Positions 1-64,000 of a stretch of 64,000 nt of DNA are shown here, piece after piece. The notes under the pieces were generated by a model. That model saw only the letters and a program-made list of their open reading frames with translations, made no database searches and had not been told where the DNA came from. How positions within the stretch are numbered: position 1 is the first letter of the stretch; every line of letters starts with the position of its first letter. The position numbers were made by a program, and so were the translations under genes. This stretch comes from an uncultured SAR116 cluster alpha proteobacterium (GTDB taxonomy: Bacteria > Pseudomonadota > Alphaproteobacteria > Puniceispirillales > GCA-002684695), in the NCBI GenBank assembly GCA_902532475.1, contig CACAIE010000006.1, forward strand, positions 1,569-65,568. The letters run 5' to 3'.

Positions 1-40
1 TATGTTTTTTCTCATTAATTTCTGTTTCAGAAATTGACAT
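1..40 (-). CDS. 5' end of a gene running off the window edge (MSISETEINEKKH...)
   Basis: ATG at 40-38 on the minus strand, open to position 1; divergent from the aldolase gene across an AT-rich gap. Confidence 0.45.
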   Translation of the reverse strand, partial: MSISETEINEKKH

Positions 41-196
41 TTTATAAAATTCGTAAGCAATTGTTTATTAAGATAATATTACAAATATAAATATTTTATT
101 GCAATACTGAAATAAAGTTTAAAATTTATTGAAGAATCTTAAAAAAAATGACAGAATTTATAAATTACATAAATTTTATTTTATAGGTATATAACT

Positions 197-910
197 ATGG
201 GACATTTAGATGAAAAAAGACAGCTTGCCGCTGCTTTTAGATGGTTTGCCCGTTTGGATATGAATGAAGGTGTAGCAAACCACTTTAGCTTAGCAGTTTC
301 TGATGATGGACAAAAATTTTTAATGAACCCAGTTGGTAAATATTGGTCAAAAATCAAGTCAAGTGATATCTTGGAATTAGATGCCAGAAATGAACCAGAA
401 AACATTGGCCCGGTTGTGGATGAAACAGCTTGGTGTATTCACGGCGCTATTCATAGAAAAGTTCCAAATGCTCGGTGCGTTATGCACCTTCACCCCAGAT
501 ATTCTACAGCCCTATCATGTCTTAAAGATCCAAAGTTACCCGCTCTAAACCAAGAAAGCATGATGTTTTTTAATAGAGTTTCCTACGATTTAGAATTTGG
601 TGGTCTTGGAGTTGGTGATGAAGGTGAAAGGATAGCAAGTAAAATTGGAAATAATTCTATACTTATGATGGGACAACATGGCATTCTTGTTATAGGATCA
701 AGTGTAGCTGAAACTTTTGATAAAATGTATTATTTTGAAAGGGCTGCGAGGATATATATTACTGCACTCCAAACAGGCAAAGAATTGATATTTTCCTCAG
801 ATGAGATTGCAGAAAAAACAGCCCAACAATCTGAAAATTATTTTTCAGACCTCCACTTTAATGCTGTTCTTGATGTTTTAAATGAGGAAGAACCCGAGTA
901 TCTTAATTAA
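197..910 (+). CDS. Class II aldolase/adducin family protein
   Basis: EGVANHFS, IHGAIHR..P..RCVMHLHP and MGQHG Zn-binding His motifs. Confidence 0.9.
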   Translation: MGHLDEKRQLAAAFRWFARLDMNEGVANHFSLAVSDDGQKFLMNPVGKYWSKIKSSDILELDARNEPENIGPVVDETAWCIHGAIHRKVPNARCVMHLHPRYSTALSCLKDPKLPALNQESMMFFNRVSYDLEFGGLGVGDEGERIASKIGNNSILMMGQHGILVIGSSVAETFDKMYYFERAARIYITALQTGKELIFSSDEIAEKTAQQSENYFSDLHFNAVLDVLNEEEPEYLN

Positions 911-982
911 TGATAATAAAGGATTTTTCCATTTTATTGAAAATTCTATCGAGAAGTATTTAGCACTTGATCCTTAAGTGGG

Positions 983-2626
983 TTAAGATTTAAATGGTGT
1001 TAAATTTGACCGGGGCAAAGGATCTTTCCCTAGTATCATGTCGGATGCTTTTTCTCCTGCCATTATACTTGGAGCATTAATATTCCCATTTGTTATTCTT
1101 GGGAAAATTGACGCATCTACAACTCTCAAATTTTGGACGCCAATAACTTTGCATTCCGGATCAACGACTGACATAGGATCATTGATACTTCCCATCTTCA
1201 TTGTTCCGCAAGGGTGGTAAGCACTTTGAGCTTTTTCTCTGATAAATTCATCTATATCATTATTTGAAACTTTTTTATTTCCAGGTTGGATTTCTTTACC
1301 ACAAAATTTTGATAATGAGGGTTGATTTAAAATTTTTCTTGTAATTTTAATACAATTTCTAAAATCCTCCCAATCATCTGGATGACTCATATAATTGAAT
1401 TTAATTTCTGGTTTCAATTTTAGATTATTGCTAGTAATGCGAACCCAACCTCTTGATTTAGACCTCATTGGCCCTACATGAAATTGAAATCCATGACCTT
1501 TAATAGCAGAGCTCCCATCATAATTAATAGCAACAGGCAATAGATGGTATTGAATGTCTGGATAAGGAATATTACTTTTTGAACGAATAAATCCTAATGT
1601 TTCAAAATGATTTGTTGCTCCTAAGCCAGATTTAAATAAAAGCCATTGCATTCCAATAAAGGCTTTTGAAATTGGATTCATATGTTTGTATAAAGAAATA
1701 GGTTTTTTACTTTCAACTTGAAAGTATACTTCTAAATGGTCTTGAAGGTTTTCACCTACACCAGGTCTATTTTCTATTATTTCAACATTATTTTTTTTAA
1801 GTAGTTTTGATGGTCCAATTCCAGAGCGCTGTAATATTAAAGGACTACTAATACTGCCAGCAGAACAGATAATTTCTCTAGATGCATAAAGTGTTTTATT
1901 GATTCCATTATGATTAAATAAAACACCTTTTGCTGTTTTATTTGAAAAAATTATTTTCTCTACAAGGGCGTTTTTGAATAATTTTAGTTTAGTTGATTTT
2001 AGCGCAGGCCTTAAATAAGCGTTTGCAGTTGACCACCTTCTACCTTTCCATATTGTCATGTCGGCGGGTCCAAACCCGTCCTGCTGATAACCATTATAGT
2101 CCTTTGTTGTTAAGAAACCTGCCTCACTAGCAGCTCTAACTACAGCATCGTGGAGAGGGTTCTCTCTGATTCCTTTAGTGATATGTACAGGGCCACTAAT
2201 TCCTCTCCAACCCTGTTCACCCCCATGTGAATTTTCTTGTCTTATAAAATAAGGTAGAACGTCAGAGAAACCCCAGCCTTTTGCACCACTTTTTTCCCAA
2301 TAATCAAAATCACAAGCATTTCCTCTGACATAAATCATTCCATTTATTGAAGAGGATCCACCAATCACTTTTCCTCTTGGGCAGGCTAACTTTCTTCCAT
2401 TGAGGTGAACTTCAGGTTCTGAGGTATAACCCCAATTATAACGTTTCATATTCATTGGATAAGACAAAGCAGCAGGCATTTGTATTAATGGTCCAAAATC
2501 ACTGCCGCCGTACTCAAGAAGCGCAACTTTATATTTTTTTTCTTCAGTTAATCTGAATGCTAACGAAGAACCGGCAGACCCTGCACCAATAATTATGTAA
2601 TCAAAAGTACTAATTTTTTTCTCCAA
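983..2626 (-). CDS. betA: Choline dehydrogenase (GMC oxidoreductase)
   Basis: GAGSAG FAD motif, IQMPAALSYPMN, PRGKVIGGSSSINGMIYVRG, AYHPCGT, ITNGNINAPSIM; TTG start. Confidence 0.93.
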   Translation of the reverse strand: MEKKISTFDYIIIGAGSAGSSLAFRLTEEKKYKVALLEYGGSDFGPLIQMPAALSYPMNMKRYNWGYTSEPEVHLNGRKLACPRGKVIGGSSSINGMIYVRGNACDFDYWEKSGAKGWGFSDVLPYFIRQENSHGGEQGWRGISGPVHITKGIRENPLHDAVVRAASEAGFLTTKDYNGYQQDGFGPADMTIWKGRRWSTANAYLRPALKSTKLKLFKNALVEKIIFSNKTAKGVLFNHNGINKTLYASREIICSAGSISSPLILQRSGIGPSKLLKKNNVEIIENRPGVGENLQDHLEVYFQVESKKPISLYKHMNPISKAFIGMQWLLFKSGLGATNHFETLGFIRSKSNIPYPDIQYHLLPVAINYDGSSAIKGHGFQFHVGPMRSKSRGWVRITSNNLKLKPEIKFNYMSHPDDWEDFRNCIKITRKILNQPSLSKFCGKEIQPGNKKVSNNDIDEFIREKAQSAYHPCGTMKMGSINDPMSVVDPECKVIGVQNLRVVDASIFPRITNGNINAPSIMAGEKASDMILGKDPLPRSNLTPFKS

Positions 2627-2694
2627 AAAATCAAACTAGAAAAACTATATCTAAGAATTTAAATTTTATCATGTTAATTATGTTTAAGAAGATT

Positions 2695-3855
2695 TTAACG
2701 AGTTTTAAGAACTGAATCTTTGATTATACTTTCAAGTTCATTAATGCTTGCAACCCTAGGGTTAGTAAGTGCAGCGGCATCCTTGTTTGATTTTATAGCC
2801 AATTCATTAATTTTATCATTTTTGACGCCAATCTTGCCAAGACCATCTGGAATTTCTAAATCGTCCAATAGATTACAAATATTAGAGTAAAGATCATCAA
2901 ATTTACCAGGTTTCTCGTATAATGCGAAATGCATAAAGTTGATTTTTTGAGATATTGCATTTTTATTAAATTGTAAAATTTTGGGCAACAAGATAGCATT
3001 AGTAAGGCCATGTTGTGTGTTATATACTGCCCCTACCATATGGCTAATTGCATGGACTAACCCTAATCCTTTAAGAAATGAAATGCCTGTTAAACAAGAA
3101 CCAATTAACATGCCGCCTCTAGATGCAATATTATCAGGGTTTTGATAAACTTCTGATAAATGACTGCCAATCAACTTTAGCCCTTCAAGGGCCATCCCAT
3201 CTGCAACGGAATACAAAGAATTAACACTATAAGCCTCTATTCCATGAACCAAGGCATCCACACCTGTCCAAGCAGTTAAAGGTTTTGGTAAGCCTAACGT
3301 TAATTTAGGATCTAAAATAGCAGCTATGGGCTTTTGATTTGGGTGCCAAATGCATAGTTTCATACCTAATTCAGAATTAGTGATCATTGCTGTGCTTTCA
3401 GTTTCAGCTCCTGTTCCTGCTGTAGTAGGGATACAAATAAGTGGAGGAAAGTTGTTTAATTTAGTGATTGGAGGTTTGTCATAATCAAATTCCCATAACC
3501 CTTGAGGGTTATTAGCAATAAGGCTTATTGCCTTACCACCATCCATGCCAGAGCCACCACCAATAGCTATTATAGAGTCATGACTTCCATTTTTAAAAGC
3601 AAGTTTGCCATTATTAATTTCTTTATCCAATGGATTAGGACTTATTTCTGAAAATAAATTACATGTAATATGTGAATTATTCAGATCTTTAAGAAGGCCA
3701 TTTATAAAAGGTAATGTTTTAGTTCCTCTATCAGTCACAACTAATGGCCGTTTTAGGTTGTTTAGTTTACATAAATTAGGCAACTCTTTTATTCTGTCTG
3801 GGCCATAATAAATTGGGATAGGAAAAGACCAATCGGTATTGCTTAAAAAGTCCAT
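2695..3855 (-). CDS. Iron-containing alcohol dehydrogenase
   Basis: GGGSGMDGGK, PTTAGTGAE, DALVH, HAISH, HG metal/NAD motifs. Confidence 0.92.
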   Translation of the reverse strand: MDFLSNTDWSFPIPIYYGPDRIKELPNLCKLNNLKRPLVVTDRGTKTLPFINGLLKDLNNSHITCNLFSEISPNPLDKEINNGKLAFKNGSHDSIIAIGGGSGMDGGKAISLIANNPQGLWEFDYDKPPITKLNNFPPLICIPTTAGTGAETESTAMITNSELGMKLCIWHPNQKPIAAILDPKLTLGLPKPLTAWTGVDALVHGIEAYSVNSLYSVADGMALEGLKLIGSHLSEVYQNPDNIASRGGMLIGSCLTGISFLKGLGLVHAISHMVGAVYNTQHGLTNAILLPKILQFNKNAISQKINFMHFALYEKPGKFDDLYSNICNLLDDLEIPDGLGKIGVKNDKINELAIKSNKDAAALTNPRVASINELESIIKDSVLKTR

Positions 3856-3930
3856 ATTTCTCTCAAAATTAATCTTTTTTTAAGTAAAACATTGAATATC
3901 AAAAGTAAATAAATAACTTTTTGAATGAGT

Positions 3931-4851
3931 TTAGTGAAGTTTTTTTGAAGTTTCGTCTTTTATAGAAAGTTTTTTCTCTCGCCATATAATTATTAGACCT
4001 GATAAAACTATTCCAATAACACCTGGAAAAAGTTGACTAATGGGTGCCTCACTGAAAAATACCCATCCTAGCAAAAATGAAGATGGTATTCCTAAATATT
4101 CAAAGGGGGCTAAAGTGCTTGGAGAAACAAGCCTATAGGCATAGCTAAAAAGAATTGAAGCCAAGCCGCCTAAAATACCTATTAAAATCATAAGTCCCCA
4201 ATGTGAATTATTCTGGATATGAGAATACTCAGTTGTTGATAAAAGAATTAAAAATGATCCTAAATATGAAAAATTTATAGAATAAAAATTGATTTTTGCA
4301 CTTGAAAAATTTTCTGGAATAAACTTTAGAACAATATTTGAAATTGCCCAAAATAAAGCAGCTAATAATGGTAAGATAGAATAATAATTGAACACTTCAC
4401 TTGTTGGGTTCATTATGATTAACACCCCTACAAAACCAATGATGATTGCTGACCATCTAAAAATCCCTATTCTCTCCCCCAGGATGACTATAGATAAAAT
4501 TACAATGAATATTGGTGAAGAAAATGTTAACGTTGTTGCTGTTGCAAAGCTCATATTAATGATGGAAATATAATAAAAAATTTGCATTAGCACAAAACTA
4601 ATTCCTCTCAAAAAACAAAGAAGTAGAAATTTTTTGGTTATATCTTTGAAAATAAATGATATTTCTTTTGTTAAAATCAAAAGGAATAAAATTGGAGCTA
4701 TTGCAAAAAAATTTCTAAAAAAAGCTAATTGTGTCGTTGGGTATAAGTTTCCTAACGACTTAACAATAACACCATAGAAATCAACAAAAACTATACCCAA
4801 TAACATGGAAAGTATTGCTAAAAAAACTTTATTATATTTTTCTAAAAAAAT
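3931..4851 (-). CDS. DMT/EamA-family transporter; start probably ATT at 4851, first ATG at 4806
   Basis: About 10 hydrophobic helices, LGERIG..RW and LAPFEY motifs; the frame stays open upstream of the ATG and GAAGG lies 7 nt before ATT 4851. Confidence 0.85.
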   Translation of the reverse strand: MFLEKYNKVFLAILSMLLGIVFVDFYGVIVKSLGNLYPTTQLAFFRNFFAIAPILFLLILTKEISFIFKDITKKFLLLCFLRGISFVLMQIFYYISIINMSFATATTLTFSSPIFIVILSIVILGERIGIFRWSAIIIGFVGVLIIMNPTSEVFNYYSILPLLAALFWAISNIVLKFIPENFSSAKINFYSINFSYLGSFLILLSTTEYSHIQNNSHWGLMILIGILGGLASILFSYAYRLVSPSTLAPFEYLGIPSSFLLGWVFFSEAPISQLFPGVIGIVLSGLIIIWREKKLSIKDETSKKLH

Positions 4852-4893
4852 GAGAATGCCTTCAAGTATAACTAAATTTAAAATTATAGAATA

Positions 4894-5190
4894 TTAATTT
4901 TTGATTTCTAAATCAATACCAATACTGGAACCTCTTGAACTGCTAAAACCAAAATATAGTTTTGGAAAAATGGTTTTCTTATTAAGGTTAGAATTTTGCT
5001 TAGTAAAGTTTATTTCGAAAGGGCACTTTTCATCTCTATTAAACATTAAATATTTTTTGTTGCTTTCACATTTATAAAAACATTTAATTTCATTCAAAAT
5101 AATTTGAGTTTCAGATAAATGACAGCTTTCAGAGAAAACAGAAGTAGGAAAGCAAATTATAAACGAGATAATAAAAATTAATAATTTCAA
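4894..5190 (-). CDS. Small secreted hypothetical protein with Cys residues
   Basis: Signal-peptide-like N-terminus (MKLLIFIISFIICFPTSVFS) and four further Cys; TTG start. Confidence 0.6.
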   Translation of the reverse strand: MKLLIFIISFIICFPTSVFSESCHLSETQIILNEIKCFYKCESNKKYLMFNRDEKCPFEINFTKQNSNLNKKTIFPKLYFGFSSSRGSSIGIDLEIKN

Positions 5191-5211
5191 GATTTAGTTT
5201 CTTGATATTTA

Positions 5212-5415
5212 TTAATATTCACAAATTGATCCAATAGAGCCATCTATATTTTTTTGTTTGAAATATATCTTTTTATCAATTGTAAAAGCAAAACCACTAT
5301 CTTTTTCTCCAGAAGTACACGATACTTCACCAATATACTCCCAGTTAGGGTTGTCATTTCCAATATCTGTCATCACAAATCCAAATATTGACATACTAAC
5401 TAATAATGTAAACAT
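5212..5415 (-). CDS. Small exported or membrane-anchored hypothetical protein (about 67 aa)
   Basis: AAAGGAAG RBS before ATG 5415; hydrophobic N-terminus; two Cys. Confidence 0.6.
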   Translation of the reverse strand: MFTLLVSMSIFGFVMTDIGNDNPNWEYIGEVSCTSGEKDSGFAFTIDKKIYFKQKNIDGSIGSICEY

Positions 5416-5542
5416 TTTATAACTTCCTTTAATTATTTTCATATATTTTGTATTATTAAATCTAGGCAAAAAATTCTCTTAAATAAGGCAATTTTGTGTA
5501 TTAATAACGTAAATTAAAAATAAATTGTTATAGGCTAATTAA

Positions 5543-6082
5543 ATGAAAACTATAATTGCTTTAATATTGTCATTGATTTCAACCAATGTTTACGGTGATA
5601 CCGTTGTGGAAAATTTTAACTCAAATCCAGGGAATCGCTGGCAGTTTTTTACTGACCAAGTTATGGGAGGCAAGTCTAATGGGAAGCTAGAGTTTTTTTT
5701 TGAAGAAAATGACCATTTTGCAAGAATGACCGGGGATGTTTCAATTAAAAATAATGGTGGTTTTATTCAGTTTAGAACGGACATAATTAAAAAATTAGAT
5801 GATAGTTTTAAAGGTATTAAACTAAAAGTTCGTGGTAATAATCAAAATTATTTTATTCATATAAGAACAACGGGTTCGGTCTTACCATGGCAATATTATG
5901 ACAAAGAGTTTTTTGCCTCAAATGAATGGAGTGAGGTTGAATTAAAATTCACAGATTTTAAAAAATCTAGTACTTTTATGAGAAAAAAATTTAAAGCTTC
6001 TAGTGTTAAAACTATAGGCATTGTAGCTTATGGCAGAGAACATAAAGCTAAAATTGAAGTTAGTGAGATTTCTATTTACTAA
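5543..6082 (+). CDS. CIA30 family protein (complex I intermediate-associated protein 30 domain)
   Basis: W.FFTDQVMGGKS, GDVS..NNGGFIQFR, LPWQYY motifs; signal peptide. Confidence 0.88.
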   Translation: MKTIIALILSLISTNVYGDTVVENFNSNPGNRWQFFTDQVMGGKSNGKLEFFFEENDHFARMTGDVSIKNNGGFIQFRTDIIKKLDDSFKGIKLKVRGNNQNYFIHIRTTGSVLPWQYYDKEFFASNEWSEVELKFTDFKKSSTFMRKKFKASSVKTIGIVAYGREHKAKIEVSEISIY

Positions 6083-6091
6083 GAAAATTTA

Positions 6092-6544
6092 ATGATGAAC
6101 TACGATATACTATTTCTACATTTGGATCATTATAAAAAATGGTTAAACTTATATTACAAATACGCTGAATACTATCAAGTAGAAGTTCCTGAAAATAACT
6201 TTAACCTTACCTGGGAATGGCTTAATGATATAAATCATCCCTTGAGAGGTATAGTTGCTAGTTTTGAAAACTCTTTAATTGGCTTTGCACATTTTCGATC
6301 AATGCCAAGTCCATTAGATTCTTGTAACATTGGGTTTTTAGATGACTTATATGTATTGCCAGAATATAGAGGAAATAAAATTGGTCGCTCTTTGATAGAA
6401 AAGGTAAAAAAAGAAGGTGAAAAACAAGGTTGGCCTTATATAAATTGGATTACAAAAGATGATAATTATCCTGCTAGAACCTTATATGATAAAATAGCCA
6501 ATAAAACTGATTGGAACTATTACGAACTTATAGTTAAAGAATAG
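6092..6544 (+). CDS. GNAT-family N-acetyltransferase
   Basis: FLDDLYVLPEYRGNKIG acetyl-CoA motif, W.T..DN..AR.LYDK. Confidence 0.9.
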   Translation: MMNYDILFLHLDHYKKWLNLYYKYAEYYQVEVPENNFNLTWEWLNDINHPLRGIVASFENSLIGFAHFRSMPSPLDSCNIGFLDDLYVLPEYRGNKIGRSLIEKVKKEGEKQGWPYINWITKDDNYPARTLYDKIANKTDWNYYELIVKE

Positions 6545-6549
6545 TATAT

Positions 6550-8574
6550 TTATAAGTCTTTGGGATTTGTATTGATGATATTGTTCACACCTAACTCAAT
6601 TCCTGCTTTATATCCACTGTAAATTGAAGTTGCTATCATTCCAGGTGCAACACAATCACCTACTTTGTTTATTGATTTTATGTTGTTATTTTTAAGATTT
6701 TTGGCATTAAGCAGTTCATCATAAAGAAAATCAATTGGCTCTCTTCTTGTAATAGGGATAACCCAGTCAGCTTGAATACTTTTTACTTTACCAGTGAAAA
6801 CACACTTAATGTTAAGGCTTTTATGGTTTATTTCTGAAATCAAATTATTGGTTATCAGTTCAACACCTCTGTTAATCAATTCAGCATTTGAACGATATAT
6901 TTCTTCAGTAAATGAACCCCATTGCCCCACCCTACCTGCTGGAGTGATTAGACAAACTTTATAACCTATTTGTGACAAAAGATTTGATAAAACTGAACCT
7001 AAGTAATAATGATCATCGTCATAAACCACAACTTTACCTTTTGGTAACTTATTGTTTTTAAGAACAAAATCTGGGTTTATAACTTTTGAATTTTTATCAA
7101 CTATTATTCGGGAGTTAAGGTTTTTACCAATGCCATCTGTAGTCCATTTTGCTCCTGTTGCAATCATGACATGATCTGGATTTACCTCAAAAATATCATC
7201 GACTTGCATATTACTTTGCAAAAATACTTCTATATTTTTAATTTTATTTATTTGGGATAATCTCCAGTCTTTAACTCGGGACCATTCTGATAATCCAGGT
7301 AACTTGCACTCTAAGTTAATCCTTCCCCCAAGTTTATCTTCTTTTTCAGCGAGTAATACATTAAAGTTTCTTTCACCAAGAACTCTAGTTGTCTCTAAAC
7401 CTGCAGGTCCTCCACCAATTACAAGGACAGTTTCTTTTCTGTTTTGTTTTTTTATTTTTTCAGGGTGCCATCCTTTTCTCCATTCCTCTCCGATAGTTGG
7501 GTTTTGAGTACAACGAATAGGAACCCCTATTGAATTATGTGCGTAACAAATATTACATCCAATGCATTCACGGATATCTTCATAACGTCCATCACGAATT
7601 TTATTTGGCAAAAATGGATCAGAAATAGAAGGCCTCGCAGCTCCTACTAAATCTTGGATATTCTTTTTTATTACATTTGCCATAGTATCTGGAGAGGTAA
7701 ATCTTCCAACAGCGACTATAGGTTTACTAGTTATTTGTTTTGCTTTTGCAATATTTTTCTGCAGTGAGCCTTCCTTAACAAATCTTGAAGCGCCCATTTC
7801 AATTTCGTAATCGGGAACTGTTAAGTCCCAAAAATCAGGGCTTTCACTGAGGATAGAAAAAGCATCATATGTTTCTGGATCATTTATATCTACAGAAAAA
7901 CGAACAGCTACAGCACATTTATCTTTAACAGCTTCTTTAGTTGTATTTACAAGTTCTTGAATTATTCTGACTCTGTTTTCTAGAGATCCTCCATATTCAT
8001 CAGACCTGTTATTCGTTTTTGAATTAAGAAACTCAGAGATTAAATACCCGTGAGTTGCGTATACATATACAATATCAAACTCAGCCTCTACAGCTCTCAA
8101 AGCTGCTGCTTTTTGCCAATCAATAATATCTTTAATATCGGATTTATCTATTTTCCTACTTTGGATAGGATGGTAAACATCAATGTTTGTAATAGGTCTA
8201 CTCATTAGTCCGATTGGAGGAATTCGGCTGTCAAGATTGCCTACAAAATTTCCTCCCAACCATAATTCTACACCTGCCAAGGCATTATGTTCATGGATTT
8301 TATTTGTAGTCAGTAAATGAGATTTTATATCATCTTTATTCCATAATCTTGCATATGGATATGGGGCGTCATCTGAAGAAGGGTGAACAGAGCAGTATTC
8401 AGTGCAAACTACACCCCACCCTCCTTCAGCTTTAATTCCTCTCATGGAAGCGAGTGTTTTTGGTCTCGCCCATCCCATACCTGAACAATGTGGAACTTGA
8501 TAAAAACGATTTTTTGATTTCACGGGGCCCAATTTAATTGGATCAAAAAGTATATTATGATTTTTATCTCTCAT
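6550..8574 (-). CDS. Trimethylamine/histamine dehydrogenase-like Fe-S flavoprotein (OYE barrel plus ADP-binding domains)
   Basis: NRFYQVPHC (Cys for covalent FMN), KAEGGWGVVCTEY, YATHGY, CIGCNIC..C 4Fe-4S motif, GGGPAG. Confidence 0.88.
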   Translation of the reverse strand: MRDKNHNILFDPIKLGPVKSKNRFYQVPHCSGMGWARPKTLASMRGIKAEGGWGVVCTEYCSVHPSSDDAPYPYARLWNKDDIKSHLLTTNKIHEHNALAGVELWLGGNFVGNLDSRIPPIGLMSRPITNIDVYHPIQSRKIDKSDIKDIIDWQKAAALRAVEAEFDIVYVYATHGYLISEFLNSKTNNRSDEYGGSLENRVRIIQELVNTTKEAVKDKCAVAVRFSVDINDPETYDAFSILSESPDFWDLTVPDYEIEMGASRFVKEGSLQKNIAKAKQITSKPIVAVGRFTSPDTMANVIKKNIQDLVGAARPSISDPFLPNKIRDGRYEDIRECIGCNICYAHNSIGVPIRCTQNPTIGEEWRKGWHPEKIKKQNRKETVLVIGGGPAGLETTRVLGERNFNVLLAEKEDKLGGRINLECKLPGLSEWSRVKDWRLSQINKIKNIEVFLQSNMQVDDIFEVNPDHVMIATGAKWTTDGIGKNLNSRIIVDKNSKVINPDFVLKNNKLPKGKVVVYDDDHYYLGSVLSNLLSQIGYKVCLITPAGRVGQWGSFTEEIYRSNAELINRGVELITNNLISEINHKSLNIKCVFTGKVKSIQADWVIPITRREPIDFLYDELLNAKNLKNNNIKSINKVGDCVAPGMIATSIYSGYKAGIELGVNNIINTNPKDL

Positions 8575-8816
8575 AAATTAACTTTCCTGATTTCAGTTTT
8601 GCTGTTCTTTTCAATTTCAACAGGATTATAGTGATCAAATTTGCAACATATCCTATAAATTTCGAGTGTTTTTTCAGAAATAAATCCCCTGTTAAAAAAG
8701 TACATAGCTGCACCATAACGGGTATAACCTGATTTTGTAATATTAATAGGGGTGTTTAAAAATTCATATTGAGTAAAATCCTCTTCGGTTTTCAGTAAGG
8801 TTTTTTTAAGAGTCAT
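8571..8816 (-). CDS. Small hypothetical protein (RYGAAMYF...YRICC motif)
   Basis: 4-nt stop/start overlaps with both neighbours; protein-like sequence. Confidence 0.8.
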   Translation of the reverse strand: MTLKKTLLKTEEDFTQYEFLNTPINITKSGYTRYGAAMYFFNRGFISEKTLEIYRICCKFDHYNPVEIEKNSKTEIRKVNL

Positions 8817-10024
8817 TTTCTTAATGGAGGAGTAAGATTGCGTCTGCTTAGTTTGACAAAAGGTGCTTTAACAATAAAGGCTTTCTTCATCATTTTAAAA
8901 TACTCTAATTCTCTTAAAACGTAAATTTCAACCCATAAATTTGATTTAATTTTTTGCCCATATGGAAGCTTAAGGGTTGCTAGTGCAATACTTTTCTTTG
9001 CAGTTGGTGACCATGTTGCTGCTGTAATTATGCCCACTTCCAAATCTTTGTTATGATAAATTATTGCACCATCGGCTGGTTCTTTCCCATCTATTTCTAG
9101 GGCAACAAAGATAAATTTATTTTCATTATTTTCTCGAGCTTTTTGAATTGCAGCTTTGCCATTAAAGTACTGTTTTGTCATGTCAACCATCCATGACATT
9201 CCAATCTCATCGGGTTTTTTTGCTCTATTATTTCTCACCGCATGTTCACTAGTAATGAAATCAGAATTAGCTATTATAAACCCCGTTTCAATTCTAGCAA
9301 TGTTCAAAGCATTAAATCCTATAGCTCTAATTCCTAAATCTTCACCAGCTTTCCAAAGATTATTCCAGACTGCAGTTGATAGTTTGTTAGGTAAAAAGAT
9401 TTCATATCCCAGATCGCCAGTAAAACCAGTTCTAGAAATTAAAATATCATCAGTGACCTTAATCATTTCAAAGGGTTTTAGTTGATCAATAGATTGATAC
9501 CCTGCATTAATTAAAACTGCAGCTGAAGTTGGTCCTTGAATAGAAAGACCTGCAATTAAATTTGTTTCTTCTAAAATTTCAACATTAAATCCTGATGAAG
9601 TATCGATAAACCAGGGTAAATGTCTTTCCTGACAGCAAAGCCTAAAACTAGTATTATTAAATTTAAACAGCGTTCCATCATCCAAAACATTACCCTCGTC
9701 GTCACACCATATTGTATATTGAACGGTGTTATTTTTTTGCTGGCCAACATTCCTTATCGTAAGCTTGTTTAAGAAGTCTTCTGTATCAGGTCCTGTTATT
9801 CTATATTTGATTAATGGCGAAATATCGAACAAGCTTGCTGTTGATCGAATAGCAAAATATTCAAGCTCTTGATCTTGAACTATACTAGCTGCTTTATATC
9901 CTGACCAATCATACCAATACCCTTGTGTCATCTCTTTAGAAAACATTTCGTAAAAAGGAGTTTTTAAAAGGGGTTGTTTAAAATTGTTTTTATTTTCTTT
10001 AAAGTTATTCTTCATAAGCTTCAT
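8813..10024 (-). CDS. GcvT-family aminomethyltransferase / THF-dependent demethylase-like protein
   Basis: EYFAIR...FDISP, DDGT, QGP, SRTGFTGDLGYE, ARIE.G motifs. Confidence 0.9.
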   Translation of the reverse strand: MKLMKNNFKENKNNFKQPLLKTPFYEMFSKEMTQGYWYDWSGYKAASIVQDQELEYFAIRSTASLFDISPLIKYRITGPDTEDFLNKLTIRNVGQQKNNTVQYTIWCDDEGNVLDDGTLFKFNNTSFRLCCQERHLPWFIDTSSGFNVEILEETNLIAGLSIQGPTSAAVLINAGYQSIDQLKPFEMIKVTDDILISRTGFTGDLGYEIFLPNKLSTAVWNNLWKAGEDLGIRAIGFNALNIARIETGFIIANSDFITSEHAVRNNRAKKPDEIGMSWMVDMTKQYFNGKAAIQKARENNENKFIFVALEIDGKEPADGAIIYHNKDLEVGIITAATWSPTAKKSIALATLKLPYGQKIKSNLWVEIYVLRELEYFKMMKKAFIVKAPFVKLSRRNLTPPLRK

Positions 10025-10027
10025 TGA

Positions 10028-11590
10028 TTAATTGTTTATATCCTTAATAATCTGTTTTGCAGCATTAATCCCTGAGTTTCCGTTTATGCCACCTCCAGGA
10101 TGTGTTCCAGAACCGCAGATATATAACCCAGATAATGGAGTTTTGTAATTTGAGCATTTAAAAACTGGTCGTAATGAGTACATCCTGTCAATTTGAAGTT
10201 CACTATGGTGCCAATGACCTCCAGGAACATTGAAGGAATTTTCAATATCTTGGGGTGATAAGAATTGAGATGCTAAAATTGACTTTTTTATTCCAGGTGA
10301 GAAAGACTCTAACCTTGATAAAACATCATTTTGCAACTTTTCTCTAGATTTTTCCCAACCATTTTTTAAATTATAGGGTGTGTTTTGAATTATAATTGAT
10401 GCTATTGCCGCACCATTTGGCGCAAGTGACTGATCAAAACGATTTGGAAATACTAATTCAAAGTTTGGATCAGTTGGAAGTTCTTGGTACTTTGAAGGGT
10501 TAAAGTTTTTTTCTACATGTTCAATAGAGGGAGCATAGACTATTCTGGATGACAGTTGATTTTCATCAAGGCCTTCAAAAACAGGTATCCTATCAAGTGC
10601 TAGATTTAGTTTTGAAACATTTCCATGGTAACGGAGAGATTTTAACTCTCTAATAAAGCCAGTATCTAATCTTTTGGTGCCAATAAGCTCTAAAAATGTT
10701 AATATAGGGCTAACTGAAGAAAGCACAATTCTTGATTTATATTCATTTCCTTCCTTAGTTATAACGCCATCTATTTTTCCATCTTTAATAATAAAATTTT
10801 TTACTGTTTGACTGAATAAAGTTGTTACACCAGAACTTTCAACAGATGCATAAAAGGATTTTATTAATTGTTCCATGCCACCAACAGGGAAAATTTGTAC
10901 ACCTTGTTGACCGTTAAATTCACCTGAAAATCTGTATAATAATCCCATTAAAGATGTTGGAGATCTAGGGCCAAGACGAATTCCCAAAGTTGAATCAAAA
11001 GAGACTATTCCCGATAAAAGATCACTTTCAATTTCCTCTTCTAGAACGTCAGCAACACACATTAATATCATTCTGAAAAATTCTTGAAACTCCTCTTTCC
11101 CTTGAAGCCGTAAATCCAAGCCTGCTTTAATAAATTTTAACTTTCCAAGAAATGAAATGTTTTCTTGATTGATAGGGGTATTACTAATAAATCGTTTTAA
11201 TAAATTAGCTTGATTAAATAATCGCTTTCTAAGTTTCAGCCAACTATGATTATCCTCTGAATTGATACCTTCAACATTAGAGCCATATTCCCCATTTAAA
11301 AATACATGATTATGATTTTGATCAATCGAAATAGAAGGAATGATTTTATTTTTTATTTCTAGCCCATGATCAAATAAATCTAATTCTTTTATAACCTTAG
11401 AGCTCAAATGATTGATTAAATGAGGAAGAGTGGCAGTATTATACCCTTTAAAAATTTCATTTGAAACAGCCATTCCACCGGGTTTGGAAGAAGACTCTAA
11501 TAAAAGAACTTTTCTGCCACTTTTAGAAAGTTTTACCGCTGCAGCCATTCCATTATGACCTGCACCAACAATAATTACATCATATGACTT
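10028..11590 (-). CDS. Phytoene-desaturase-family FAD oxidoreductase (copy B)
   Basis: GAGHNG, GGHWHH.E, GLYICGSGTHPGGG; likely start ATG 11590 overlaps the upstream stop. Confidence 0.88.
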   Translation of the reverse strand, partial: KSYDVIIVGAGHNGMAAAVKLSKSGRKVLLLESSSKPGGMAVSNEIFKGYNTATLPHLINHLSSKVIKELDLFDHGLEIKNKIIPSISIDQNHNHVFLNGEYGSNVEGINSEDNHSWLKLRKRLFNQANLLKRFISNTPINQENISFLGKLKFIKAGLDLRLQGKEEFQEFFRMILMCVADVLEEEIESDLLSGIVSFDSTLGIRLGPRSPTSLMGLLYRFSGEFNGQQGVQIFPVGGMEQLIKSFYASVESSGVTTLFSQTVKNFIIKDGKIDGVITKEGNEYKSRIVLSSVSPILTFLELIGTKRLDTGFIRELKSLRYHGNVSKLNLALDRIPVFEGLDENQLSSRIVYAPSIEHVEKNFNPSKYQELPTDPNFELVFPNRFDQSLAPNGAAIASIIIQNTPYNLKNGWEKSREKLQNDVLSRLESFSPGIKKSILASQFLSPQDIENSFNVPGGHWHHSELQIDRMYSLRPVFKCSNYKTPLSGLYICGSGTHPGGGINGNSGINAAKQIIKDINN

Positions 11591-13202
11591 CATAGGCACT
11601 TCTTGCATGTTTGGTTGGCTTCTTGAGGTCTCTTAAGATTTCTATAGCTGCGTTTCTTCCGGGAGCCCCCATTACTCCACCACCTGGGTGAGTTGAAGAA
11701 CCACAAATATATAATCCGCTTACAGGGCTTCTGTATTGAGCATATCCTGGGATAGGTCGATTAAAAAGAAGCTGGTCAAAAGTAAGTTCACCTTGAAAGA
11801 TATTACCTTCAGTTAATCCTACTTCATTTTCTAATTCTTTTGGTGTTCGGATTTCCATGTGTATAATCTTTTCTCTGAAACTAGGAGAATATTCTTCTAT
11901 TTGTTTAACAACAGTTTCACCAAACGCCTCTTTGTTAGCTTCAGTCCAATCATTTCCATAAACTTTTGGAGGGCAATATTGAACAAAGCAGCTCATAAAA
12001 TGCTTTCCAGGAGGTGCCATTGTAGGGTCAGTGGTAGTGGGTATCATCATATCAAGAAAAGGGTCTTTGGACCAGGTTCCGTTTTTCCAATCATCGTATG
12101 CTCTTTCCATTCTCTCTATGCTATCTGTAAAGTGGATATCACCCTTTAGGCAAGGATCACCTTTTGGTACCGCTGGAAATTCTGGCATACTATCGAGACC
12201 AATATTAACTTTTCCTGAGGAACCCCGTATTTTAAAATTTTTAACTTTATTTATAAACTTTTTTGGTAGATTTTTTTCATTAACTAATTTTAGAAAGGTT
12301 CTTTTGACATCTGCATTTGAAATTATCGTGGATGAATAATATTCATTACCGTTTTTAAGGGCAACACCTTTAGCAGAATTATTGTTAACTAATACGTTTG
12401 TGACCTCAGACTCAGTTATAATTGTGCCTCCAAGAGATTTAAAAGAGGATGATAGAGCTTGTGTTATTGCTCCCATTCCTCCTCTTGCATATCCCCATGA
12501 ACCAATTGAACCATCTACTTCACCCATATAATGATGAAGTAGAACATAGGCTGTTCCTGGCGACATTGGTCCTAGTGCAGTGCCAATTATACCTGAGACT
12601 GCTAACGATGCTTTTATCACATCATTTTCAAAGTATTCGTCTAAATAATCTGAAATTGACATGGTCCAAAATCTAATTGTTTCTGCCATTTGATTTGGTG
12701 TAAGTTCATTAAACTTTTTAATTAAATAAAAAATCTCAGAAATATCTTTTAACTTAAAGCTAGCTGGGTCAGGTGCAGTCCTCATTAATAGTGGTTGAAT
12801 AAACCGACATTGCCTAGTTACATCTCTAGAATACCTTTCGTAAGCCTCACTGTCTTTGTTGCTAAACCTTGCCATTTCACGCCTTTTTGAATGGTAGTTT
12901 CTATAAGATGCTAAGTAGTCTCCATTTTTGGTGAAAACAGTGCCTCCTTCAATGCCTATGATTTGAAGTCCATGCTTAGGAAGTTCTAAATCACGCATAA
13001 TTTCTGGTCTGAACAAACTGCAGACATATGAACAATTTGAATATAGAATGTTTGGAGTAAGTTCTCTACTTACTGCTGCTCCACCAATCCAATCATTTTT
13101 TTCTAACACTAAAACGTTTAGGCCAGCTTTTTGTAAGTAGCATGCACTCACAAGACCATTGTGGCCGGCACCGATAATAATAGCGTCAAATTTTTGAGTC
13201 AT
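11580..13202 (-). CDS. Phytoene-desaturase-family (PYROXD2-like) FAD oxidoreductase (copy A)
   Basis: GAGHNGLV, GTAYVLLHH, GGMG, GNIFQG, GLYICGSSTHPGGGVMGAPG.NAA. Confidence 0.9.
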   Translation of the reverse strand: MTQKFDAIIIGAGHNGLVSACYLQKAGLNVLVLEKNDWIGGAAVSRELTPNILYSNCSYVCSLFRPEIMRDLELPKHGLQIIGIEGGTVFTKNGDYLASYRNYHSKRREMARFSNKDSEAYERYSRDVTRQCRFIQPLLMRTAPDPASFKLKDISEIFYLIKKFNELTPNQMAETIRFWTMSISDYLDEYFENDVIKASLAVSGIIGTALGPMSPGTAYVLLHHYMGEVDGSIGSWGYARGGMGAITQALSSSFKSLGGTIITESEVTNVLVNNNSAKGVALKNGNEYYSSTIISNADVKRTFLKLVNEKNLPKKFINKVKNFKIRGSSGKVNIGLDSMPEFPAVPKGDPCLKGDIHFTDSIERMERAYDDWKNGTWSKDPFLDMMIPTTTDPTMAPPGKHFMSCFVQYCPPKVYGNDWTEANKEAFGETVVKQIEEYSPSFREKIIHMEIRTPKELENEVGLTEGNIFQGELTFDQLLFNRPIPGYAQYRSPVSGLYICGSSTHPGGGVMGAPGRNAAIEILRDLKKPTKHARSAYEVI

Positions 13203-13239
13203 AATCTTATTTTATTACTAATTTATATAATTTTAAAGA

Positions 13240-13280
13240 ACTTGATAATATGAATTTTATTAAGAAACACTTGATAATAT
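13240..13280. promoter_or_regulatory. 12-bp direct repeat ACTTGATAATAT (13240-13251 and 13269-13280) in a divergent promoter region
   Basis: Exact repeat with a 29-bp period, seen in sequence; function inferred. Confidence 0.4.
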
Positions 13281-13335
13281 TTTGTATATCGTGAAAGATC
13301 TAATAATTAAAGTTTTAATTGAGAGGAAAATAATA

Positions 13336-14397
13336 ATGAAACTAATAAAGAATTTATTAATTGGTCCTTTTGTGGGACTAGCTTTTTTGATTAGTTTTTC
13401 TCTAAGTTCTAACGCAGCTGATAGTGAATTAGTTGTTTTTGACTGGGGAGGATACGAAGACCCGGGTTTCTTTCAAGCCTATGTTGAAAAATATGGCGAT
13501 AGCCCAACATATTCCTTCTTTTCTGATGAAGAGGAAGCATTTCAAAAAGTACGTGCAGGCTTTCGCGCCGATTTGGGACATCCTTGCTCGCAATCAGTTG
13601 TTAAATGGAGAAATGCTGGCATCATAGTACCTATCGATACTTCTCGCCTTAAAAATTGGGACAAGGTAATGCCTAATTTTGCAAATATGGAAGGTTGGAA
13701 TGTTGATGGAAAACAATGGGCTGTTCCAATTGATTGGGGTGCAACTGCCTTGACTTATAATACTGAAGAAGTAAGTGCCGATGAGGCTTCTTCTCTTTAT
13801 GTTTTCGCAGATCCAAAATTTCAAGGCCGTGTATCATTAGTAGATAATGTTGATGATGCTTACGCTTTAGGTTTTCTAGCTGCCGGTATAAGAGATTGGA
13901 ATAAATCAACAGATGCAGACTTTAAAAAAGCTTCCGCTTTTTTACGGGAAGTACATAAAAATGTTCGAACTTATCATGCAGACGGTGCAGAAGGTGCTGA
14001 GCTAATGAAAACCGGTGAAATCTTACTAGAATGGACCTGGAATGAAGTTGCAGCAACTTTAGGCTGGGACGGACTTCCTGTTGCAATGAACCGAGATACT
14101 AAAGAAGGATCTTCAACTTGGGTTTGTGGATACACTATGATGAAAGATGCTCCTGGTTCAGAACAGAAGGCTTATGATTTTCTTGATGCATGGCTGGATG
14201 ACTCATCCGCTGAATACATTCTTACAGAGTGGGGTTATGGCCATTCAAATGGTAAAGTAATGGATGCAATTGGCGAGGAGAATGGGTTTGGATCTCTAGA
14301 AAGCTATGCTGCCAACACTTTATGGCAATCACCTACTGATCCAGCATTGCGTGAAAAAATGATTAAAGAATGGGAACTAATTAAAAGTGGATTTTAA
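13336..14397 (+). CDS. PotD/PotF-family (polyamine/amine) ABC substrate-binding protein
   Basis: Signal peptide, L.VFDWGGY, P.DWG.T...YN, KEG...W; GAGAGG RBS before ATG 13336. Confidence 0.9.
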   Translation: MKLIKNLLIGPFVGLAFLISFSLSSNAADSELVVFDWGGYEDPGFFQAYVEKYGDSPTYSFFSDEEEAFQKVRAGFRADLGHPCSQSVVKWRNAGIIVPIDTSRLKNWDKVMPNFANMEGWNVDGKQWAVPIDWGATALTYNTEEVSADEASSLYVFADPKFQGRVSLVDNVDDAYALGFLAAGIRDWNKSTDADFKKASAFLREVHKNVRTYHADGAEGAELMKTGEILLEWTWNEVAATLGWDGLPVAMNRDTKEGSSTWVCGYTMMKDAPGSEQKAYDFLDAWLDDSSAEYILTEWGYGHSNGKVMDAIGEENGFGSLESYAANTLWQSPTDPALREKMIKEWELIKSGF

Positions 14398-14420
14398 TTA
14401 GTTTTCAAGTTACCTTTATC

Positions 14421-14452
14421 AATTCAGAGGCGATTTTTATCGCCTCTGAATT
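14421..14452. terminator. Bidirectional intrinsic terminator
   Basis: Perfect 14-bp inverted repeat AATTCAGAGGCGAT-tttt-ATCGCCTCTGAATT between convergent genes. Confidence 0.85.
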
Positions 14453-15534
14453 TAATCCAAAAATCCAACTAGACTGTTGACATCCATTTTGAGTTTAACG
14501 GTTTCTCCAATTTTATAATCCATTTGACCAAATGAATTCTGAGCTGAGACACTTAATGCTTTGGCGTTTGAGCCACATTCAATTTTGTAGTAGGTTGTTA
14601 CGCCAAAATAAGAAATATCCGTTATTTTTCCAGAAATTAAACCTTTAGAGTCAGAATTCTTTGTAATAATTGAAATCATTTCTGGTCTAATACCGATAAT
14701 GATTTTGTTATTTGATAACTTTCCAGAAACTTGGTTCTTTGGTATAAAAATGTCCCCCAAGATTTTACTTTTAACCTTAAGACCATCCTTTGTTTCTAAG
14801 GCTTTCTCATTTATAAAATTCATGTCACCAATAAATGAAGCAACTCTTTGAGAGGCAGGTCTTTCATATAGCTTTCTTGGCGAGTCAACTTGTTCAACCT
14901 CTCCATCAAACATGACTGCCACTTTATCGCTCATAGTAAGAGCTTCTTCCTGATCATGTGTCACTAAAATAAAAGTTATTCCTACCGCTCTTTGTAAATG
15001 TCGAAGTTCCAATTGCATTTGTTCACGGAGTTTTTTGTCCAAAGCAGATAAAGGTTCATCAAGCAACAGTACTTTTGGCTTAAGAATTAGAGCTCTAGCT
15101 AATGCAACACGTTGTTTTTGCCCTCCGGATAATGCATTTGCTGATCTTTGGTTTAAGCCCGTCAAACCAACAAGTTCAAGAACCTGACTTATCATTTCAT
15201 CTTTTTCAGCTTTTGAAAGATTTTTTTTACGTAAACCGTATGAAACATTTTGTTCTACATTAAGATGAGGGAAAATCGCATAATTCTGAAAAACCATATT
15301 TGTAGGCCTTAAGTTTGGTTCGACGCCGTCCATAGATTTATTATCAATCAGGATTTTGCCAGAGTTTGGAATTTCAAATCCTGCAATCAGTCTTAATAGT
15401 GTTGTCTTCCCACAACCTGAAGGACCTAATAACGAGAAAAACTTTCCTTGATCTATCTCTAATGAAACCCCTTTTACTGCGTTTACTTCTCCAAAGCTCT
15501 TACTAACATTTTGTACTTGCACTAAATTATTCAT
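14452..15534 (-). CDS. PotA-like ABC ATP-binding protein
   Basis: [24 protein letters not shown]-terminal TOBE region. Confidence 0.93.
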   Translation of the reverse strand: MNNLVQVQNVSKSFGEVNAVKGVSLEIDQGKFFSLLGPSGCGKTTLLRLIAGFEIPNSGKILIDNKSMDGVEPNLRPTNMVFQNYAIFPHLNVEQNVSYGLRKKNLSKAEKDEMISQVLELVGLTGLNQRSANALSGGQKQRVALARALILKPKVLLLDEPLSALDKKLREQMQLELRHLQRAVGITFILVTHDQEEALTMSDKVAVMFDGEVEQVDSPRKLYERPASQRVASFIGDMNFINEKALETKDGLKVKSKILGDIFIPKNQVSGKLSNNKIIIGIRPEMISIITKNSDSKGLISGKITDISYFGVTTYYKIECGSNAKALSVSAQNSFGQMDYKIGETVKLKMDVNSLVGFLD

Positions 15535-15558
15535 TTTTATTTATCCCTATTGTTTCAT

Positions 15559-16356
15559 TTACAAAACAGAACTTCGAGAGTTTACGGCTCTTCTTCTGAA
15601 ATACTCGCTTAAAGAAAGCAAAATAAAAGAAGTGACCAAAAGAAGAGTGCCCAAGGCCATAGTAGTAGGTAATTTTTTTGGAAATCGGAATTGTGCCCAT
15701 ATATACACTGGCAAAGTTGTATCAGTACCAGTTAAAAAGAAAGCAATGATAAATTCATCTAATGATAATGTGAAACCAATCAATAAGCTTGCCATTATTC
15801 CTGGAAAAACAAGGGGTAAAATTATTCTGTAAAACGTACCAAATTGATTTTCTCCTAGGTCCATTGAGGCTTCTTCCAAGCTGATATCTAAGTTATTAAA
15901 GGCAGAGTTCATAATTAAAATTGAGAATGGCATAATTAACAATGTATGACCAAGAACAACACTCCAAAGATTAAGTGATAAGCCTAACTGCATCAGTACA
16001 ATTAAAAGAGCCACCCCTACAATTATTTCAGGTAAAACAAGAGGGGCTAAAATAAATGTTAAAGAAATTTGTTTTCCAGTAAAATCGTATCTTGTTGCGG
16101 ACCTTGAGGCCAGAATGCCCAAAATGGTAGCGAGTACACTTGAAGATACCGCTACAATGAGAGAATTTCTTAATGCTTCATGTAAGGTGCTCTGGTGCAA
16201 AAGGGTTTCGAACCAATGAAAAGTAAACCCAGTTAGCGGAAACGCAATGATTTGACTTGAATTAAAAGAAAAGATTGGTAATAGCAAAGCCGGAGCATAT
16301 AAAAAAATAAGATATGTGAAAGCAAAAAATTTTAGATATTTAGAAGATCTTGTCAA
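15559..16356 (-). CDS. PotC-like ABC permease
   Basis: FLYAP...FSFN, LEEASMDLG EAA loop, SLDEF; TTG start. Confidence 0.92.
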   Translation of the reverse strand: MTRSSKYLKFFAFTYLIFLYAPALLLPIFSFNSSQIIAFPLTGFTFHWFETLLHQSTLHEALRNSLIVAVSSSVLATILGILASRSATRYDFTGKQISLTFILAPLVLPEIIVGVALLIVLMQLGLSLNLWSVVLGHTLLIMPFSILIMNSAFNNLDISLEEASMDLGENQFGTFYRIILPLVFPGIMASLLIGFTLSLDEFIIAFFLTGTDTTLPVYIWAQFRFPKKLPTTMALGTLLLVTSFILLSLSEYFRRRAVNSRSSVL

Positions 16357-16357
16357 T

Positions 16358-17221
16358 CTAGTATCTCCTCAAATATTTTTTATTAAATAACACGAAGACA
16401 ATTGAAATAAACGCCACAATCATTAATGAAGAAGCAGATAAGGCAGCAGCAAGTGGAGCATTATTAGCTTTTGAAAATTGAACTTGTATCATGTTTGCTA
16501 TCATCAGCCCGTCAGTACCTCCAACTAGCTTTGGTGTAATATAATCTCCAACTGTAGGAATAAAAATTATCAAAGCAGCTCCCACAACGCCTGGTGCTGA
16601 AAGTGGTAAAATGACCCTAAAAAATTGATGAAATGGGCCATCCCCCAAGTCTCTGCTAGCTTCTAACAATGATCGATCAATTTTCTCCAGTGAAACAAAA
16701 ATAGGTAAAATGGCAAAAGGTGCCCATCCATGAGTTAATGCTATCACAACAGCATTAGCGTTATATAGGATGAATGTCACAGGCTCGGTAATCATTTCCA
16801 ACCATAATAGCAATGAATTGAAAACTCCATTATAACCCAATATTACTTTCCAGAGGAACATACGAAGTAAATAACTAGTCCAAAAGGGGATTGTGATTAA
16901 AAACAACCATAGTGCCTTTCTTTCACCCCCGTGAAAGGAGATAAAATATGCCATTGGATAAGCAAGCAGAACGGTAAAAAATGTAACCGTAAGTGATATG
17001 ATAAGTGATCTCTGAAAAAGCAATTGATAAACGGGTTGTGTTGCTGCTTCTATATAATTATTAAGAGTAAAAGTTTTATCCAGAACAAGATAATCCTGCG
17101 TCCAGAAACTCAATAAAAACATCATAGTTAATGGAGCAGCCAACAAAAGAAGGCTGAAAATAAAAGGAATAGATAATAGCCGCCAGCCTTTTTTGGTTTC
17201 TGTTCTAATTGCGAAAATCAA
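16358..17221 (-). CDS. PotB-like ABC permease
   Basis: LAYP.AY, PFWTSYL.R, LLEASRDLG. Confidence 0.92.
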   Translation of the reverse strand: MIFAIRTETKKGWRLLSIPFIFSLLLLAAPLTMMFLLSFWTQDYLVLDKTFTLNNYIEAATQPVYQLLFQRSLIISLTVTFFTVLLAYPMAYFISFHGGERKALWLFLITIPFWTSYLLRMFLWKVILGYNGVFNSLLLWLEMITEPVTFILYNANAVVIALTHGWAPFAILPIFVSLEKIDRSLLEASRDLGDGPFHQFFRVILPLSAPGVVGAALIIFIPTVGDYITPKLVGGTDGLMIANMIQVQFSKANNAPLAAALSASSLMIVAFISIVFVLFNKKYLRRY

Positions 17222-18420
17222 AACTTAGCCTTCATCTCTTTGTTTAAATTATAGACTGTATTTGTATCTGGTTCTTTATTTAAACTCAAAATAGGAATGA
17301 TTTTTCGTAAATGGTCATGATGTGATTTAATGCCATATTCTAAGTCTGATAGAAAAAAACCTTCAAATGATTTAGCCTCCATAGCTTCATTAGACCAAAT
17401 GGTTAGTTGAACATCTTCATCAATTGCATGTTGATCAATTCTATTGCTAAGATACCTAGCTAATTTTTGTTTTCTATTTTCTTTTTTATGTCGGTAAATA
17501 GCGCCTCTCAATAAAGTTAATTTAGTAGAAATAGGAAACTCTTGGTAAAACTGAACTAATTCAGGAGTAACAGCTATTACAGCATTAGGAAAAATTCCGA
17601 AGTAGTTCCATGACTTATGAAGTTTTTTAGGCAAATGCTTAGCAGGAGTAGAAAGATTTTTGTAATTTCTTACACTCCAGTATCGCCCAGCCTTTCCAGA
17701 AAACTTTGCATGTGTTTTAGAAGTTCCGTTTACAAAAGGTTCATCAAAATAGTTATTGCCATATAAGTCTTGTAATGAAGGGTGTGCCATAGGAACATGG
17801 TAGCCTTCATTATCTACATCCCTAACTGACTTCCAGTTAACATTTGAAGTTTGTGTCCAAATATCACCTGCAGGGACCATTTCCTCAATTTTGTAATAAG
17901 ATAACTCCTCTTCAAAAGGCATCATAAGTTCTTTTACAGATGGCTGAGGACCCTTATTTAGTCTAACAAAAACAAATCCATTCCATATTTCGCAGTCTAG
18001 CCTTTTGAGCCCAAATTTATTTTTATCTAGTTTAGGAAAAGAACTGGGTTTAGCAGGGCCTCTTAATGAGCCATCAAAATTGTATACCCAACCATGAAAT
18101 GGACAGACAATTGCAGAGCATTTCCCTTTTCTATCAGCAACTACTCTTGAACCTCTATGTCTGCAAAGATTATTAAACGCGCGTATTACTTTTTTATCGT
18201 CTCTAAGTATTAATATTCTCTCTTTGCATATATCAAAAGTGATGTATTCCCCTATAGAACTTACATCTGACTGATGACAGATTAGTTGCCAATGACTATA
18301 AAATAGGCTTTCTTTTTCTATTTCTAATAATTCTGAATTGTGATAGCTCCAACTTGGAAGCCCAGTTCTATCCCATACTTTCGGGACAGAAATATCTCTA
18401 GGAACATTTAGTTTATTCAT
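17218..18420 (-). CDS. Rieske non-heme iron oxygenase alpha subunit (betaine/choline monooxygenase-like group)
   Basis: CRH...CPFH Rieske motif; NWK...D...EGYH....HP mononuclear Fe motif. Confidence 0.9.
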   Translation of the reverse strand: MNKLNVPRDISVPKVWDRTGLPSWSYHNSELLEIEKESLFYSHWQLICHQSDVSSIGEYITFDICKERILILRDDKKVIRAFNNLCRHRGSRVVADRKGKCSAIVCPFHGWVYNFDGSLRGPAKPSSFPKLDKNKFGLKRLDCEIWNGFVFVRLNKGPQPSVKELMMPFEEELSYYKIEEMVPAGDIWTQTSNVNWKSVRDVDNEGYHVPMAHPSLQDLYGNNYFDEPFVNGTSKTHAKFSGKAGRYWSVRNYKNLSTPAKHLPKKLHKSWNYFGIFPNAVIAVTPELVQFYQEFPISTKLTLLRGAIYRHKKENRKQKLARYLSNRIDQHAIDEDVQLTIWSNEAMEAKSFEGFFLSDLEYGIKSHHDHLRKIIPILSLNKEPDTNTVYNLNKEMKAKF

Positions 18421-18450
18421 TGTTAAAAAATCTCTGTGAAGCCAATTTAA

Positions 18451-19659
18451 TTAATTTAATCTAATTTTATTGATAGATATTAAAATAAAAACAAAAATTA
18501 TAAAAGTTATTCCAAATAAAATCTGAGTAAATTGTATATTTGTAAAATCGCTGACTATACCAAAAATCATTGCACCAAGTGCTGCAGAACCCATGTTTAC
18601 CATTGTCCAGATACTCATGACTCTTCCTCTAAACTTATCACTCAACTCAAGTTGAATTTTAGATTGGATTGAAATGCCCAAAGATGTAGCTAAAAAGCCT
18701 AAAATAAAAACTAAAAACAATACAGTATTAAAACTATCAGCAAAACCGATAATTAAAACTGCAATCGGGATAGATAAAGCTAAAATTAAATTACCTTTTG
18801 ATATTCCTAACCCCGCAACTTCTTTGCTTCCCAGTGTTTTGAAAATAGAGGAAACAAGTGCACCAGCTCCTGCAACTGCAGTAATTAAACCTAAACCAGA
18901 TGGACCTTTAGAGAATATACCTTCAGAAATAAGAGGCAAAGTTTCCAAAACCCCCCTTCCTATAAATGCTGTAACACCGCTTAGAATAATAGAAAACTTA
19001 ATAATATTACTTGATAAAATTAATTTCGTTCCCTCAAAAAATGAATACAAAATTGTATTATTTTTGTTTTTTTCTATTTTGAGCTCTCTTGGTTTAATAA
19101 TTGTTATAAAAACCATTGTAGGGAGATAAGCAAATACAGAAAAAAGAATTGTACTATTGACTCCAATCAATTGAATTAAAGTGCCTCCTATTGCAGGGCC
19201 AATTAATCTTGATGTATTAAAATTTACTGCTGTTAACGCTACTACAGAAGGTAGTTGAGAATTATTAACTAACCGAGGAGCCAAAGACATTCTAATAGGG
19301 TGACTAGCTGAAGCAATGACACCAATAAACAAACAGAAAACCGCTAAAATATTTGGATTCAACAAGCTAAAACTTAATGACAAAAATAATAAAAATGAAC
19401 ATACTATCATCGCGCTGTATGATAGAAAGAAAGCTAGGCGAATATTCATCCTATCAATAATTACTCCAAAAAGAGGCCCACTTATAAGGGTAGGAGCCAA
19501 AGTAAGAAAAGCAGTAAAACCAACAAAGCCTGGAGAATTAGTCAGTTCCCATGCAAGCCACCCCAAAACCACTCTTTGAATCCACAGCCCATGAAGAGAA
19601 ATAAAACTTCCCAATAAATACAATCGAAAACCTGGAGATTTTAATGCAGAAATATTCAT
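18451..19659 (-). CDS. MFS transporter
   Basis: About 12 TM segments, G.W.QRV..GWL, SRLIGPAIGG, RGRVMS. Confidence 0.9.
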   Translation of the reverse strand: MNISALKSPGFRLYLLGSFISLHGLWIQRVVLGWLAWELTNSPGFVGFTAFLTLAPTLISGPLFGVIIDRMNIRLAFFLSYSAMIVCSFLLFLSLSFSLLNPNILAVFCLFIGVIASASHPIRMSLAPRLVNNSQLPSVVALTAVNFNTSRLIGPAIGGTLIQLIGVNSTILFSVFAYLPTMVFITIIKPRELKIEKNKNNTILYSFFEGTKLILSSNIIKFSIILSGVTAFIGRGVLETLPLISEGIFSKGPSGLGLITAVAGAGALVSSIFKTLGSKEVAGLGISKGNLILALSIPIAVLIIGFADSFNTVLFLVFILGFLATSLGISIQSKIQLELSDKFRGRVMSIWTMVNMGSAALGAMIFGIVSDFTNIQFTQILFGITFIIFVFILISINKIRLN

Positions 19660-19749
19660 AATCTATTCATAATCTCAGCAAATTATATAGATATTTAGCT
19701 ATGTAGTATATAAGTATTATTTAAGGGAAATTTTTGGTTTTATAAATTA

Positions 19750-21027
19750 ATGTCTAAAAACATTGTTGTTTGTAGAAAATGTTTATTGAAATGGGAAGAC
19801 AGTAAAATTCCATTAGAATGCCCACATTGTTTTTCTAAAAAATTAATTGGTCACAGAGAATTAAATGATTTAAACATTGCCCATTTGGACTGTGATTCCT
19901 TTTATGCATCAATAGAGAAAAGGGATAATAAGGAACTTGAAAAAAAACCAGTTGTAGTTGGAGGAAGTCAGAGAGGTGTCGTCGCAGCAGCCTGTTATGT
20001 ATCAAGAAAATATGGAATTAGGTCTGCAATGCCAATATTTAAGGCAAAAAAACTATGCCCTGAAATAATTATAATTAGACCAAGAATGGAATATTATATA
20101 ACAATTAGTCGCAAAATTAGATCGATTATGGAAACAATAACTCCTTTAATCCAACCCGTTTCTATTGATGAAGCGTTTCTTGATTTATCTGGAACAGAAA
20201 AACTCCACAAAAATATACCTGCGATTTCTTTAATAAAATTGCAAAAAAGGATATTTAAAGATATTGGGATCACGGTATCAGTGGGGTTATCCTATAATAA
20301 ATCTCTTGCAAAATTAGCTTCAGAACAAAAAAAACCCAATGGTTTTTTTGTGCTTGGCAGGGATGAAGCTAGTGATTGGCTTTCAAAAAAACCTATTTCA
20401 ATTATTTATGGCCTTGGAACTTCCACAGTAAAAAAGTTGAACAATATTGGTGTATTTTTATGTAATGATCTTTTAAAATTTCCTTATTCTAAAATTGAAA
20501 AAATTTTAGGAGGAAATACTAATAAAATATTAAGTATAGCCTCTGGCATAGATGAAAGGCCTGTTGTCAAAGATACTGTTATTAAAAGTGTTTCTGTAGA
20601 GACAACTTTTACTAAAAGGTATAGTGAAAAACAAATTAAAAATGAGCTTCATTTGTTATGTCAGAAACTATCCAATAGACTAAAAGACAAGAGCTTTTTA
20701 GGAAAAACGCTAACACTGAAACTAAAAACATCTAATTTTAAGACATTGACAAGAACCATCTCATCAAAAGAGCCATTTCAAATGGCTCACCATTTGTTTT
20801 CAAATTCTGAACAATTATTAGAAATAGAGTTAAAAAAAGAAATTGAATATAGGTTAATAGGAGTTGGAGTGTCTAATTTAATAAATGAAAATGAAAACAA
20901 TCAAGGCTTTTACTTTAATGACCAGGTTGTTCAAAAGAAAAATAAACTGGAGAGAGCGTTAGATGATATTAATCAAAAAATAGGTTCAAATTCAACAAAT
21001 ATTGGCCGCCATTTTACTAATAATTAA
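19750..21027 (+). CDS. dinB: DNA polymerase IV with an N-terminal CxxC..CxxC extension
   Basis: HLDCDSFYASIE, YGIRSAMP, SIDEAFLD, LAKLAS...KPNG. Confidence 0.93.
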   Translation: MSKNIVVCRKCLLKWEDSKIPLECPHCFSKKLIGHRELNDLNIAHLDCDSFYASIEKRDNKELEKKPVVVGGSQRGVVAAACYVSRKYGIRSAMPIFKAKKLCPEIIIIRPRMEYYITISRKIRSIMETITPLIQPVSIDEAFLDLSGTEKLHKNIPAISLIKLQKRIFKDIGITVSVGLSYNKSLAKLASEQKKPNGFFVLGRDEASDWLSKKPISIIYGLGTSTVKKLNNIGVFLCNDLLKFPYSKIEKILGGNTNKILSIASGIDERPVVKDTVIKSVSVETTFTKRYSEKQIKNELHLLCQKLSNRLKDKSFLGKTLTLKLKTSNFKTLTRTISSKEPFQMAHHLFSNSEQLLEIELKKEIEYRLIGVGVSNLINENENNQGFYFNDQVVQKKNKLERALDDINQKIGSNSTNIGRHFTNN

Positions 21028-21031
21028 TTCA

Positions 21032-21040
21032 TGATATAAT
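21032..21040 (+). promoter_or_regulatory. Putative extended -10 promoter (TG-A-TATAAT) for the WNKNA-repeat gene
   Basis: Exact TGnTATAAT about 45 nt upstream of the ATG; the AT-rich background weakens it. Confidence 0.45.
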
Positions 21041-21084
21041 TAAAATGTTTTATTATTTATCTTAAACTTGAAGAGGTTTAAAAA

Positions 21085-21336
21085 ATGTCTGATCAAAAAT
21101 GGAATAAAAATGCTCTTAATTATGGTGAAAACAATCAAGAGAATTCTGCGGACGCATGGAACAAAAACGCTTTAAATTATGAAAATGAAAAGAGGGACAC
21201 CAAAAAGAAATTAAAGAATGATCAAGTTGGTTCCAAAAATGATCAATGGAATAAGAATGCAAATGGATATGGATTAACTGAAAGTAAAAACAATCAAGAT
21301 CCTTGGAATAAGAATGCTATGAATTATAAAAAATAA
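21085..21336 (+). CDS. 83-aa hydrophilic protein with four WNKNAxxY repeats
   Basis: GAGG RBS 8 nt before the ATG; W at residues 6, 25, 55 and 74; WNKNA copies differ only at synonymous positions. Confidence 0.85.
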   Translation: MSDQKWNKNALNYGENNQENSADAWNKNALNYENEKRDTKKKLKNDQVGSKNDQWNKNANGYGLTESKNNQDPWNKNAMNYKK

Positions 21337-21340
21337 TAAA

Positions 21341-21931
21341 TTAAAGACTTTTAAATTTCAAAAAATCATTTTTGTTGTCTATATCAAAATAAAATCCTTC
21401 TGATTTTGTATTAAATTTAACGAGGTTTTCTGAATTTTTATCTAGGATTTCTTTCCCACCTTTATCACCATTAAGAAAACACAATTGTTTGAAGTAATTC
21501 TTTCCAAAAATTACTGGGTTACCCGTTGTTTTTTTTCTATAAGGTGCAACGATTGTTGAACCTCCTCCATTTTGTTGATGGAAATCTATAATATCATTAT
21601 AATCATTTGTCGCTAATAAAGGCATATCAGCCAAGCAAATCATTGCTGAAGAACTATTTTTAGGCAAGTTCAAAACACCTGCTGATATTGATGAACTTAT
21701 TCCAGTCTCATAATTTTGATTATGAATTATATCAACTTTAAACCCTTTTAAAATGTTGCAAATTTCTTTATGGTTTCGGCCTGTAACAATAATTACTTTT
21801 TTTGCTTTGGAATTAATAATTTCATTTACTGTATGCAAGATCAGGGGTTTGTTATTTATCTCAGACAATAATTTATTTGATTTTCCATGTCTGGTAGATT
21901 TTCCCGCAGCCAAAACGATAGCGTCAGACAT
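21341..21931 (-). CDS. MocA-like molybdenum cofactor cytidylyltransferase
   Basis: LAAGKS.R.G..NKLL, GISSSI..G, LADMP, GNPV.F, GDKGG, DID. Confidence 0.88.
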   Translation of the reverse strand: MSDAIVLAAGKSTRHGKSNKLLSEINNKPLILHTVNEIINSKAKKVIIVTGRNHKEICNILKGFKVDIIHNQNYETGISSSISAGVLNLPKNSSSAMICLADMPLLATNDYNDIIDFHQQNGGGSTIVAPYRKKTTGNPVIFGKNYFKQLCFLNGDKGGKEILDKNSENLVKFNTKSEGFYFDIDNKNDFLKFKSL

Positions 21932-21939
21932 ATTTTAAC

Positions 21940-22959
21940 TCACGTAAATGTTATATTATTATGTGTTTGAATAATTTGCGCCATTATTGACACAGAAATT
22001 TCTGCAGGGCTTTTAGCAGAAATATTTAAACCAATAGGTCCATTTATTCTTTCTGTGTCTTTTTTACTAAAACCTGCATCAATTAAACGTTTAATCCTTG
22101 ATGCGTGAGTTTTTTTACTTCCTAGGCAACCAATAAAAAAAGCATCACTTTTGAGAGCTTGAAACAAAGCTGGGTCATCTAACTTTGGGTCATGAGTTAA
22201 CGTAACTATTGCTGTTTTTTTATCTATGGGATTTTTTGAAAAATATTCATCAGGCCATTTTTCTATTAATTTACCTAAAGGAAAACGATCTTTTGAAGCA
22301 AAGACTTTTCTTGGATCTATTATTTCAACAGAAAACCCACAGGAATTAGATAATGGCACCAATGTTTGAGCAATATGAACTGCCCCTATGATAATGATTT
22401 TTGAATTTGGGTAATAAGAATATTTAAACCATTTTTCATCTAAAGAAATTCCTGTATGAATATTCTTAAGTTTGCTAAATTGTTTTTTTACTTCAATTTC
22501 TGGATCATGGTCATTAGAAGTGTGAAAATTTACGTAATTTTTATGATTTTCCAAATCCATTGCAACTGAAAATGGCTTTCTATTGTTAATGGATCGTATC
22601 ATTTCATTTAAACTGTCAGAATAATTGTTAAAGTGTTCTATGTAGACAGATACTTCCCCCCCACAGGTTAATCCAACCTCCCAAGCTTTTTCATTGCTTA
22701 CACCAAATTTTAATATTGTTGAATTGCCACCATTTATGATTTCAAGAGATTTCTCTATAACAGAACCTTCAATACAACCACCAGATACTGAGCCAAAAAT
22801 TTCTGAATTTTCTGAAACCAACATTTTACTTCCTACTGGCCTGGGAGAACTTCCCCACGTTTTAATTACAGTAGCTATTGCAAATCTAATTTTTTTTTTG
22901 GTCCAAGTCTTTGCTTTTTCAAGCAACCCAAAATCTTCTGAAGTTTCTAAATACACCAT
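21940..22959 (-). CDS. XdhC/CoxI-family molybdoenzyme maturation factor
   Basis: WGSSPRP.GS, GSVSGGCIE, VGLTCGG, GAVHIA, LTHDPKLDD, PIGL.I.A..P.EI. Confidence 0.92.
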   Translation of the reverse strand: MVYLETSEDFGLLEKAKTWTKKKIRFAIATVIKTWGSSPRPVGSKMLVSENSEIFGSVSGGCIEGSVIEKSLEIINGGNSTILKFGVSNEKAWEVGLTCGGEVSVYIEHFNNYSDSLNEMIRSINNRKPFSVAMDLENHKNYVNFHTSNDHDPEIEVKKQFSKLKNIHTGISLDEKWFKYSYYPNSKIIIIGAVHIAQTLVPLSNSCGFSVEIIDPRKVFASKDRFPLGKLIEKWPDEYFSKNPIDKKTAIVTLTHDPKLDDPALFQALKSDAFFIGCLGSKKTHASRIKRLIDAGFSKKDTERINGPIGLNISAKSPAEISVSIMAQIIQTHNNITFT

Positions 22960-23069
22960 GTTTTAACACCCTATGATTTAACAAATTTAAAATTATAAAA
23001 AGATATTATAATTTATACACGAATGAGACAAAAATCTTCAAGTTAACTATCTAGAAATTTTTGTGGAAC

Positions 23070-23831
23070 CTAAAAGTTTCCCATTGCAATAAAGGAGATA
23101 TTTTTATAGTCTTTCTTTCCATATTTAAATACACTTCCATCCAAGTTTTCAACTCTTCCTCCAGCGAAACGAAGCACAGCATCACCTGCTGCTGTGTCCC
23201 ACTCCATAGTAGGGCCAAACCTTGGGTAAACATCTGCTTCTCCGCAAGCAACTAGGCAAAACTTTAAAGATGATCCAATGGACACTGTTTTTGATACATT
23301 ATTTTGAGCTAGCCAATTATTAGTTTCATCATCTCTGTGGGATGCGCTAGCAACGGCAATAATAGAATCCTTAATTAATTTTCTAATCTCAATTTTTTTT
23401 ATCTGGTTTTTTTCTTCTTCAAAAGACCCTTTGGATTGTGTCCCATAAAATAGTCTATCCAGTGCAGGAGCATAAACAATCCCCAGAACTGGAATGCCAT
23501 TTCTTATTAATGCAACATTAACTGTAAATGACCCTTTACCATCAAATTTTAAAAATTCCTTAGTCCCATCTAATGGATCTACAAGAAAAAATTCTTTCGG
23601 TGCTGTCAAATTATGACTTGTGGGATTTTCCTCAGAAACAATAGGAACTTTTGGAAAGAATTTGGTTAGTGTGTCAATTAAAATTTTTTCAGCCACTTTA
23701 TCTGCAATTGTCACTGGGCTTCCATCATTCTTAATAAGCCTAGTGGGTTTTAATTCGTATATTTTTATGATTTCTTGCCCGGCATATTTTACTGCTGGCA
23801 AAAGAGTTTCAACTATTTTTGGCTCATCCAT
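23070..23831 (-). CDS. cysQ: 3'(2'),5'-bisphosphate nucleotidase
   Basis: SPVT.AD, SEE, VDPLDGTKEF, GSSLKFC..A.G.AD.YPR.GPTMEWDTAAG. Confidence 0.93.
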   Translation of the reverse strand: MDEPKIVETLLPAVKYAGQEIIKIYELKPTRLIKNDGSPVTIADKVAEKILIDTLTKFFPKVPIVSEENPTSHNLTAPKEFFLVDPLDGTKEFLKFDGKGSFTVNVALIRNGIPVLGIVYAPALDRLFYGTQSKGSFEEEKNQIKKIEIRKLIKDSIIAVASASHRDDETNNWLAQNNVSKTVSIGSSLKFCLVACGEADVYPRFGPTMEWDTAAGDAVLRFAGGRVENLDGSVFKYGKKDYKNISFIAMGNF

Positions 23832-23910
23832 GGTGTTCTCTAAGTGTGATTTTATTATTTTAATTTATGGTTTACATAGGATAAAAAATTAACAATGTTT
23901 CGCTAAAAAT

Positions 23911-24639
23911 TTAAATATTAATAACTATTGTTATTAACGCAATCAATATTAACATTAACAGTGCTGCTTTTCTGAAATAACCACTGCCTGATTGATTAAA
24001 GTATTTTGCCCCAAGCCATGTGAAACCAATATAGATTGGAAACGCAAAAGTACTAACAATTAGCAAGTTAAAAGTCATCATTCCATAAACAAACTGTGTC
24101 AGTGTTGTTAACAAAGACATGCAGCCCATAGTTATAATGATATTTGACCTCGTTACTTCGGCATCATCATTTCTTGCCATCAATACGGTTACAAAAGGTG
24201 GCCCTCCTACACCTGCAGCACCATTGACCAATCCAGAAAAACCACCACCCATTATCATTGTCCAAATGTTAATCACGCCTTTTGGCTTCCATCCGCTGGC
24301 GAGTAATGCAACCATCAATATTACCATTACAGAAATAAAAATCTTAATAATCTCAGGTTCTAAAGACACGACAAAATAAAATCCAATAGGAATAGTAAAT
24401 AGAAGGGCCAAAATCATAGGTAAGACAACCTTTACTTCCCCTTTCTTTAAAGCTGGTGGCATTAAATACAATACAGTTGGTACTTCAACCAAATACATTA
24501 TTACTAAACCTACCGCTGGTGTAAGTATATTGGACAAAATTGGAACCATTAAAAGAGCAGCGCCAAAACCTAAAAAACCTCTTAAAAACCCACCAAGAGC
24601 GATCGCTACCGAACATCCAATCAGGCCTAAAAAAGACAC
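23911..24639 (-). CDS. TauE/SafE-family sulfite exporter
   Basis: G...GF.GFG...L.VP and GAAGVGGPP motifs; about 8 TM segments; start uncertain. Confidence 0.85.
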   Translation of the reverse strand: MSFLGLIGCSVAIALGGFLRGFLGFGAALLMVPILSNILTPAVGLVIMYLVEVPTVLYLMPPALKKGEVKVVLPMILALLFTIPIGFYFVVSLEPEIIKIFISVMVILMVALLASGWKPKGVINIWTMIMGGGFSGLVNGAAGVGGPPFVTVLMARNDDAEVTRSNIIITMGCMSLLTTLTQFVYGMMTFNLLIVSTFAFPIYIGFTWLGAKYFNQSGSGYFRKAALLMLILIALITIVINI

Positions 24640-24760
24640 TTCTATTGGAAGTAAATCAATTATTAATTCGTTTATAAGTTGATAAAATATAAATAAACTT
24701 TTGTTAAATCTAGTTATATATTAGTTGTCTATACATAATAAAAAAAGAAATAATTAATAT

Positions 24761-25177
24761 ATGAGGCAATATAGTAATAAAATTCAAATCACTTCAAATG
24801 GTATTTGTATTAAAAATATCACTCAGTCGGTTAATAAAATTGTTTCGCAATCAGAAATTAAAAATGGAATAATAAACTTAAGTATCTTGAACACTACAGC
24901 TTCTCTCTTGATTCAAGAAAATGCTGACCCAGACGTTTTGAAAGATATAGAGACATTTTTTAAGAAATTAGTATCCATGGATGAAAATTATAACCATTCT
25001 TCTGAGGGTTTAGATGATATGCCAGCACATATAAAAGCCGCTCTTACCAATTCTAATTTAACTCTTAGTATAATTGACAGCAGCCTTCAATTGGGTGTTT
25101 GGCAATGTATTTATTTATTTGAGCACCGAATAATCACGAAAACCAGAACGGTGTTGGTTCATATACTTGGAAGCTGA
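24761..25177 (+). CDS. yjbQ: YjbQ/UPF0047 family protein
   Basis: ASLLIQENADPDV..D, EG.DDMPAHIK, LG.WQ.IYLFEHR. Confidence 0.88.
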   Translation: MRQYSNKIQITSNGICIKNITQSVNKIVSQSEIKNGIINLSILNTTASLLIQENADPDVLKDIETFFKKLVSMDENYNHSSEGLDDMPAHIKAALTNSNLTLSIIDSSLQLGVWQCIYLFEHRIITKTRTVLVHILGS

Positions 25178-25222
25178 TATAAGGAGTTATTTAAATTAAA
25201 ACAAAAGTATAGATTAATATTT

Positions 25223-26389
25223 ATGGAATTAAAATTGTTTGAAAATAGATTGGAAACTTTAAAATCAAAACTTGATTTTAATAACGTTGAGTTAGCGTTA
25301 ATTACTGACGAGGACTCAATTTATTATTTTACTGGATACTATGATTATCTTCACATGGATTTTGGCAGGCCTACAATTTTGTTTGTTTCTCCTGAAAAAG
25401 GCAGTCAATTAATTACTCCAGAAATGGAACGCCATATGGCTAAGGCTTCAGCTCAGGTTGATAAAATAAGTTTTTGGAACGATGGGAAGGGTGAAGAATG
25501 GCGTGAAAATCTTCCTGAAATTTTAAATAATGTAAACACTGTTGCTTTTGAACCAAATTTAATGCCACCCTTGGTTCAAAACTTTATTAAAAATTATTTA
25601 GTTGAACTAAACACTATAGACTTAGTCCCAATTATTTCTGAAATCCGCATGATAAAATCTGCAGAAGAATTAAACTTAGCTCGCCATGCAGGGCAGGTTG
25701 CTATTGCAATGATGAATGCAGGACATGAAGCAATAAATGATGGTGTTGCAGAATATGAAGTTGCTATAGCTACCTCTCAGGCAGGAACAAGGATGGCAGC
25801 AGAATTACTAAATAAATATTATGATGACGATAGAATGTCTCCAAATACCCATTTTCTTCAAATTATGTCATCTGGTGATAGTATATCGATGCCACATCGA
25901 AGGGCTTCAAATAAAGTGATGAAATTTGGTGAGCCGGTTTTTTTATGCTTTTGTGGAATGACTAATTTCAATCGTTTTAAATTAGGCTTTGATCGTACAT
26001 TTTGGATTGGAAAAATTCAAAATAGCCAACAAGAAAAAGTTTATGATATAGCAATTAAAAGTCAGTCAGCTGCTCTATCAAAATTGAAACCAGGCGCAAT
26101 GGCTGAAGAGATACATAAAGCTTATTCTGAGGTTATTCAGGATGCTGGCTTTGAATACCCATTTAGATGTGGCAGGGCTACGGGCTATAGTTTTTTAGAA
26201 AAACCACAAATTGTTTCTGGTGACAAAACTGTTATAAAACCAGGTATGGTTTTAGCAATTGATGGTTCTGTAACATTTAATTCAAAGTTTAGAGTTCAAG
26301 TTGGAGATAGTTTTATAGTTACTGAAGATGGATATGAGTGTATAACTCCTTATCCTAAAAAGATTAATGAAGTAATAATTAAAGATTAA
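25223..26389 (+). CDS. M24 (pita-bread fold) hydrolase, creatinase-like, apparently lacking the metal ligands
   Basis: Creatinase_N-type I.YFTGY..., R.IKS.EEL, PH, RTF; the canonical D/D/H/E/E ligands appear to be replaced. Confidence 0.8.
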   Translation: MELKLFENRLETLKSKLDFNNVELALITDEDSIYYFTGYYDYLHMDFGRPTILFVSPEKGSQLITPEMERHMAKASAQVDKISFWNDGKGEEWRENLPEILNNVNTVAFEPNLMPPLVQNFIKNYLVELNTIDLVPIISEIRMIKSAEELNLARHAGQVAIAMMNAGHEAINDGVAEYEVAIATSQAGTRMAAELLNKYYDDDRMSPNTHFLQIMSSGDSISMPHRRASNKVMKFGEPVFLCFCGMTNFNRFKLGFDRTFWIGKIQNSQQEKVYDIAIKSQSAALSKLKPGAMAEEIHKAYSEVIQDAGFEYPFRCGRATGYSFLEKPQIVSGDKTVIKPGMVLAIDGSVTFNSKFRVQVGDSFIVTEDGYECITPYPKKINEVIIKD

Positions 26390-26392
26390 TGA

Positions 26393-27154
26393 ATGTCTAA
26401 AAATGTATTAATAACTGCGGGTGCTTCTGGAATTGGTAAAGCAATGGCAGAAGCATTTGAAAAAAATGGAGATAGTATCTGGATTGTAGATAGTGATAGA
26501 GAAGCCATTGAAAAATGTTCAAATAATTGGAATAAATCCATTTTAGATGTTCGCGATGAAAAATCAATTTTGAAGCTGTTTGAAGAAATCAAACTAAAGT
26601 GGAAAGGCGTTGATGTTCTTTGTGCGAATGCTGGTATAAAGGGTCCAACTTCTTTGATCGAAAACATTAGTTTAGAAGAGTGGAAAGATTGCTTAGATAT
26701 CAATCTTGATGGTGTATTCTTGTTTTCAAAATTAGTTGCACCTATTATGAAAAAACAGAGATCAGGTTCCATAATCATAACTTCGTCAACAGCTGGAATT
26801 TTTGGTTTTAGTCATAGATCACCTTACGTAACTTCGAAATGGGGTGTTATAGGGTTAATGAAATCATTGGCTATAGAGCTTGGTTCCTATGACATAAGAG
26901 TAAATGCAATTTGTCCTGGATCAGTGGAGGGTGAACGCTTAGAAAAAGTTGTAGAAGCTGAAATAGCATCAAAGAGAATGACCCGGGAAGAGATCTATAA
27001 TGCTTACACTGCAGGCACTTCTATGAAAAAATTAATTAAAGCTGAAGATATTGCAAATATGGCTCTATTTTTATCAGGTCATGGTTCAAGATTAGTGAGT
27101 GGACAAGTTATAGCTGTGGATGGGCATACGGAAGTTCCTGACCCTAAAGTTTAA
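26393..27154 (+). CDS. Short-chain dehydrogenase/reductase
   Basis: TAGASGIG, NAG, S...YxxxK (Y.TSK), ICPG. Confidence 0.92.
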   Translation: MSKNVLITAGASGIGKAMAEAFEKNGDSIWIVDSDREAIEKCSNNWNKSILDVRDEKSILKLFEEIKLKWKGVDVLCANAGIKGPTSLIENISLEEWKDCLDINLDGVFLFSKLVAPIMKKQRSGSIIITSSTAGIFGFSHRSPYVTSKWGVIGLMKSLAIELGSYDIRVNAICPGSVEGERLEKVVEAEIASKRMTREEIYNAYTAGTSMKKLIKAEDIANMALFLSGHGSRLVSGQVIAVDGHTEVPDPKV

Positions 27155-27237
27155 TGTGTTCATAAAAAACTTACTTTTTATTTCACTTTTTGAGATTCTA
27201 TGTTTAATTAATTTCTAAAAAATTATTATAAAGTTTT

Positions 27238-28233
27238 ATGCACCCAATTATTGCTACATTAATAAAAAGAATAGGACTTGGATTCGTCTCATTATTTTTT
27301 GTGAGCTTAATTATTTTTAGTTCATTAAATCTTTTGCCAGGTGATTTTGTTGAAGCTGTTTTAGGGCAGTCCAGAACTGAAGAAACTGTTGCAACTTTTA
27401 GAAAAGAACTTGGATTAGATAAGCCCTTTCACATAAGGTATGTAAAATGGCTTTCGGCAGCAGTCCAAGGCGATCTTGGTAGTACGTTTTCAGGAAGAAA
27501 TGCGAGTTATGCAAACCAACCTCAGCAGAGTACTGCAAGAACAGTGACAGGTTTATTAAAGCCAAGGCTTTACAATACGTTTTTTCTTGCTGCTATGACG
27601 GCCCTGATAGCCGTTCCTCTATCATTATTTTTAGGTATAACTGCAGCTTTATATAGAAATACTTTTTATGATAGGACTGTTAATGCTTCGGCATTAGCAA
27701 CAATTTCAATGCCAGAATTTTTTGTGGCGTATATATTAATTATTTGTTTGGCATCAATATACCAAATTTTTCCTTCTCTTTCTAATGTGACGGCATCAAC
27801 TCCATTTTTTGAGAGAGTGTATCTGTCTATTTTACCTGCACTAACCCTAACTCTTGTAACGGTTGCCCATATGATGAGAATGACAAGGGCGGCTATTATT
27901 AATCTTCTGTCTTCCCCCTATATTGAAATGGCTCAGCTGAAAGGCTTGTCAAGGTCAAAAGTTATTTTAGAACACGCCCTTCCAAATGCATGGGCACCTA
28001 TAGCAAATATAATAGCATTTAATCTAGCTTATCTAATTGTTGGAGTTGTAGTAGTAGAGGTTGTATTTGTATATCCTGGTGTAGGTCAATTGATGGTTGA
28101 TTCTGTTATTAAAAGAGATATTCCAGTTGTTCAAGGATGCGCATTGGTTTTTGCTTTGACCTATATTCTTCTTAATTTAATTGCTGATGTAATTTCAATA
28201 ATTACCAATCCAAGGCTGTTGTATCCAAAATGA
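27238..28233 (+). CDS. Peptide/nickel ABC permease (DppB-like)
   Basis: PGD, LGLD.P...RY..WL, EAA loop, HALPN, VE.VF.YPG.G. Confidence 0.92.
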   Translation: MHPIIATLIKRIGLGFVSLFFVSLIIFSSLNLLPGDFVEAVLGQSRTEETVATFRKELGLDKPFHIRYVKWLSAAVQGDLGSTFSGRNASYANQPQQSTARTVTGLLKPRLYNTFFLAAMTALIAVPLSLFLGITAALYRNTFYDRTVNASALATISMPEFFVAYILIICLASIYQIFPSLSNVTASTPFFERVYLSILPALTLTLVTVAHMMRMTRAAIINLLSSPYIEMAQLKGLSRSKVILEHALPNAWAPIANIIAFNLAYLIVGVVVVEVVFVYPGVGQLMVDSVIKRDIPVVQGCALVFALTYILLNLIADVISIITNPRLLYPK

Positions 28234-29153
28234 GTAAATTAGATAACCAGTATTCTGCCAAAGATGAAGTTGCAACTGTCTTTATTAGGCGAACATTTTT
28301 TCAGCGCGCATTAATAACCTTAAAGAAAGCTCCCTTTACTGCATGGCTTGGGATGACAATTGTCTGTGTTTATATTTTTGTAGCTGTTTTTGCTCCTTTT
28401 ATTGCTCCATACGGCGAAGCTCAAATTTTTAAAGATCCTTATGCTCCATGGGACGAAATTCATGTTTTTGGAACTGATAGGCTGGGAAGAGATATTTTAA
28501 GCCGTTTGATTTATGGTGCTAGAAACACAATGGGAATTGCAATTCTAACAACGTTATTGGCATTTATAATTGGCGGTGGCTTGGGTTTGCTTGCAGCAAT
28601 CTTAAGAGGTTGGGTTGATCAGTTTTTAGCACGGTTTGTTGATATACTTATGGCAATTCCAAGCTTAATTTTTGCGCTGATGTTACTGTCGATATTTGGG
28701 TCAACGGCTTTCAATTTAATTATAATTATAGCTGTATTAGATTCTACCAGAGTATTTAGGTTATCCAGAGCTGTGGGGATGAATGTTGCGGTTATGGAGT
28801 ACGTCGAAGCCGCTCGGCTTCGAGGGGAAAAAATTAGTTGGATCATGGGAAGAGAAATTTTACCTAATATTTTACCACCTCTTGTCGCAGAGTTTGGTCT
28901 GAGGTTTTGCTATGTTTTTTTAATGATTGCTTCTTTATCCTTTTTGGGAGTTGGAATTCAGCCACCAACCGCAGACTGGGGATCTATGGTAAGAGAGACA
29001 GGAGAATTAATACAATATGCGCAATATGATATAACCGCTGCGATGACGCCAATACTTCCGGCGGCAGCAATTGGTATATTAACTATAGGTGTAAACTTTG
29101 TTGTTGATTGGTTTTTATATTTAACAAGTGGGCTAAAAGATGAGCACAAATAA
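28230..29153 (+). CDS. Peptide/nickel ABC permease (DppC-like)
   Basis: GTD.LGRD.LSR..YG, YVEAAR..G, LSFLG.G.QPP...WG. Confidence 0.92.
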   Translation: MSKLDNQYSAKDEVATVFIRRTFFQRALITLKKAPFTAWLGMTIVCVYIFVAVFAPFIAPYGEAQIFKDPYAPWDEIHVFGTDRLGRDILSRLIYGARNTMGIAILTTLLAFIIGGGLGLLAAILRGWVDQFLARFVDILMAIPSLIFALMLLSIFGSTAFNLIIIIAVLDSTRVFRLSRAVGMNVAVMEYVEAARLRGEKISWIMGREILPNILPPLVAEFGLRFCYVFLMIASLSFLGVGIQPPTADWGSMVRETGELIQYAQYDITAAMTPILPAAAIGILTIGVNFVVDWFLYLTSGLKDEHK

Positions 29154-30765
29154 TACAGATAGTTCAATTTTGCTTGAAATGAAAAATGTATCTATCGAGG
29201 GATACAGTGACGAGTCATGGCATCCTATTATAAATCAAGTAGATCTAAGTATAAGAAGAGGGGAGGTTTTGGGTTTGATTGGAGAGTCAGGTGCGGGAAA
29301 ATCAACGCTTGGATTGGCTGCCATGGGTTTTGTGAGGTCAGGGTGTAGATTTACTGGGGGCTCTGTTTTATTCAATGGGAAAGACTTAACAAAAATGAAC
29401 GAAAGAGAAAAACAAAAACTTTGGGGTACCAAGTTTTCTTATGTTGCTCAATCTGCAGCGGCAGCATTCAATCCAGCCCATAGACTAATAAATCAAACGA
29501 TAGAGGCTTCCGTGAGCCATGGCATTGGTAAACAAGATCAACTTCAAAGGGAGGCTATTAAGCTGTATAGAGAGATGCAATTGCCAAATCCTGAAGAAAT
29601 TGGTGATCGTTACCCACATCAGGTTTCGGGTGGTCAGCTTCAAAGAACAATGACAGCGATGGCTATGACATCAAAACCAGATTTAATAATTTTTGACGAA
29701 CCTACAACAGCCTTAGACGTAACTACGCAGGTTAACGTTCTAGCAACCATTCGTAATATAGTTAAAGAGCATAATACTGCGGCAATATACATTACTCACG
29801 ACCTTGCAGTAGTTGCTCAAATGGCAGACAGAATTCAGGTTCTGCGTTATGGTGATACCATTGAGGAATCTGAAACTAATAACATGTTAAAAACTCCTAA
29901 AGAAGACTACACAAAATCACTTTGGGCTGTCAGGTCAATAAAGAAAAAAGAAAAGAAAACCACAGACAGCATTTTAAGTATTGAAAATGTTGATGCTTCA
30001 TATGGCTCAGGTCCAAAAGTACTTCAAAATGTTTCAATTAATGTTCCTAAAGGTGGCACAGTTGCAATTGTTGGAGAGTCTGGATCAGGTAAATCTACTA
30101 CTGCTAGAGTGATTACTGGTTTATTGCCTCCTCAAAAGGGAAGAATATTTTTTGAGGGTAAAAAGTTGGAAGCTAACTTAGATGAAAGGTCAAAAGAAAA
30201 CTTAAGGCGAATTCAGATGATTTATCAATCTCCTGATACTTCCATGAACCCAAGGCACACAGTTAAAGATATTGTTGGCAGGCCACTCGAGTTTTACCAT
30301 AATATGAAAGGCAATGAGTATTCAAAAAGAGTAATAGAGCTTTTAAATTTGATAGAATTAGACGAAAGCTTCATTGATAGATTGCCTAGTGAACTATCTG
30401 GCGGTCAAAAACAAAGAATTTGTATTGCTAGGGCTTTGGCAGCTGAACCCGAGTTAATTATTTGTGATGAAGTGACTTCTGCATTGGATCAAATTGTCCA
30501 GGAGGGCATCCTCAAACTTTTACTTAGATTGCAAAGTGAATTTAATATTTCATATATTTTTATTACTCATGATATAGCAACTGTGAAAGCAATCTCAGAT
30601 GAAGTTGTAGTAATGCATAACGGATACGTTGTAGAGCAAGGAATGAAAAGTAAAATTTTTTCTCCTCCACATCCTGACTATACAAAATTACTTTTATCTT
30701 CTGTTCCAGAAATGGATCCAAAATGGCTAACAAAGATATTGTCTTCCCAGAAAAGTAAATATTAA
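29140..30765 (+). CDS. Fused dual-domain peptide ABC ATPase (DppDF-like)
   Basis: Two GESG.GKS Walker A motifs, two SGG signatures, DEPT and DEVT. Confidence 0.93.
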   Translation: MSTNNTDSSILLEMKNVSIEGYSDESWHPIINQVDLSIRRGEVLGLIGESGAGKSTLGLAAMGFVRSGCRFTGGSVLFNGKDLTKMNEREKQKLWGTKFSYVAQSAAAAFNPAHRLINQTIEASVSHGIGKQDQLQREAIKLYREMQLPNPEEIGDRYPHQVSGGQLQRTMTAMAMTSKPDLIIFDEPTTALDVTTQVNVLATIRNIVKEHNTAAIYITHDLAVVAQMADRIQVLRYGDTIEESETNNMLKTPKEDYTKSLWAVRSIKKKEKKTTDSILSIENVDASYGSGPKVLQNVSINVPKGGTVAIVGESGSGKSTTARVITGLLPPQKGRIFFEGKKLEANLDERSKENLRRIQMIYQSPDTSMNPRHTVKDIVGRPLEFYHNMKGNEYSKRVIELLNLIELDESFIDRLPSELSGGQKQRICIARALAAEPELIICDEVTSALDQIVQEGILKLLLRLQSEFNISYIFITHDIATVKAISDEVVVMHNGYVVEQGMKSKIFSPPHPDYTKLLLSSVPEMDPKWLTKILSSQKSKY

Positions 30766-31940
30766 CTACCTGTTTGTTTGCAAATTTCTAAACATAAAAG
30801 CGAAAAATTCTTTTCATTGCTTATGCTCAAAGGTTGCTTTCTTGAAGAAAGCATCACTATTGATACTTCATTGATTGGGTCTATCCAAATCCACTGGCCA
30901 TGAATTCCGATTGCACAAATTTCTTTATTATCCAATCCTGATTGATACCATTTTGATCGATAGCCCCCCTTAGGAAACAATCTACCAACCTCTTTATTTG
31001 GCCAGGGGTATTTATTTTCATAGTCAATTAGATTTGCCATTACATCTTCTGAAATGATTTGTTTCCCCTCTAAAGAGCCTTTGCACCTAACCATTTCGGC
31101 AACTTTAGTTAAATCATTGGAAGTCATGCAAATGCCACCGGCAGTTCGAGGAGAGTCTTCATGGTCAAGAGTTACATAGGCATCAGCATTTGGTTTGCAT
31201 TTTTGATATATTTCATTTGCGAACAAGTTTGAAAACTTTGTTTCTGTTACTCTTTCAATAATCCATCCTAGAAGATCAGTATTTGGTGAACAATATTGAT
31301 ATTTTTCACCATGATTGATTTCAGATTTGGGTATCAGTTTTAAAAATCCCTTTAAGCCAACCCTGTTTTTTGATGTATGTGGATTAAAGCCTGTGGCTTC
31401 TCTGTAGAGTTTAAATAATCCTGTTTTATCAAGGTAGTCTTCTTTAAAGTTTGAAGAAACAGTCATGTCTAATAAATTTCTTATAGTAGAATTTTTATAT
31501 GCGCTTTCTCCTACTTCGGGAATGTAAAATGTAATTTTTTTATTTGGTTTTATAAGACTTTTGTTTATAAGAATGCCAGCCATTAAGCTAGTTAGGGACT
31601 TAGAAACTGAAAAAAGGATATGTTGATTATTTTTAAGGTTGAGATCATTGTGCCATTCAAAAATTTTTTTTCCTTTTTTTATTATTAAAAAACTATCTGA
31701 AAAACTTTTTTGCAAAAAATCAGTAATTTTTATCTCTTCCTTATACTTATTAGTAAATTTTAACGAACTTAGATCCTCTAATTTACTTTGAACATTTTTT
31801 GGCTTTTCACCTTTTTTTATTATTGAAACAGGTAAAATATTTCTAACATTAGAAAACGCTATTCTGTTGTGTGGGTAAGTTCTCCAATTGCTCAATGAAA
31901 AACTTTGATGTTTATTATCATTCTGTCTATCTAGTTTCAT
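30762..31940 (-). CDS. Beta-lactamase-fold serine hydrolase, NylB (6-aminohexanoate-dimer hydrolase)-like
   Basis: NW..YP..R.AF, SVSK (SxxK), LLDM, Y.S..TDLLGW, GIHGQ. Confidence 0.85.
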   Translation of the reverse strand: MKLDRQNDNKHQSFSLSNWRTYPHNRIAFSNVRNILPVSIIKKGEKPKNVQSKLEDLSSLKFTNKYKEEIKITDFLQKSFSDSFLIIKKGKKIFEWHNDLNLKNNQHILFSVSKSLTSLMAGILINKSLIKPNKKITFYIPEVGESAYKNSTIRNLLDMTVSSNFKEDYLDKTGLFKLYREATGFNPHTSKNRVGLKGFLKLIPKSEINHGEKYQYCSPNTDLLGWIIERVTETKFSNLFANEIYQKCKPNADAYVTLDHEDSPRTAGGICMTSNDLTKVAEMVRCKGSLEGKQIISEDVMANLIDYENKYPWPNKEVGRLFPKGGYRSKWYQSGLDNKEICAIGIHGQWIWIDPINEVSIVMLSSRKQPLSISNEKNFSLLCLEICKQTGS

Positions 31941-32147
31941 CTTAAAACGCCCCTAGTTTTTAAATTAATTATCAATATGCTTTGGGAGTATTGTGTTTAC
32001 AAGAAATTTTAACATTTAAAAAATGATTAAACCTTGATAAAAAACTGCAAATATGTATTTATGATACCCATGGAATATCAAATTTTAGTAAAAACTAGTT
32101 TTGCTTAGTTATAATTCTTTAATTTCAAATTCAAAGGGAGAGAATAA

Positions 32148-33758
32148 GTGTATACAATTGAAAAGTTAAAAGGGCTTTTTGCAACCGGTCAGATAGGTAG
32201 ACGTGATTTTATACAAGGAGCTGTGGCCCTGGGCGCAACAATTTCAGCTGCGACATCAATGTCTTCTTCTGTTCTGGCGTCAACACCTAAAAAAGGTGGA
32301 ACTTTAAGACTTGCAATCAGTTCAGGAACTACAACAGACATTTTAGATATGTCAGTATCAACCGGAGCGGTCTCAGAACTAGTCCATGGGTATGCTATCT
32401 ATAACAATATTGTTGAAATCGGTGCAGATGGATCTGTTGTACCTGAGTTGGCAGAGACAATGGAAACTGATGACGCAAAAACTTGGAGATTTAAAGTTCG
32501 AAAAGGTGTTGAATGGCATAATGGTAAATCTCTAGATGTTAATGATTTGATGGCTTCAGTTAATTACCATCGAGGCGATGACAGCAAATCATCTATTAAA
32601 GGACAATTAGCGGAGATTTCCGATGTTAGAGCTGACGGAGACTATTTAGTTATAGAGCTCAATGGTCCAAACTCAGATTTCCCTGTTATGCTAAGTGATT
32701 ATCATGCCCCTGTTCAAATTGGTGGCTCAGATGGCAAACTTGTTGATCCATTAGCTGGCATTGGAACAGCCGGTTATGTGAAAAAAGAATATAATCCTGG
32801 TGTGAATGCTTCTTTTACTAGAAATCCTAATTATTGGAAATCAGGACACGCGCATTTTGATGAGATAGAAACAACAATCGTTGCTGATGCAACAGCCAGG
32901 CAGCAAGCATTAATGACTGACCAGGTTGACTGTATTGATGATGTTTCTGCGCCTACTGCGAATTTATTAAAGCGTAATCAGCAGCTAGAATTATTATCTG
33001 TTACTGGGACAATGCATAGAGTTTTTGCCATGCGTTTAGACACGCCGCCATTTGATAATAATGATGTTAGGTTGGCTATTAAGTATGCTGCAAGAAGACA
33101 AGAAATGGTTGATAAAGTATTGCTTGGTTATGGTCAGATTGGTAATGATCATTCTATTTCGCCAACTCAGAAATATTTTAACACAGACTTAGCCCAAAGA
33201 GAGTTTGATGCTGAAAGAGCTCGTTATCATTGGAAAAAAACAGGCATTGGCGACAAGCCTGTTGTTGTCCATGCATCAGGTGCTTCACTTGATGGTTCTG
33301 TTGATGTTGCTCTTTTACTTCAGGCATCTGCAAAAGAATGTGGAATTAATCTAGAAGTTAAGAAAGAGCCAAATGATGGATACTGGTCTAATGTTTGGAA
33401 TAAACCTGGGGTTGGAATGTGTACTTCATATTGGAGTGGTAGACCGACACCTGATTGGATGTTCTCAACATGTTGTATTGCTGCTTCTGAGTGGAATGAC
33501 ATGGCATGGAGGGACACACCAGCTGCAAATGCTTTTAACACTCTTGTAACGGCAGCAAAAGGTGAACTCGATGATAAGAAGAGACATGATATGTATTTTG
33601 AGTGTCAAAGACTTATGAATGAAGACGCAGGTTATTTAACATGGTCTTATGGTCAAAATCTTTCTGCGCATAACAAGAGGCTTGCTCACCCATCTCAAGT
33701 TGCAGGTAATTGGCATTTAGATGGATGTAAAATTACAGAACGTTGGTGGTTTGCTTAA
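32148..33758 (+). CDS. Family 5 (peptide-type) ABC substrate-binding protein with a Tat signal
   Basis: GRRDFIQG twin-arginine motif, PKKGGTLR, PELA, PPFDNNDVR.A; GGGAGAG RBS before GTG. Confidence 0.92.
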   Translation: MYTIEKLKGLFATGQIGRRDFIQGAVALGATISAATSMSSSVLASTPKKGGTLRLAISSGTTTDILDMSVSTGAVSELVHGYAIYNNIVEIGADGSVVPELAETMETDDAKTWRFKVRKGVEWHNGKSLDVNDLMASVNYHRGDDSKSSIKGQLAEISDVRADGDYLVIELNGPNSDFPVMLSDYHAPVQIGGSDGKLVDPLAGIGTAGYVKKEYNPGVNASFTRNPNYWKSGHAHFDEIETTIVADATARQQALMTDQVDCIDDVSAPTANLLKRNQQLELLSVTGTMHRVFAMRLDTPPFDNNDVRLAIKYAARRQEMVDKVLLGYGQIGNDHSISPTQKYFNTDLAQREFDAERARYHWKKTGIGDKPVVVHASGASLDGSVDVALLLQASAKECGINLEVKKEPNDGYWSNVWNKPGVGMCTSYWSGRPTPDWMFSTCCIAASEWNDMAWRDTPAANAFNTLVTAAKGELDDKKRHDMYFECQRLMNEDAGYLTWSYGQNLSAHNKRLAHPSQVAGNWHLDGCKITERWWFA

Positions 33759-33774
33759 AAAACTCATTAAAGTT

Positions 33775-33809
33775 AAAAAAGAGCGGTAATTTTTACCGCT
33801 CTTTTTTTT
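33775..33809 (+). terminator. Intrinsic terminator after the Dpp-type SBP gene
   Basis: AAAAAAGAGCGGTAA-ttt-TTACCGCTCTTTTTT hairpin followed by a T tract. Confidence 0.88.
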
Positions 33810-33822
33810 GTTAGGCAAAGCA

Positions 33823-34932
33823 ATGAAAATAAAAAAACTAGAAACTTTTTCAAATAAGTATCTTGGGTTTGTAAAAGTTACAACTGACACTAATGATATT
33901 GGATGGGGACAAGTATCTACTTATAACGTAGACATAACTGCCCAAATATTTCATAGGCAAGTAGCTCCATGGTCAATAGGTATAGAATTGGATGATGATA
34001 AACCAGATTTTTTTGATCATTTGCAGTTAATTTTAGAAAGAGAGCATAAGTATCCAGGCTCTTACTTGCTTAGGGCGTTATCTGGTTTAGATACGGCTTT
34101 ATGGGATTTATATGGAAAATTAAAAGAAAAGCCAGTCGCTTCCTTGATAGGCGGAAAACCAAAGAAAATAAGAGTTTACGGATCTTCAATGCGAAGAGAC
34201 ATTAAGCCAGAGGATGAGTCAAAAAGGTTATGTAGATTGAGAGATGACTATGGTTTTTCAGCGTTTAAATTTAGAGTTGGTTCAGAGTGTGGCCGTGATA
34301 CTGATGAATGGGAGGGTCGATCCGAGAAAATAGTTAAATTATTATCTCATGATCTTGGAAGTGATGTTGAAAAACTTGTTGATGGTAATAGTTGTTTCAG
34401 TCCTAGGAAAGCCATTGAATTAGGAAAAATTCTAGAAGACCACGATGTCTGTCATTTTGAAGAACCATGCCCTTACTGGGAGCACAATCAAACAAAAAAA
34501 GTTAAAGAAGCTCTTTCTATAGATGTGGCAGGTGGAGAACAAGATTGTGATATCTCAACTTGGAAGTCTACACTGGAAAAAGAAATAGTTAATATCGTTC
34601 AGCCAGATGTTATGTATATGGGTGGTTTATATAGAACATTGCAAGTCGCTAATATGGCTAATAAATTAGGTTTGCCTTGCACTCCCCATGCAGCAAATTT
34701 ATCTTTAGTCACTGTCTGTACAATGCATTTGCTGACTGCTATTCCAAATGCTGGAAAATATCTAGAATTTAGTATTGAAGATGAAACTTATTACCCCTGG
34801 CAAAAAAATATTTTCACGAGAGACCCATTCAAAGTTAAAGATGGCTTTGTCAATGTGAGAGACGAACCCGGTTGGGGCGTGGAAATAAATCCTGCATGGT
34901 TGGGAAAATCTGAATATAGAATCAGTGAATAA
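33823..34932 (+). CDS. Mandelate racemase/muconate lactonizing enzyme family (enolase superfamily)
   Basis: SGLDTALWDL.GK, KxR, D.N, EEP, GEQ, QPD, PH; ATG 33823 preferred over the TTG inside the terminator. Confidence 0.9.
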   Translation: MKIKKLETFSNKYLGFVKVTTDTNDIGWGQVSTYNVDITAQIFHRQVAPWSIGIELDDDKPDFFDHLQLILEREHKYPGSYLLRALSGLDTALWDLYGKLKEKPVASLIGGKPKKIRVYGSSMRRDIKPEDESKRLCRLRDDYGFSAFKFRVGSECGRDTDEWEGRSEKIVKLLSHDLGSDVEKLVDGNSCFSPRKAIELGKILEDHDVCHFEEPCPYWEHNQTKKVKEALSIDVAGGEQDCDISTWKSTLEKEIVNIVQPDVMYMGGLYRTLQVANMANKLGLPCTPHAANLSLVTVCTMHLLTAIPNAGKYLEFSIEDETYYPWQKNIFTRDPFKVKDGFVNVRDEPGWGVEINPAWLGKSEYRISE

Positions 34933-34946
34933 ATTATGAGTAATTT

Positions 34947-35885
34947 TTATTTTGGTGGAATTTTCCCATTATGAAAAGATTTAAAAAAGTTGTCTAAAGG
35001 TGCATAGATATTTCCATAATTAAGTTCAAAATGCTTGTGATGAAGATGGTGAAAATAATCTGACAATTCTAGAGTTTTATTTTTAAATAAAACCAATTTA
35101 TCAAATCCTGCGTGAGATTGGGCGGGTCCAATTCCCCAAAAAAGACCAGTCAAAGTAATAATATAAGGATTAACAGGTATTAATAGCCACAATAATAGAA
35201 AGCTGAAATAAGGGATATGCTCTAATGGATGCATGGATATTCCTGTCCATGGTCCAGTATTTACATTTCTGTGATGAACTGCATGTGCAATTTTATAAAT
35301 TTTTGGAATATGAAGAAAGCGATGGATAAAATAAAAATGTACGCCTCCAGCAAATGGCATTACAAAAATACATAAAATTAAGTAAAGTGAACTTTCATTC
35401 CATGAAATAGTCTGGATTCTTTCACTTGCATACATCCATAAGATTAAACATTCATATAATGACCAAATTGTACATCCGCTAATAATACTCCAAAATATAT
35501 TATCCTTCACTTGGTTGTTGAATAGAAATTTATTACTTTTTTCGTTAGGCCAACGAGAATAATATTTATAATCAAGCAATTGATTTTTACGAATATATAA
35601 CCACCAATGAATTCCGCCAGCAAAGATAGTCAAAAGAAAAACATTCCTTAACCAGATTAATAAAATCCAGCTAATATCCAAAACTGCCATTTTTTCAATA
35701 CTTGGTGATAAGTAAAACCACCCTAAATAGGCAAAAGCAAAATAAGCTATCCACCAAGGAAAGAAAAAATTAAACAGCCAATTTATAGATTTAATGATAG
35801 GAGGTGGAAAATGATAAACGGGTGGTATTTTTATCTCTTCCTGGGGTACATAACCCCTTCCACTTTCATTTATCCTTCTATCCAT
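34947..35885 (-). CDS. Sterol desaturase / fatty acid hydroxylase family membrane di-iron enzyme
   Basis: His boxes HRFLH, HAVHH, HP.E, HHLHH...NYG. Confidence 0.88.
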   Translation of the reverse strand: MDRRINESGRGYVPQEEIKIPPVYHFPPPIIKSINWLFNFFFPWWIAYFAFAYLGWFYLSPSIEKMAVLDISWILLIWLRNVFLLTIFAGGIHWWLYIRKNQLLDYKYYSRWPNEKSNKFLFNNQVKDNIFWSIISGCTIWSLYECLILWMYASERIQTISWNESSLYLILCIFVMPFAGGVHFYFIHRFLHIPKIYKIAHAVHHRNVNTGPWTGISMHPLEHIPYFSFLLLWLLIPVNPYIITLTGLFWGIGPAQSHAGFDKLVLFKNKTLELSDYFHHLHHKHFELNYGNIYAPLDNFFKSFHNGKIPPK

Positions 35886-35954
35886 TGTTTCAATTAATAA
35901 TAATTAATGTTAAGATAATTGAACAATAATTTTGATACAAAAATCAAGAAAAAC

Positions 35955-36164
35955 TTAATTTGGGGTATCTTTAACAAAACAAACTGAGTACATCGGCTTT
36001 CCATCAAAAAGGTCTTTTCTTTCAGGACCGTCCATGTATTCAAATTTCTGGGAAGTTATTTTGCCATCCATTCTATAACCTTTAGAGGATAGTTTTCCTC
36101 TGTGAAATTCTAAAGCTGCCGCTTCAAAGCTTTCTGCAATAATAGTAATTCGGTTTTCAGACAT
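35955..36164 (-). CDS. 69-aa hypothetical protein directly downstream of aceA
   Basis: GAAGGGA RBS, ATG start, globular-looking sequence. Confidence 0.75.
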   Translation of the reverse strand: MSENRITIIAESFEAAALEFHRGKLSSKGYRMDGKITSQKFEYMDGPERKDLFDGKPMYSVCFVKDTPN

Positions 36165-36212
36165 AAAATTATCCCTTCATATTAAGATTTATAAAATTCT
36201 TTTATAGTTAGC

Positions 36213-37517
36213 TTATTCAGCAGCATCAGAGACTTTTTTACCATGGAATTGATCCTCTTCAGTTGAACCTGATAATGCTGTAGTAGCAGAGGAACCGCCC
36301 TTTACAGCCACTGATATTGCGTCAAACCACCCAGCCCCAACTTCTCTTTGGTGCCTGTGAGCTGTGTAGCCAATTTCTTCAGCTGCAAATTCTGCGTCTT
36401 GTACTTCGCTATATGCTGTCATGCCTCTTTTTTTGTATCCATGGGCAAGCTCAAACATGCTGTAATTCAGAGTATGAAATCCTGCCAATGTAATGAATTG
36501 GAATTTATAGCCCATTGCTCCAAGTTCCCTTTGAAACCTGGCTATATCGTCTTTAGATAGATTAGCAGTCCAGTTAAAGCTTGGGCTACAGTTATATGCT
36601 AATAATTGATCTGGGTATTTACTTCTTATTGCCTCAGCAAACCTTTTAGCTTGATCTAAATTGGGTGTGGATGTTTCCATCCATATAAGATCGGCATATT
36701 CGGCATATGCTAAGCCTCTAGTTACACATCTGTCAAATGAGCTTTCTTGAGTTAAAGTATAAAATCCTTCTGTAGTTCTTTCTCCGGTCAAATAAGGGTG
36801 GTCACGTTCATCAACGTCAGAAGTAATCAATTTAGCGGATTCAGCATCAGTTCTTGCAATTATTAATGTGGGAACTCCTGATACATCGGCTGCTAATCTT
36901 GCGGCGTTCAAATTTGCTATATGCTGTTTAACCGGAATTAGTACTTTGCCCCCCATATGACCGCACTTTTTTTCTGCCGCTAGCTGATCTTCAAAATGAA
37001 CACCGGATGCTCCAGCTTCTATATATCCACGAGTAATTTCAAATGCATTTAAAACTCCACCAAAACCTGCTTCTGCGTCAGCAATTATAGGAGCAAACCA
37101 ATCTCTTTCTGGTTTTCCGCTTTCTAGAACTTCTATTTCATCAGCCCTAGCAAGTGTGTGGTTGATTTTTTTAACTAATTCAGGCCCTGAGTTAGCTGGG
37201 TATATTGATTGATCAGGATACATTCCGCCACCTAAATTATTGTCAGCTGCAATTTGCCATCCAGATAAGTATATGGCCTTCAATCCTGCACGAACTTGCT
37301 GCATAGCTTGGTTTCCCGTCATTGCACCAAGAGTGTTTACATAGTCCTCTGAATGAAACAATGACCATAATTTTTCAGATCCTCTATGTGCAAGGGTATG
37401 ATCAATTTTAACAGATCCAGAAAGTTTTTTGACGTCTTCAACTGAATAATCTCGTTTTTTATTTTTAAATCTTGAAGTGCTTGTGTTGTTAATCTTTTCA
37501 AATGTATCAGACATCAT
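36213..37517 (-). CDS. aceA: Isocitrate lyase
   Basis: [31 protein letters not shown] signature, [15 protein letters not shown]. Confidence 0.97.
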
Positions 37518-37598
37518 CCATCACCCATGAAAATATGCAAATTATAAAAATAAAATTATAACAAGGTTTATAAATTAAATCATTGAAAAAAGTGAAAA

Positions 37599-37696
37599 TT
37601 TGTAATATTGTAAAATTTACAAATATACAATTTGTAAAGAATTACAATAAATTAATTTTACAAAACCACAACCCATGATTTTACAAAACATTGCAA
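37599..37696. promoter_or_regulatory. Array of TTTGTAAA/TTTACAAA-like boxes, putative RamB operator
   Basis: About 8 full or partial copies in 100 bp between divergent aceA and the regulator; resembles the TTTGCAAA-type sites of ScfR-family regulators. Confidence 0.65.
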
Positions 37697-39112
37697 TCAA
37701 AAACTGAAAAAATATTAATTGGGCATAAGCTTAAAAGGTTAAGACAGAGCTTGAGTATAAGCCAACTTGACATGTCTAGAGAATTAGAAATTTCACCAAG
37801 TTATCTAAACCTTTTAGAGAACAACCAAAGACCTATAACCGTTCATTTGCTTTTTCGAATAGGTCAACTATATAACATTGATTTTAAGGAATTTTCAGAT
37901 GATGAAACTGGAAAAATAACTGCTGAGCTCAATGAAGTTTTTTCTGAACCTGTTATTAAGTCAAATGATATTTCTAAAAGGGAAATCAAAAACCTTGCAA
38001 GTTCATCCCCTATAATTTCCACTGCTATTATCAATCTTTACGAAGCTTATAGAAAATTAAGAGAAGAAATTCATGTGAATAATAAAAACATAAACTTTGA
38101 CATGAAATCTACACCACTGCAGAGTGTCAGGCTATTTTTAACAAAATCCAAAAATTTTTTTTCTGTAATAGAACAGGCTACAAAATCAATCAGATCAAAG
38201 GCAAATATAAAAGACAATTCAAGTATGTTTATGAGTTTAGAAAACTATTTAGAGGAAACTTTCAAAATTCAAATTAAAGTTTTACCACAAAAAATCATGG
38301 AAAACCTCCTAAGTAGAAATGATCCTCACAGAAGTAGAATTTTAGTATCAGAATCATTGAATATTCAGGAAAGAGTTTTTCAAATTAGCAGTCAATTAGC
38401 TTTAATAGAATTTGAAGATGCAATAGATGAAATTATAAATAAATCTAATTTAACTAATAAAGAAGAAAAATATTTATTAAAGATCACTCTTTCGGGTTAC
38501 TTTGGATTATCACTTATGATGCCGTATGATGAGTTTAAACATTCTGCGTATGAAACAAGACATGACTTAGAAACTTTGGCCACTAGATTTTCCGTAAGTT
38601 TTGACCAAGTTTGTCAAAGATTAACAACGCTTAATAGAAGGAATGATACCGGCATTCCTTTTTTTTACTTTAAGTTTAATGAGGCAGGCCATATCGCTAA
38701 CAGACTATCATCATCCGACATAAAGTTCCCTTATTATGCTGGTGCAAACCCAGACTGGAGTGCTCACCAAGCGTTTAGGGAGCCAGGAAAAATCTTTGCT
38801 CAACTGTCTGAGTTGGAAGACGGAAAAAAATTTATCAATATTTCCAAAACAATGAAACCACCGAGGACGTCAACGGGAGAAGGAGATGCGTCATTATTTT
38901 CAATTATTTTAGGGTGTGACATCAGGCATGCTGAAAATATAATTTACGCTGAGAAAATTATTCAAAATAAGTCTTCAAAGATTTCTAAAATAGAACTTGG
39001 TTGCAGAATATGCGGTATAAATGTTTGTGAACACAGAGATCAAGGGCCTGCAAGTAGTGTAAGTTTTGATCCAAATATGAGGTACAGTGGCCTGTTTGAA
39101 TTTAGTAATTAA
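37691..39112 (+). CDS. ramB: Short-chain fatty acyl-CoA regulator (ScfR/RamB family, XRE HTH)
   Basis: ISPSYLNLLENNQRP.T HTH, LMMPY, F.VSF.QVC.RLTTL, GIPFF, C-terminal CxxC...C; divergent from aceA. Confidence 0.85.
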   Translation: MQSKTEKILIGHKLKRLRQSLSISQLDMSRELEISPSYLNLLENNQRPITVHLLFRIGQLYNIDFKEFSDDETGKITAELNEVFSEPVIKSNDISKREIKNLASSSPIISTAIINLYEAYRKLREEIHVNNKNINFDMKSTPLQSVRLFLTKSKNFFSVIEQATKSIRSKANIKDNSSMFMSLENYLEETFKIQIKVLPQKIMENLLSRNDPHRSRILVSESLNIQERVFQISSQLALIEFEDAIDEIINKSNLTNKEEKYLLKITLSGYFGLSLMMPYDEFKHSAYETRHDLETLATRFSVSFDQVCQRLTTLNRRNDTGIPFFYFKFNEAGHIANRLSSSDIKFPYYAGANPDWSAHQAFREPGKIFAQLSELEDGKKFINISKTMKPPRTSTGEGDASLFSIILGCDIRHAENIIYAEKIIQNKSSKISKIELGCRICGINVCEHRDQGPASSVSFDPNMRYSGLFEFSN

Positions 39113-39157
39113 ATCCAAATATATGATATTAGGCTAAGATTTTTTATTTGATAAAAA

Positions 39158-39595
39158 TTAATTTTCCATCCAAATTGTTGTTGGGCCGTCATTTACAAGT
39201 GAGATTTTCATATCACCCCCAAAAACACCCATTTGGCAAGGTATGCCAATTTCTTGAAGCTTTTCAGTAAAGTATTCGTATAATTTCTGACCTTTTTCTG
39301 GCGGTGCAGCTGATGAAAAACCAGGTCTATTGCCTCTTGAAGTGTCAGCGGCAAGTGTGAATTGGCTGACAACAAGAGCATCACCACTAATATCTTGGAT
39401 AGATTTATTCATTTTACCATTTTCATCATTAAATATTCTAAGTTTTGAAATTTTTGATGCTAAGTTTTCAGCCTGCAATTCAGTATCTTCATTCATAGCG
39501 CACACAAAGACTAGTAAGCCATTTTCTATTTTAGATGTTAATTCTTCATTTATAGTAACACTAGCTTTAGTTACTCTTTGAATTAAGGCCCTCAT
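39158..39595 (-). CDS. dtd: D-aminoacyl-tRNA deacylase
   Basis: [30 protein letters not shown]; GGAGG RBS before ATG 39595. Confidence 0.95.
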
Positions 39596-39686
39596 TATTT
39601 CCTCCACATAATATTCAGTGTTAATCAATTGACTAAAAGTATAAAAAAGTCTGTATTAAAATAAAATAAAGAAAAAAAGTAAAATA

Positions 39687-39800
39687 ATGAATAAAAAAAC
39701 TTTTAAAGTTTTGGCAAGTGGCTGTGCTCATGTGAATGCAGATAAAAAAATGGGTCGTGACAGCTTGAGACAGGTTTGGATTCAGAAAATAAAAAATTGA
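39687..39800 (+). pseudogene. 37-aa ORF, possibly a remnant of a gene 5' end (MNKKTFKVLASGCAHVNADKKMGRDSLRQ...)
   Basis: Patch richer in GC than its flanks and coding-like, inside an AT-rich gap; too short for the ORF track. Confidence 0.35.
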
Positions 39801-39858
39801 AACAACTTAGCAAAAACAAATTATATATAATTTGATACAAATACGAAAGGCAAAAACT

Positions 39859-41268
39859 ATGGATTGGGATGACTATGAAAAATGGGGAAAGGAAGGCATA
39901 AAATGGGGATCAAATTATAGAAAAACAATTCGTGAATTGCCAGTAAGATCTCAACTAAAGCCTGGCCAGGTTTTTAATTCAATTCCTAATAGTCCTCCAG
40001 AAAACCCAGAATCTTTAGAGATAATATTTGATGATTTCAAAACGAAAATTGTTCCTGGTATCACGCATTGGCAGCACCCAAGATTTTTTGCCTATTTCCC
40101 AAGTAATGCTGCTCCCGCGTCTGTATTTGCTGAAATGCTGGCTAATACAATGGGCTCACAATGTATGCTTTGGCAAACTTCACCTGCTGCCACTGAGCTA
40201 GAGGAAAAAATAATTGATTGGCTAAGAATAGCTATGAACCTGCCTTCTGAGTTTAAAGGTATTATTCAGGACACAGCATCCTCAGCTACATTGACTGCAG
40301 TTTTAACTATGAGAGAGAAATCACTGGGTTGGACAGGCAATAAAACCGGTCTATCAAACCGAAGTAGGCTCAGGATATATGCCTCTGAGGAGGTTCATAG
40401 CTCTATAGACAGAGCTATTTGGTTTTCAGGGATAGGAGAGGACAATTTAGTCAGAATCCCTGTCTATGGCGATTTAAGGTCAATGGACACTGATGAATTG
40501 AGAAAGGCAATTCAAAGAGACAAAGAAAAAGGTTATGTGCCAGCAGGGGTTATTGCTGCTACCGGAGGCACTTCTACTGGTTCATGCGATAATATTTCAG
40601 ACGTTTCTGATGTTGCAACTGAAGAAAATCTATATCTTCATGTTGATGCAGCATGGGCAGGTTCTGCAATGATTTGCCCTGAATTTAGAAATTTATGGTC
40701 AGGCATTGAAAAGGCTGATTCTATAGTATTCAATCCTCATAAATGGTTGGGGGCTCAATTTGATTGCTCAGTTCAGTTTTTAAGAGACGCTTCAATGCAA
40801 AAAAATACCCTATCAATTTCACCTGAATACCTAAAAACTAAAGGCGTTACAGGAATTACAAATTTATCAGACTATACAATTCAATTAGGGAGAAGATTTA
40901 GAGCTTTAAAACTTTGGTTTTTGCTTCGTGCGGAGGGACTTTCGGGTCTTAGGAAAGTTATTAGGGATCATATCAAATGGTCAACAGATTTACATGATAG
41001 TATTAAGGAATTAAAAAATGTAGAGATTTTAACTCATCCCATTCTTGGGTTGTTTACTTTTAGATTTGTTAGTGAAAAGACAATTAAAACTAACGAACTA
41101 AATGAAAAAATTTTACAAGAAATTAATGATGAAGGAACGATTTACTTAACTCCGACTAAGGTTAAGGACAACTACGTTATAAGATTTACTGCTGGAACAT
41201 TCGAATTGAAAGAAGAGGACGTCCATTTAGCATATAAATGTATTAAAGAAAAATCTGAGAAATTATGA
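39859..41268 (+). CDS. Group II PLP-dependent decarboxylase (aromatic-L-amino-acid decarboxylase-like)
   Basis: PGITHWQHP.FFAYFP, W.TSPA.TELE, HSS, HVDAAWAG, NPHKW (PLP Lys), LGRRFRALKLW; ATG 39859. Confidence 0.92.
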   Translation: MDWDDYEKWGKEGIKWGSNYRKTIRELPVRSQLKPGQVFNSIPNSPPENPESLEIIFDDFKTKIVPGITHWQHPRFFAYFPSNAAPASVFAEMLANTMGSQCMLWQTSPAATELEEKIIDWLRIAMNLPSEFKGIIQDTASSATLTAVLTMREKSLGWTGNKTGLSNRSRLRIYASEEVHSSIDRAIWFSGIGEDNLVRIPVYGDLRSMDTDELRKAIQRDKEKGYVPAGVIAATGGTSTGSCDNISDVSDVATEENLYLHVDAAWAGSAMICPEFRNLWSGIEKADSIVFNPHKWLGAQFDCSVQFLRDASMQKNTLSISPEYLKTKGVTGITNLSDYTIQLGRRFRALKLWFLLRAEGLSGLRKVIRDHIKWSTDLHDSIKELKNVEILTHPILGLFTFRFVSEKTIKTNELNEKILQEINDEGTIYLTPTKVKDNYVIRFTAGTFELKEEDVHLAYKCIKEKSEKL

Positions 41269-41275
41269 AATAAAT

Positions 41276-41857
41276 CTATAAATTTCTTTCAATTAGGTTT
41301 CTGATTTTAGCAATGGCTACTTCAGACGCTTCTTTGAAGGAAATAGTTCCCCCAAGAGATTTGTCTTTATTAATTAAAAATATAGTGGAGGTATGGTCTA
41401 AAGAGTAGTCTTGTTTGCTGATAGGGACAATTTTTCTATAAATTCCCCAAGATTTTGATAATTGTATGATATCATTTTCATCCCCAGTTAAGCCTAGAAA
41501 AATATCATTAAAATTTGACAAATATTCATTCATCAAAACAACCGTGTCTCTTTGTGGGTCTAATGTAATAAATATAGTTTGGATGTCTTTGTTTGATAAA
41601 TTCAATTCGTCAATCCATGAAGAAATTTCGTATAGAGTTGTTGGGCAGACTTCTGGGCAATTAGTAAAACCAAAGAAAAGGATTGTAGGCTTAGCAGAAA
41701 ATATTTTTTCTGTTATTGGGTCACCTTTATGAGAGGTCAGGCTGAAAGGTTCTCCAATGGAAAAAGTCTGTTTTTCGGGTAGTTTGGAAATATTTAAATA
41801 AATAATAGATCCTAAAATGATTAGGGTTATTGTTGAAATGATTGTTCTTTTAAAAAT
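41276..41857 (-). CDS. SCO1/SenC copper chaperone (about 193 aa; apparent ATT start)
   Basis: The frame is open upstream of the track ORF: N-terminal TM, FFGFTNCPEVCPTTL (CxxxC), F.T.DP.RD, DH; AAGGA lies 7 nt before ATT 41857. Confidence 0.88.
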   Translation of the reverse strand: MFKRTIISTITLIILGSIIYLNISKLPEKQTFSIGEPFSLTSHKGDPITEKIFSAKPTILFFGFTNCPEVCPTTLYEISSWIDELNLSNKDIQTIFITLDPQRDTVVLMNEYLSNFNDIFLGLTGDENDIIQLSKSWGIYRKIVPISKQDYSLDHTSTIFLINKDKSLGGTISFKEASEVAIAKIRNLIERNL

Positions 41858-41979
41858 AGCATTTTCCTTTTAGTTGCTTTTTAACATATTGGTGTTTCTG
41901 AGAAGGCATTGTAACAAAAAGTAATAAAGTATATAAACATATCATAATTATTTTAATTTTTAGTTTATGGACTTTAGAA

Positions 41980-42963
41980 TTGGAAGAAAATTTTTCAAGA
42001 AGAAAGTTATTAGAACCAATCGAGCTAAAAGCATTTAATGAAAAATCGGATGCTGTAGGATTTTTGCAACTTGGAAGTCACTTAGTTGCTATTTCTTTTT
42101 TAATTTTTTTACATTACGTTGCAATGGGATCATGGTGGGTAATATTAACAGGTTTTATACTTGGTACGCTTATTAATTTTCTTTATGCTGCCCAACATGA
42201 GCTTAGCCATTCTACAGTATTTAAAACTGCAAAATTAAATGAAGTATTTGGACGAATTATTGGTTTCTTTATGCTTTTTCCAAGAGATTTTGATCAAATT
42301 ATGCATTTTGCCCACCACAAATGGACACAGGATTGGGAAAAAGATGGTGAATTAGTGAGGGAGCCGTTCACACTTAAAACCTACCTTCTATGGTTTTGGG
42401 GTGTTACTTATTGGTATAATAGAATTTCTGGGATAATTAGAAGAGCCCAAGGTAATATTGTAGAGCCTTATATCAAAGCGTCTGAAAACTCTAAAGTGAT
42501 TAGAGAGTCTAGAATTCATTTAATTGGATACCTATTAATTCTATTAGCTTCATTATATTTTGAAACATGGACTGCATTAAACTTTTGGTTGCTTCCAATA
42601 TTATTAACTAAGCCCATCCATCAGATGCAAAATACAATTGAACATCTTGGGTTGTCACATAAAAAAGATATTTTACAAAATACTCGCTCCACAAGGACAA
42701 ATGTTGTACTGAGATGGCTTTGCTGGCAAATGCCTTACCACACTGCGCACCATATTTTTCCTTCTGTTCCCTTTTGGAAATTAAAAGCATTAAATTCGAA
42801 AATAGAACGAAAATCAGGAAAGGTATACAGTATGGGTTACATTGAATTTCAAATTGAAGTCTTTAAGCGTTTTTGGCAGAAAGACGAAAGTCAATGGCCC
42901 ATGAATGAGGTTTGGATAGTATCCAGAAAGGATGGCACTCATCTAAGAGTGCCTGCAGAATAA
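41980..42963 (+). CDS. Fatty-acid-desaturase-family membrane oxygenase, MocD (rhizopine oxygenase)-like
   Basis: HELSH, HFAHH, EH.GL...NTRST, W.MPYH.AHH.FPSVPF. Confidence 0.85.
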   Translation: MEENFSRRKLLEPIELKAFNEKSDAVGFLQLGSHLVAISFLIFLHYVAMGSWWVILTGFILGTLINFLYAAQHELSHSTVFKTAKLNEVFGRIIGFFMLFPRDFDQIMHFAHHKWTQDWEKDGELVREPFTLKTYLLWFWGVTYWYNRISGIIRRAQGNIVEPYIKASENSKVIRESRIHLIGYLLILLASLYFETWTALNFWLLPILLTKPIHQMQNTIEHLGLSHKKDILQNTRSTRTNVVLRWLCWQMPYHTAHHIFPSVPFWKLKALNSKIERKSGKVYSMGYIEFQIEVFKRFWQKDESQWPMNEVWIVSRKDGTHLRVPAE

Positions 42964-42964
42964 A

Positions 42965-43810
42965 TTGTCGCAAAAACTTAAAATATTTACCTCCTATTGG
43001 GCTATGTCCCCTCATGACCAATCAGGAATAAAATTACCAGACGAACAAATATGCGAAATGGTATCTGAAGCAGGCTATAATGGAATGGCAATAGATTTAG
43101 GCGCGTCAGATGTAAAAAAAGCATTTGAACTTCGACCTTTAATGGAAAGAGTTGGCTTAACTCCATTAATTGTTGCTTTCCCAAAATCTGTTGAATCGCT
43201 TGGTGAGACCATGAAAATGGCAAAAGACTTTGGCTCACCCTTTATCAATGTAATCGGCCAAGTTATGCCCATTTCTGTTGATGGCATGATACCAGTGATA
43301 AGAACTTGGATAGAAATGGCAGATAAAATAAATATCCCTATACAATTTGAAACACATAGAAATTGTATAACTAACGACCTCTATTCCACACTTCAGTTAT
43401 TGGACGCTATTCCTGAGATGAGAATGTGCTCGGACTTATCCCATTATGTTGTCGACAGAGAGTTTTGGTTCCCTTTATCAGATAGGGACTTGAGGATGAT
43501 TGCTAGAATTCTTGAAAGATCTGATAGCTTTCAAGGTCGTGTAGCTAGTAGGCAACAAATCCAACTTCAAATTGACTTTCCTCAACACCAAAAATGGGTT
43601 AATCTTTTTAAGGACTGGTGGCAGGAAGGCATAGAGGGTTGGAGGTCAAGAAATCCAAAAGGGAATTGTTATTTTTTATGTGAACTAGGGCCACCAGAAT
43701 ACGCAATGACTGATAAAGACGGAAGAGAGTTGTCAAACAGGTGGGAAGAAGCGTTGAAAATTAGAAGTTGGATAATAGATATTTGGAGCAAACTTGAAAA
43801 GGTTAAATAG
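42965..43810 (+). CDS. Xylose-isomerase-like TIM barrel (sugar phosphate isomerase/epimerase family)
   Basis: ETHR, DLSHY, ELGPP.YA; starts 1 nt after the desaturase stop. Confidence 0.78.
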   Translation: MSQKLKIFTSYWAMSPHDQSGIKLPDEQICEMVSEAGYNGMAIDLGASDVKKAFELRPLMERVGLTPLIVAFPKSVESLGETMKMAKDFGSPFINVIGQVMPISVDGMIPVIRTWIEMADKINIPIQFETHRNCITNDLYSTLQLLDAIPEMRMCSDLSHYVVDREFWFPLSDRDLRMIARILERSDSFQGRVASRQQIQLQIDFPQHQKWVNLFKDWWQEGIEGWRSRNPKGNCYFLCELGPPEYAMTDKDGRELSNRWEEALKIRSWIIDIWSKLEKVK

Positions 43811-43815
43811 GATTA

Positions 43816-44088
43816 TTGCAAATGCTTGAAGGTGTTAAAAGTAATAATAAAGTTCGTAATAAAAAGTTAAAATGTAGTGGGTGTGGAGTTGATTTTATTT
43901 GTACTTCTGGCCCTCCAGGAAGTTGTTGGTGCCAAAACTCTCCAAATCTACTTGAAAATTGGGATTTAGCCGATAATTGTTTGTGCCCTGACTGTTTGGC
44001 TGCTGGCCAAAGAGATTCTATGTTATCAAAACGTGAAAATCATTTGGCTTCAAGGAAATCACAGAGTTTGCGAAAAAAGAATAATTAA
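43816..44088 (+). CDS. Cysteine-rich CWC family protein
   Basis: CxxCG..F.C....CWC.....CLCxxCL. Confidence 0.8.
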   Translation: MQMLEGVKSNNKVRNKKLKCSGCGVDFICTSGPPGSCWCQNSPNLLENWDLADNCLCPDCLAAGQRDSMLSKRENHLASRKSQSLRKKNN

Positions 44089-44154
44089 GAATTATTTTTT
44101 TCAAAAAAATATACTAAACCCATATTTCTATAATTAGAGAAAAAGTTTTGTTTT

Positions 44155-44709
44155 ATGAAAATCTTTGCTAAAATTTGTTTATTTTTTTATTTTATAATTT
44201 TGGCTTTGGGTTTTAATAATATTTCTATCTCAAAAGATTTTTATGCAATTAGCTTTAACTCAATTGAAGGTGACAAAATATTTCTATCTAGCTACAGAAA
44301 TAAGGTGATTTTTGTAGTTAATACAGCTTCCTTTTGTGGGTTTACAGGCCAATTTAGAGGCATTCAAAATATTTGGAGAAAATACAAAAGTGATGGGTTG
44401 ATTGTTATAGGGGTCCCTTCGAATGATTTTGGTCAGGAGGCAAACACTAATTCAGAAGTTAAAAATTTCTGTAGCATGAACTTTGATGTCGATTTTATAA
44501 TGACTGAAACCAGCAAAATAAGAGGTAAAAATGCCCATCCTTTATTTAAATATTTGACTTCATCTTTAGGGTTGAGAAGCACACCAAAATGGAATTTTTA
44601 TAAATATATAATTAATAAGAATGGAGTGCCAGTCAAATATTTTTCATCCATGACAAGTCCTGAAAGCCCAAAATTACTAATAGCTATTGAAGAAGAATTA
44701 TATAATTAA
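44155..44709 (+). CDS. Glutathione peroxidase (Cys type, with signal peptide)
   Basis: VNTASFCGFT.Q, PSNDFGQE, PKWNF.KY. Confidence 0.93.
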   Translation: MKIFAKICLFFYFIILALGFNNISISKDFYAISFNSIEGDKIFLSSYRNKVIFVVNTASFCGFTGQFRGIQNIWRKYKSDGLIVIGVPSNDFGQEANTNSEVKNFCSMNFDVDFIMTETSKIRGKNAHPLFKYLTSSLGLRSTPKWNFYKYIINKNGVPVKYFSSMTSPESPKLLIAIEEELYN

Positions 44710-44733
44710 TTTAATGAAATGAAGTTATCTGAG

Positions 44734-45027
44734 TTAGTTCGTAGTTGTTGAGCTTGAAGATATTTGCTCACCATCACTTCCATCCCAAACTGAAGCGACT
44801 GCCAATCCTAAGGCTATAGCAACCCAGCTTAAATTTACAAAAGAAGCAAAACCTAACCCAGAAGAATTTAGAACTTGAATAGCATTTGATCCACTTTGTG
44901 CACTGGCTGCAACTGCCTTATCTGGTGATGAGAAAACCTTCAAACTTTGATTAGAGGACTGTGCAAAAGCTTCTAAAATGTTAAGAAAAATAAAAGCTAT
45001 TAAAAATATTTTGGTAAGTGTTTTCAT
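44734..45027 (-). CDS. Small exported protein with a C-terminal hydrophobic segment and Ser/Thr tail
   Basis: Signal peptide ending AFA, Ala/Ser/Gly-rich middle, hydrophobic segment, DGSDG..SSSTTTN. Confidence 0.7.
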   Translation of the reverse strand: MKTLTKIFLIAFIFLNILEAFAQSSNQSLKVFSSPDKAVAASAQSGSNAIQVLNSSGLGFASFVNLSWVAIALGLAVASVWDGSDGEQISSSSTTTN

Positions 45028-45174
45028 TAAACATAAATCGAAAATGATTAGGAACTAATAATATTTATAACGACAAAAATAAGAAAGTGTAAAATTATTT
45101 TTTAACCATAATTTAATGGCATTAATTTTGCTGAGTTGACTTTAATCAATCAATATATAAAGGGATTCATTAAT

Positions 45175-45381
45175 ATGCATTTATCACAAAACCATGCTCA
45201 AGCCATTTTAGACGTTTTTGCAGTAGCTATTTCCGATTTAGTTTCAATGGGCATGACAGAACAGGATGCAATTAGTGGGTTGTTAGGGCAGGCCTCTGTA
45301 AGGGCTGATCACCCAGCTATGGAATTAGCGTTAGAATTGCATAGGCTTTACCATAAGGATTTTTCTTCAGCCAAAATTTAA
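45175..45381 (+). CDS. Small helical hypothetical protein (about 68 aa)
   Basis: AAGGGA RBS before ATG 45175; converges on apt with a 4-nt overlap. Confidence 0.65.
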   Translation: MHLSQNHAQAILDVFAVAISDLVSMGMTEQDAISGLLGQASVRADHPAMELALELHRLYHKDFSSAKI

Positions 45382-45893
45382 AACTCCATTAAAGAATGTG
45401 TTTTAACTTTCATGTTATTTAATAAGTTTTCTCCACCTAAATTTGGAAGATTAATTATGAAACCTGCACCAACGATATTTTTATTTTTAAACATCTGAAT
45501 TAATTTAACTGCTGCTAAAGCAGTGCCACCAGTTGCTAAAAGGTCATCGATAATAAGAATATTCTTGTGGTCATCGAGCGCATCCTTGTGAAGATGCATT
45601 TCAGTGGTGCCGTATTCAAGATCAAACTTTACTTTGAAGGTTTCTCCAGGAAGTTTATCAGGTTTTCTCATAGGGATAAAAGCTGTATCTAATTTATATG
45701 CAATAGCCCCAGCCATTATAAATCCTCTTGCTTCAATGCTGACTATAGCATCTATTTGAGTTTTTGCCCATGGTTCTGTCATTTCATCTATTAACTGCTT
45801 ATATAAATCAGCCTTCTGCAGTAGGGTCGTGATATCTCTAAATTGAATACCTTTAATGGGGTAATCTACTATAGTTCTAACAAATTCTTTCAA
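45378..45893 (-). CDS. apt: Adenine phosphoribosyltransferase
   Basis: DYP..GI.FRDIT, EARGF, RK..KLP, LEYG, IIDDLLATGGT; AGGAG RBS and TTG start. Confidence 0.96.
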   Translation of the reverse strand: MKEFVRTIVDYPIKGIQFRDITTLLQKADLYKQLIDEMTEPWAKTQIDAIVSIEARGFIMAGAIAYKLDTAFIPMRKPDKLPGETFKVKFDLEYGTTEMHLHKDALDDHKNILIIDDLLATGGTALAAVKLIQMFKNKNIVGAGFIINLPNLGGENLLNNMKVKTHSLMEF

Positions 45894-45978
45894 CTTTTAT
45901 CTCCTAAAAATTAATTTAACCTTATAATAACCAATTGATTATACTACAAAAAACAATTTTTAACTAAATGTAGTAAAA

Positions 45979-46419
45979 TTACCAGTTTCCTTCATTTTTC
46001 ATTGATGACCAGGGCTCCTTTATTTCCATGGGTTCTCCTTCTTGAAGCAATTCTATAGAAATACCATCTGGAGATTTTATAAATGCCATATTGCCATCTC
46101 TTGGTGGCCTGTTAATGACTATTCCATTATCAATAAGTTTTTGACAAAAATCGTATATATTGCCCACTCTGTAGGCTAAATGACCGAAGTTTCTTCCTCC
46201 CGAGTAAACTTCAGAGTCCCAATTGTAAGTTAATTCAAGAGCGGGTCCATTCTTAGTGTTGTAATCTATCTCGTCTTTTGGTGCACAAAGAAAAAAATTT
46301 GTGTATCTACCCTTTTCACTATCGACTTTTCGAGCCAATTTTAATCCTAAAATATCACAATAAAACTTAAGTGAATCATCAACATTGCTTATTCTAACCA
46401 TTGTATGAAGGTAAAACAT
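45979..46419 (-). CDS. gloA: Lactoylglutathione lyase (glyoxalase I)
   Basis: YLHTMVRI, LELTYNWD, GRNFGHLA, RPPRDG.MAF..SPDGISIEL. Confidence 0.9.
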   Translation of the reverse strand: MFYLHTMVRISNVDDSLKFYCDILGLKLARKVDSEKGRYTNFFLCAPKDEIDYNTKNGPALELTYNWDSEVYSGGRNFGHLAYRVGNIYDFCQKLIDNGIVINRPPRDGNMAFIKSPDGISIELLQEGEPMEIKEPWSSMKNEGNW

Positions 46420-46454
46420 CTATAATCTCCAAAATAAAGTTTTTAAAACTATTA

Positions 46455-47312
46455 CTATCTATTTTTTTCCCAAATCAGTAAACAAATTAAAGATAAAATA
46501 ATAATAAGAGCTCCGAATAATGTTTGATAACTAGGTATTTCGCTAAAAATTAAATATCCAATAATTAATACAGGAATTATATGAAAATATTGTATTGGGG
46601 CAAGAAATGAAGCCTGTGATAACCTAAATGCCTTTATATAAAAATATTGAGCGCTAGTTGCTAATAACCCAGTTAAAATCATAAATATTAATTCATTAAG
46701 TGATACTTCTTTCCAAGTGTATATGCAAAAGGGAAACGATAAAATTGAGATGCCTACGGAATACCAAACCATCAACTGTATTTCTGAAAACTTTTTTGAT
46801 AGAAATTTTTGAAATATTGTAGATAAAGATCCACAACAACTACCTAGTAAAGCTAATAAAGCTATAAGTTGAATAGAATTACTTTCCGGTGAAAAAACAA
46901 GTAAGATTGATAAAAATCCTACAATTAAAACTAACCATCTCCCCTTTGATTGTTTCTCGCTTAAAATAAAGAAGGCAAAAATACTCATTATACTTGGTCT
47001 TAAGTAACCAATTGTACTTACTTGTGCCAATTGAATATTAGAGATAGTAAAAAATTGAATTGATATTGCCATAAAGGAAAGTACAACTCTTATTAAGTTT
47101 GCCTGAAACTGTCCAAAAATATTCTTTTGGTTTTTAACGTAAAACAAAATTGGAATTATAATAATCGAACTAGAAATTGAGCGCATAAAAACAATTTGAA
47201 AAACTGAAAAATCTCCAACCAGTGTTTTTATTAAAATTATATGTGCAATTAAAAAAACTTCATTGAAAATTAGCCAGTAAAGGCCGGTAAAGTTATTATC
47301 TTTTACAGACAA
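46455..47312 (-). CDS. DMT/EamA-family transporter
   Basis: About 10 TM segments, Q.VF.R, L.EK....RW, AS.LAP..Y. Confidence 0.88.
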   Translation of the reverse strand: MSVKDNNFTGLYWLIFNEVFLIAHIILIKTLVGDFSVFQIVFMRSISSSIIIIPILFYVKNQKNIFGQFQANLIRVVLSFMAISIQFFTISNIQLAQVSTIGYLRPSIMSIFAFFILSEKQSKGRWLVLIVGFLSILLVFSPESNSIQLIALLALLGSCCGSLSTIFQKFLSKKFSEIQLMVWYSVGISILSFPFCIYTWKEVSLNELIFMILTGLLATSAQYFYIKAFRLSQASFLAPIQYFHIIPVLIIGYLIFSEIPSYQTLFGALIIILSLICLLIWEKNR

Positions 47313-47329
47313 GATAAAACAACAATTAA

Positions 47330-49780
47330 TTAATTTTTTAGAATGTTTGCAAACATTCTAAAGGCCCCAGGAACTAGATTGTCCATTTGATAGAACAGAT
47401 TGAGAGCACAGTGTATATAACGGCCTTTACCAAAATCTGTAACTAATAACCCTCCCAATAGTGGTTGCTCATTATCATCAGACATCATAAATAATGGGGT
47501 ATAATTATCATCCCACTTTGAAGCAAAATATAAACCTCTTTCTTTTACCCAATTATCAAAATCTCTAGGAGTTATTTTGTTTGGACTATTTAACAATACA
47601 TGATCTGAATCTAAAAAACCAACTTCAGCTCTAGGGTTTGTAACACGCCATCTTATAGAAGGACTTCCAATTTTTAAAAAATAAGGGCAACTCTTTCTTT
47701 CATCCCAGTTGTCTTGAGGCCTTTGGTATTCTGTTACATAATTTCCGCCATCATGTATCCATTTGTTAATCTTATTAAAAACTTTATGAATAGGTCTTGA
47801 GGCGCCTGCAAAAACACCGGTAACTATAGTATCAAATTTCGAAAAATCTTCGGAAATGATTGCTTCATCAGACAACAATTTTACATCTGCTCCAAGCATT
47901 TTTGCCCATTTCCAAGCATTATCAGCATAGCCATCAATCCACCCTATTTTTAGTCCTGATAAGCTTTTAATCTTTACATTTAAAATAGAAAGTTCAGACT
48001 TGTTTTCAAATAAGATCTTTCCTGTGTGGTTATAGCCAAACTCAGATATTTCAGATAACCCTTTATCATTTGATGAAAGATATATTTTTTCTAAGCCTTC
48101 ATCAACTGATGTGGGTATTTGTATTTCTGAAGTAAACGTAATCCCCTCAAAATTATTATTATCCTTCAAGTTTACACTTGTATTATTACAAATATAATTT
48201 TTTGGATGAATTAATTGTAAATTAGTTTCATGATTGGAAAACTTATTTACAAGGAATTTTACATTTATTTTTGAAAATTTATTATTTTGATTATCATTAT
48301 TTATAAAATTTAGAATTTTATTTGTTTCTAAACTAGCTATAACGTCAGGTATTATAGATAAGTTTTCATTTGGCATAACGTTTATTGAAAATGATGTATT
48401 ATTAACTGTGAAGTCAACAGATGCATAAACACCTTTGGGCTCTAAGGCAATGCCATGCCATTCTTGATATAAATCTTGATACGTTTCACTTTGATTTATT
48501 AATCCTTCAAAAGCATAGTTAATTCTATTAGAAGAAATATTTTCCTTATGTTTGAATTTTAAATCAGTTTTAAATGGAGTTATTATATTACAATCTACCT
48601 GGGTTAGATTTACTGTATTATTTTTATGTATTGATAAATTTGCTTTAATCTTACCGCCAAAAAAATGAAAACCGGAATTGAAGTTAAGACTTGGCAACAA
48701 TGATATACAGTCTGCCATTGCAGCTGAACATTGTTTTTGTTTTAATTGAACTCTATGAACATGTTCTTTAGAAATTGATTTTTCTGCACTTTCCAAAAAT
48801 GTTTTTAATTTACACAAACTTTTAATCAATAGTTCTGTACTATTAAAATTGTCAATAGCTTCCTCTGAGAACTTATGAGCTTCGACAAGATCTTGTTTTC
48901 CATTATTATCTCTCGAAAATTCAGATAAATCCAAAAGATTCTTTGGTACTAATCCTCCAGTAATATCTCCCTCAATAAAATTACCTTTAAGCAAGTGCAA
49001 GGGGACTGAAAGATTATCTTCAAAAGCAAGTTGGCCTATATTTTGAGTAGCATGGTATGATCGAGACCATTCACCAATTTGGTTATATGTGCCACCAAAG
49101 ATATTATTAAAATTGCCTATTTCAATCCAGTGAGATGCTTTAGGAGGGGCTTCTTCATCATCATATGAACCTCCACCACCTCCCCAAGCAGGAAGAAAGA
49201 TTTGAGAGATTTTCCAAGTTTCGAATTCAATTTCTGGATAAATATCTTCTTTATCAGAAGTCTCATATGCTTCTATAGTTGCTCTTGTTACAGCACGATG
49301 ATGTCCATGCTGGCCATCTACATCAAGAAAAGTAGGAATAATAATATCAGGCTTATAAGCTCTTACCATTAGTATCATTCTTTTTATTGTATGTTCCTTA
49401 TCCCAAAATCCAAATGTCTCCTCAGCTGATTTTGATAAGCCAAAGTCATTAATAGAACTATCCCTATTATCTGCAAGCCATCCAATATCAACCCTTAGGA
49501 CAGACATTGCCTTAAGTAATTCAATAGTTCTTAATGCACCGAGGCTATCATCTCTTTCTGGTCCAATGCTATTTTGGCCTCCTTGTCCTCTTACTGCATT
49601 AACATATGAGACATGGTAACCTTCATCTAGTGACAACTTAGCAAGCAATCTGCTGGCTTCGTCATCTGGATGAGCGCCTGTTTGCATAAATGAGACTGTT
49701 GATTTGAGTGATTGTAGGTGAGACCACAGGGACCTATTTAAAAACTGGTATTCTTGACTCTCTATCTCTGCTTTTCTCAT
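47330..49780 (-). CDS. Large PIG-L/LmbE-family deacetylase (816 aa)
   Basis: GAHPDDE, RG.GGQN.IG, LR..E, HGHH motifs; C-terminal N.PN.I...DF..WV.ERGLYF...WD domain. Confidence 0.88.
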   Translation of the reverse strand: MRKAEIESQEYQFLNRSLWSHLQSLKSTVSFMQTGAHPDDEASRLLAKLSLDEGYHVSYVNAVRGQGGQNSIGPERDDSLGALRTIELLKAMSVLRVDIGWLADNRDSSINDFGLSKSAEETFGFWDKEHTIKRMILMVRAYKPDIIIPTFLDVDGQHGHHRAVTRATIEAYETSDKEDIYPEIEFETWKISQIFLPAWGGGGGSYDDEEAPPKASHWIEIGNFNNIFGGTYNQIGEWSRSYHATQNIGQLAFEDNLSVPLHLLKGNFIEGDITGGLVPKNLLDLSEFSRDNNGKQDLVEAHKFSEEAIDNFNSTELLIKSLCKLKTFLESAEKSISKEHVHRVQLKQKQCSAAMADCISLLPSLNFNSGFHFFGGKIKANLSIHKNNTVNLTQVDCNIITPFKTDLKFKHKENISSNRINYAFEGLINQSETYQDLYQEWHGIALEPKGVYASVDFTVNNTSFSINVMPNENLSIIPDVIASLETNKILNFINNDNQNNKFSKINVKFLVNKFSNHETNLQLIHPKNYICNNTSVNLKDNNNFEGITFTSEIQIPTSVDEGLEKIYLSSNDKGLSEISEFGYNHTGKILFENKSELSILNVKIKSLSGLKIGWIDGYADNAWKWAKMLGADVKLLSDEAIISEDFSKFDTIVTGVFAGASRPIHKVFNKINKWIHDGGNYVTEYQRPQDNWDERKSCPYFLKIGSPSIRWRVTNPRAEVGFLDSDHVLLNSPNKITPRDFDNWVKERGLYFASKWDDNYTPLFMMSDDNEQPLLGGLLVTDFGKGRYIHCALNLFYQMDNLVPGAFRMFANILKN

Positions 49781-49852
49781 TATAATTCTTGTAATATGAT
49801 TTTACGTCATATTAATATGATATTATAAATAAGTTAAAACAAATATTTAATT

Positions 49853-51118
49853 ATGGAGGAAAAAATGAAAAAAATAAAATTACTTTTATTTTCTATTTTT
49901 GGTTCAGTATTTATTTTTGGGAGTATTTTAGCAAATGCTGTAGAAATAGAATATTGGCAGTATACATATAAAGCTAGGGTTGAAGCGATTGACAAGTTAA
50001 TTGCTAATTTTGAGAAAGCTAATCCAGGCATCACTATAAAACATACAAATTTCCCATATGCTGACTACCGTAAAAAAGTTGCTATTGCCATTTCATCTGG
50101 TGATGGACCAGATCTAGTTCAGCTTTATTATGGTTGGTTAAATGATTACAGAGATAGTGGATTAATCCAGCCCCTGCCAAAAGATGCTTTCTCCCATGAT
50201 GAAATAGAAAGCAATTTCTTTAAAATGGTTTCTTCAATGAAAGTAGATGGAGAATACTGGGGGCTTCCAACTGCAGTAAGATCTTTAGCATTATTTTACA
50301 ATAATGATCTACTTAAGGAGGCAGGTTTATCTGGTCCTCCTGAAACTTTAGATGACTTAGTAGATTACGCAAAAAAACTTACAAAACGAGATGGTAGTGG
50401 AAACATGATCCAAGAAGGCTTGGCGTTTGATGGCGGCATTGGGCAAACACACCATTTTTGGAGAGAAGTATTAGTAAGACATTATGGAGGTCAGCCATAT
50501 TCTGATGATGGCCAAAAAATAGCTTACAATAATGATGCTGGAGTAAAAGCTCTAACGTATCTTACTGACTTTGAGAAAACTCATAAAACAACTAGTAATG
50601 GTTTTATGAATAGAGGACAGGATGGTTTTGCTGCTGGGAAAGTTGGTTTATATATTGATGGTTCTTTTAGAATTTCTAAATTTGTTAAAGCTGAAGGATT
50701 AAATTTTTCTATTTCTGAATTGCCTGGTCATAATGGCACAAGATATAACTTTTCATCATTTTGGGCAAATGCACTTAGTTCAAAAGCTAAAGGGGAGAAA
50801 AAAGAGGCTGCAGCAAAATTTTTAGCTTATCTAACTTCAGATGAAGCTATGCAAGTATGGTTGGATACTGTTGGAGAACTTCCAGCAAAACCATCAGTAG
50901 CTCTTGTAGATGAAAATAAGCAACATGAATTATATGGACCGTTTATTCGTGGCCTTGATTATGCGACTGCAACTACATTTATTTCAGAAAAGCCTCAAAG
51001 ACAATCTGTAGTTGATGCTTATGACATGGTTGTTCTACAAGGAGTATCACCTAAAGATGCAATTGAAAAAGTTGCAAAAAAAGAACAAGAATTACTTGAC
51101 GATTTCTTTGGAAATTAA
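49853..51118 (+). CDS. Carbohydrate-type (family 1) ABC substrate-binding protein
   Basis: Signal peptide, FE..NP.I.I, GPD, LFYN.DL..EAG...PP; ATG 49865 behind GGAGG is the more likely start. Confidence 0.92.
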   Translation: MEEKMKKIKLLLFSIFGSVFIFGSILANAVEIEYWQYTYKARVEAIDKLIANFEKANPGITIKHTNFPYADYRKKVAIAISSGDGPDLVQLYYGWLNDYRDSGLIQPLPKDAFSHDEIESNFFKMVSSMKVDGEYWGLPTAVRSLALFYNNDLLKEAGLSGPPETLDDLVDYAKKLTKRDGSGNMIQEGLAFDGGIGQTHHFWREVLVRHYGGQPYSDDGQKIAYNNDAGVKALTYLTDFEKTHKTTSNGFMNRGQDGFAAGKVGLYIDGSFRISKFVKAEGLNFSISELPGHNGTRYNFSSFWANALSSKAKGEKKEAAAKFLAYLTSDEAMQVWLDTVGELPAKPSVALVDENKQHELYGPFIRGLDYATATTFISEKPQRQSVVDAYDMVVLQGVSPKDAIEKVAKKEQELLDDFFGN

Positions 51119-51124
51119 TTCTTA

Positions 51125-51157
51125 AAAAGAGAAGGTCTAAAAAGGACCTTCTCTTTT
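51125..51157 (+). terminator. Intra-operon stem-loop or terminator after the sugar SBP gene
   Basis: AAAAGAGAAGGTCT-aaaaa-GGACCTTCTCTTTT. Confidence 0.8.
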
Positions 51158-51177
51158 CTTTCTAAAAAAATGTTAAA

Positions 51178-52083
51178 TTGATGATTAAGAATTTTTGGGA
51201 AAACCTGTCTATTAATCAAAAGCTCGCTATTACTGCGTGGGTTTTTTTAGCAATTCCAATTATATTTTACGTAACAATAAGATTTTATCCTACTTATGAA
51301 GCATTTTATGTTTCTTTTATGAAATGGAATTTACTTGGTGCTAAGAAGTATATTGGCTTTAAACACTATATTCGCATTTTTAATGATGAAGATTTTTGGA
51401 TAGTTCTTTGGAACACAATTAAATATGCACTAATAGGTGTTCCAATCAGCTTATTAATTTCTTTTACTGTTGCTTATTACTTAAATGAAATAAAATTTGG
51501 CCATCAAACAATAAGAGCATTTTATTTTGTCCCTTTTCTTACAACAGCAATTGCAATGGCATGGGTATGGAGATGGTTTTATCAACCTATGCCGATTGGA
51601 TATTTTAATATAATGCTCTCCTATGTTGGTATACCCCAGCAGCCATTTTTAAGGTCCATAGAACAAGCTCTTTATTCTGTGATGGCTCCTGCTGTTTGGG
51701 CTGGTTTGGGTTTTCAAATTGTTATTTTTATAGCGGGTATAAGAGCTATACCAAAAAGCCACTTTGAAGCTGCTGAAATTGATGGTGCAGGAAGGTTACA
51801 AATTTTAAAAGAAATCATTTTACCAGCACTTAAGCCTACAACGATATTTCTAGTTGTTATATCAACTATAGGGTTTTTAAGAATTTTCGATCAGGTTTAT
51901 AGCATGAGTGAAGATAGTGCAGGTGGTCCGTTAAATGCAACTAAACCTCTTGTCTTAATGATTTATGAATATGCATTTGATATCTATAAATTAGGTCGAG
52001 CATCTGCACTTACAGTTATTTTGTTTTTATTACTTTTAACAGTAAGCCTTCTTCAACTCTGGTTTATGCGGAAACAAAAATGA
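51178..52083 (+). CDS. Carbohydrate ABC permease (UgpA/MalF-like)
   Basis: IG..HY...F.D, EAAEIDGA EAA motif, FDQVY. Confidence 0.93.
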   Translation: MMIKNFWENLSINQKLAITAWVFLAIPIIFYVTIRFYPTYEAFYVSFMKWNLLGAKKYIGFKHYIRIFNDEDFWIVLWNTIKYALIGVPISLLISFTVAYYLNEIKFGHQTIRAFYFVPFLTTAIAMAWVWRWFYQPMPIGYFNIMLSYVGIPQQPFLRSIEQALYSVMAPAVWAGLGFQIVIFIAGIRAIPKSHFEAAEIDGAGRLQILKEIILPALKPTTIFLVVISTIGFLRIFDQVYSMSEDSAGGPLNATKPLVLMIYEYAFDIYKLGRASALTVILFLLLLTVSLLQLWFMRKQK

Positions 52084-52928
52084 CTAACTCAAACCAAATA
52101 ATTGAAAAGCTTGAACACCTTAATCCAAAAAAAATAATTATTTGGACACTTGTATTTTTAGGAAGCATAGTGATGGTTACCCCCATCATTTTTATGATCA
52201 GTATGTCTTTTAAAACTGGGCAAGAGGTCTATATATTTTCTTTATTTCCAGAAAAGGCTACATTAAAAAACTATATATTTGTTTTGACAGATTCTAAATT
52301 TATATATTGGGGGTTAAATTCCTTATGGGTTGCAACATTTAGTACCTTATCAGTTTTGTTTTTTGATAGTCTAGTTGGCTATACTTTAGCAAAGTATAAC
52401 TTCAGAGGAAGGGAAATAATATTTGTTGCGATCTTAAGTACACTAATGATCCCAACAGAGATGCTTATAATTCCATGGTATATGATGTCACGAGAGTTTG
52501 GCTGGATTGATACTTACTGGGGAATTGCTTTTCCTGGTTTAATGACAGGTTTTGGAACTTTTCTAATGAGGCAATTTTTTATGAACCTGCCAGATGAACT
52601 GATAGAGGCTGCAAGAATTGATGGTTGGTCAGAATTTGCAATATGGTGGAAAATTGCTATGCCCCTTGTAGTGCCTGCCCTTTCAGCATTGGCAATATTT
52701 CATTTCTTAGGTAATTGGACAGCATTTCTATGGCCTCTTATAATAATAAATGATCCAGATATGTATACAATTCCTGTTGGTTTAGCCTCATTTAATGGTG
52801 AATATGAGATGAACTGGGAAATTGTTATGACTGCATCGTGCTTAGCTACAATTCCAACTTTGTTTGTTTTTATTATTCTCCAAAAGTATATAATTAAAGG
52901 CATTATGCTTGCTGGTTTAAAAGGATAG
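52080..52928 (+). CDS. Carbohydrate ABC permease (UgpE/MalG-like)
   Basis: F.MRQFF..LP.ELIEAARIDG, W..FLWP, G.KG C-terminus. Confidence 0.93.
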   Translation: MTNSNQIIEKLEHLNPKKIIIWTLVFLGSIVMVTPIIFMISMSFKTGQEVYIFSLFPEKATLKNYIFVLTDSKFIYWGLNSLWVATFSTLSVLFFDSLVGYTLAKYNFRGREIIFVAILSTLMIPTEMLIIPWYMMSREFGWIDTYWGIAFPGLMTGFGTFLMRQFFMNLPDELIEAARIDGWSEFAIWWKIAMPLVVPALSALAIFHFLGNWTAFLWPLIIINDPDMYTIPVGLASFNGEYEMNWEIVMTASCLATIPTLFVFIILQKYIIKGIMLAGLKG

Positions 52929-52932
52929 AATA

Positions 52933-54402
52933 ATGAAAAAATATGATAAATTTCCTGCTAAGGTATATGTTGATACATTTTTAAAGCCAGACTTGCATAT
53001 CTACAAAACAGTTTTTAAAGACGCTCTTTTTCAAATTAATTATGCACAATGTATAATGTTGAAAGAGCAAAAAATAATTTCTGATGAAGAGGCAAAAATT
53101 ATTTTTAAAAATCTAAATGAAATAGAAAATGAATTTGATTTTGAAAACTTAGAATATAATGAAAAATATGAGGATTTATTCTTTCTTATTGAAAAAACAT
53201 TAATTGATAGAATTGAAGTTGATATAGCTGGAAAACTTCACACAGGGCGTTCTAGAAATGACATGGAACATACAATGTTTAGAATGGAACTTCGTAAATG
53301 TATTATATTAATAATAAAAGATCTTTTTTCATTATTAGAACATTTGATTAAAAGGAGTGAAAAAGGTACCTCTGAAATTATTTTACTCTATACACATGGA
53401 CAACCCGCTCAAGCCTCAACTTTAGCCCATTTTTTATCAGCAGTTATTGAATTTTGTTTGAGGGATATTGATAGGCTTACTAAGGCACTGGATTTGGTTA
53501 ACATGTGTCCTATGGGTGCAGCAGCAATTACAACATCAGGATTTCCTTTAAGTAGAGAACGTATGGCGGAACTTTTAGGTTTTGAGAAGATAGTTAATAA
53601 TTCTTATGGAGCTATTGCCAGCTGTGATTATATAACCACAACTTATTCAGCTCTAAAAATAGCCTCTATAAATCTAGGAAGGTTTGTTCAGGAATTGGTG
53701 ACTTGGACTGGTTTTGAAGTAAGTCAAATATACGTCCCTGATGGGTTTGTTCAAATATCTTCTATTATGCCCCAAAAAAGAAACCCAGTTCCATTGGAGC
53801 ACTTAAGGTTAAGGCTTTCACTTTGCAATGGTGAGTGTGATAAAATTATTAACACAATGCATAACACACCCTTTGCTGATATGAATGATTCGGAAAGGGA
53901 GGTTCAGTCAGAAGGTCATAAAGCCTTTAGCCTAATGTCTAAGATACTTCCGCTTTTATCAGGATTTGTTGAATCAATCGAAATAAATAAAAAATCGGTT
54001 AAAAATAGAATTAAATCTTCTATGGCTACAATTACTGAACTAGCAGATAGTATGGTTAGGGAAGAAAATATTAGCTTTAGGCAGGCTCACGAAGTTTCAC
54101 ATTTTTTATCCAGAAAACTTATTTCAAAAGATATTGCTTTGGACGATGTTGATTTTGAAGAGTTTGCCAGTATATTTAAAAAAATAATTGGAGTAAACCC
54201 GTCTATTTCAAATGAACGGTTTAAAGAGGTATGTACTCCAGAATATTTTGTAAAAGTAAGAAACCTCCCTGGAGGACCATCAGAAAAATCAATGGAAAGT
54301 GATTTAGAAAATCATAAAAAAAATTTAGAAGAACACAAAATATATATATCTAATATTGAAAAATTTATTAATGACAGTGCAAATCAAATATCGGTAATTT
54401 AG
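52933..54402 (+). CDS. Argininosuccinate-lyase-like C-N lyase (fumarase/aspartase superfamily), probably a catabolic paralogue
   Basis: HTGRSRND, YTHGQPAQ, SSIMPQKRNP signature, TELAD..V....FR.AH. Confidence 0.88.
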   Translation: MKKYDKFPAKVYVDTFLKPDLHIYKTVFKDALFQINYAQCIMLKEQKIISDEEAKIIFKNLNEIENEFDFENLEYNEKYEDLFFLIEKTLIDRIEVDIAGKLHTGRSRNDMEHTMFRMELRKCIILIIKDLFSLLEHLIKRSEKGTSEIILLYTHGQPAQASTLAHFLSAVIEFCLRDIDRLTKALDLVNMCPMGAAAITTSGFPLSRERMAELLGFEKIVNNSYGAIASCDYITTTYSALKIASINLGRFVQELVTWTGFEVSQIYVPDGFVQISSIMPQKRNPVPLEHLRLRLSLCNGECDKIINTMHNTPFADMNDSEREVQSEGHKAFSLMSKILPLLSGFVESIEINKKSVKNRIKSSMATITELADSMVREENISFRQAHEVSHFLSRKLISKDIALDDVDFEEFASIFKKIIGVNPSISNERFKEVCTPEYFVKVRNLPGGPSEKSMESDLENHKKNLEEHKIYISNIEKFINDSANQISVI

Positions 54403-54432
54403 AAACAGAATTCTTAAAATATAGAGGCAAAA

Positions 54433-55530
54433 ATGGCTAATGTACAATTTGAAAATTTATTTAAAAATTATGGTAACGTTAAAGCTGTTCATGACTTTAA
54501 TCTTAAAATTGATGAGGGAGAATTTATTGTTTTAGTTGGACCATCAGGATGTGGAAAGTCTACTACTTTAAGAATGATTGCAGGATTAGAGGATATTACT
54601 TCTGGACTAATATACATTGATGAGAAAGTAATTAACAAAATTCATCCTAAAAATCGTGACATAGCTATGGTTTTTCAAAATTATGCTCTCTATCCGCATT
54701 TATCAGTCAAAGATAATATTTCATTTGGGCTGAGAGCTCAAAAAATTCCTAGGGCTGAAGTGGAAAAAAGAGTAGTGGAAGCCTCCGAAACGCTTGGTCT
54801 GGAAGGATTATTATCGAGAAGACCTGGAGAATTATCAGGTGGTCAAAAACAGCGAGTGGCAATGGGAAGAGCAATTGTAAGAAACCCTAAAGTATTCCTG
54901 TTTGATGAACCTTTATCTAATTTAGACGCTAAACTTCGTCATAAGATGAGGGCAGAAATGAAAAAACTTCACAAGAAAGTTGGAACCACTACTATTTATG
55001 TTACTCACGATCAAATTGAAGCGATGACTTTGGCTGATAGAATTGTGATAATGAAGGATGGTCTAATTGAGCAAGTTGGTACACCAGATGAAGTATACAG
55101 AAGGCCTAACAATATCTTTGTAGCTAGTTTTATTGGCACGCCAGCAATGAATTTTATAGAAGGTGAAGTAAGTAAAGTTTCTAAAGCATCGTCAATGATT
55201 ATGCTGGAAGATCAAAAAAGTATAAAACTTAAAAGTAATAATTTTTATAATAACCAAAATATTATCCTAGGACTAAGACCAGAAGATATAACTATAACAT
55301 CTGAAAATTCTGGTAAAAATGATAATATAATAGGATTGGATGCAGAAATTTCTGTAATTGAGCCTATGGGGCACGAAACTGTGGTAATTTGTGACAGTAA
55401 TTATGGAGAGTTAACTGGAAAGGTCGAGAGTAACAGCAAATTAAAAGAAAACATGGCTGTGAAACTAAATGTGAGTTTAGAAAAAGTTTATCTTTTTGAT
55501 AAAAAGTCAGAAAAAAACTTAAATCTTTAA
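54433..55530 (+). CDS. UgpC/MalK-type sugar ABC ATPase
   Basis: [45 protein letters not shown]. Confidence 0.94.
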
Positions 55531-55532
55531 GT

Positions 55533-56477
55533 TTATTTTTTATATACAGCGCATCCCATTAATGAGATTAAATCATCATTTATAATGTGTAATGGAATTT
55601 GTTTAACGTAATTTTTCATTCTTCCAGGAATTAAAAAGTTTTTTAAAATTAAATCATTAGGGAGTATGGTGTAAAGTCTTACTAAAAGACCGCCACTCAA
55701 AAACACTCCACCTCTTGCTCCATAGATTAAAGCTACAGATGCAGCAAATTTACCCAATAATTCAAATAATATTTTACAGGCTTCGTACTCCAGCCCTTTT
55801 TTATTCGCTATAGCACTGGCAACTATTTCTTCTGAGGTCAGCTTGAGACTGGAATTATTAATTTTACTCAATGCTTCATAAATTAATGTTATGCCCGGAC
55901 CGCTTATAAGTCTTTCGGATGACACTCTAGGATAATCATTCTGAATAATATCTATTACGTCTCTGGAAGTATTTTTCTTCTCAGAATAGGGTATATGACA
56001 ATAACCACCTTCACCTGAAATGACTATTGATTTCTTATTATGCTGTTTAACACAAGAAACTCCTAAACCTGTGCCTAAAGCTATATAGGCAAAGTTTTGA
56101 TTTTTTGATTCAATACTATTGATTGTGGAATATGATGAAGGTTTTATTTCAGGTAAATAATAGCAAGCTGCCTCTGCATCATTAAAAATACAAACATCAC
56201 TGATTTTAAAAAAACCCATAATTTCTTTTTTTGATATTATAAGATTACTATTAGTAATTTCTATTTTATCGTTTTCAACAGGTCCAGCCGCACATATTCT
56301 TATTTGTTCAATTTTTTTATTATAATTCTTTGCATAATTTGCAATCAATTCTAGAGAGGAAACGCCACTTTTGTACCTAACTTTAGATAATCCAGTGACA
56401 CTAAAACCATCTGAAAAGCCAACTCTCAAATGTGTGCCGCCAAAATCAGCAACAAGCTTTGTTATTTTTTGAGTCAT
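55533..56477 (-). CDS. glk: Glucokinase-family sugar kinase
   Basis: ADFGGT..R, AGP, ND, GTGLG, EGG(Y), ER..SG.G, GGV.L.GG, GR. Confidence 0.8.
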   Translation of the reverse strand: MTQKITKLVADFGGTHLRVGFSDGFSVTGLSKVRYKSGVSSLELIANYAKNYNKKIEQIRICAAGPVENDKIEITNSNLIISKKEIMGFFKISDVCIFNDAEAACYYLPEIKPSSYSTINSIESKNQNFAYIALGTGLGVSCVKQHNKKSIVISGEGGYCHIPYSEKKNTSRDVIDIIQNDYPRVSSERLISGPGITLIYEALSKINNSSLKLTSEEIVASAIANKKGLEYEACKILFELLGKFAASVALIYGARGGVFLSGGLLVRLYTILPNDLILKNFLIPGRMKNYVKQIPLHIINDDLISLMGCAVYKK

Positions 56478-56522
56478 AAAATTACTAAATTAAATCTAAG
56501 AAATTTAATAATTTTTATACTA

Positions 56523-56684
56523 CTAATCAACGAAAAAAAAGGAAATTAAAGATACTGTTATTGATACAAATAATGATAAACTAAATGCTACTCCTAATAT
56601 TAAAAGTAAATTTAATACAATTAATAAAATACTTAGGTTTTTTGAAAAATAGAAAATATCAATCATATACAGCCTTTTGTTCAT
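56523..56684 (-). CDS. Putative small membrane protein (47-53 aa), missing from the ORF track
   Basis: MNKRLYMIDIFYFSKNLSILLIVLNLLLILGVAFSLSLFVSITVSLISFFFVD; AAAAGG lies 6 nt before the second ATG (56666). Confidence 0.45.
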   Translation of the reverse strand: MNKRLYMIDIFYFSKNLSILLIVLNLLLILGVAFSLSLFVSITVSLISFFFVD

Positions 56685-56751
56685 GATATGTTCTTTATAT
56701 CATTAAATGAAAAATATCAACCTTATATTTAAAAAATAATTATTTTTTGAA

Positions 56752-57438
56752 TTATAAAAGATTAATAAAACTAGCAATTAACCCAATAAAACCCCCAAAT
56801 ACACCCCCCCAGATTACTAGCCAACCAAGGTGATTATCTATTATATCTTTGATCATTTTTTTGATGTCATTAGGAGACAGTTCATTCAATCTGTTATCAA
56901 CTAAATGTTCAATGTCATTATGTAAATTATTGACAACCTTTTTATCCAGTTTTGTTTCTTTTTGAGTTTCAAGCATATTTGAAACTAAAGTTTCTAATTT
57001 ATTGATTATGGGTTTTCTAAGAGGTTCTAATGCTTTTCTTCCTCCTACCATAGAAAGCATTTTTCCTAGTTGTGATTTTTCAATTGAGACTGTTAAACCT
57101 TCAAAAATATTATTATAATTAATATTCGTCTTTATTGTTTTGATTGATTCTGCTCCAAAATTACGAGTAAATGTTTCAATGTTCTGTGTTGTAAAGAATT
57201 CTTCCAAAATTAATTCTTTAATGGCAGTTTTGAAAAAACTAAAATTTTTTGGAATTATACCAGAACCATAAATAAAAGGGATCTTTTCAAATAACATATG
57301 GATTGCTATCCAGTTTGTAATGCCTCCTGATAAGCTGAATAAGCCAATCATTAGTATTATATTATTCTCGAATGGGTTCAAAAAACCAACTATTGTTATT
57401 AATAAAGCGATTAAATTAGTTACATTTGATTTATTCAT
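56752..57438 (-). CDS. DUF445-family membrane protein
   Basis: GLF.LSG.ITNWIAIHMLFEK.P..YGSGIIP; HLGWLV.WGGVFGG. Confidence 0.85.
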   Translation of the reverse strand: MNKSNVTNLIALLITIVGFLNPFENNIILMIGLFSLSGGITNWIAIHMLFEKIPFIYGSGIIPKNFSFFKTAIKELILEEFFTTQNIETFTRNFGAESIKTIKTNINYNNIFEGLTVSIEKSQLGKMLSMVGGRKALEPLRKPIINKLETLVSNMLETQKETKLDKKVVNNLHNDIEHLVDNRLNELSPNDIKKMIKDIIDNHLGWLVIWGGVFGGFIGLIASFINLL

Positions 57439-57501
57439 GATTTTTCTTCTATTAATATTAAAAAAAGATAAAATAAATTTGCTATTCCTTAACCCAGATA
57501 C

Positions 57502-57529
57502 TTGACAAATTTAGTGTAAAAGATATATT
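57502..57529 (+). promoter_or_regulatory. Sigma70 promoter of rplU-rpmA
   Basis: TTGACA-N16-TATATT about 80 nt upstream of rplU. Confidence 0.65.
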
Positions 57530-57607
57530 TCGGCGTTCAAACTATTTTAAGGTGCTAAAAAAGAAATATTATAAATTTTTATTTTAGAAACCAAGGAAAA
57601 ATTAAAA

Positions 57608-58099
57608 ATGTATGCTGTTATTAAAACCGGTGGCAAACAATACCGTGTAGAAAATGATCAAAAAATCTTAGTGGAAAGAATAAATGCTGATGAAGGTACA
57701 ATTGTTACTTTGCCAGATTTGTTAATGGTTGTTGATTCTGGAAAAATTTCAAAAGGAAGCGAATTACAAAACATGGCTGTATCAGCAACAGTTATACGTC
57801 AAACTCGTGGGCCAAAGATTATTACTTTAAAACACAGAAGAAGAAAAAACTCTCGACGCGTCAAGGGTCATAGGCAAGACTTAACATTACTTAAAGTAGT
57901 CGGGATTGGAGATCCAAAAAAATTAGTTCTTAAAAATGAGAAGAAAGTTAAAAGTAGTAAGCCCGAAACTGAAAAAAAATCTCAAAAACCAAAAACTGAA
58001 GATAAACTAAAAAAAGAAACAAAACCAGCAAGCACAAAGAGTGTAAAAGAAGGTAAAACTTCTAAAACCAAGGTTGGCACCAAGAAAGATAAAAAATAA
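57608..58099 (+). CDS. rplU: 50S ribosomal protein L21 with a Lys-rich C-terminal extension
   Basis: MYAVIKTGGKQYRV, K.RRRKNSRR..GHRQ..T. Confidence 0.97.
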   Translation: MYAVIKTGGKQYRVENDQKILVERINADEGTIVTLPDLLMVVDSGKISKGSELQNMAVSATVIRQTRGPKIITLKHRRRKNSRRVKGHRQDLTLLKVVGIGDPKKLVLKNEKKVKSSKPETEKKSQKPKTEDKLKKETKPASTKSVKEGKTSKTKVGTKKDKK

Positions 58100-58113
58100 T
58101 TTAGGAGAAATTT

Positions 58114-58383
58114 ATGGCACATAAAAAAGCGGGAGGTAGCTCAAGAAACGGTCGTGACTCAGCTGGAAGACGTTTGGGTGTTAAAAAATTTGGTGGTGAA
58201 AAAGTTTTAGCTGGTAATATTATAATCAGGCAGAGGGGAACTAAAGTACATCCAGGAGAAAATGTTGGGATGGGTAAAGACCATACTCTTTTTGCTTTAA
58301 CTGAAGGTGTTATCAAGTTCCGTCAAAAATCTAGAGGTAGAATGTTTGTTAATGTTTCTAGTGAGGTTGAAGCAGCTGAATAA
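58114..58383 (+). CDS. rpmA: 50S ribosomal protein L27
   Basis: [39 protein letters not shown]. Confidence 0.98.
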
Positions 58384-58421
58384 AAATTAAATATTTACCC
58401 ATAACCGTTTAGGCGGTTAAA

Positions 58422-59417
58422 ATGAAATTCCTTGATGAAGTTAAAATATATTTAAGAAGTGGCAATGGAGGACCTGGCGCAGTCAGTTTCAGGCGTGAAG
58501 CCAATGTTCCGTTTGGTGGACCAGATGGTGGAGATGGTGGAAAAGGTGCTGACATAATTGTCGAATGTGTTGAAGGCCTTAATACATTAATAGATTTTAG
58601 GTATAAGCAACATTTTAAAGCAGAAACAGGGCATTCAGGGGCTGGGAGAAATAAATCTGGGCACAGTGGTAATCCAACTTTAATTAAGTTGCCCTTAGGA
58701 ACACAAATTCTTTCTGAAGATAAAGATTCATTATTAATTGATCTGGTCAAAATTGGACAAAAAGAAATTCTTCTTGAAGGGGGAAAAGGAGGCAAAGGAA
58801 ATGCTTGGTTTAAATCCTCAACCAGACAAAGTCCTAGATATTCTCAACCAGGTATTTCTGGAGAAGAGTTGTGGGTTTGGTTTCGTTTAAAATTAATTGC
58901 TGATGTGGGACTAATAGGACTTCCTAATGCAGGAAAATCAACATTTCTTTCTGTTGTAAGTGCTGCAAGACCAAAGATAGCTAGTTATCCATTTACAACA
59001 CTTCATCCAGGATTAGGTGTAGCTGAGATTGATGATCATGAGTTTATTATTGCGGATATTCCTGGTCTTATTAAGGGAGCTCATTTGGGCTTGGGTCTTG
59101 GGACTAAGTTTTTAGGCCATATAGAGAGATGCAAAGTTCTTTTGCATTTAGTAGACTGCTGTGATGAAGAACCTGTTGAATCATGGAAAGTTGTTCAAAG
59201 AGAAATAATTCAATACGGAGCTGAATTAGAAAGTAAAAAATGTATAACTGTTTTAACTAAATCAGATGCATTATTAGATGAGCTAACTGAAGAAATTCTT
59301 CAAAATTTAAAAAAAGCTGGAGCTAAAAATGTATTATATATTTCATCAATTTCTAAAAAGGGAATACCTAATCTATTAAGAAAGGCATCTAAAATAATAA
59401 CTAACTTTAAAGACTAA
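58422..59417 (+). CDS. obgE: GTPase ObgE/CgtA
   Basis: Gly-rich Obg fold (FRRE...P.GGPDGGDGG), GLPNAGKS, YPFTT, DIPG, TK.D. Confidence 0.97.
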   Translation: MKFLDEVKIYLRSGNGGPGAVSFRREANVPFGGPDGGDGGKGADIIVECVEGLNTLIDFRYKQHFKAETGHSGAGRNKSGHSGNPTLIKLPLGTQILSEDKDSLLIDLVKIGQKEILLEGGKGGKGNAWFKSSTRQSPRYSQPGISGEELWVWFRLKLIADVGLIGLPNAGKSTFLSVVSAARPKIASYPFTTLHPGLGVAEIDDHEFIIADIPGLIKGAHLGLGLGTKFLGHIERCKVLLHLVDCCDEEPVESWKVVQREIIQYGAELESKKCITVLTKSDALLDELTEEILQNLKKAGAKNVLYISSISKKGIPNLLRKASKIITNFKD

Positions 59418-59514
59418 AAAATAAATTGTATGACTAAAATTGGATAGTTAATCAAATATATGTTAAGTTATCCTCTTAAAATTAACCTAAAATAAAGTCC
59501 AGATTAAGATATTT

Positions 59515-60693
59515 ATGAGTAAAGTACCTAAAACCCCAAAAATAAAACTTGATACTGACATAGACTTAAATAAATTCTTTTCAAGCTATAAAAGAATAAT
59601 AATAAAAGTTGGAAGTTCTCTGCTTGTTGATAAAAAAACAAGAAAAATAAGAAGTGATTGGCTAGCTGCTTTTAGTAAAGATGTTTCTTCTTTACTGAAA
59701 ATTAACAAAGAAATTATCATAGTATCTTCAGGCGCAATTGCACTTGGTCGAAATTCAATTAATTCACCTGAAAATATTTTAAATCTTCAAGAAAACCAAG
59801 CAGCAGCATCTGTAGGCCAAATTGAATTGGCTTATTCATGGAAAGACGCCCTTGAAAAAGAGAAAATCAAGTGTGCGCAAATTTTACTTTCTCCAGATGA
59901 CACTGAAACTAGGAGAAGGCATCTAAATGCAAGAGCTACAATTGCAACATTGATAAAATCAAAAATAGTACCTGTTATAAATGAAAATGATACCGTTACT
60001 ACAAGTGAAATTAAATTTGGAGATAACGATAGATTGGCTGCCAGAGTTGCACAAATGTCTTCTTCTGATCTATTAATTTTATTATCTGATATAGATGGAC
60101 TATACGATAAAAATCCACATCAGTATGAAAATTCTAAACATATTCCAGTAGTTAGTGAAATTACAGACAAAATTATAAATATGGCAGGTTCCTCGCATTA
60201 TGAGCATGCGTCAGGTGGAATGATTACAAAATTAGAAGCAGCCAAAATTACTAGATTATCGGGCTGCACTCTTATAATATGTAATGGAGAGAATGAACAC
60301 TCTATTTTGAAATTGTCGCAGGGATGCAAACATACTATTTTTATAGTAAATGACACTCCATTAACAGCTAGAAAAAAATGGATTGCTGCAGGGTTAAATA
60401 TTTCAGGGAGTTTAATTGTTGATAAAGGCGCAACTGAAGCACTTAAAAAGGGGAGCTCTCTGTTGCCAGCAGGTGTAATTAAAGTGAGAGGGATTTTTGA
60501 AAAAGGGGACTTGATAGATATTTATAGTGATTACAAGACTAAAATAGCTTCTGGGTTAACATCTTATAATTCCAAAGAAGTAGAATTAATTATGGGCAAA
60601 AAAACAAAAGATATTTATCAATCACTAGGCTATTCTGGTAGAGATGAGTTAATTCATAGAGATGATTTAGTATTAAAAACATCATCGAAGTAA
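59515..60693 (+). CDS. proB: Glutamate 5-kinase
   Basis: KVGSS, VSSGA, NENDTV..EI.FGDND.L, GGM.TK, C-terminal PUA domain. Confidence 0.96.
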   Translation: MSKVPKTPKIKLDTDIDLNKFFSSYKRIIIKVGSSLLVDKKTRKIRSDWLAAFSKDVSSLLKINKEIIIVSSGAIALGRNSINSPENILNLQENQAAASVGQIELAYSWKDALEKEKIKCAQILLSPDDTETRRRHLNARATIATLIKSKIVPVINENDTVTTSEIKFGDNDRLAARVAQMSSSDLLILLSDIDGLYDKNPHQYENSKHIPVVSEITDKIINMAGSSHYEHASGGMITKLEAAKITRLSGCTLIICNGENEHSILKLSQGCKHTIFIVNDTPLTARKKWIAAGLNISGSLIVDKGATEALKKGSSLLPAGVIKVRGIFEKGDLIDIYSDYKTKIASGLTSYNSKEVELIMGKKTKDIYQSLGYSGRDELIHRDDLVLKTSSK

Positions 60694-60714
60694 AAAACAG
60701 GATAATTAATTAGT

Positions 60715-61971
60715 ATGCAAATTAATGATATTTTAAATAATATAGGTAAAAAATCCAAAGTTTCTCAAAGAGAAATTGCTGCTTCTAGCCATCAAATAAG
60801 AAAAAATATATTAAAATTATGTGCGAACAAAATCAATCAAAACACTAATCTAATTATAGAGGCAAATAAAATTGACGTTAGTGTCGCTAAGAAAAACGGA
60901 TTAAAAAATTCATATATAGATAGGCTAAATTTGGATGAAAAAAGAGTAAAAGCTATGGTGAAAAGTTTGAATGATATCTCCAAATTGCCGGACCCATTAG
61001 AAAGAAAATTAGAAGAATGGGAACGTCCAAATGGATTAAGGATAACTAGACGACCAACACCACTTGGTGTTTTGGGTGTCATCTATGAATCTAGACCTAA
61101 TGTTACAGCAGATGCAGCAGGACTGTCTATAAAATCTGGAAATTCAGTTATTTTAAAGTGTGGATCTGATAGCTTTAATTCATGTGAAATAATATCTGAA
61201 TTAATAAGAAAATCATTAACTGAATGCAAAGTCTCATCTAATGTTGTTCAATTGGTGCCATCTAAAAATAGAGAAGTCGTTGATCATATGCTAAAAATGT
61301 CAGGAATTATTGATGTAATAATTCCAAGGGGAGGAAGGTCGTTAGTTGAGAAAGTTCAAAGTGATTCAAGTGTTCCAGTTTTTTCACATCTTGAAGGCAT
61401 TTGCCATATTTATGTTGATGAATTTGCTAACTTTGAGAAATCAGTATCTGTGGTTGTGAATGGTAAAATGAGAAGAACTGGTATTTGTGGAGCTACAGAA
61501 AGTCTTCTAATTAATAGAAACATTGCCAAATCGTTTCTTCCGATAATATACTCTGATCTTAAGGCATCAGGATGTGAAATGGTTGGTGACAAAAAATCTA
61601 AATCAATCATTTCGGATATGGAACTTGCCAAGGAAGAAGATTGGTCGACTGAGTATCTTGGTCCAAAAATATCTATAAAAATTGTTGATGATATTGTTGA
61701 TGCGATTAAACATATTGAAAAATTTGGAAGCCAACATACAGATGCAATAATGACTGAAAACAAAGCAAATGCAGATATTTTTACTAAGTCGGTTGATAGT
61801 GCAATAGTTATGGTAAATGCTTCAACACAATTTGCTGATGGAGGTGAATTTGGTTTAGGAGCTGAAATTGGCATTTCAACAGGTCGCTTACATGCTAGAG
61901 GGCCAGTTAGTGCTGAACAATTGACGAGTTTTAAATATGTTGTACACGGAAATGGGCAAATCCGCCCCTAG
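60715..61971 (+). CDS. proA: Gamma-glutamyl phosphate reductase
   Basis: PLGV.G.IYESRPNVT, IPRGG, C.A.E, NAST.F.DGGEFG.GAEIGIST..LHARGP. Confidence 0.97.
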   Translation: MQINDILNNIGKKSKVSQREIAASSHQIRKNILKLCANKINQNTNLIIEANKIDVSVAKKNGLKNSYIDRLNLDEKRVKAMVKSLNDISKLPDPLERKLEEWERPNGLRITRRPTPLGVLGVIYESRPNVTADAAGLSIKSGNSVILKCGSDSFNSCEIISELIRKSLTECKVSSNVVQLVPSKNREVVDHMLKMSGIIDVIIPRGGRSLVEKVQSDSSVPVFSHLEGICHIYVDEFANFEKSVSVVVNGKMRRTGICGATESLLINRNIAKSFLPIIYSDLKASGCEMVGDKKSKSIISDMELAKEEDWSTEYLGPKISIKIVDDIVDAIKHIEKFGSQHTDAIMTENKANADIFTKSVDSAIVMVNASTQFADGGEFGLGAEIGISTGRLHARGPVSAEQLTSFKYVVHGNGQIRP

Positions 61972-62575
61972 TAGGGCCCATGAACTGCCAAATTATATTC
62001 ATGATTATAGAAAAATTAAAGTGGGGTTGATGGGTGGGTCATTTAACCCTCCTCACAAAGGTCACTATAAAATAGCTAAGTTAGCTTTGGTAAGTCTTAA
62101 TTTAGATGAAGTTTGGTGGTTGGTGAGTCCACAGAATCCATTTAAGTCTTCAAAAAACATGCTACCCCTTTCTAAAAGATTAGAGTTAACTAAAGAAAAA
62201 GCCCTTCATCCAAAATTCAAAGTTCTCAAAATTGAAAGTTTATTTAATACAACAAATACTTACAGCTTACTAAATAAAATGCTTCCTCGTTTTCCAAACA
62301 TAAAATTTTTATGGATTATGGGTTCTGACAACCTGTTTGAATTTCATAAATGGCATAAAGTAAATTTTATTTCACATTTGCTTCCTATCGCAGTAGTCAA
62401 TAGACCAAGTTTCTCTCACAGAGCATTGAATAGTAAGGGAGCATTTATTTTAAGAAATAAGATTAAAGATTGTAACTTAAAAAACCTTGTTACAAAAAAA
62501 CCTCCCGCGTGGGGTTACATAAATAATATTAGCATTAATTTTTCATCAACTTTTATTAGGGAAGCAAATCATTAG
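61952..62575 (+). CDS. nadD: Nicotinate-nucleotide adenylyltransferase
   Basis: GGSFNPPH.GH, VWW.VSPQNP.K, W.MG.DN, SST.IR; ATG 61952 overlaps the end of proA. Confidence 0.93.
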   Translation: MGKSAPSRAHELPNYIHDYRKIKVGLMGGSFNPPHKGHYKIAKLALVSLNLDEVWWLVSPQNPFKSSKNMLPLSKRLELTKEKALHPKFKVLKIESLFNTTNTYSLLNKMLPRFPNIKFLWIMGSDNLFEFHKWHKVNFISHLLPIAVVNRPSFSHRALNSKGAFILRNKIKDCNLKNLVTKKPPAWGYINNISINFSSTFIREANH

Positions 62576-62620
62576 TACTTTATAGATAATTATAATATAG
62601 TATGGATAAGGAGTTAAAAA

Positions 62621-62995
62621 ATAACAGAGCAAAATAGAAATTCTGAATATTTATATTCATTACTCGTTTCTGAGTTAGATAAGTTAAAGGCTATTGATAT
62701 ATCGGTTATAGACCTTAAAGAAAAAAGCTCTTTTGCAGACTTTATGATAGTGGCTGGAGGCAGTTCTTCAAGACATATTAGTTCCATGTCTCAAAAAATC
62801 ATAAATTTTTTAAAAAAGAAAAATTTAAAAAATATATCAATTGAAGGATTGCAAAAATCTGACTGGGTTTTGATAGATGCTGGAGATATTATTGTACATT
62901 TATTTCAATCTGAAATAAGAGAATTTTATAATTTAGAAAAAATGTGGTCTCAAAATGTTGAGGTAGAAACAGTTATGATTGGCAACGATTTTTAG
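62621..62995 (+). CDS. rsfS: Ribosome silencing factor (about 124 aa; apparent ATA start)
   Basis: Upstream in-frame KA.DI..IDL......AD.M, then S.RH, EG....WVL.D.GD..VH.F....R.FY.LE..W; AAGGAG lies 7 nt before ATA 62621. Confidence 0.92.
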   Translation: MTEQNRNSEYLYSLLVSELDKLKAIDISVIDLKEKSSFADFMIVAGGSSSRHISSMSQKIINFLKKKNLKNISIEGLQKSDWVLIDAGDIIVHLFQSEIREFYNLEKMWSQNVEVETVMIGNDF

Positions 62996-63010
62996 TTTTC
63001 TGTCTTTATT

Positions 63011-63463
63011 ATGAAATATTTAATTTCAGCTATTGGCAAGATGAAAACCTCACCGGAGGCCAAAATTTTTAATGAATATTCTAAAAGAATCAAAGATCTT
63101 ACATTATTAGAGCATGTGTCACGATTCCCAAAAGGAAAGAAAAGAATATCAGATGAAACAGAAAAGCTTTCTTCAATGTCAAATAAAAATGATAAAAATG
63201 TTTTGCTTGATCAATCGGGAAAAATTTTGTCTTCAGAGGAATTTTCTTTAGTATTATCAAAATGGAAGAATGAAGGAATTCATAGAGTGAATTTTATTAT
63301 TGGTGGTACCGAAGGTGTTGAGGAAAAGCTCAAAAATGATGTTGATTTAGTATTAAGTTTTTCAAAAATGATATTTCCCCATATGCTTTCACGTATTATG
63401 TTAATTGAACAAATCTATAGGGCAGAGTCAATAATTACTAAACATCCATACCATCGATCTTAA
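63011..63463 (+). CDS. rlmH: 23S rRNA m3-pseudouridine1915 methyltransferase
   Basis: IGK, LD..G...SSEEF, F.IGG..G, FPH.L.R.ML.EQIYRA..I...HPYH. Confidence 0.95.
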   Translation: MKYLISAIGKMKTSPEAKIFNEYSKRIKDLTLLEHVSRFPKGKKRISDETEKLSSMSNKNDKNVLLDQSGKILSSEEFSLVLSKWKNEGIHRVNFIIGGTEGVEEKLKNDVDLVLSFSKMIFPHMLSRIMLIEQIYRAESIITKHPYHRS

Positions 63464-63493
63464 TTACAACTGTTCTTTATTGGAGATTGTAAC

Positions 63494-64000
63494 ATTAAAC
63501 ATAGCAAAAATTTAAAGCCAATTACTTTTTGTGTTTTAGATGGATGGGGGATATCTAAAAACAGACTTAATAATGCAGTCCTGGAGGCTAAAACACCAAA
63601 TTTTGATTATTTAAGCAGGAAATTTCCCTGCACAAAACTATTAGCTTCAGGAAAAGATGTGGGTTTGCCAAAAGGGCAAGTAGGGAATTCAGAAGTAGGT
63701 CATATGAGCATTGGTTGTGGGCGTATTATTAAACAGGATCTCCTTAGGATAGATGAGGCCATTAAAAATAATACTCTAAGCAAAAATATTCTCATAGATA
63801 AGTTTATAAGAGACGTTTTAGAAAATAAGGGAGTGGTTCATCTTATAGGTTTAGTTAGTGATGGTGGCGTCCACTCTAAAGCCGAGCACATTCTTGAGCT
63901 TTCAAAAATCTTAGTAAACAGAAAATTAAAAGTAATTATTCATGCTTTTACTGATGGAAGAGACACACTCCCTAAAACAGCTTTAAAAACTTTAATTAAA
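63494..64000 (+). CDS. gpmI: 2,3-bisphosphoglycerate-independent phosphoglycerate mutase (5' part, cut by the window end; apparent ATT start)
   Basis: Translated by hand: KP...CVLDGWG, A.TP.FD, ASG..VGLP.GQ.GNSEVGH, SDGGVHS, HAFTDGRDT. Confidence 0.93.
   Translation, partial: MKHSKNLKPITFCVLDGWGISKNRLNNAVLEAKTPNFDYLSRKFPCTKLLASGKDVGLPKGQVGNSEVGHMSIGCGRIIKQDLLRIDEAIKNNTLSKNILIDKFIRDVLENKGVVHLIGLVSDGGVHSKAEHILELSKILVNRKLKVIIHAFTDGRDTLPKTALKTLIK

Follow-up and report, generated by a model that had tools for sequence, protein, structure and literature searches.

The window analyzed here is a 64,000-nt stretch of a contig from the genome of an uncultured marine alphaproteobacterium of the SAR116 cluster (G000). 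In this window, dinB, which encodes polymerase IV with its IMS and IMS_C domains, is followed by a small gene, then by a convergent gene for a mocA-like NTP transferase and by xdhC. The small gene encodes four copies of the motif WNKNAxxY and is referred to below as the WNKNA gene. Its features, all on the plus strand, are as follows.

21013..21018, plus strand: -35-like hexamer TTTACT, overlapping the last codons of dinB
21032..21040, plus strand: extended -10 box TGATATAAT, directly 3' of the dinB stop codon
21073..21076, plus strand: ribosome binding site (RBS) GAGG, 8 nt 5' of the ATG
21085..21336, plus strand: coding sequence, 83 aa plus stop (TAA, with a second TAA directly after it)
21100..21123, plus strand: motif 1, WNKNALNY, residues 6-13, from the translation
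21157..21180, plus strand: motif 2, WNKNALNY, residues 25-32, from the translation
21247..21270, plus strand: motif 3, WNKNANGY, residues 55-62, from the translation
21304..21327, plus strand: motif 4, WNKNAMNY, residues 74-81, from the translation

Translation of 21085..21336 on the plus strand yielded MSDQKWNKNALNYGENNQENSADAWNKNALNYENEKRDTKKKLKNDQVGSKNDQWNKNANGYGLTESKNNQDPWNKNAMNYKK. The original prediction, which was made from the letters of the DNA, had described an 83-aa protein with motifs at residues 6, 25, 55, and 74, a Trp-to-Trp spacing of 19/30/19, and an Asp two to three residues before each core. The translation bore this out, with the Asp preceding the four Trp residues by 3, 2, 2, and 2 residues, respectively. 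It had also been correct in stating that the WNKNA codons of the four cores differ only synonymously (aat/aac, aaa/aag, and gct/gca). At its 3' end, the gene stops 4 nt from the stop codon of the convergent mocA-like gene (21341..21931, minus strand), and no terminator-like hairpin was found between the two.

The predicted TGnTATAAT box and GAGG RBS were both present. The promoter-like site (21013-21040) has the structure TTTACT-16-TATAAT, with TG ahead of TATAAT. Matches to this consensus alone were at chance level, as 5 sites were found versus 6.2 ± 2.4 in shuffled sequence. Across orthologous loci, however, ATGnTATAA after the dinB stop codon was unchanged in seven of seven cases, while the remaining spacer had diverged. 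It is this conservation between loci, and not the consensus score, that makes the promoter call credible. The -35-like hexamer occurred as TTTACT, TTTAAT, TTTCAT, or TTCAAT, and its conservation may simply be due to the coding constraint on dinB. A purine-rich RBS (GAGG, AGGTG, AGGTA, or AAGG) was located at the equivalent position in all seven orthologous loci, and in one orthologue the start codon ATG was replaced by TTG. An Rfam scan of positions 20700-21700 returned no matches. A search for the SOS-box consensus, GTTC-N7-GTTC, with no more than one mismatch yielded 36 sites in the window versus 31 ± 6 expected, none of them in either promoter region. The conserved element is an extended -10 box of the housekeeping type, and nothing resembling a stress-type promoter was seen. 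In four RNA runs, 5 to 6% of the words of window positions 19750-22959 were represented, by contigs that reach parts of dinB and xdhC only. Since these data consist of assembled contigs and not of reads, they are neutral on expression of the WNKNA gene. Judged by comparison between loci, the WNKNA gene is real and lineage restricted, and its conserved promoter argues for independent transcription.

The original prediction had not recognized a family for this protein, and profiles from Pfam-A, NCBIfam, PADLOC, and PHROGs likewise matched the window protein with no family at E <= 10. Two of its relatives had PHROG matches, only at E values of 0.04 to 2.4 (three of unknown function and one terminase). 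When 1.84 billion representatives were searched exhaustively with phmmer, 15 matches had E <= 0.001. Of these, 13 were small proteins, or fragments, that carry the WNKNAxxY motif, and the other two, P0015 and P0016, were rejected as low-complexity repeat proteins. In a search of 61 related genomes, intact orthologues of 83 to 86 codons and 52 to 90% identity were recovered from six of the seven other genomes of the genus. The genomes of this genus are 61 to 93% complete, G005 being the one at 93%. The genome in which no orthologue was found (G007, 83% complete) also had no dinB match, implying that the locus is either unassembled or lost. A match in G052 was discarded as spurious because it had an E value of 0.1 and lay inside a 30-aa open frame. 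The family profile detected members in 7 of the 192 genomes of the order, all within family f1 and there within a single genus, and in none of the 184 genomes of the other three families.

Metagenome contigs contributed 17 further loci, and no relatives were found on viral contigs. A phage origin was rejected on account of the latter result and because the window protein matched nothing in PHROGs or PADLOC. We examined 20 loci, 3 genomic and 17 metagenomic. A full-length open reading frame (ORF) of 80 to 87 codons was present in 18 of them, every one with four motifs, and the other two end at contig ends. Motif-conserving relatives occur in the genus and in a sister lineage, with a constant repeat number in the full-length loci. 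Among longer proteins, the family profile picked out two apparent fusions, to DnaA- and DnaQ-like domains, both of which were rejected. P0033 (DnaQ-like exonuclease) was a singleton on a 706-nt contig with an abrupt switch into the middle of the second protein. Its residues 1 to 41 were 98% identical to G003, whereas its exonuclease part was 42 to 45% identical to the exonuclease of the genus, and this difference between the two halves identifies it as an assembly chimera. P0032 (DnaA-like AAA+), likewise a singleton with an abrupt switch into the middle of the second protein, on a 1053-nt contig, was rejected by analogy with P0033. The clusters found in the ESM Atlas (75 and 74 members) were all labeled "hypothetical protein" and none of them was named; likewise, no name was attached to the family proteins in public sources. 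A literature search on the WNKNA motif returned only unrelated papers, and one on small or intrinsically disordered proteins of SAR116 had nothing relevant among the matches listed. We conclude that the family is genuine, previously unnamed, and restricted to one genus-level lineage and one uncultured sister lineage.

The strength of selection was compared between motifs and linkers by Nei-Gojobori counts of pN and pS for six ungapped orthologues (15 pairs), with the 24 core codons defined as W, N, K, N, A, and Y in each of the four motifs. For the core codons, pN was 0.00 in all 15 pairs and pS ranged from 0.00 to 0.86. The corresponding values for the linkers were 0.05 to 0.58 and 0.19 to 0.73. 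At the level of these codon counts, selection was shown to act on the peptide motif, as had been proposed from the synonymous differences, and the linkers evolve almost neutrally in sequence. An alignment of 17 distinct family sequences (A2) led to the same picture. Although overall identity falls to 43%, 23 of the 24 core positions were invariant in all 17 sequences. In motif 1, W, N, K, N, A, L, and Y and the next Gly were invariant. Motif 2 had W, N, K, N, A, and Y invariant, with the Asp at -2 kept in at least 90% of the sequences. In motif 3, W, N, K, A, and Y were invariant and the second Asn was present in 16 of the 17 sequences, being replaced by Thr in L029. Motif 4 combined invariant W, N, K, N, A, and Y with an invariant Asp72, two residues ahead. 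The Trp-to-Trp spacing was 18-19/30-33/19 in 17 of 17 sequences. As shown by this alignment, linker length is under constraint and linker sequence is not.

The motif is also specific to this gene within its genome. In the six-frame translation of the 1.94-Mb assembly (33.6% G+C), approximately 0.48 WNKNA pentapeptides were expected and 6 were found, 4 of them in the 83-aa ORF. The relaxed pattern W[NDQ][KR]N[AGS]xx[YFW] was confined to the 83-aa ORF within the assembly. Five consecutive invariant residues point to an extended or turn conformation, or to recognition by an enzyme, rather than to one face of a helix. Such a run would be no less expected if the motif were recognized or modified by an enzyme or were part of a nucleic-acid-binding element.

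The dinB/mocA-like/xdhC neighborhood was common to 18 of the 20 loci. The original prediction had singled out these neighbors for comparison across relatives, and the arrangement held except in L029 and L030. These two are the most divergent members (44% identity in the locus search) and have none of the dinB, mocA, and xdhC neighbors. There, the gene lies 3' of the intrinsic terminator of TM82 (P0017), a gene for an 82-aa membrane protein, and is preceded by a -10-like box and an RBS of its own. A convergent cNMP-binding gene comes next, and beyond the latter are genes for an MBL-fold hydrolase, an aminotransferase, and a CoA-transferase, among others. The syntenic neighborhood in the window's genome is on contig C7 (45520-54188), where ten genes are 53 to 86% identical to those of L029. 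At this site, approximately 76 nt including the terminator hairpin lie between TM82 and the cNMP-binding gene, and the WNKNA gene is absent. In three closed genomes of other families, the neighbors of dinB were unrelated and no such small gene was present.

By this comparison, a unit of approximately 300 bp comprising the putative promoter, RBS, and ORF is located at different chromosomal sites in two sister lineages and was kept after relocation. The different site in the sister lineage indicates a function that is independent of dinB, mocA, and xdhC. Since that lineage carries the gene in an unrelated neighborhood, DinB, MocA, and XdhC are unlikely partners of the protein. TM82 was found in 6 of the 192 genomes, a lineage restriction like that of the WNKNA gene. 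As a partner, it was rejected because it was not found in G002 and G004 and was broken in G005, all three of which have an intact WNKNA gene. Every lineage-specific gene has the same distribution, so co-occurrence cannot single out a partner.

The composition of the protein is unusual. The GRAVY value of the window protein is -2.02 (family, -1.4 to -2.0), its pI is 9.3 (family, 8.8 to 9.8), and all 17 family sequences have a net charge between +2 and +10. Asn and Lys account for 24% and 17% of its residues versus 6.0% and 7.5% in the long ORFs of the genome, and Gly accounts for 4 of 83 residues (4.8%). Cys, His, and Phe do not occur in the window protein. It contains no hydrophobic segment, in agreement with the prediction that it lacks a hydrophobic core. 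AlphaFold2 returned a mean pLDDT of 55.4 and a pTM of 0.11 with an 8-sequence alignment and values of 55.5 and 0.12 with the 17-sequence alignment. Every residue of the models was below pLDDT 70, and only single helical turns were formed, within the motifs. The protein is predicted to be intrinsically disordered, with low AlphaFold confidence on a shallow 17-sequence alignment being weak evidence of this. Complex prediction for two copies with alignment A2 gave a score of 0.00, that is, "no answer," which speaks neither for nor against self-association. Overall, we predict a small cytoplasmic protein that is basic and extremely hydrophilic and in which nothing but the four motifs is conserved.

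When the family profile was compared with the PDB, the sole match was to the FxFG repeats of the nucleoporin Nsp1 (1o6o_D), in two stretches with an E value of 0.0037. In that structure, Nsp1 (chain D) is bound to importin-beta. Nsp1 carries many identical motifs, each docking in a hydrophobic pocket of its partner. It shares with the WNKNA protein a 19-residue period and charged, polar, disordered spacers, and in both a short aromatic motif is flanked by K, A, and G (KPAFSFGAK and NKNALxYGEK). In contrast, Nsp1 is eukaryotic and has an FxFG core in dozens of copies, whereas the WNKNA protein has four copies of a W...Y core that includes two invariant Asn residues. As the score is weak and reflects composition, we regard the match as a resemblance in architecture, not as homology. 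FG nucleoporins are defined by FG, FxFG, or GLFG cores, and the window protein has no Phe and comes from a bacterial genome. We know of no karyopherin-like partner in bacteria.

EPYC1 and the N-terminal repeats of CsoS2 are Rubisco-linking scaffolds. These are disordered, carry four to five short conserved motifs at similar spacing, and bind a multimeric client. The pattern of conservation in motifs versus spacers is the same in the WNKNA protein, but there is no sequence similarity. The organisms that use Rubisco linkers have Rubisco together with a carboxysome or pyrenoid. Neither the Rubisco large subunit (PF00016) nor the BMC shell domain (PF00936) was found in any of five carrier genomes, with positive controls. 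The original prediction had proposed a disordered multivalent linker of this kind. Predicted disorder (pLDDT 55, pTM 0.11 to 0.12), invariant motifs, and spacing kept in 17 of 17 sequences fit that proposal; the clients of EPYC1 and CsoS2 were found in none of the five carriers.

We tentatively favor the view that the protein is a tetravalent array of short linear motifs that binds a partner encoded elsewhere, an account that we hold to be plausible rather than probable. Invariant short motifs within fast-evolving spacers of predicted disorder place it in the multivalent short-linear-motif class, which is a functional class and does not imply homology. The functional elements would be the four identical (D-x-)W-N-K-N-A-x-x-Y motifs alone. 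All of them would dock in pockets of one kind on a partner whose gene lies elsewhere in the genome and which is most likely oligomeric. The linkers in between would be no more than flexible, polar spacers whose length is fixed (Trp to Trp, approximately 19/30/19), and a single molecule could thereby bridge or clamp several binding sites together. Of this account, the binding, its valency, and the kind of partner are inferred.

Other explanations have to be weighed against such an array. Sites that contact bases typically contain residues such as W, Y, N, and K, and a basic disordered protein could bind single-stranded RNA or DNA, with Trp and Tyr stacking on bases, Asn reading base edges, and Lys contacting phosphate, so that four motifs would confer a chaperone-like or coating activity. 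The residue chemistry of the motif, the pI and positive charge of all 17 sequences, and the position of the gene next to dinB in the genus are in keeping with this. However, the adjacency to dinB is lost in the sister lineage, the protein matches no known nucleic-acid-binding family, no SOS-box-like site is near either promoter, and the DnaA- and DnaQ-like "fusions" are singletons on contigs of approximately 1 kb or shorter, with P0033 being chimeric. We therefore consider nucleic acid binding somewhat unlikely. A role in stress protection like that of hydrophilins, LEA proteins, or GsiB, exerted by bulk physicochemical shielding and with no specific partner, is less likely still. Hydrophilins and repeat stress proteins (GsiB and YciG with its KGG repeats) are small, highly hydrophilic, and disordered and contain short repeats, and the low GRAVY value, small size, predicted disorder, and repeated motifs of the WNKNA protein resemble them. 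Hydrophilins are defined by high hydrophilicity and a Gly content of >6%, though, and with 4.8% Gly the protein falls below this limit. LEA, dehydrin, KGG, and CsbD models gave no match at E <= 10, and the conserved -10 box is of the housekeeping type. Conservation of the motifs is absolute, and six invariant positions per motif beside near-neutral linkers speak for stereospecific recognition and not for a bulk property; we regard this explanation as quite unlikely. Four Trp and four Tyr residues in an otherwise polar chain, at constrained spacing, could also be stickers that bind each other, such that folding or condensation would require oligomerization. The net positive charge and 17% Lys oppose such self-assembly, nothing in the data points to it, and it appears very unlikely. 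That the locus does not encode a protein, being a chance ORF or a repeat acting at the DNA or RNA level, might be suspected in an AT-rich genome. Yet the synonymous sites of the motifs are near saturation with zero nonsynonymous change, the frame is open over 80 to 87 codons in all 18 full-length loci of the 20, conservation extends to the start codon, RBS, and -10 box, and no Rfam family matches, leaving next to no probability for a noncoding locus.

The second model of the original prediction was a multicore precursor of a ribosomally synthesized and posttranslationally modified peptide (RiPP). In the form weighed here, it would have no leader, and each WNKNAxxY would be cross-linked by an unlinked enzyme (e.g., Trp-Asn i+3 or Trp-Tyr) and then released. 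The spacing match on which the model was built stands. Dynobactin A is WNSNVHSYRF according to a review (PMC10125368), and it shares the W-N-x-N-x-x-x-Y spacing. Its rings, Trp(i)-Asn(i+3) and His-Tyr, are made by the radical SAM enzyme DynE (PMC11002830). The pair of the first ring is present in all four motifs of the window protein, and both residues are invariant in the family apart from the Thr of L029. The His of the second ring, on the other hand, is never present: the residue two before the Tyr was L, N, M, S, V, D, I, K, or Q in the 17 sequences. The first core starts at residue 5 or 6 in 17 of 17 sequences (residue 6 in the window protein), which leaves no leader peptide, and core 4 ends one to three residues ahead of the stop. 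The WNKNA protein thus differs from the DynA and DarA precursors in having four cores and in lacking a leader, the His, and a gene cluster.

The enzymes that such a precursor would need were also sought. The original prediction had seen no radical SAM gene in the window, and indeed PF04055 was absent from the window's entire contig, the five matches in G000 being on C105, C48, C70, C3, and C4. The SPASM domain (PF13186) was found in none of the eight genus genomes (61 to 93% complete), with controls positive in 8 of 14. The radical SAM sets of G000 (MoaA, HemW, MtaB, RlmN, and LipA) and G005 (MiaB, HemW, RlmN, and LipA) are of housekeeping type, plus one sub-threshold photoproduct-lyase-like match in the latter. 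That of G002 consists of HemW, MtaB, RlmN, LipA, and two B12-type enzymes under every family cutoff; among the three genomes searched, B12-type enzymes occurred in G002 only. YcaO was found in none of five carrier genomes, and a C39 export peptidase was found in one of five, unlinked to the WNKNA gene. The neighbors in the two unrelated contexts (dinB, mocA-like, and xdhC or TM82, cNMP-binding, and MBL) include no maturase, protease, or exporter, and neither next to the gene nor elsewhere in the genomes searched was there a candidate for a DarE/DynE-like radical SAM/SPASM maturase. P450 genes were present in five of five carriers searched (three to five matches each), and their co-occurrence is compatible with P450-type cross-linking. 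No P450 gene is near the WNKNA gene, however, and none is on the window's contig in G000, and a P450-type cross-link of the motif is unlikely. As a whole, the RiPP model appears highly improbable.

If the motif of the proposed tetravalent array is a docking ligand, it would be a new bacterial short linear motif and would imply a receptor. In this streamlined marine heterotroph, the array may further act as a bacterial counterpart of the FG-repeat and EPYC1 "sticker and spacer" proteins, cross-linking a cytoplasmic partner that is itself oligomeric into condensates or other higher-order assemblies. We judge this extension to be unlikely, but if it were true, motif and receptor pocket would constitute a new bacterial recognition pair that arose in a single lineage. 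To our knowledge, multivalent motif arrays are well known in eukaryotes and seldom documented in bacteria. The short length of the protein, which suits peptide synthesis, and its intrinsic Trp fluorescence make binding assays cheap. Small proteins and "orphan" genes of uncultured ocean bacteria mostly carry no annotation. The family described here is new and well supported, with a mechanism that we have inferred, and its signal is unusually clean: eight-residue motifs frozen in four copies within a drifting, length-constrained chain of predicted disorder.

The small gene encoding the four WNKNAxxY motifs ends immediately against the convergent mocA-like gene, with a stop-to-stop gap of 4 nt (window 21337-21340), and no terminator-like hairpin was detected between the two genes in this interval. 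With so short a gap and no detectable hairpin, the two transcripts must overlap or end by other means. Upstream, the gene is preceded by dinB (window 19750-21027, + strand), which encodes a homologue of DinB (Pol IV). We noticed that residues 8 to 27 of this protein, N-terminal to the IMS domain, contain a CxxC...CxxC arrangement, a putative zinc-ribbon-like element. A similar N-terminus was also found in DinB from three further families of the order.

Among the orthologues of the small gene, that of G005 (L002) starts with TTG in place of ATG, and the copy of G006 (L006) contains ambiguous bases within the gene. In the metagenome-assembled genome G003, dinB and xdhC are each represented by two ORFs (L010 8669-9947 and 10866-11887). 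Both genes are intact in L018, a metagenome contig encoding a small protein nearly identical to that of G003. The splits in G003 are probably assembly frameshift errors.

A second small protein, TM82, adjoins the WNKNA gene in L029, a contig of a sister lineage, and was located as follows:

G000 contig C7 47758-48006 (outside the window) and L029 5755-6003: P0017 (TM82), predicted membrane protein of 82 aa

It belongs to no Pfam family and occurs in 6 of the 192 genomes of the order, all from family f1, a lineage restriction equal to that of the WNKNA gene. In G005, it is interrupted by a stop codon.

Two B12-binding radical SAM proteins are encoded in another genome of the genus, G002:

L039 808-2451: B12-binding radical SAM protein, 548 aa
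L048 580-2592: B12-binding radical SAM protein, 671 aa

Both scored under all NCBIfam cut-offs, with a TIGR04013-family B12/radical SAM protein and KedN5-like C-methyltransferases as the top, sub-cut-off matches. Neither was found in G000 or G005.

In public protein catalogues, five entries (P0010, P0012, P0014, and the apparent DnaA-/DnaQ-like fusions P0032 and P0033) begin as the WNKNA protein and continue into unrelated sequence. P0033 consists of joined parts, one with 98% identity to the genus and the other with 42 to 45%. The apparent diversity of the WNKNA family is inflated by chimeric short contigs.
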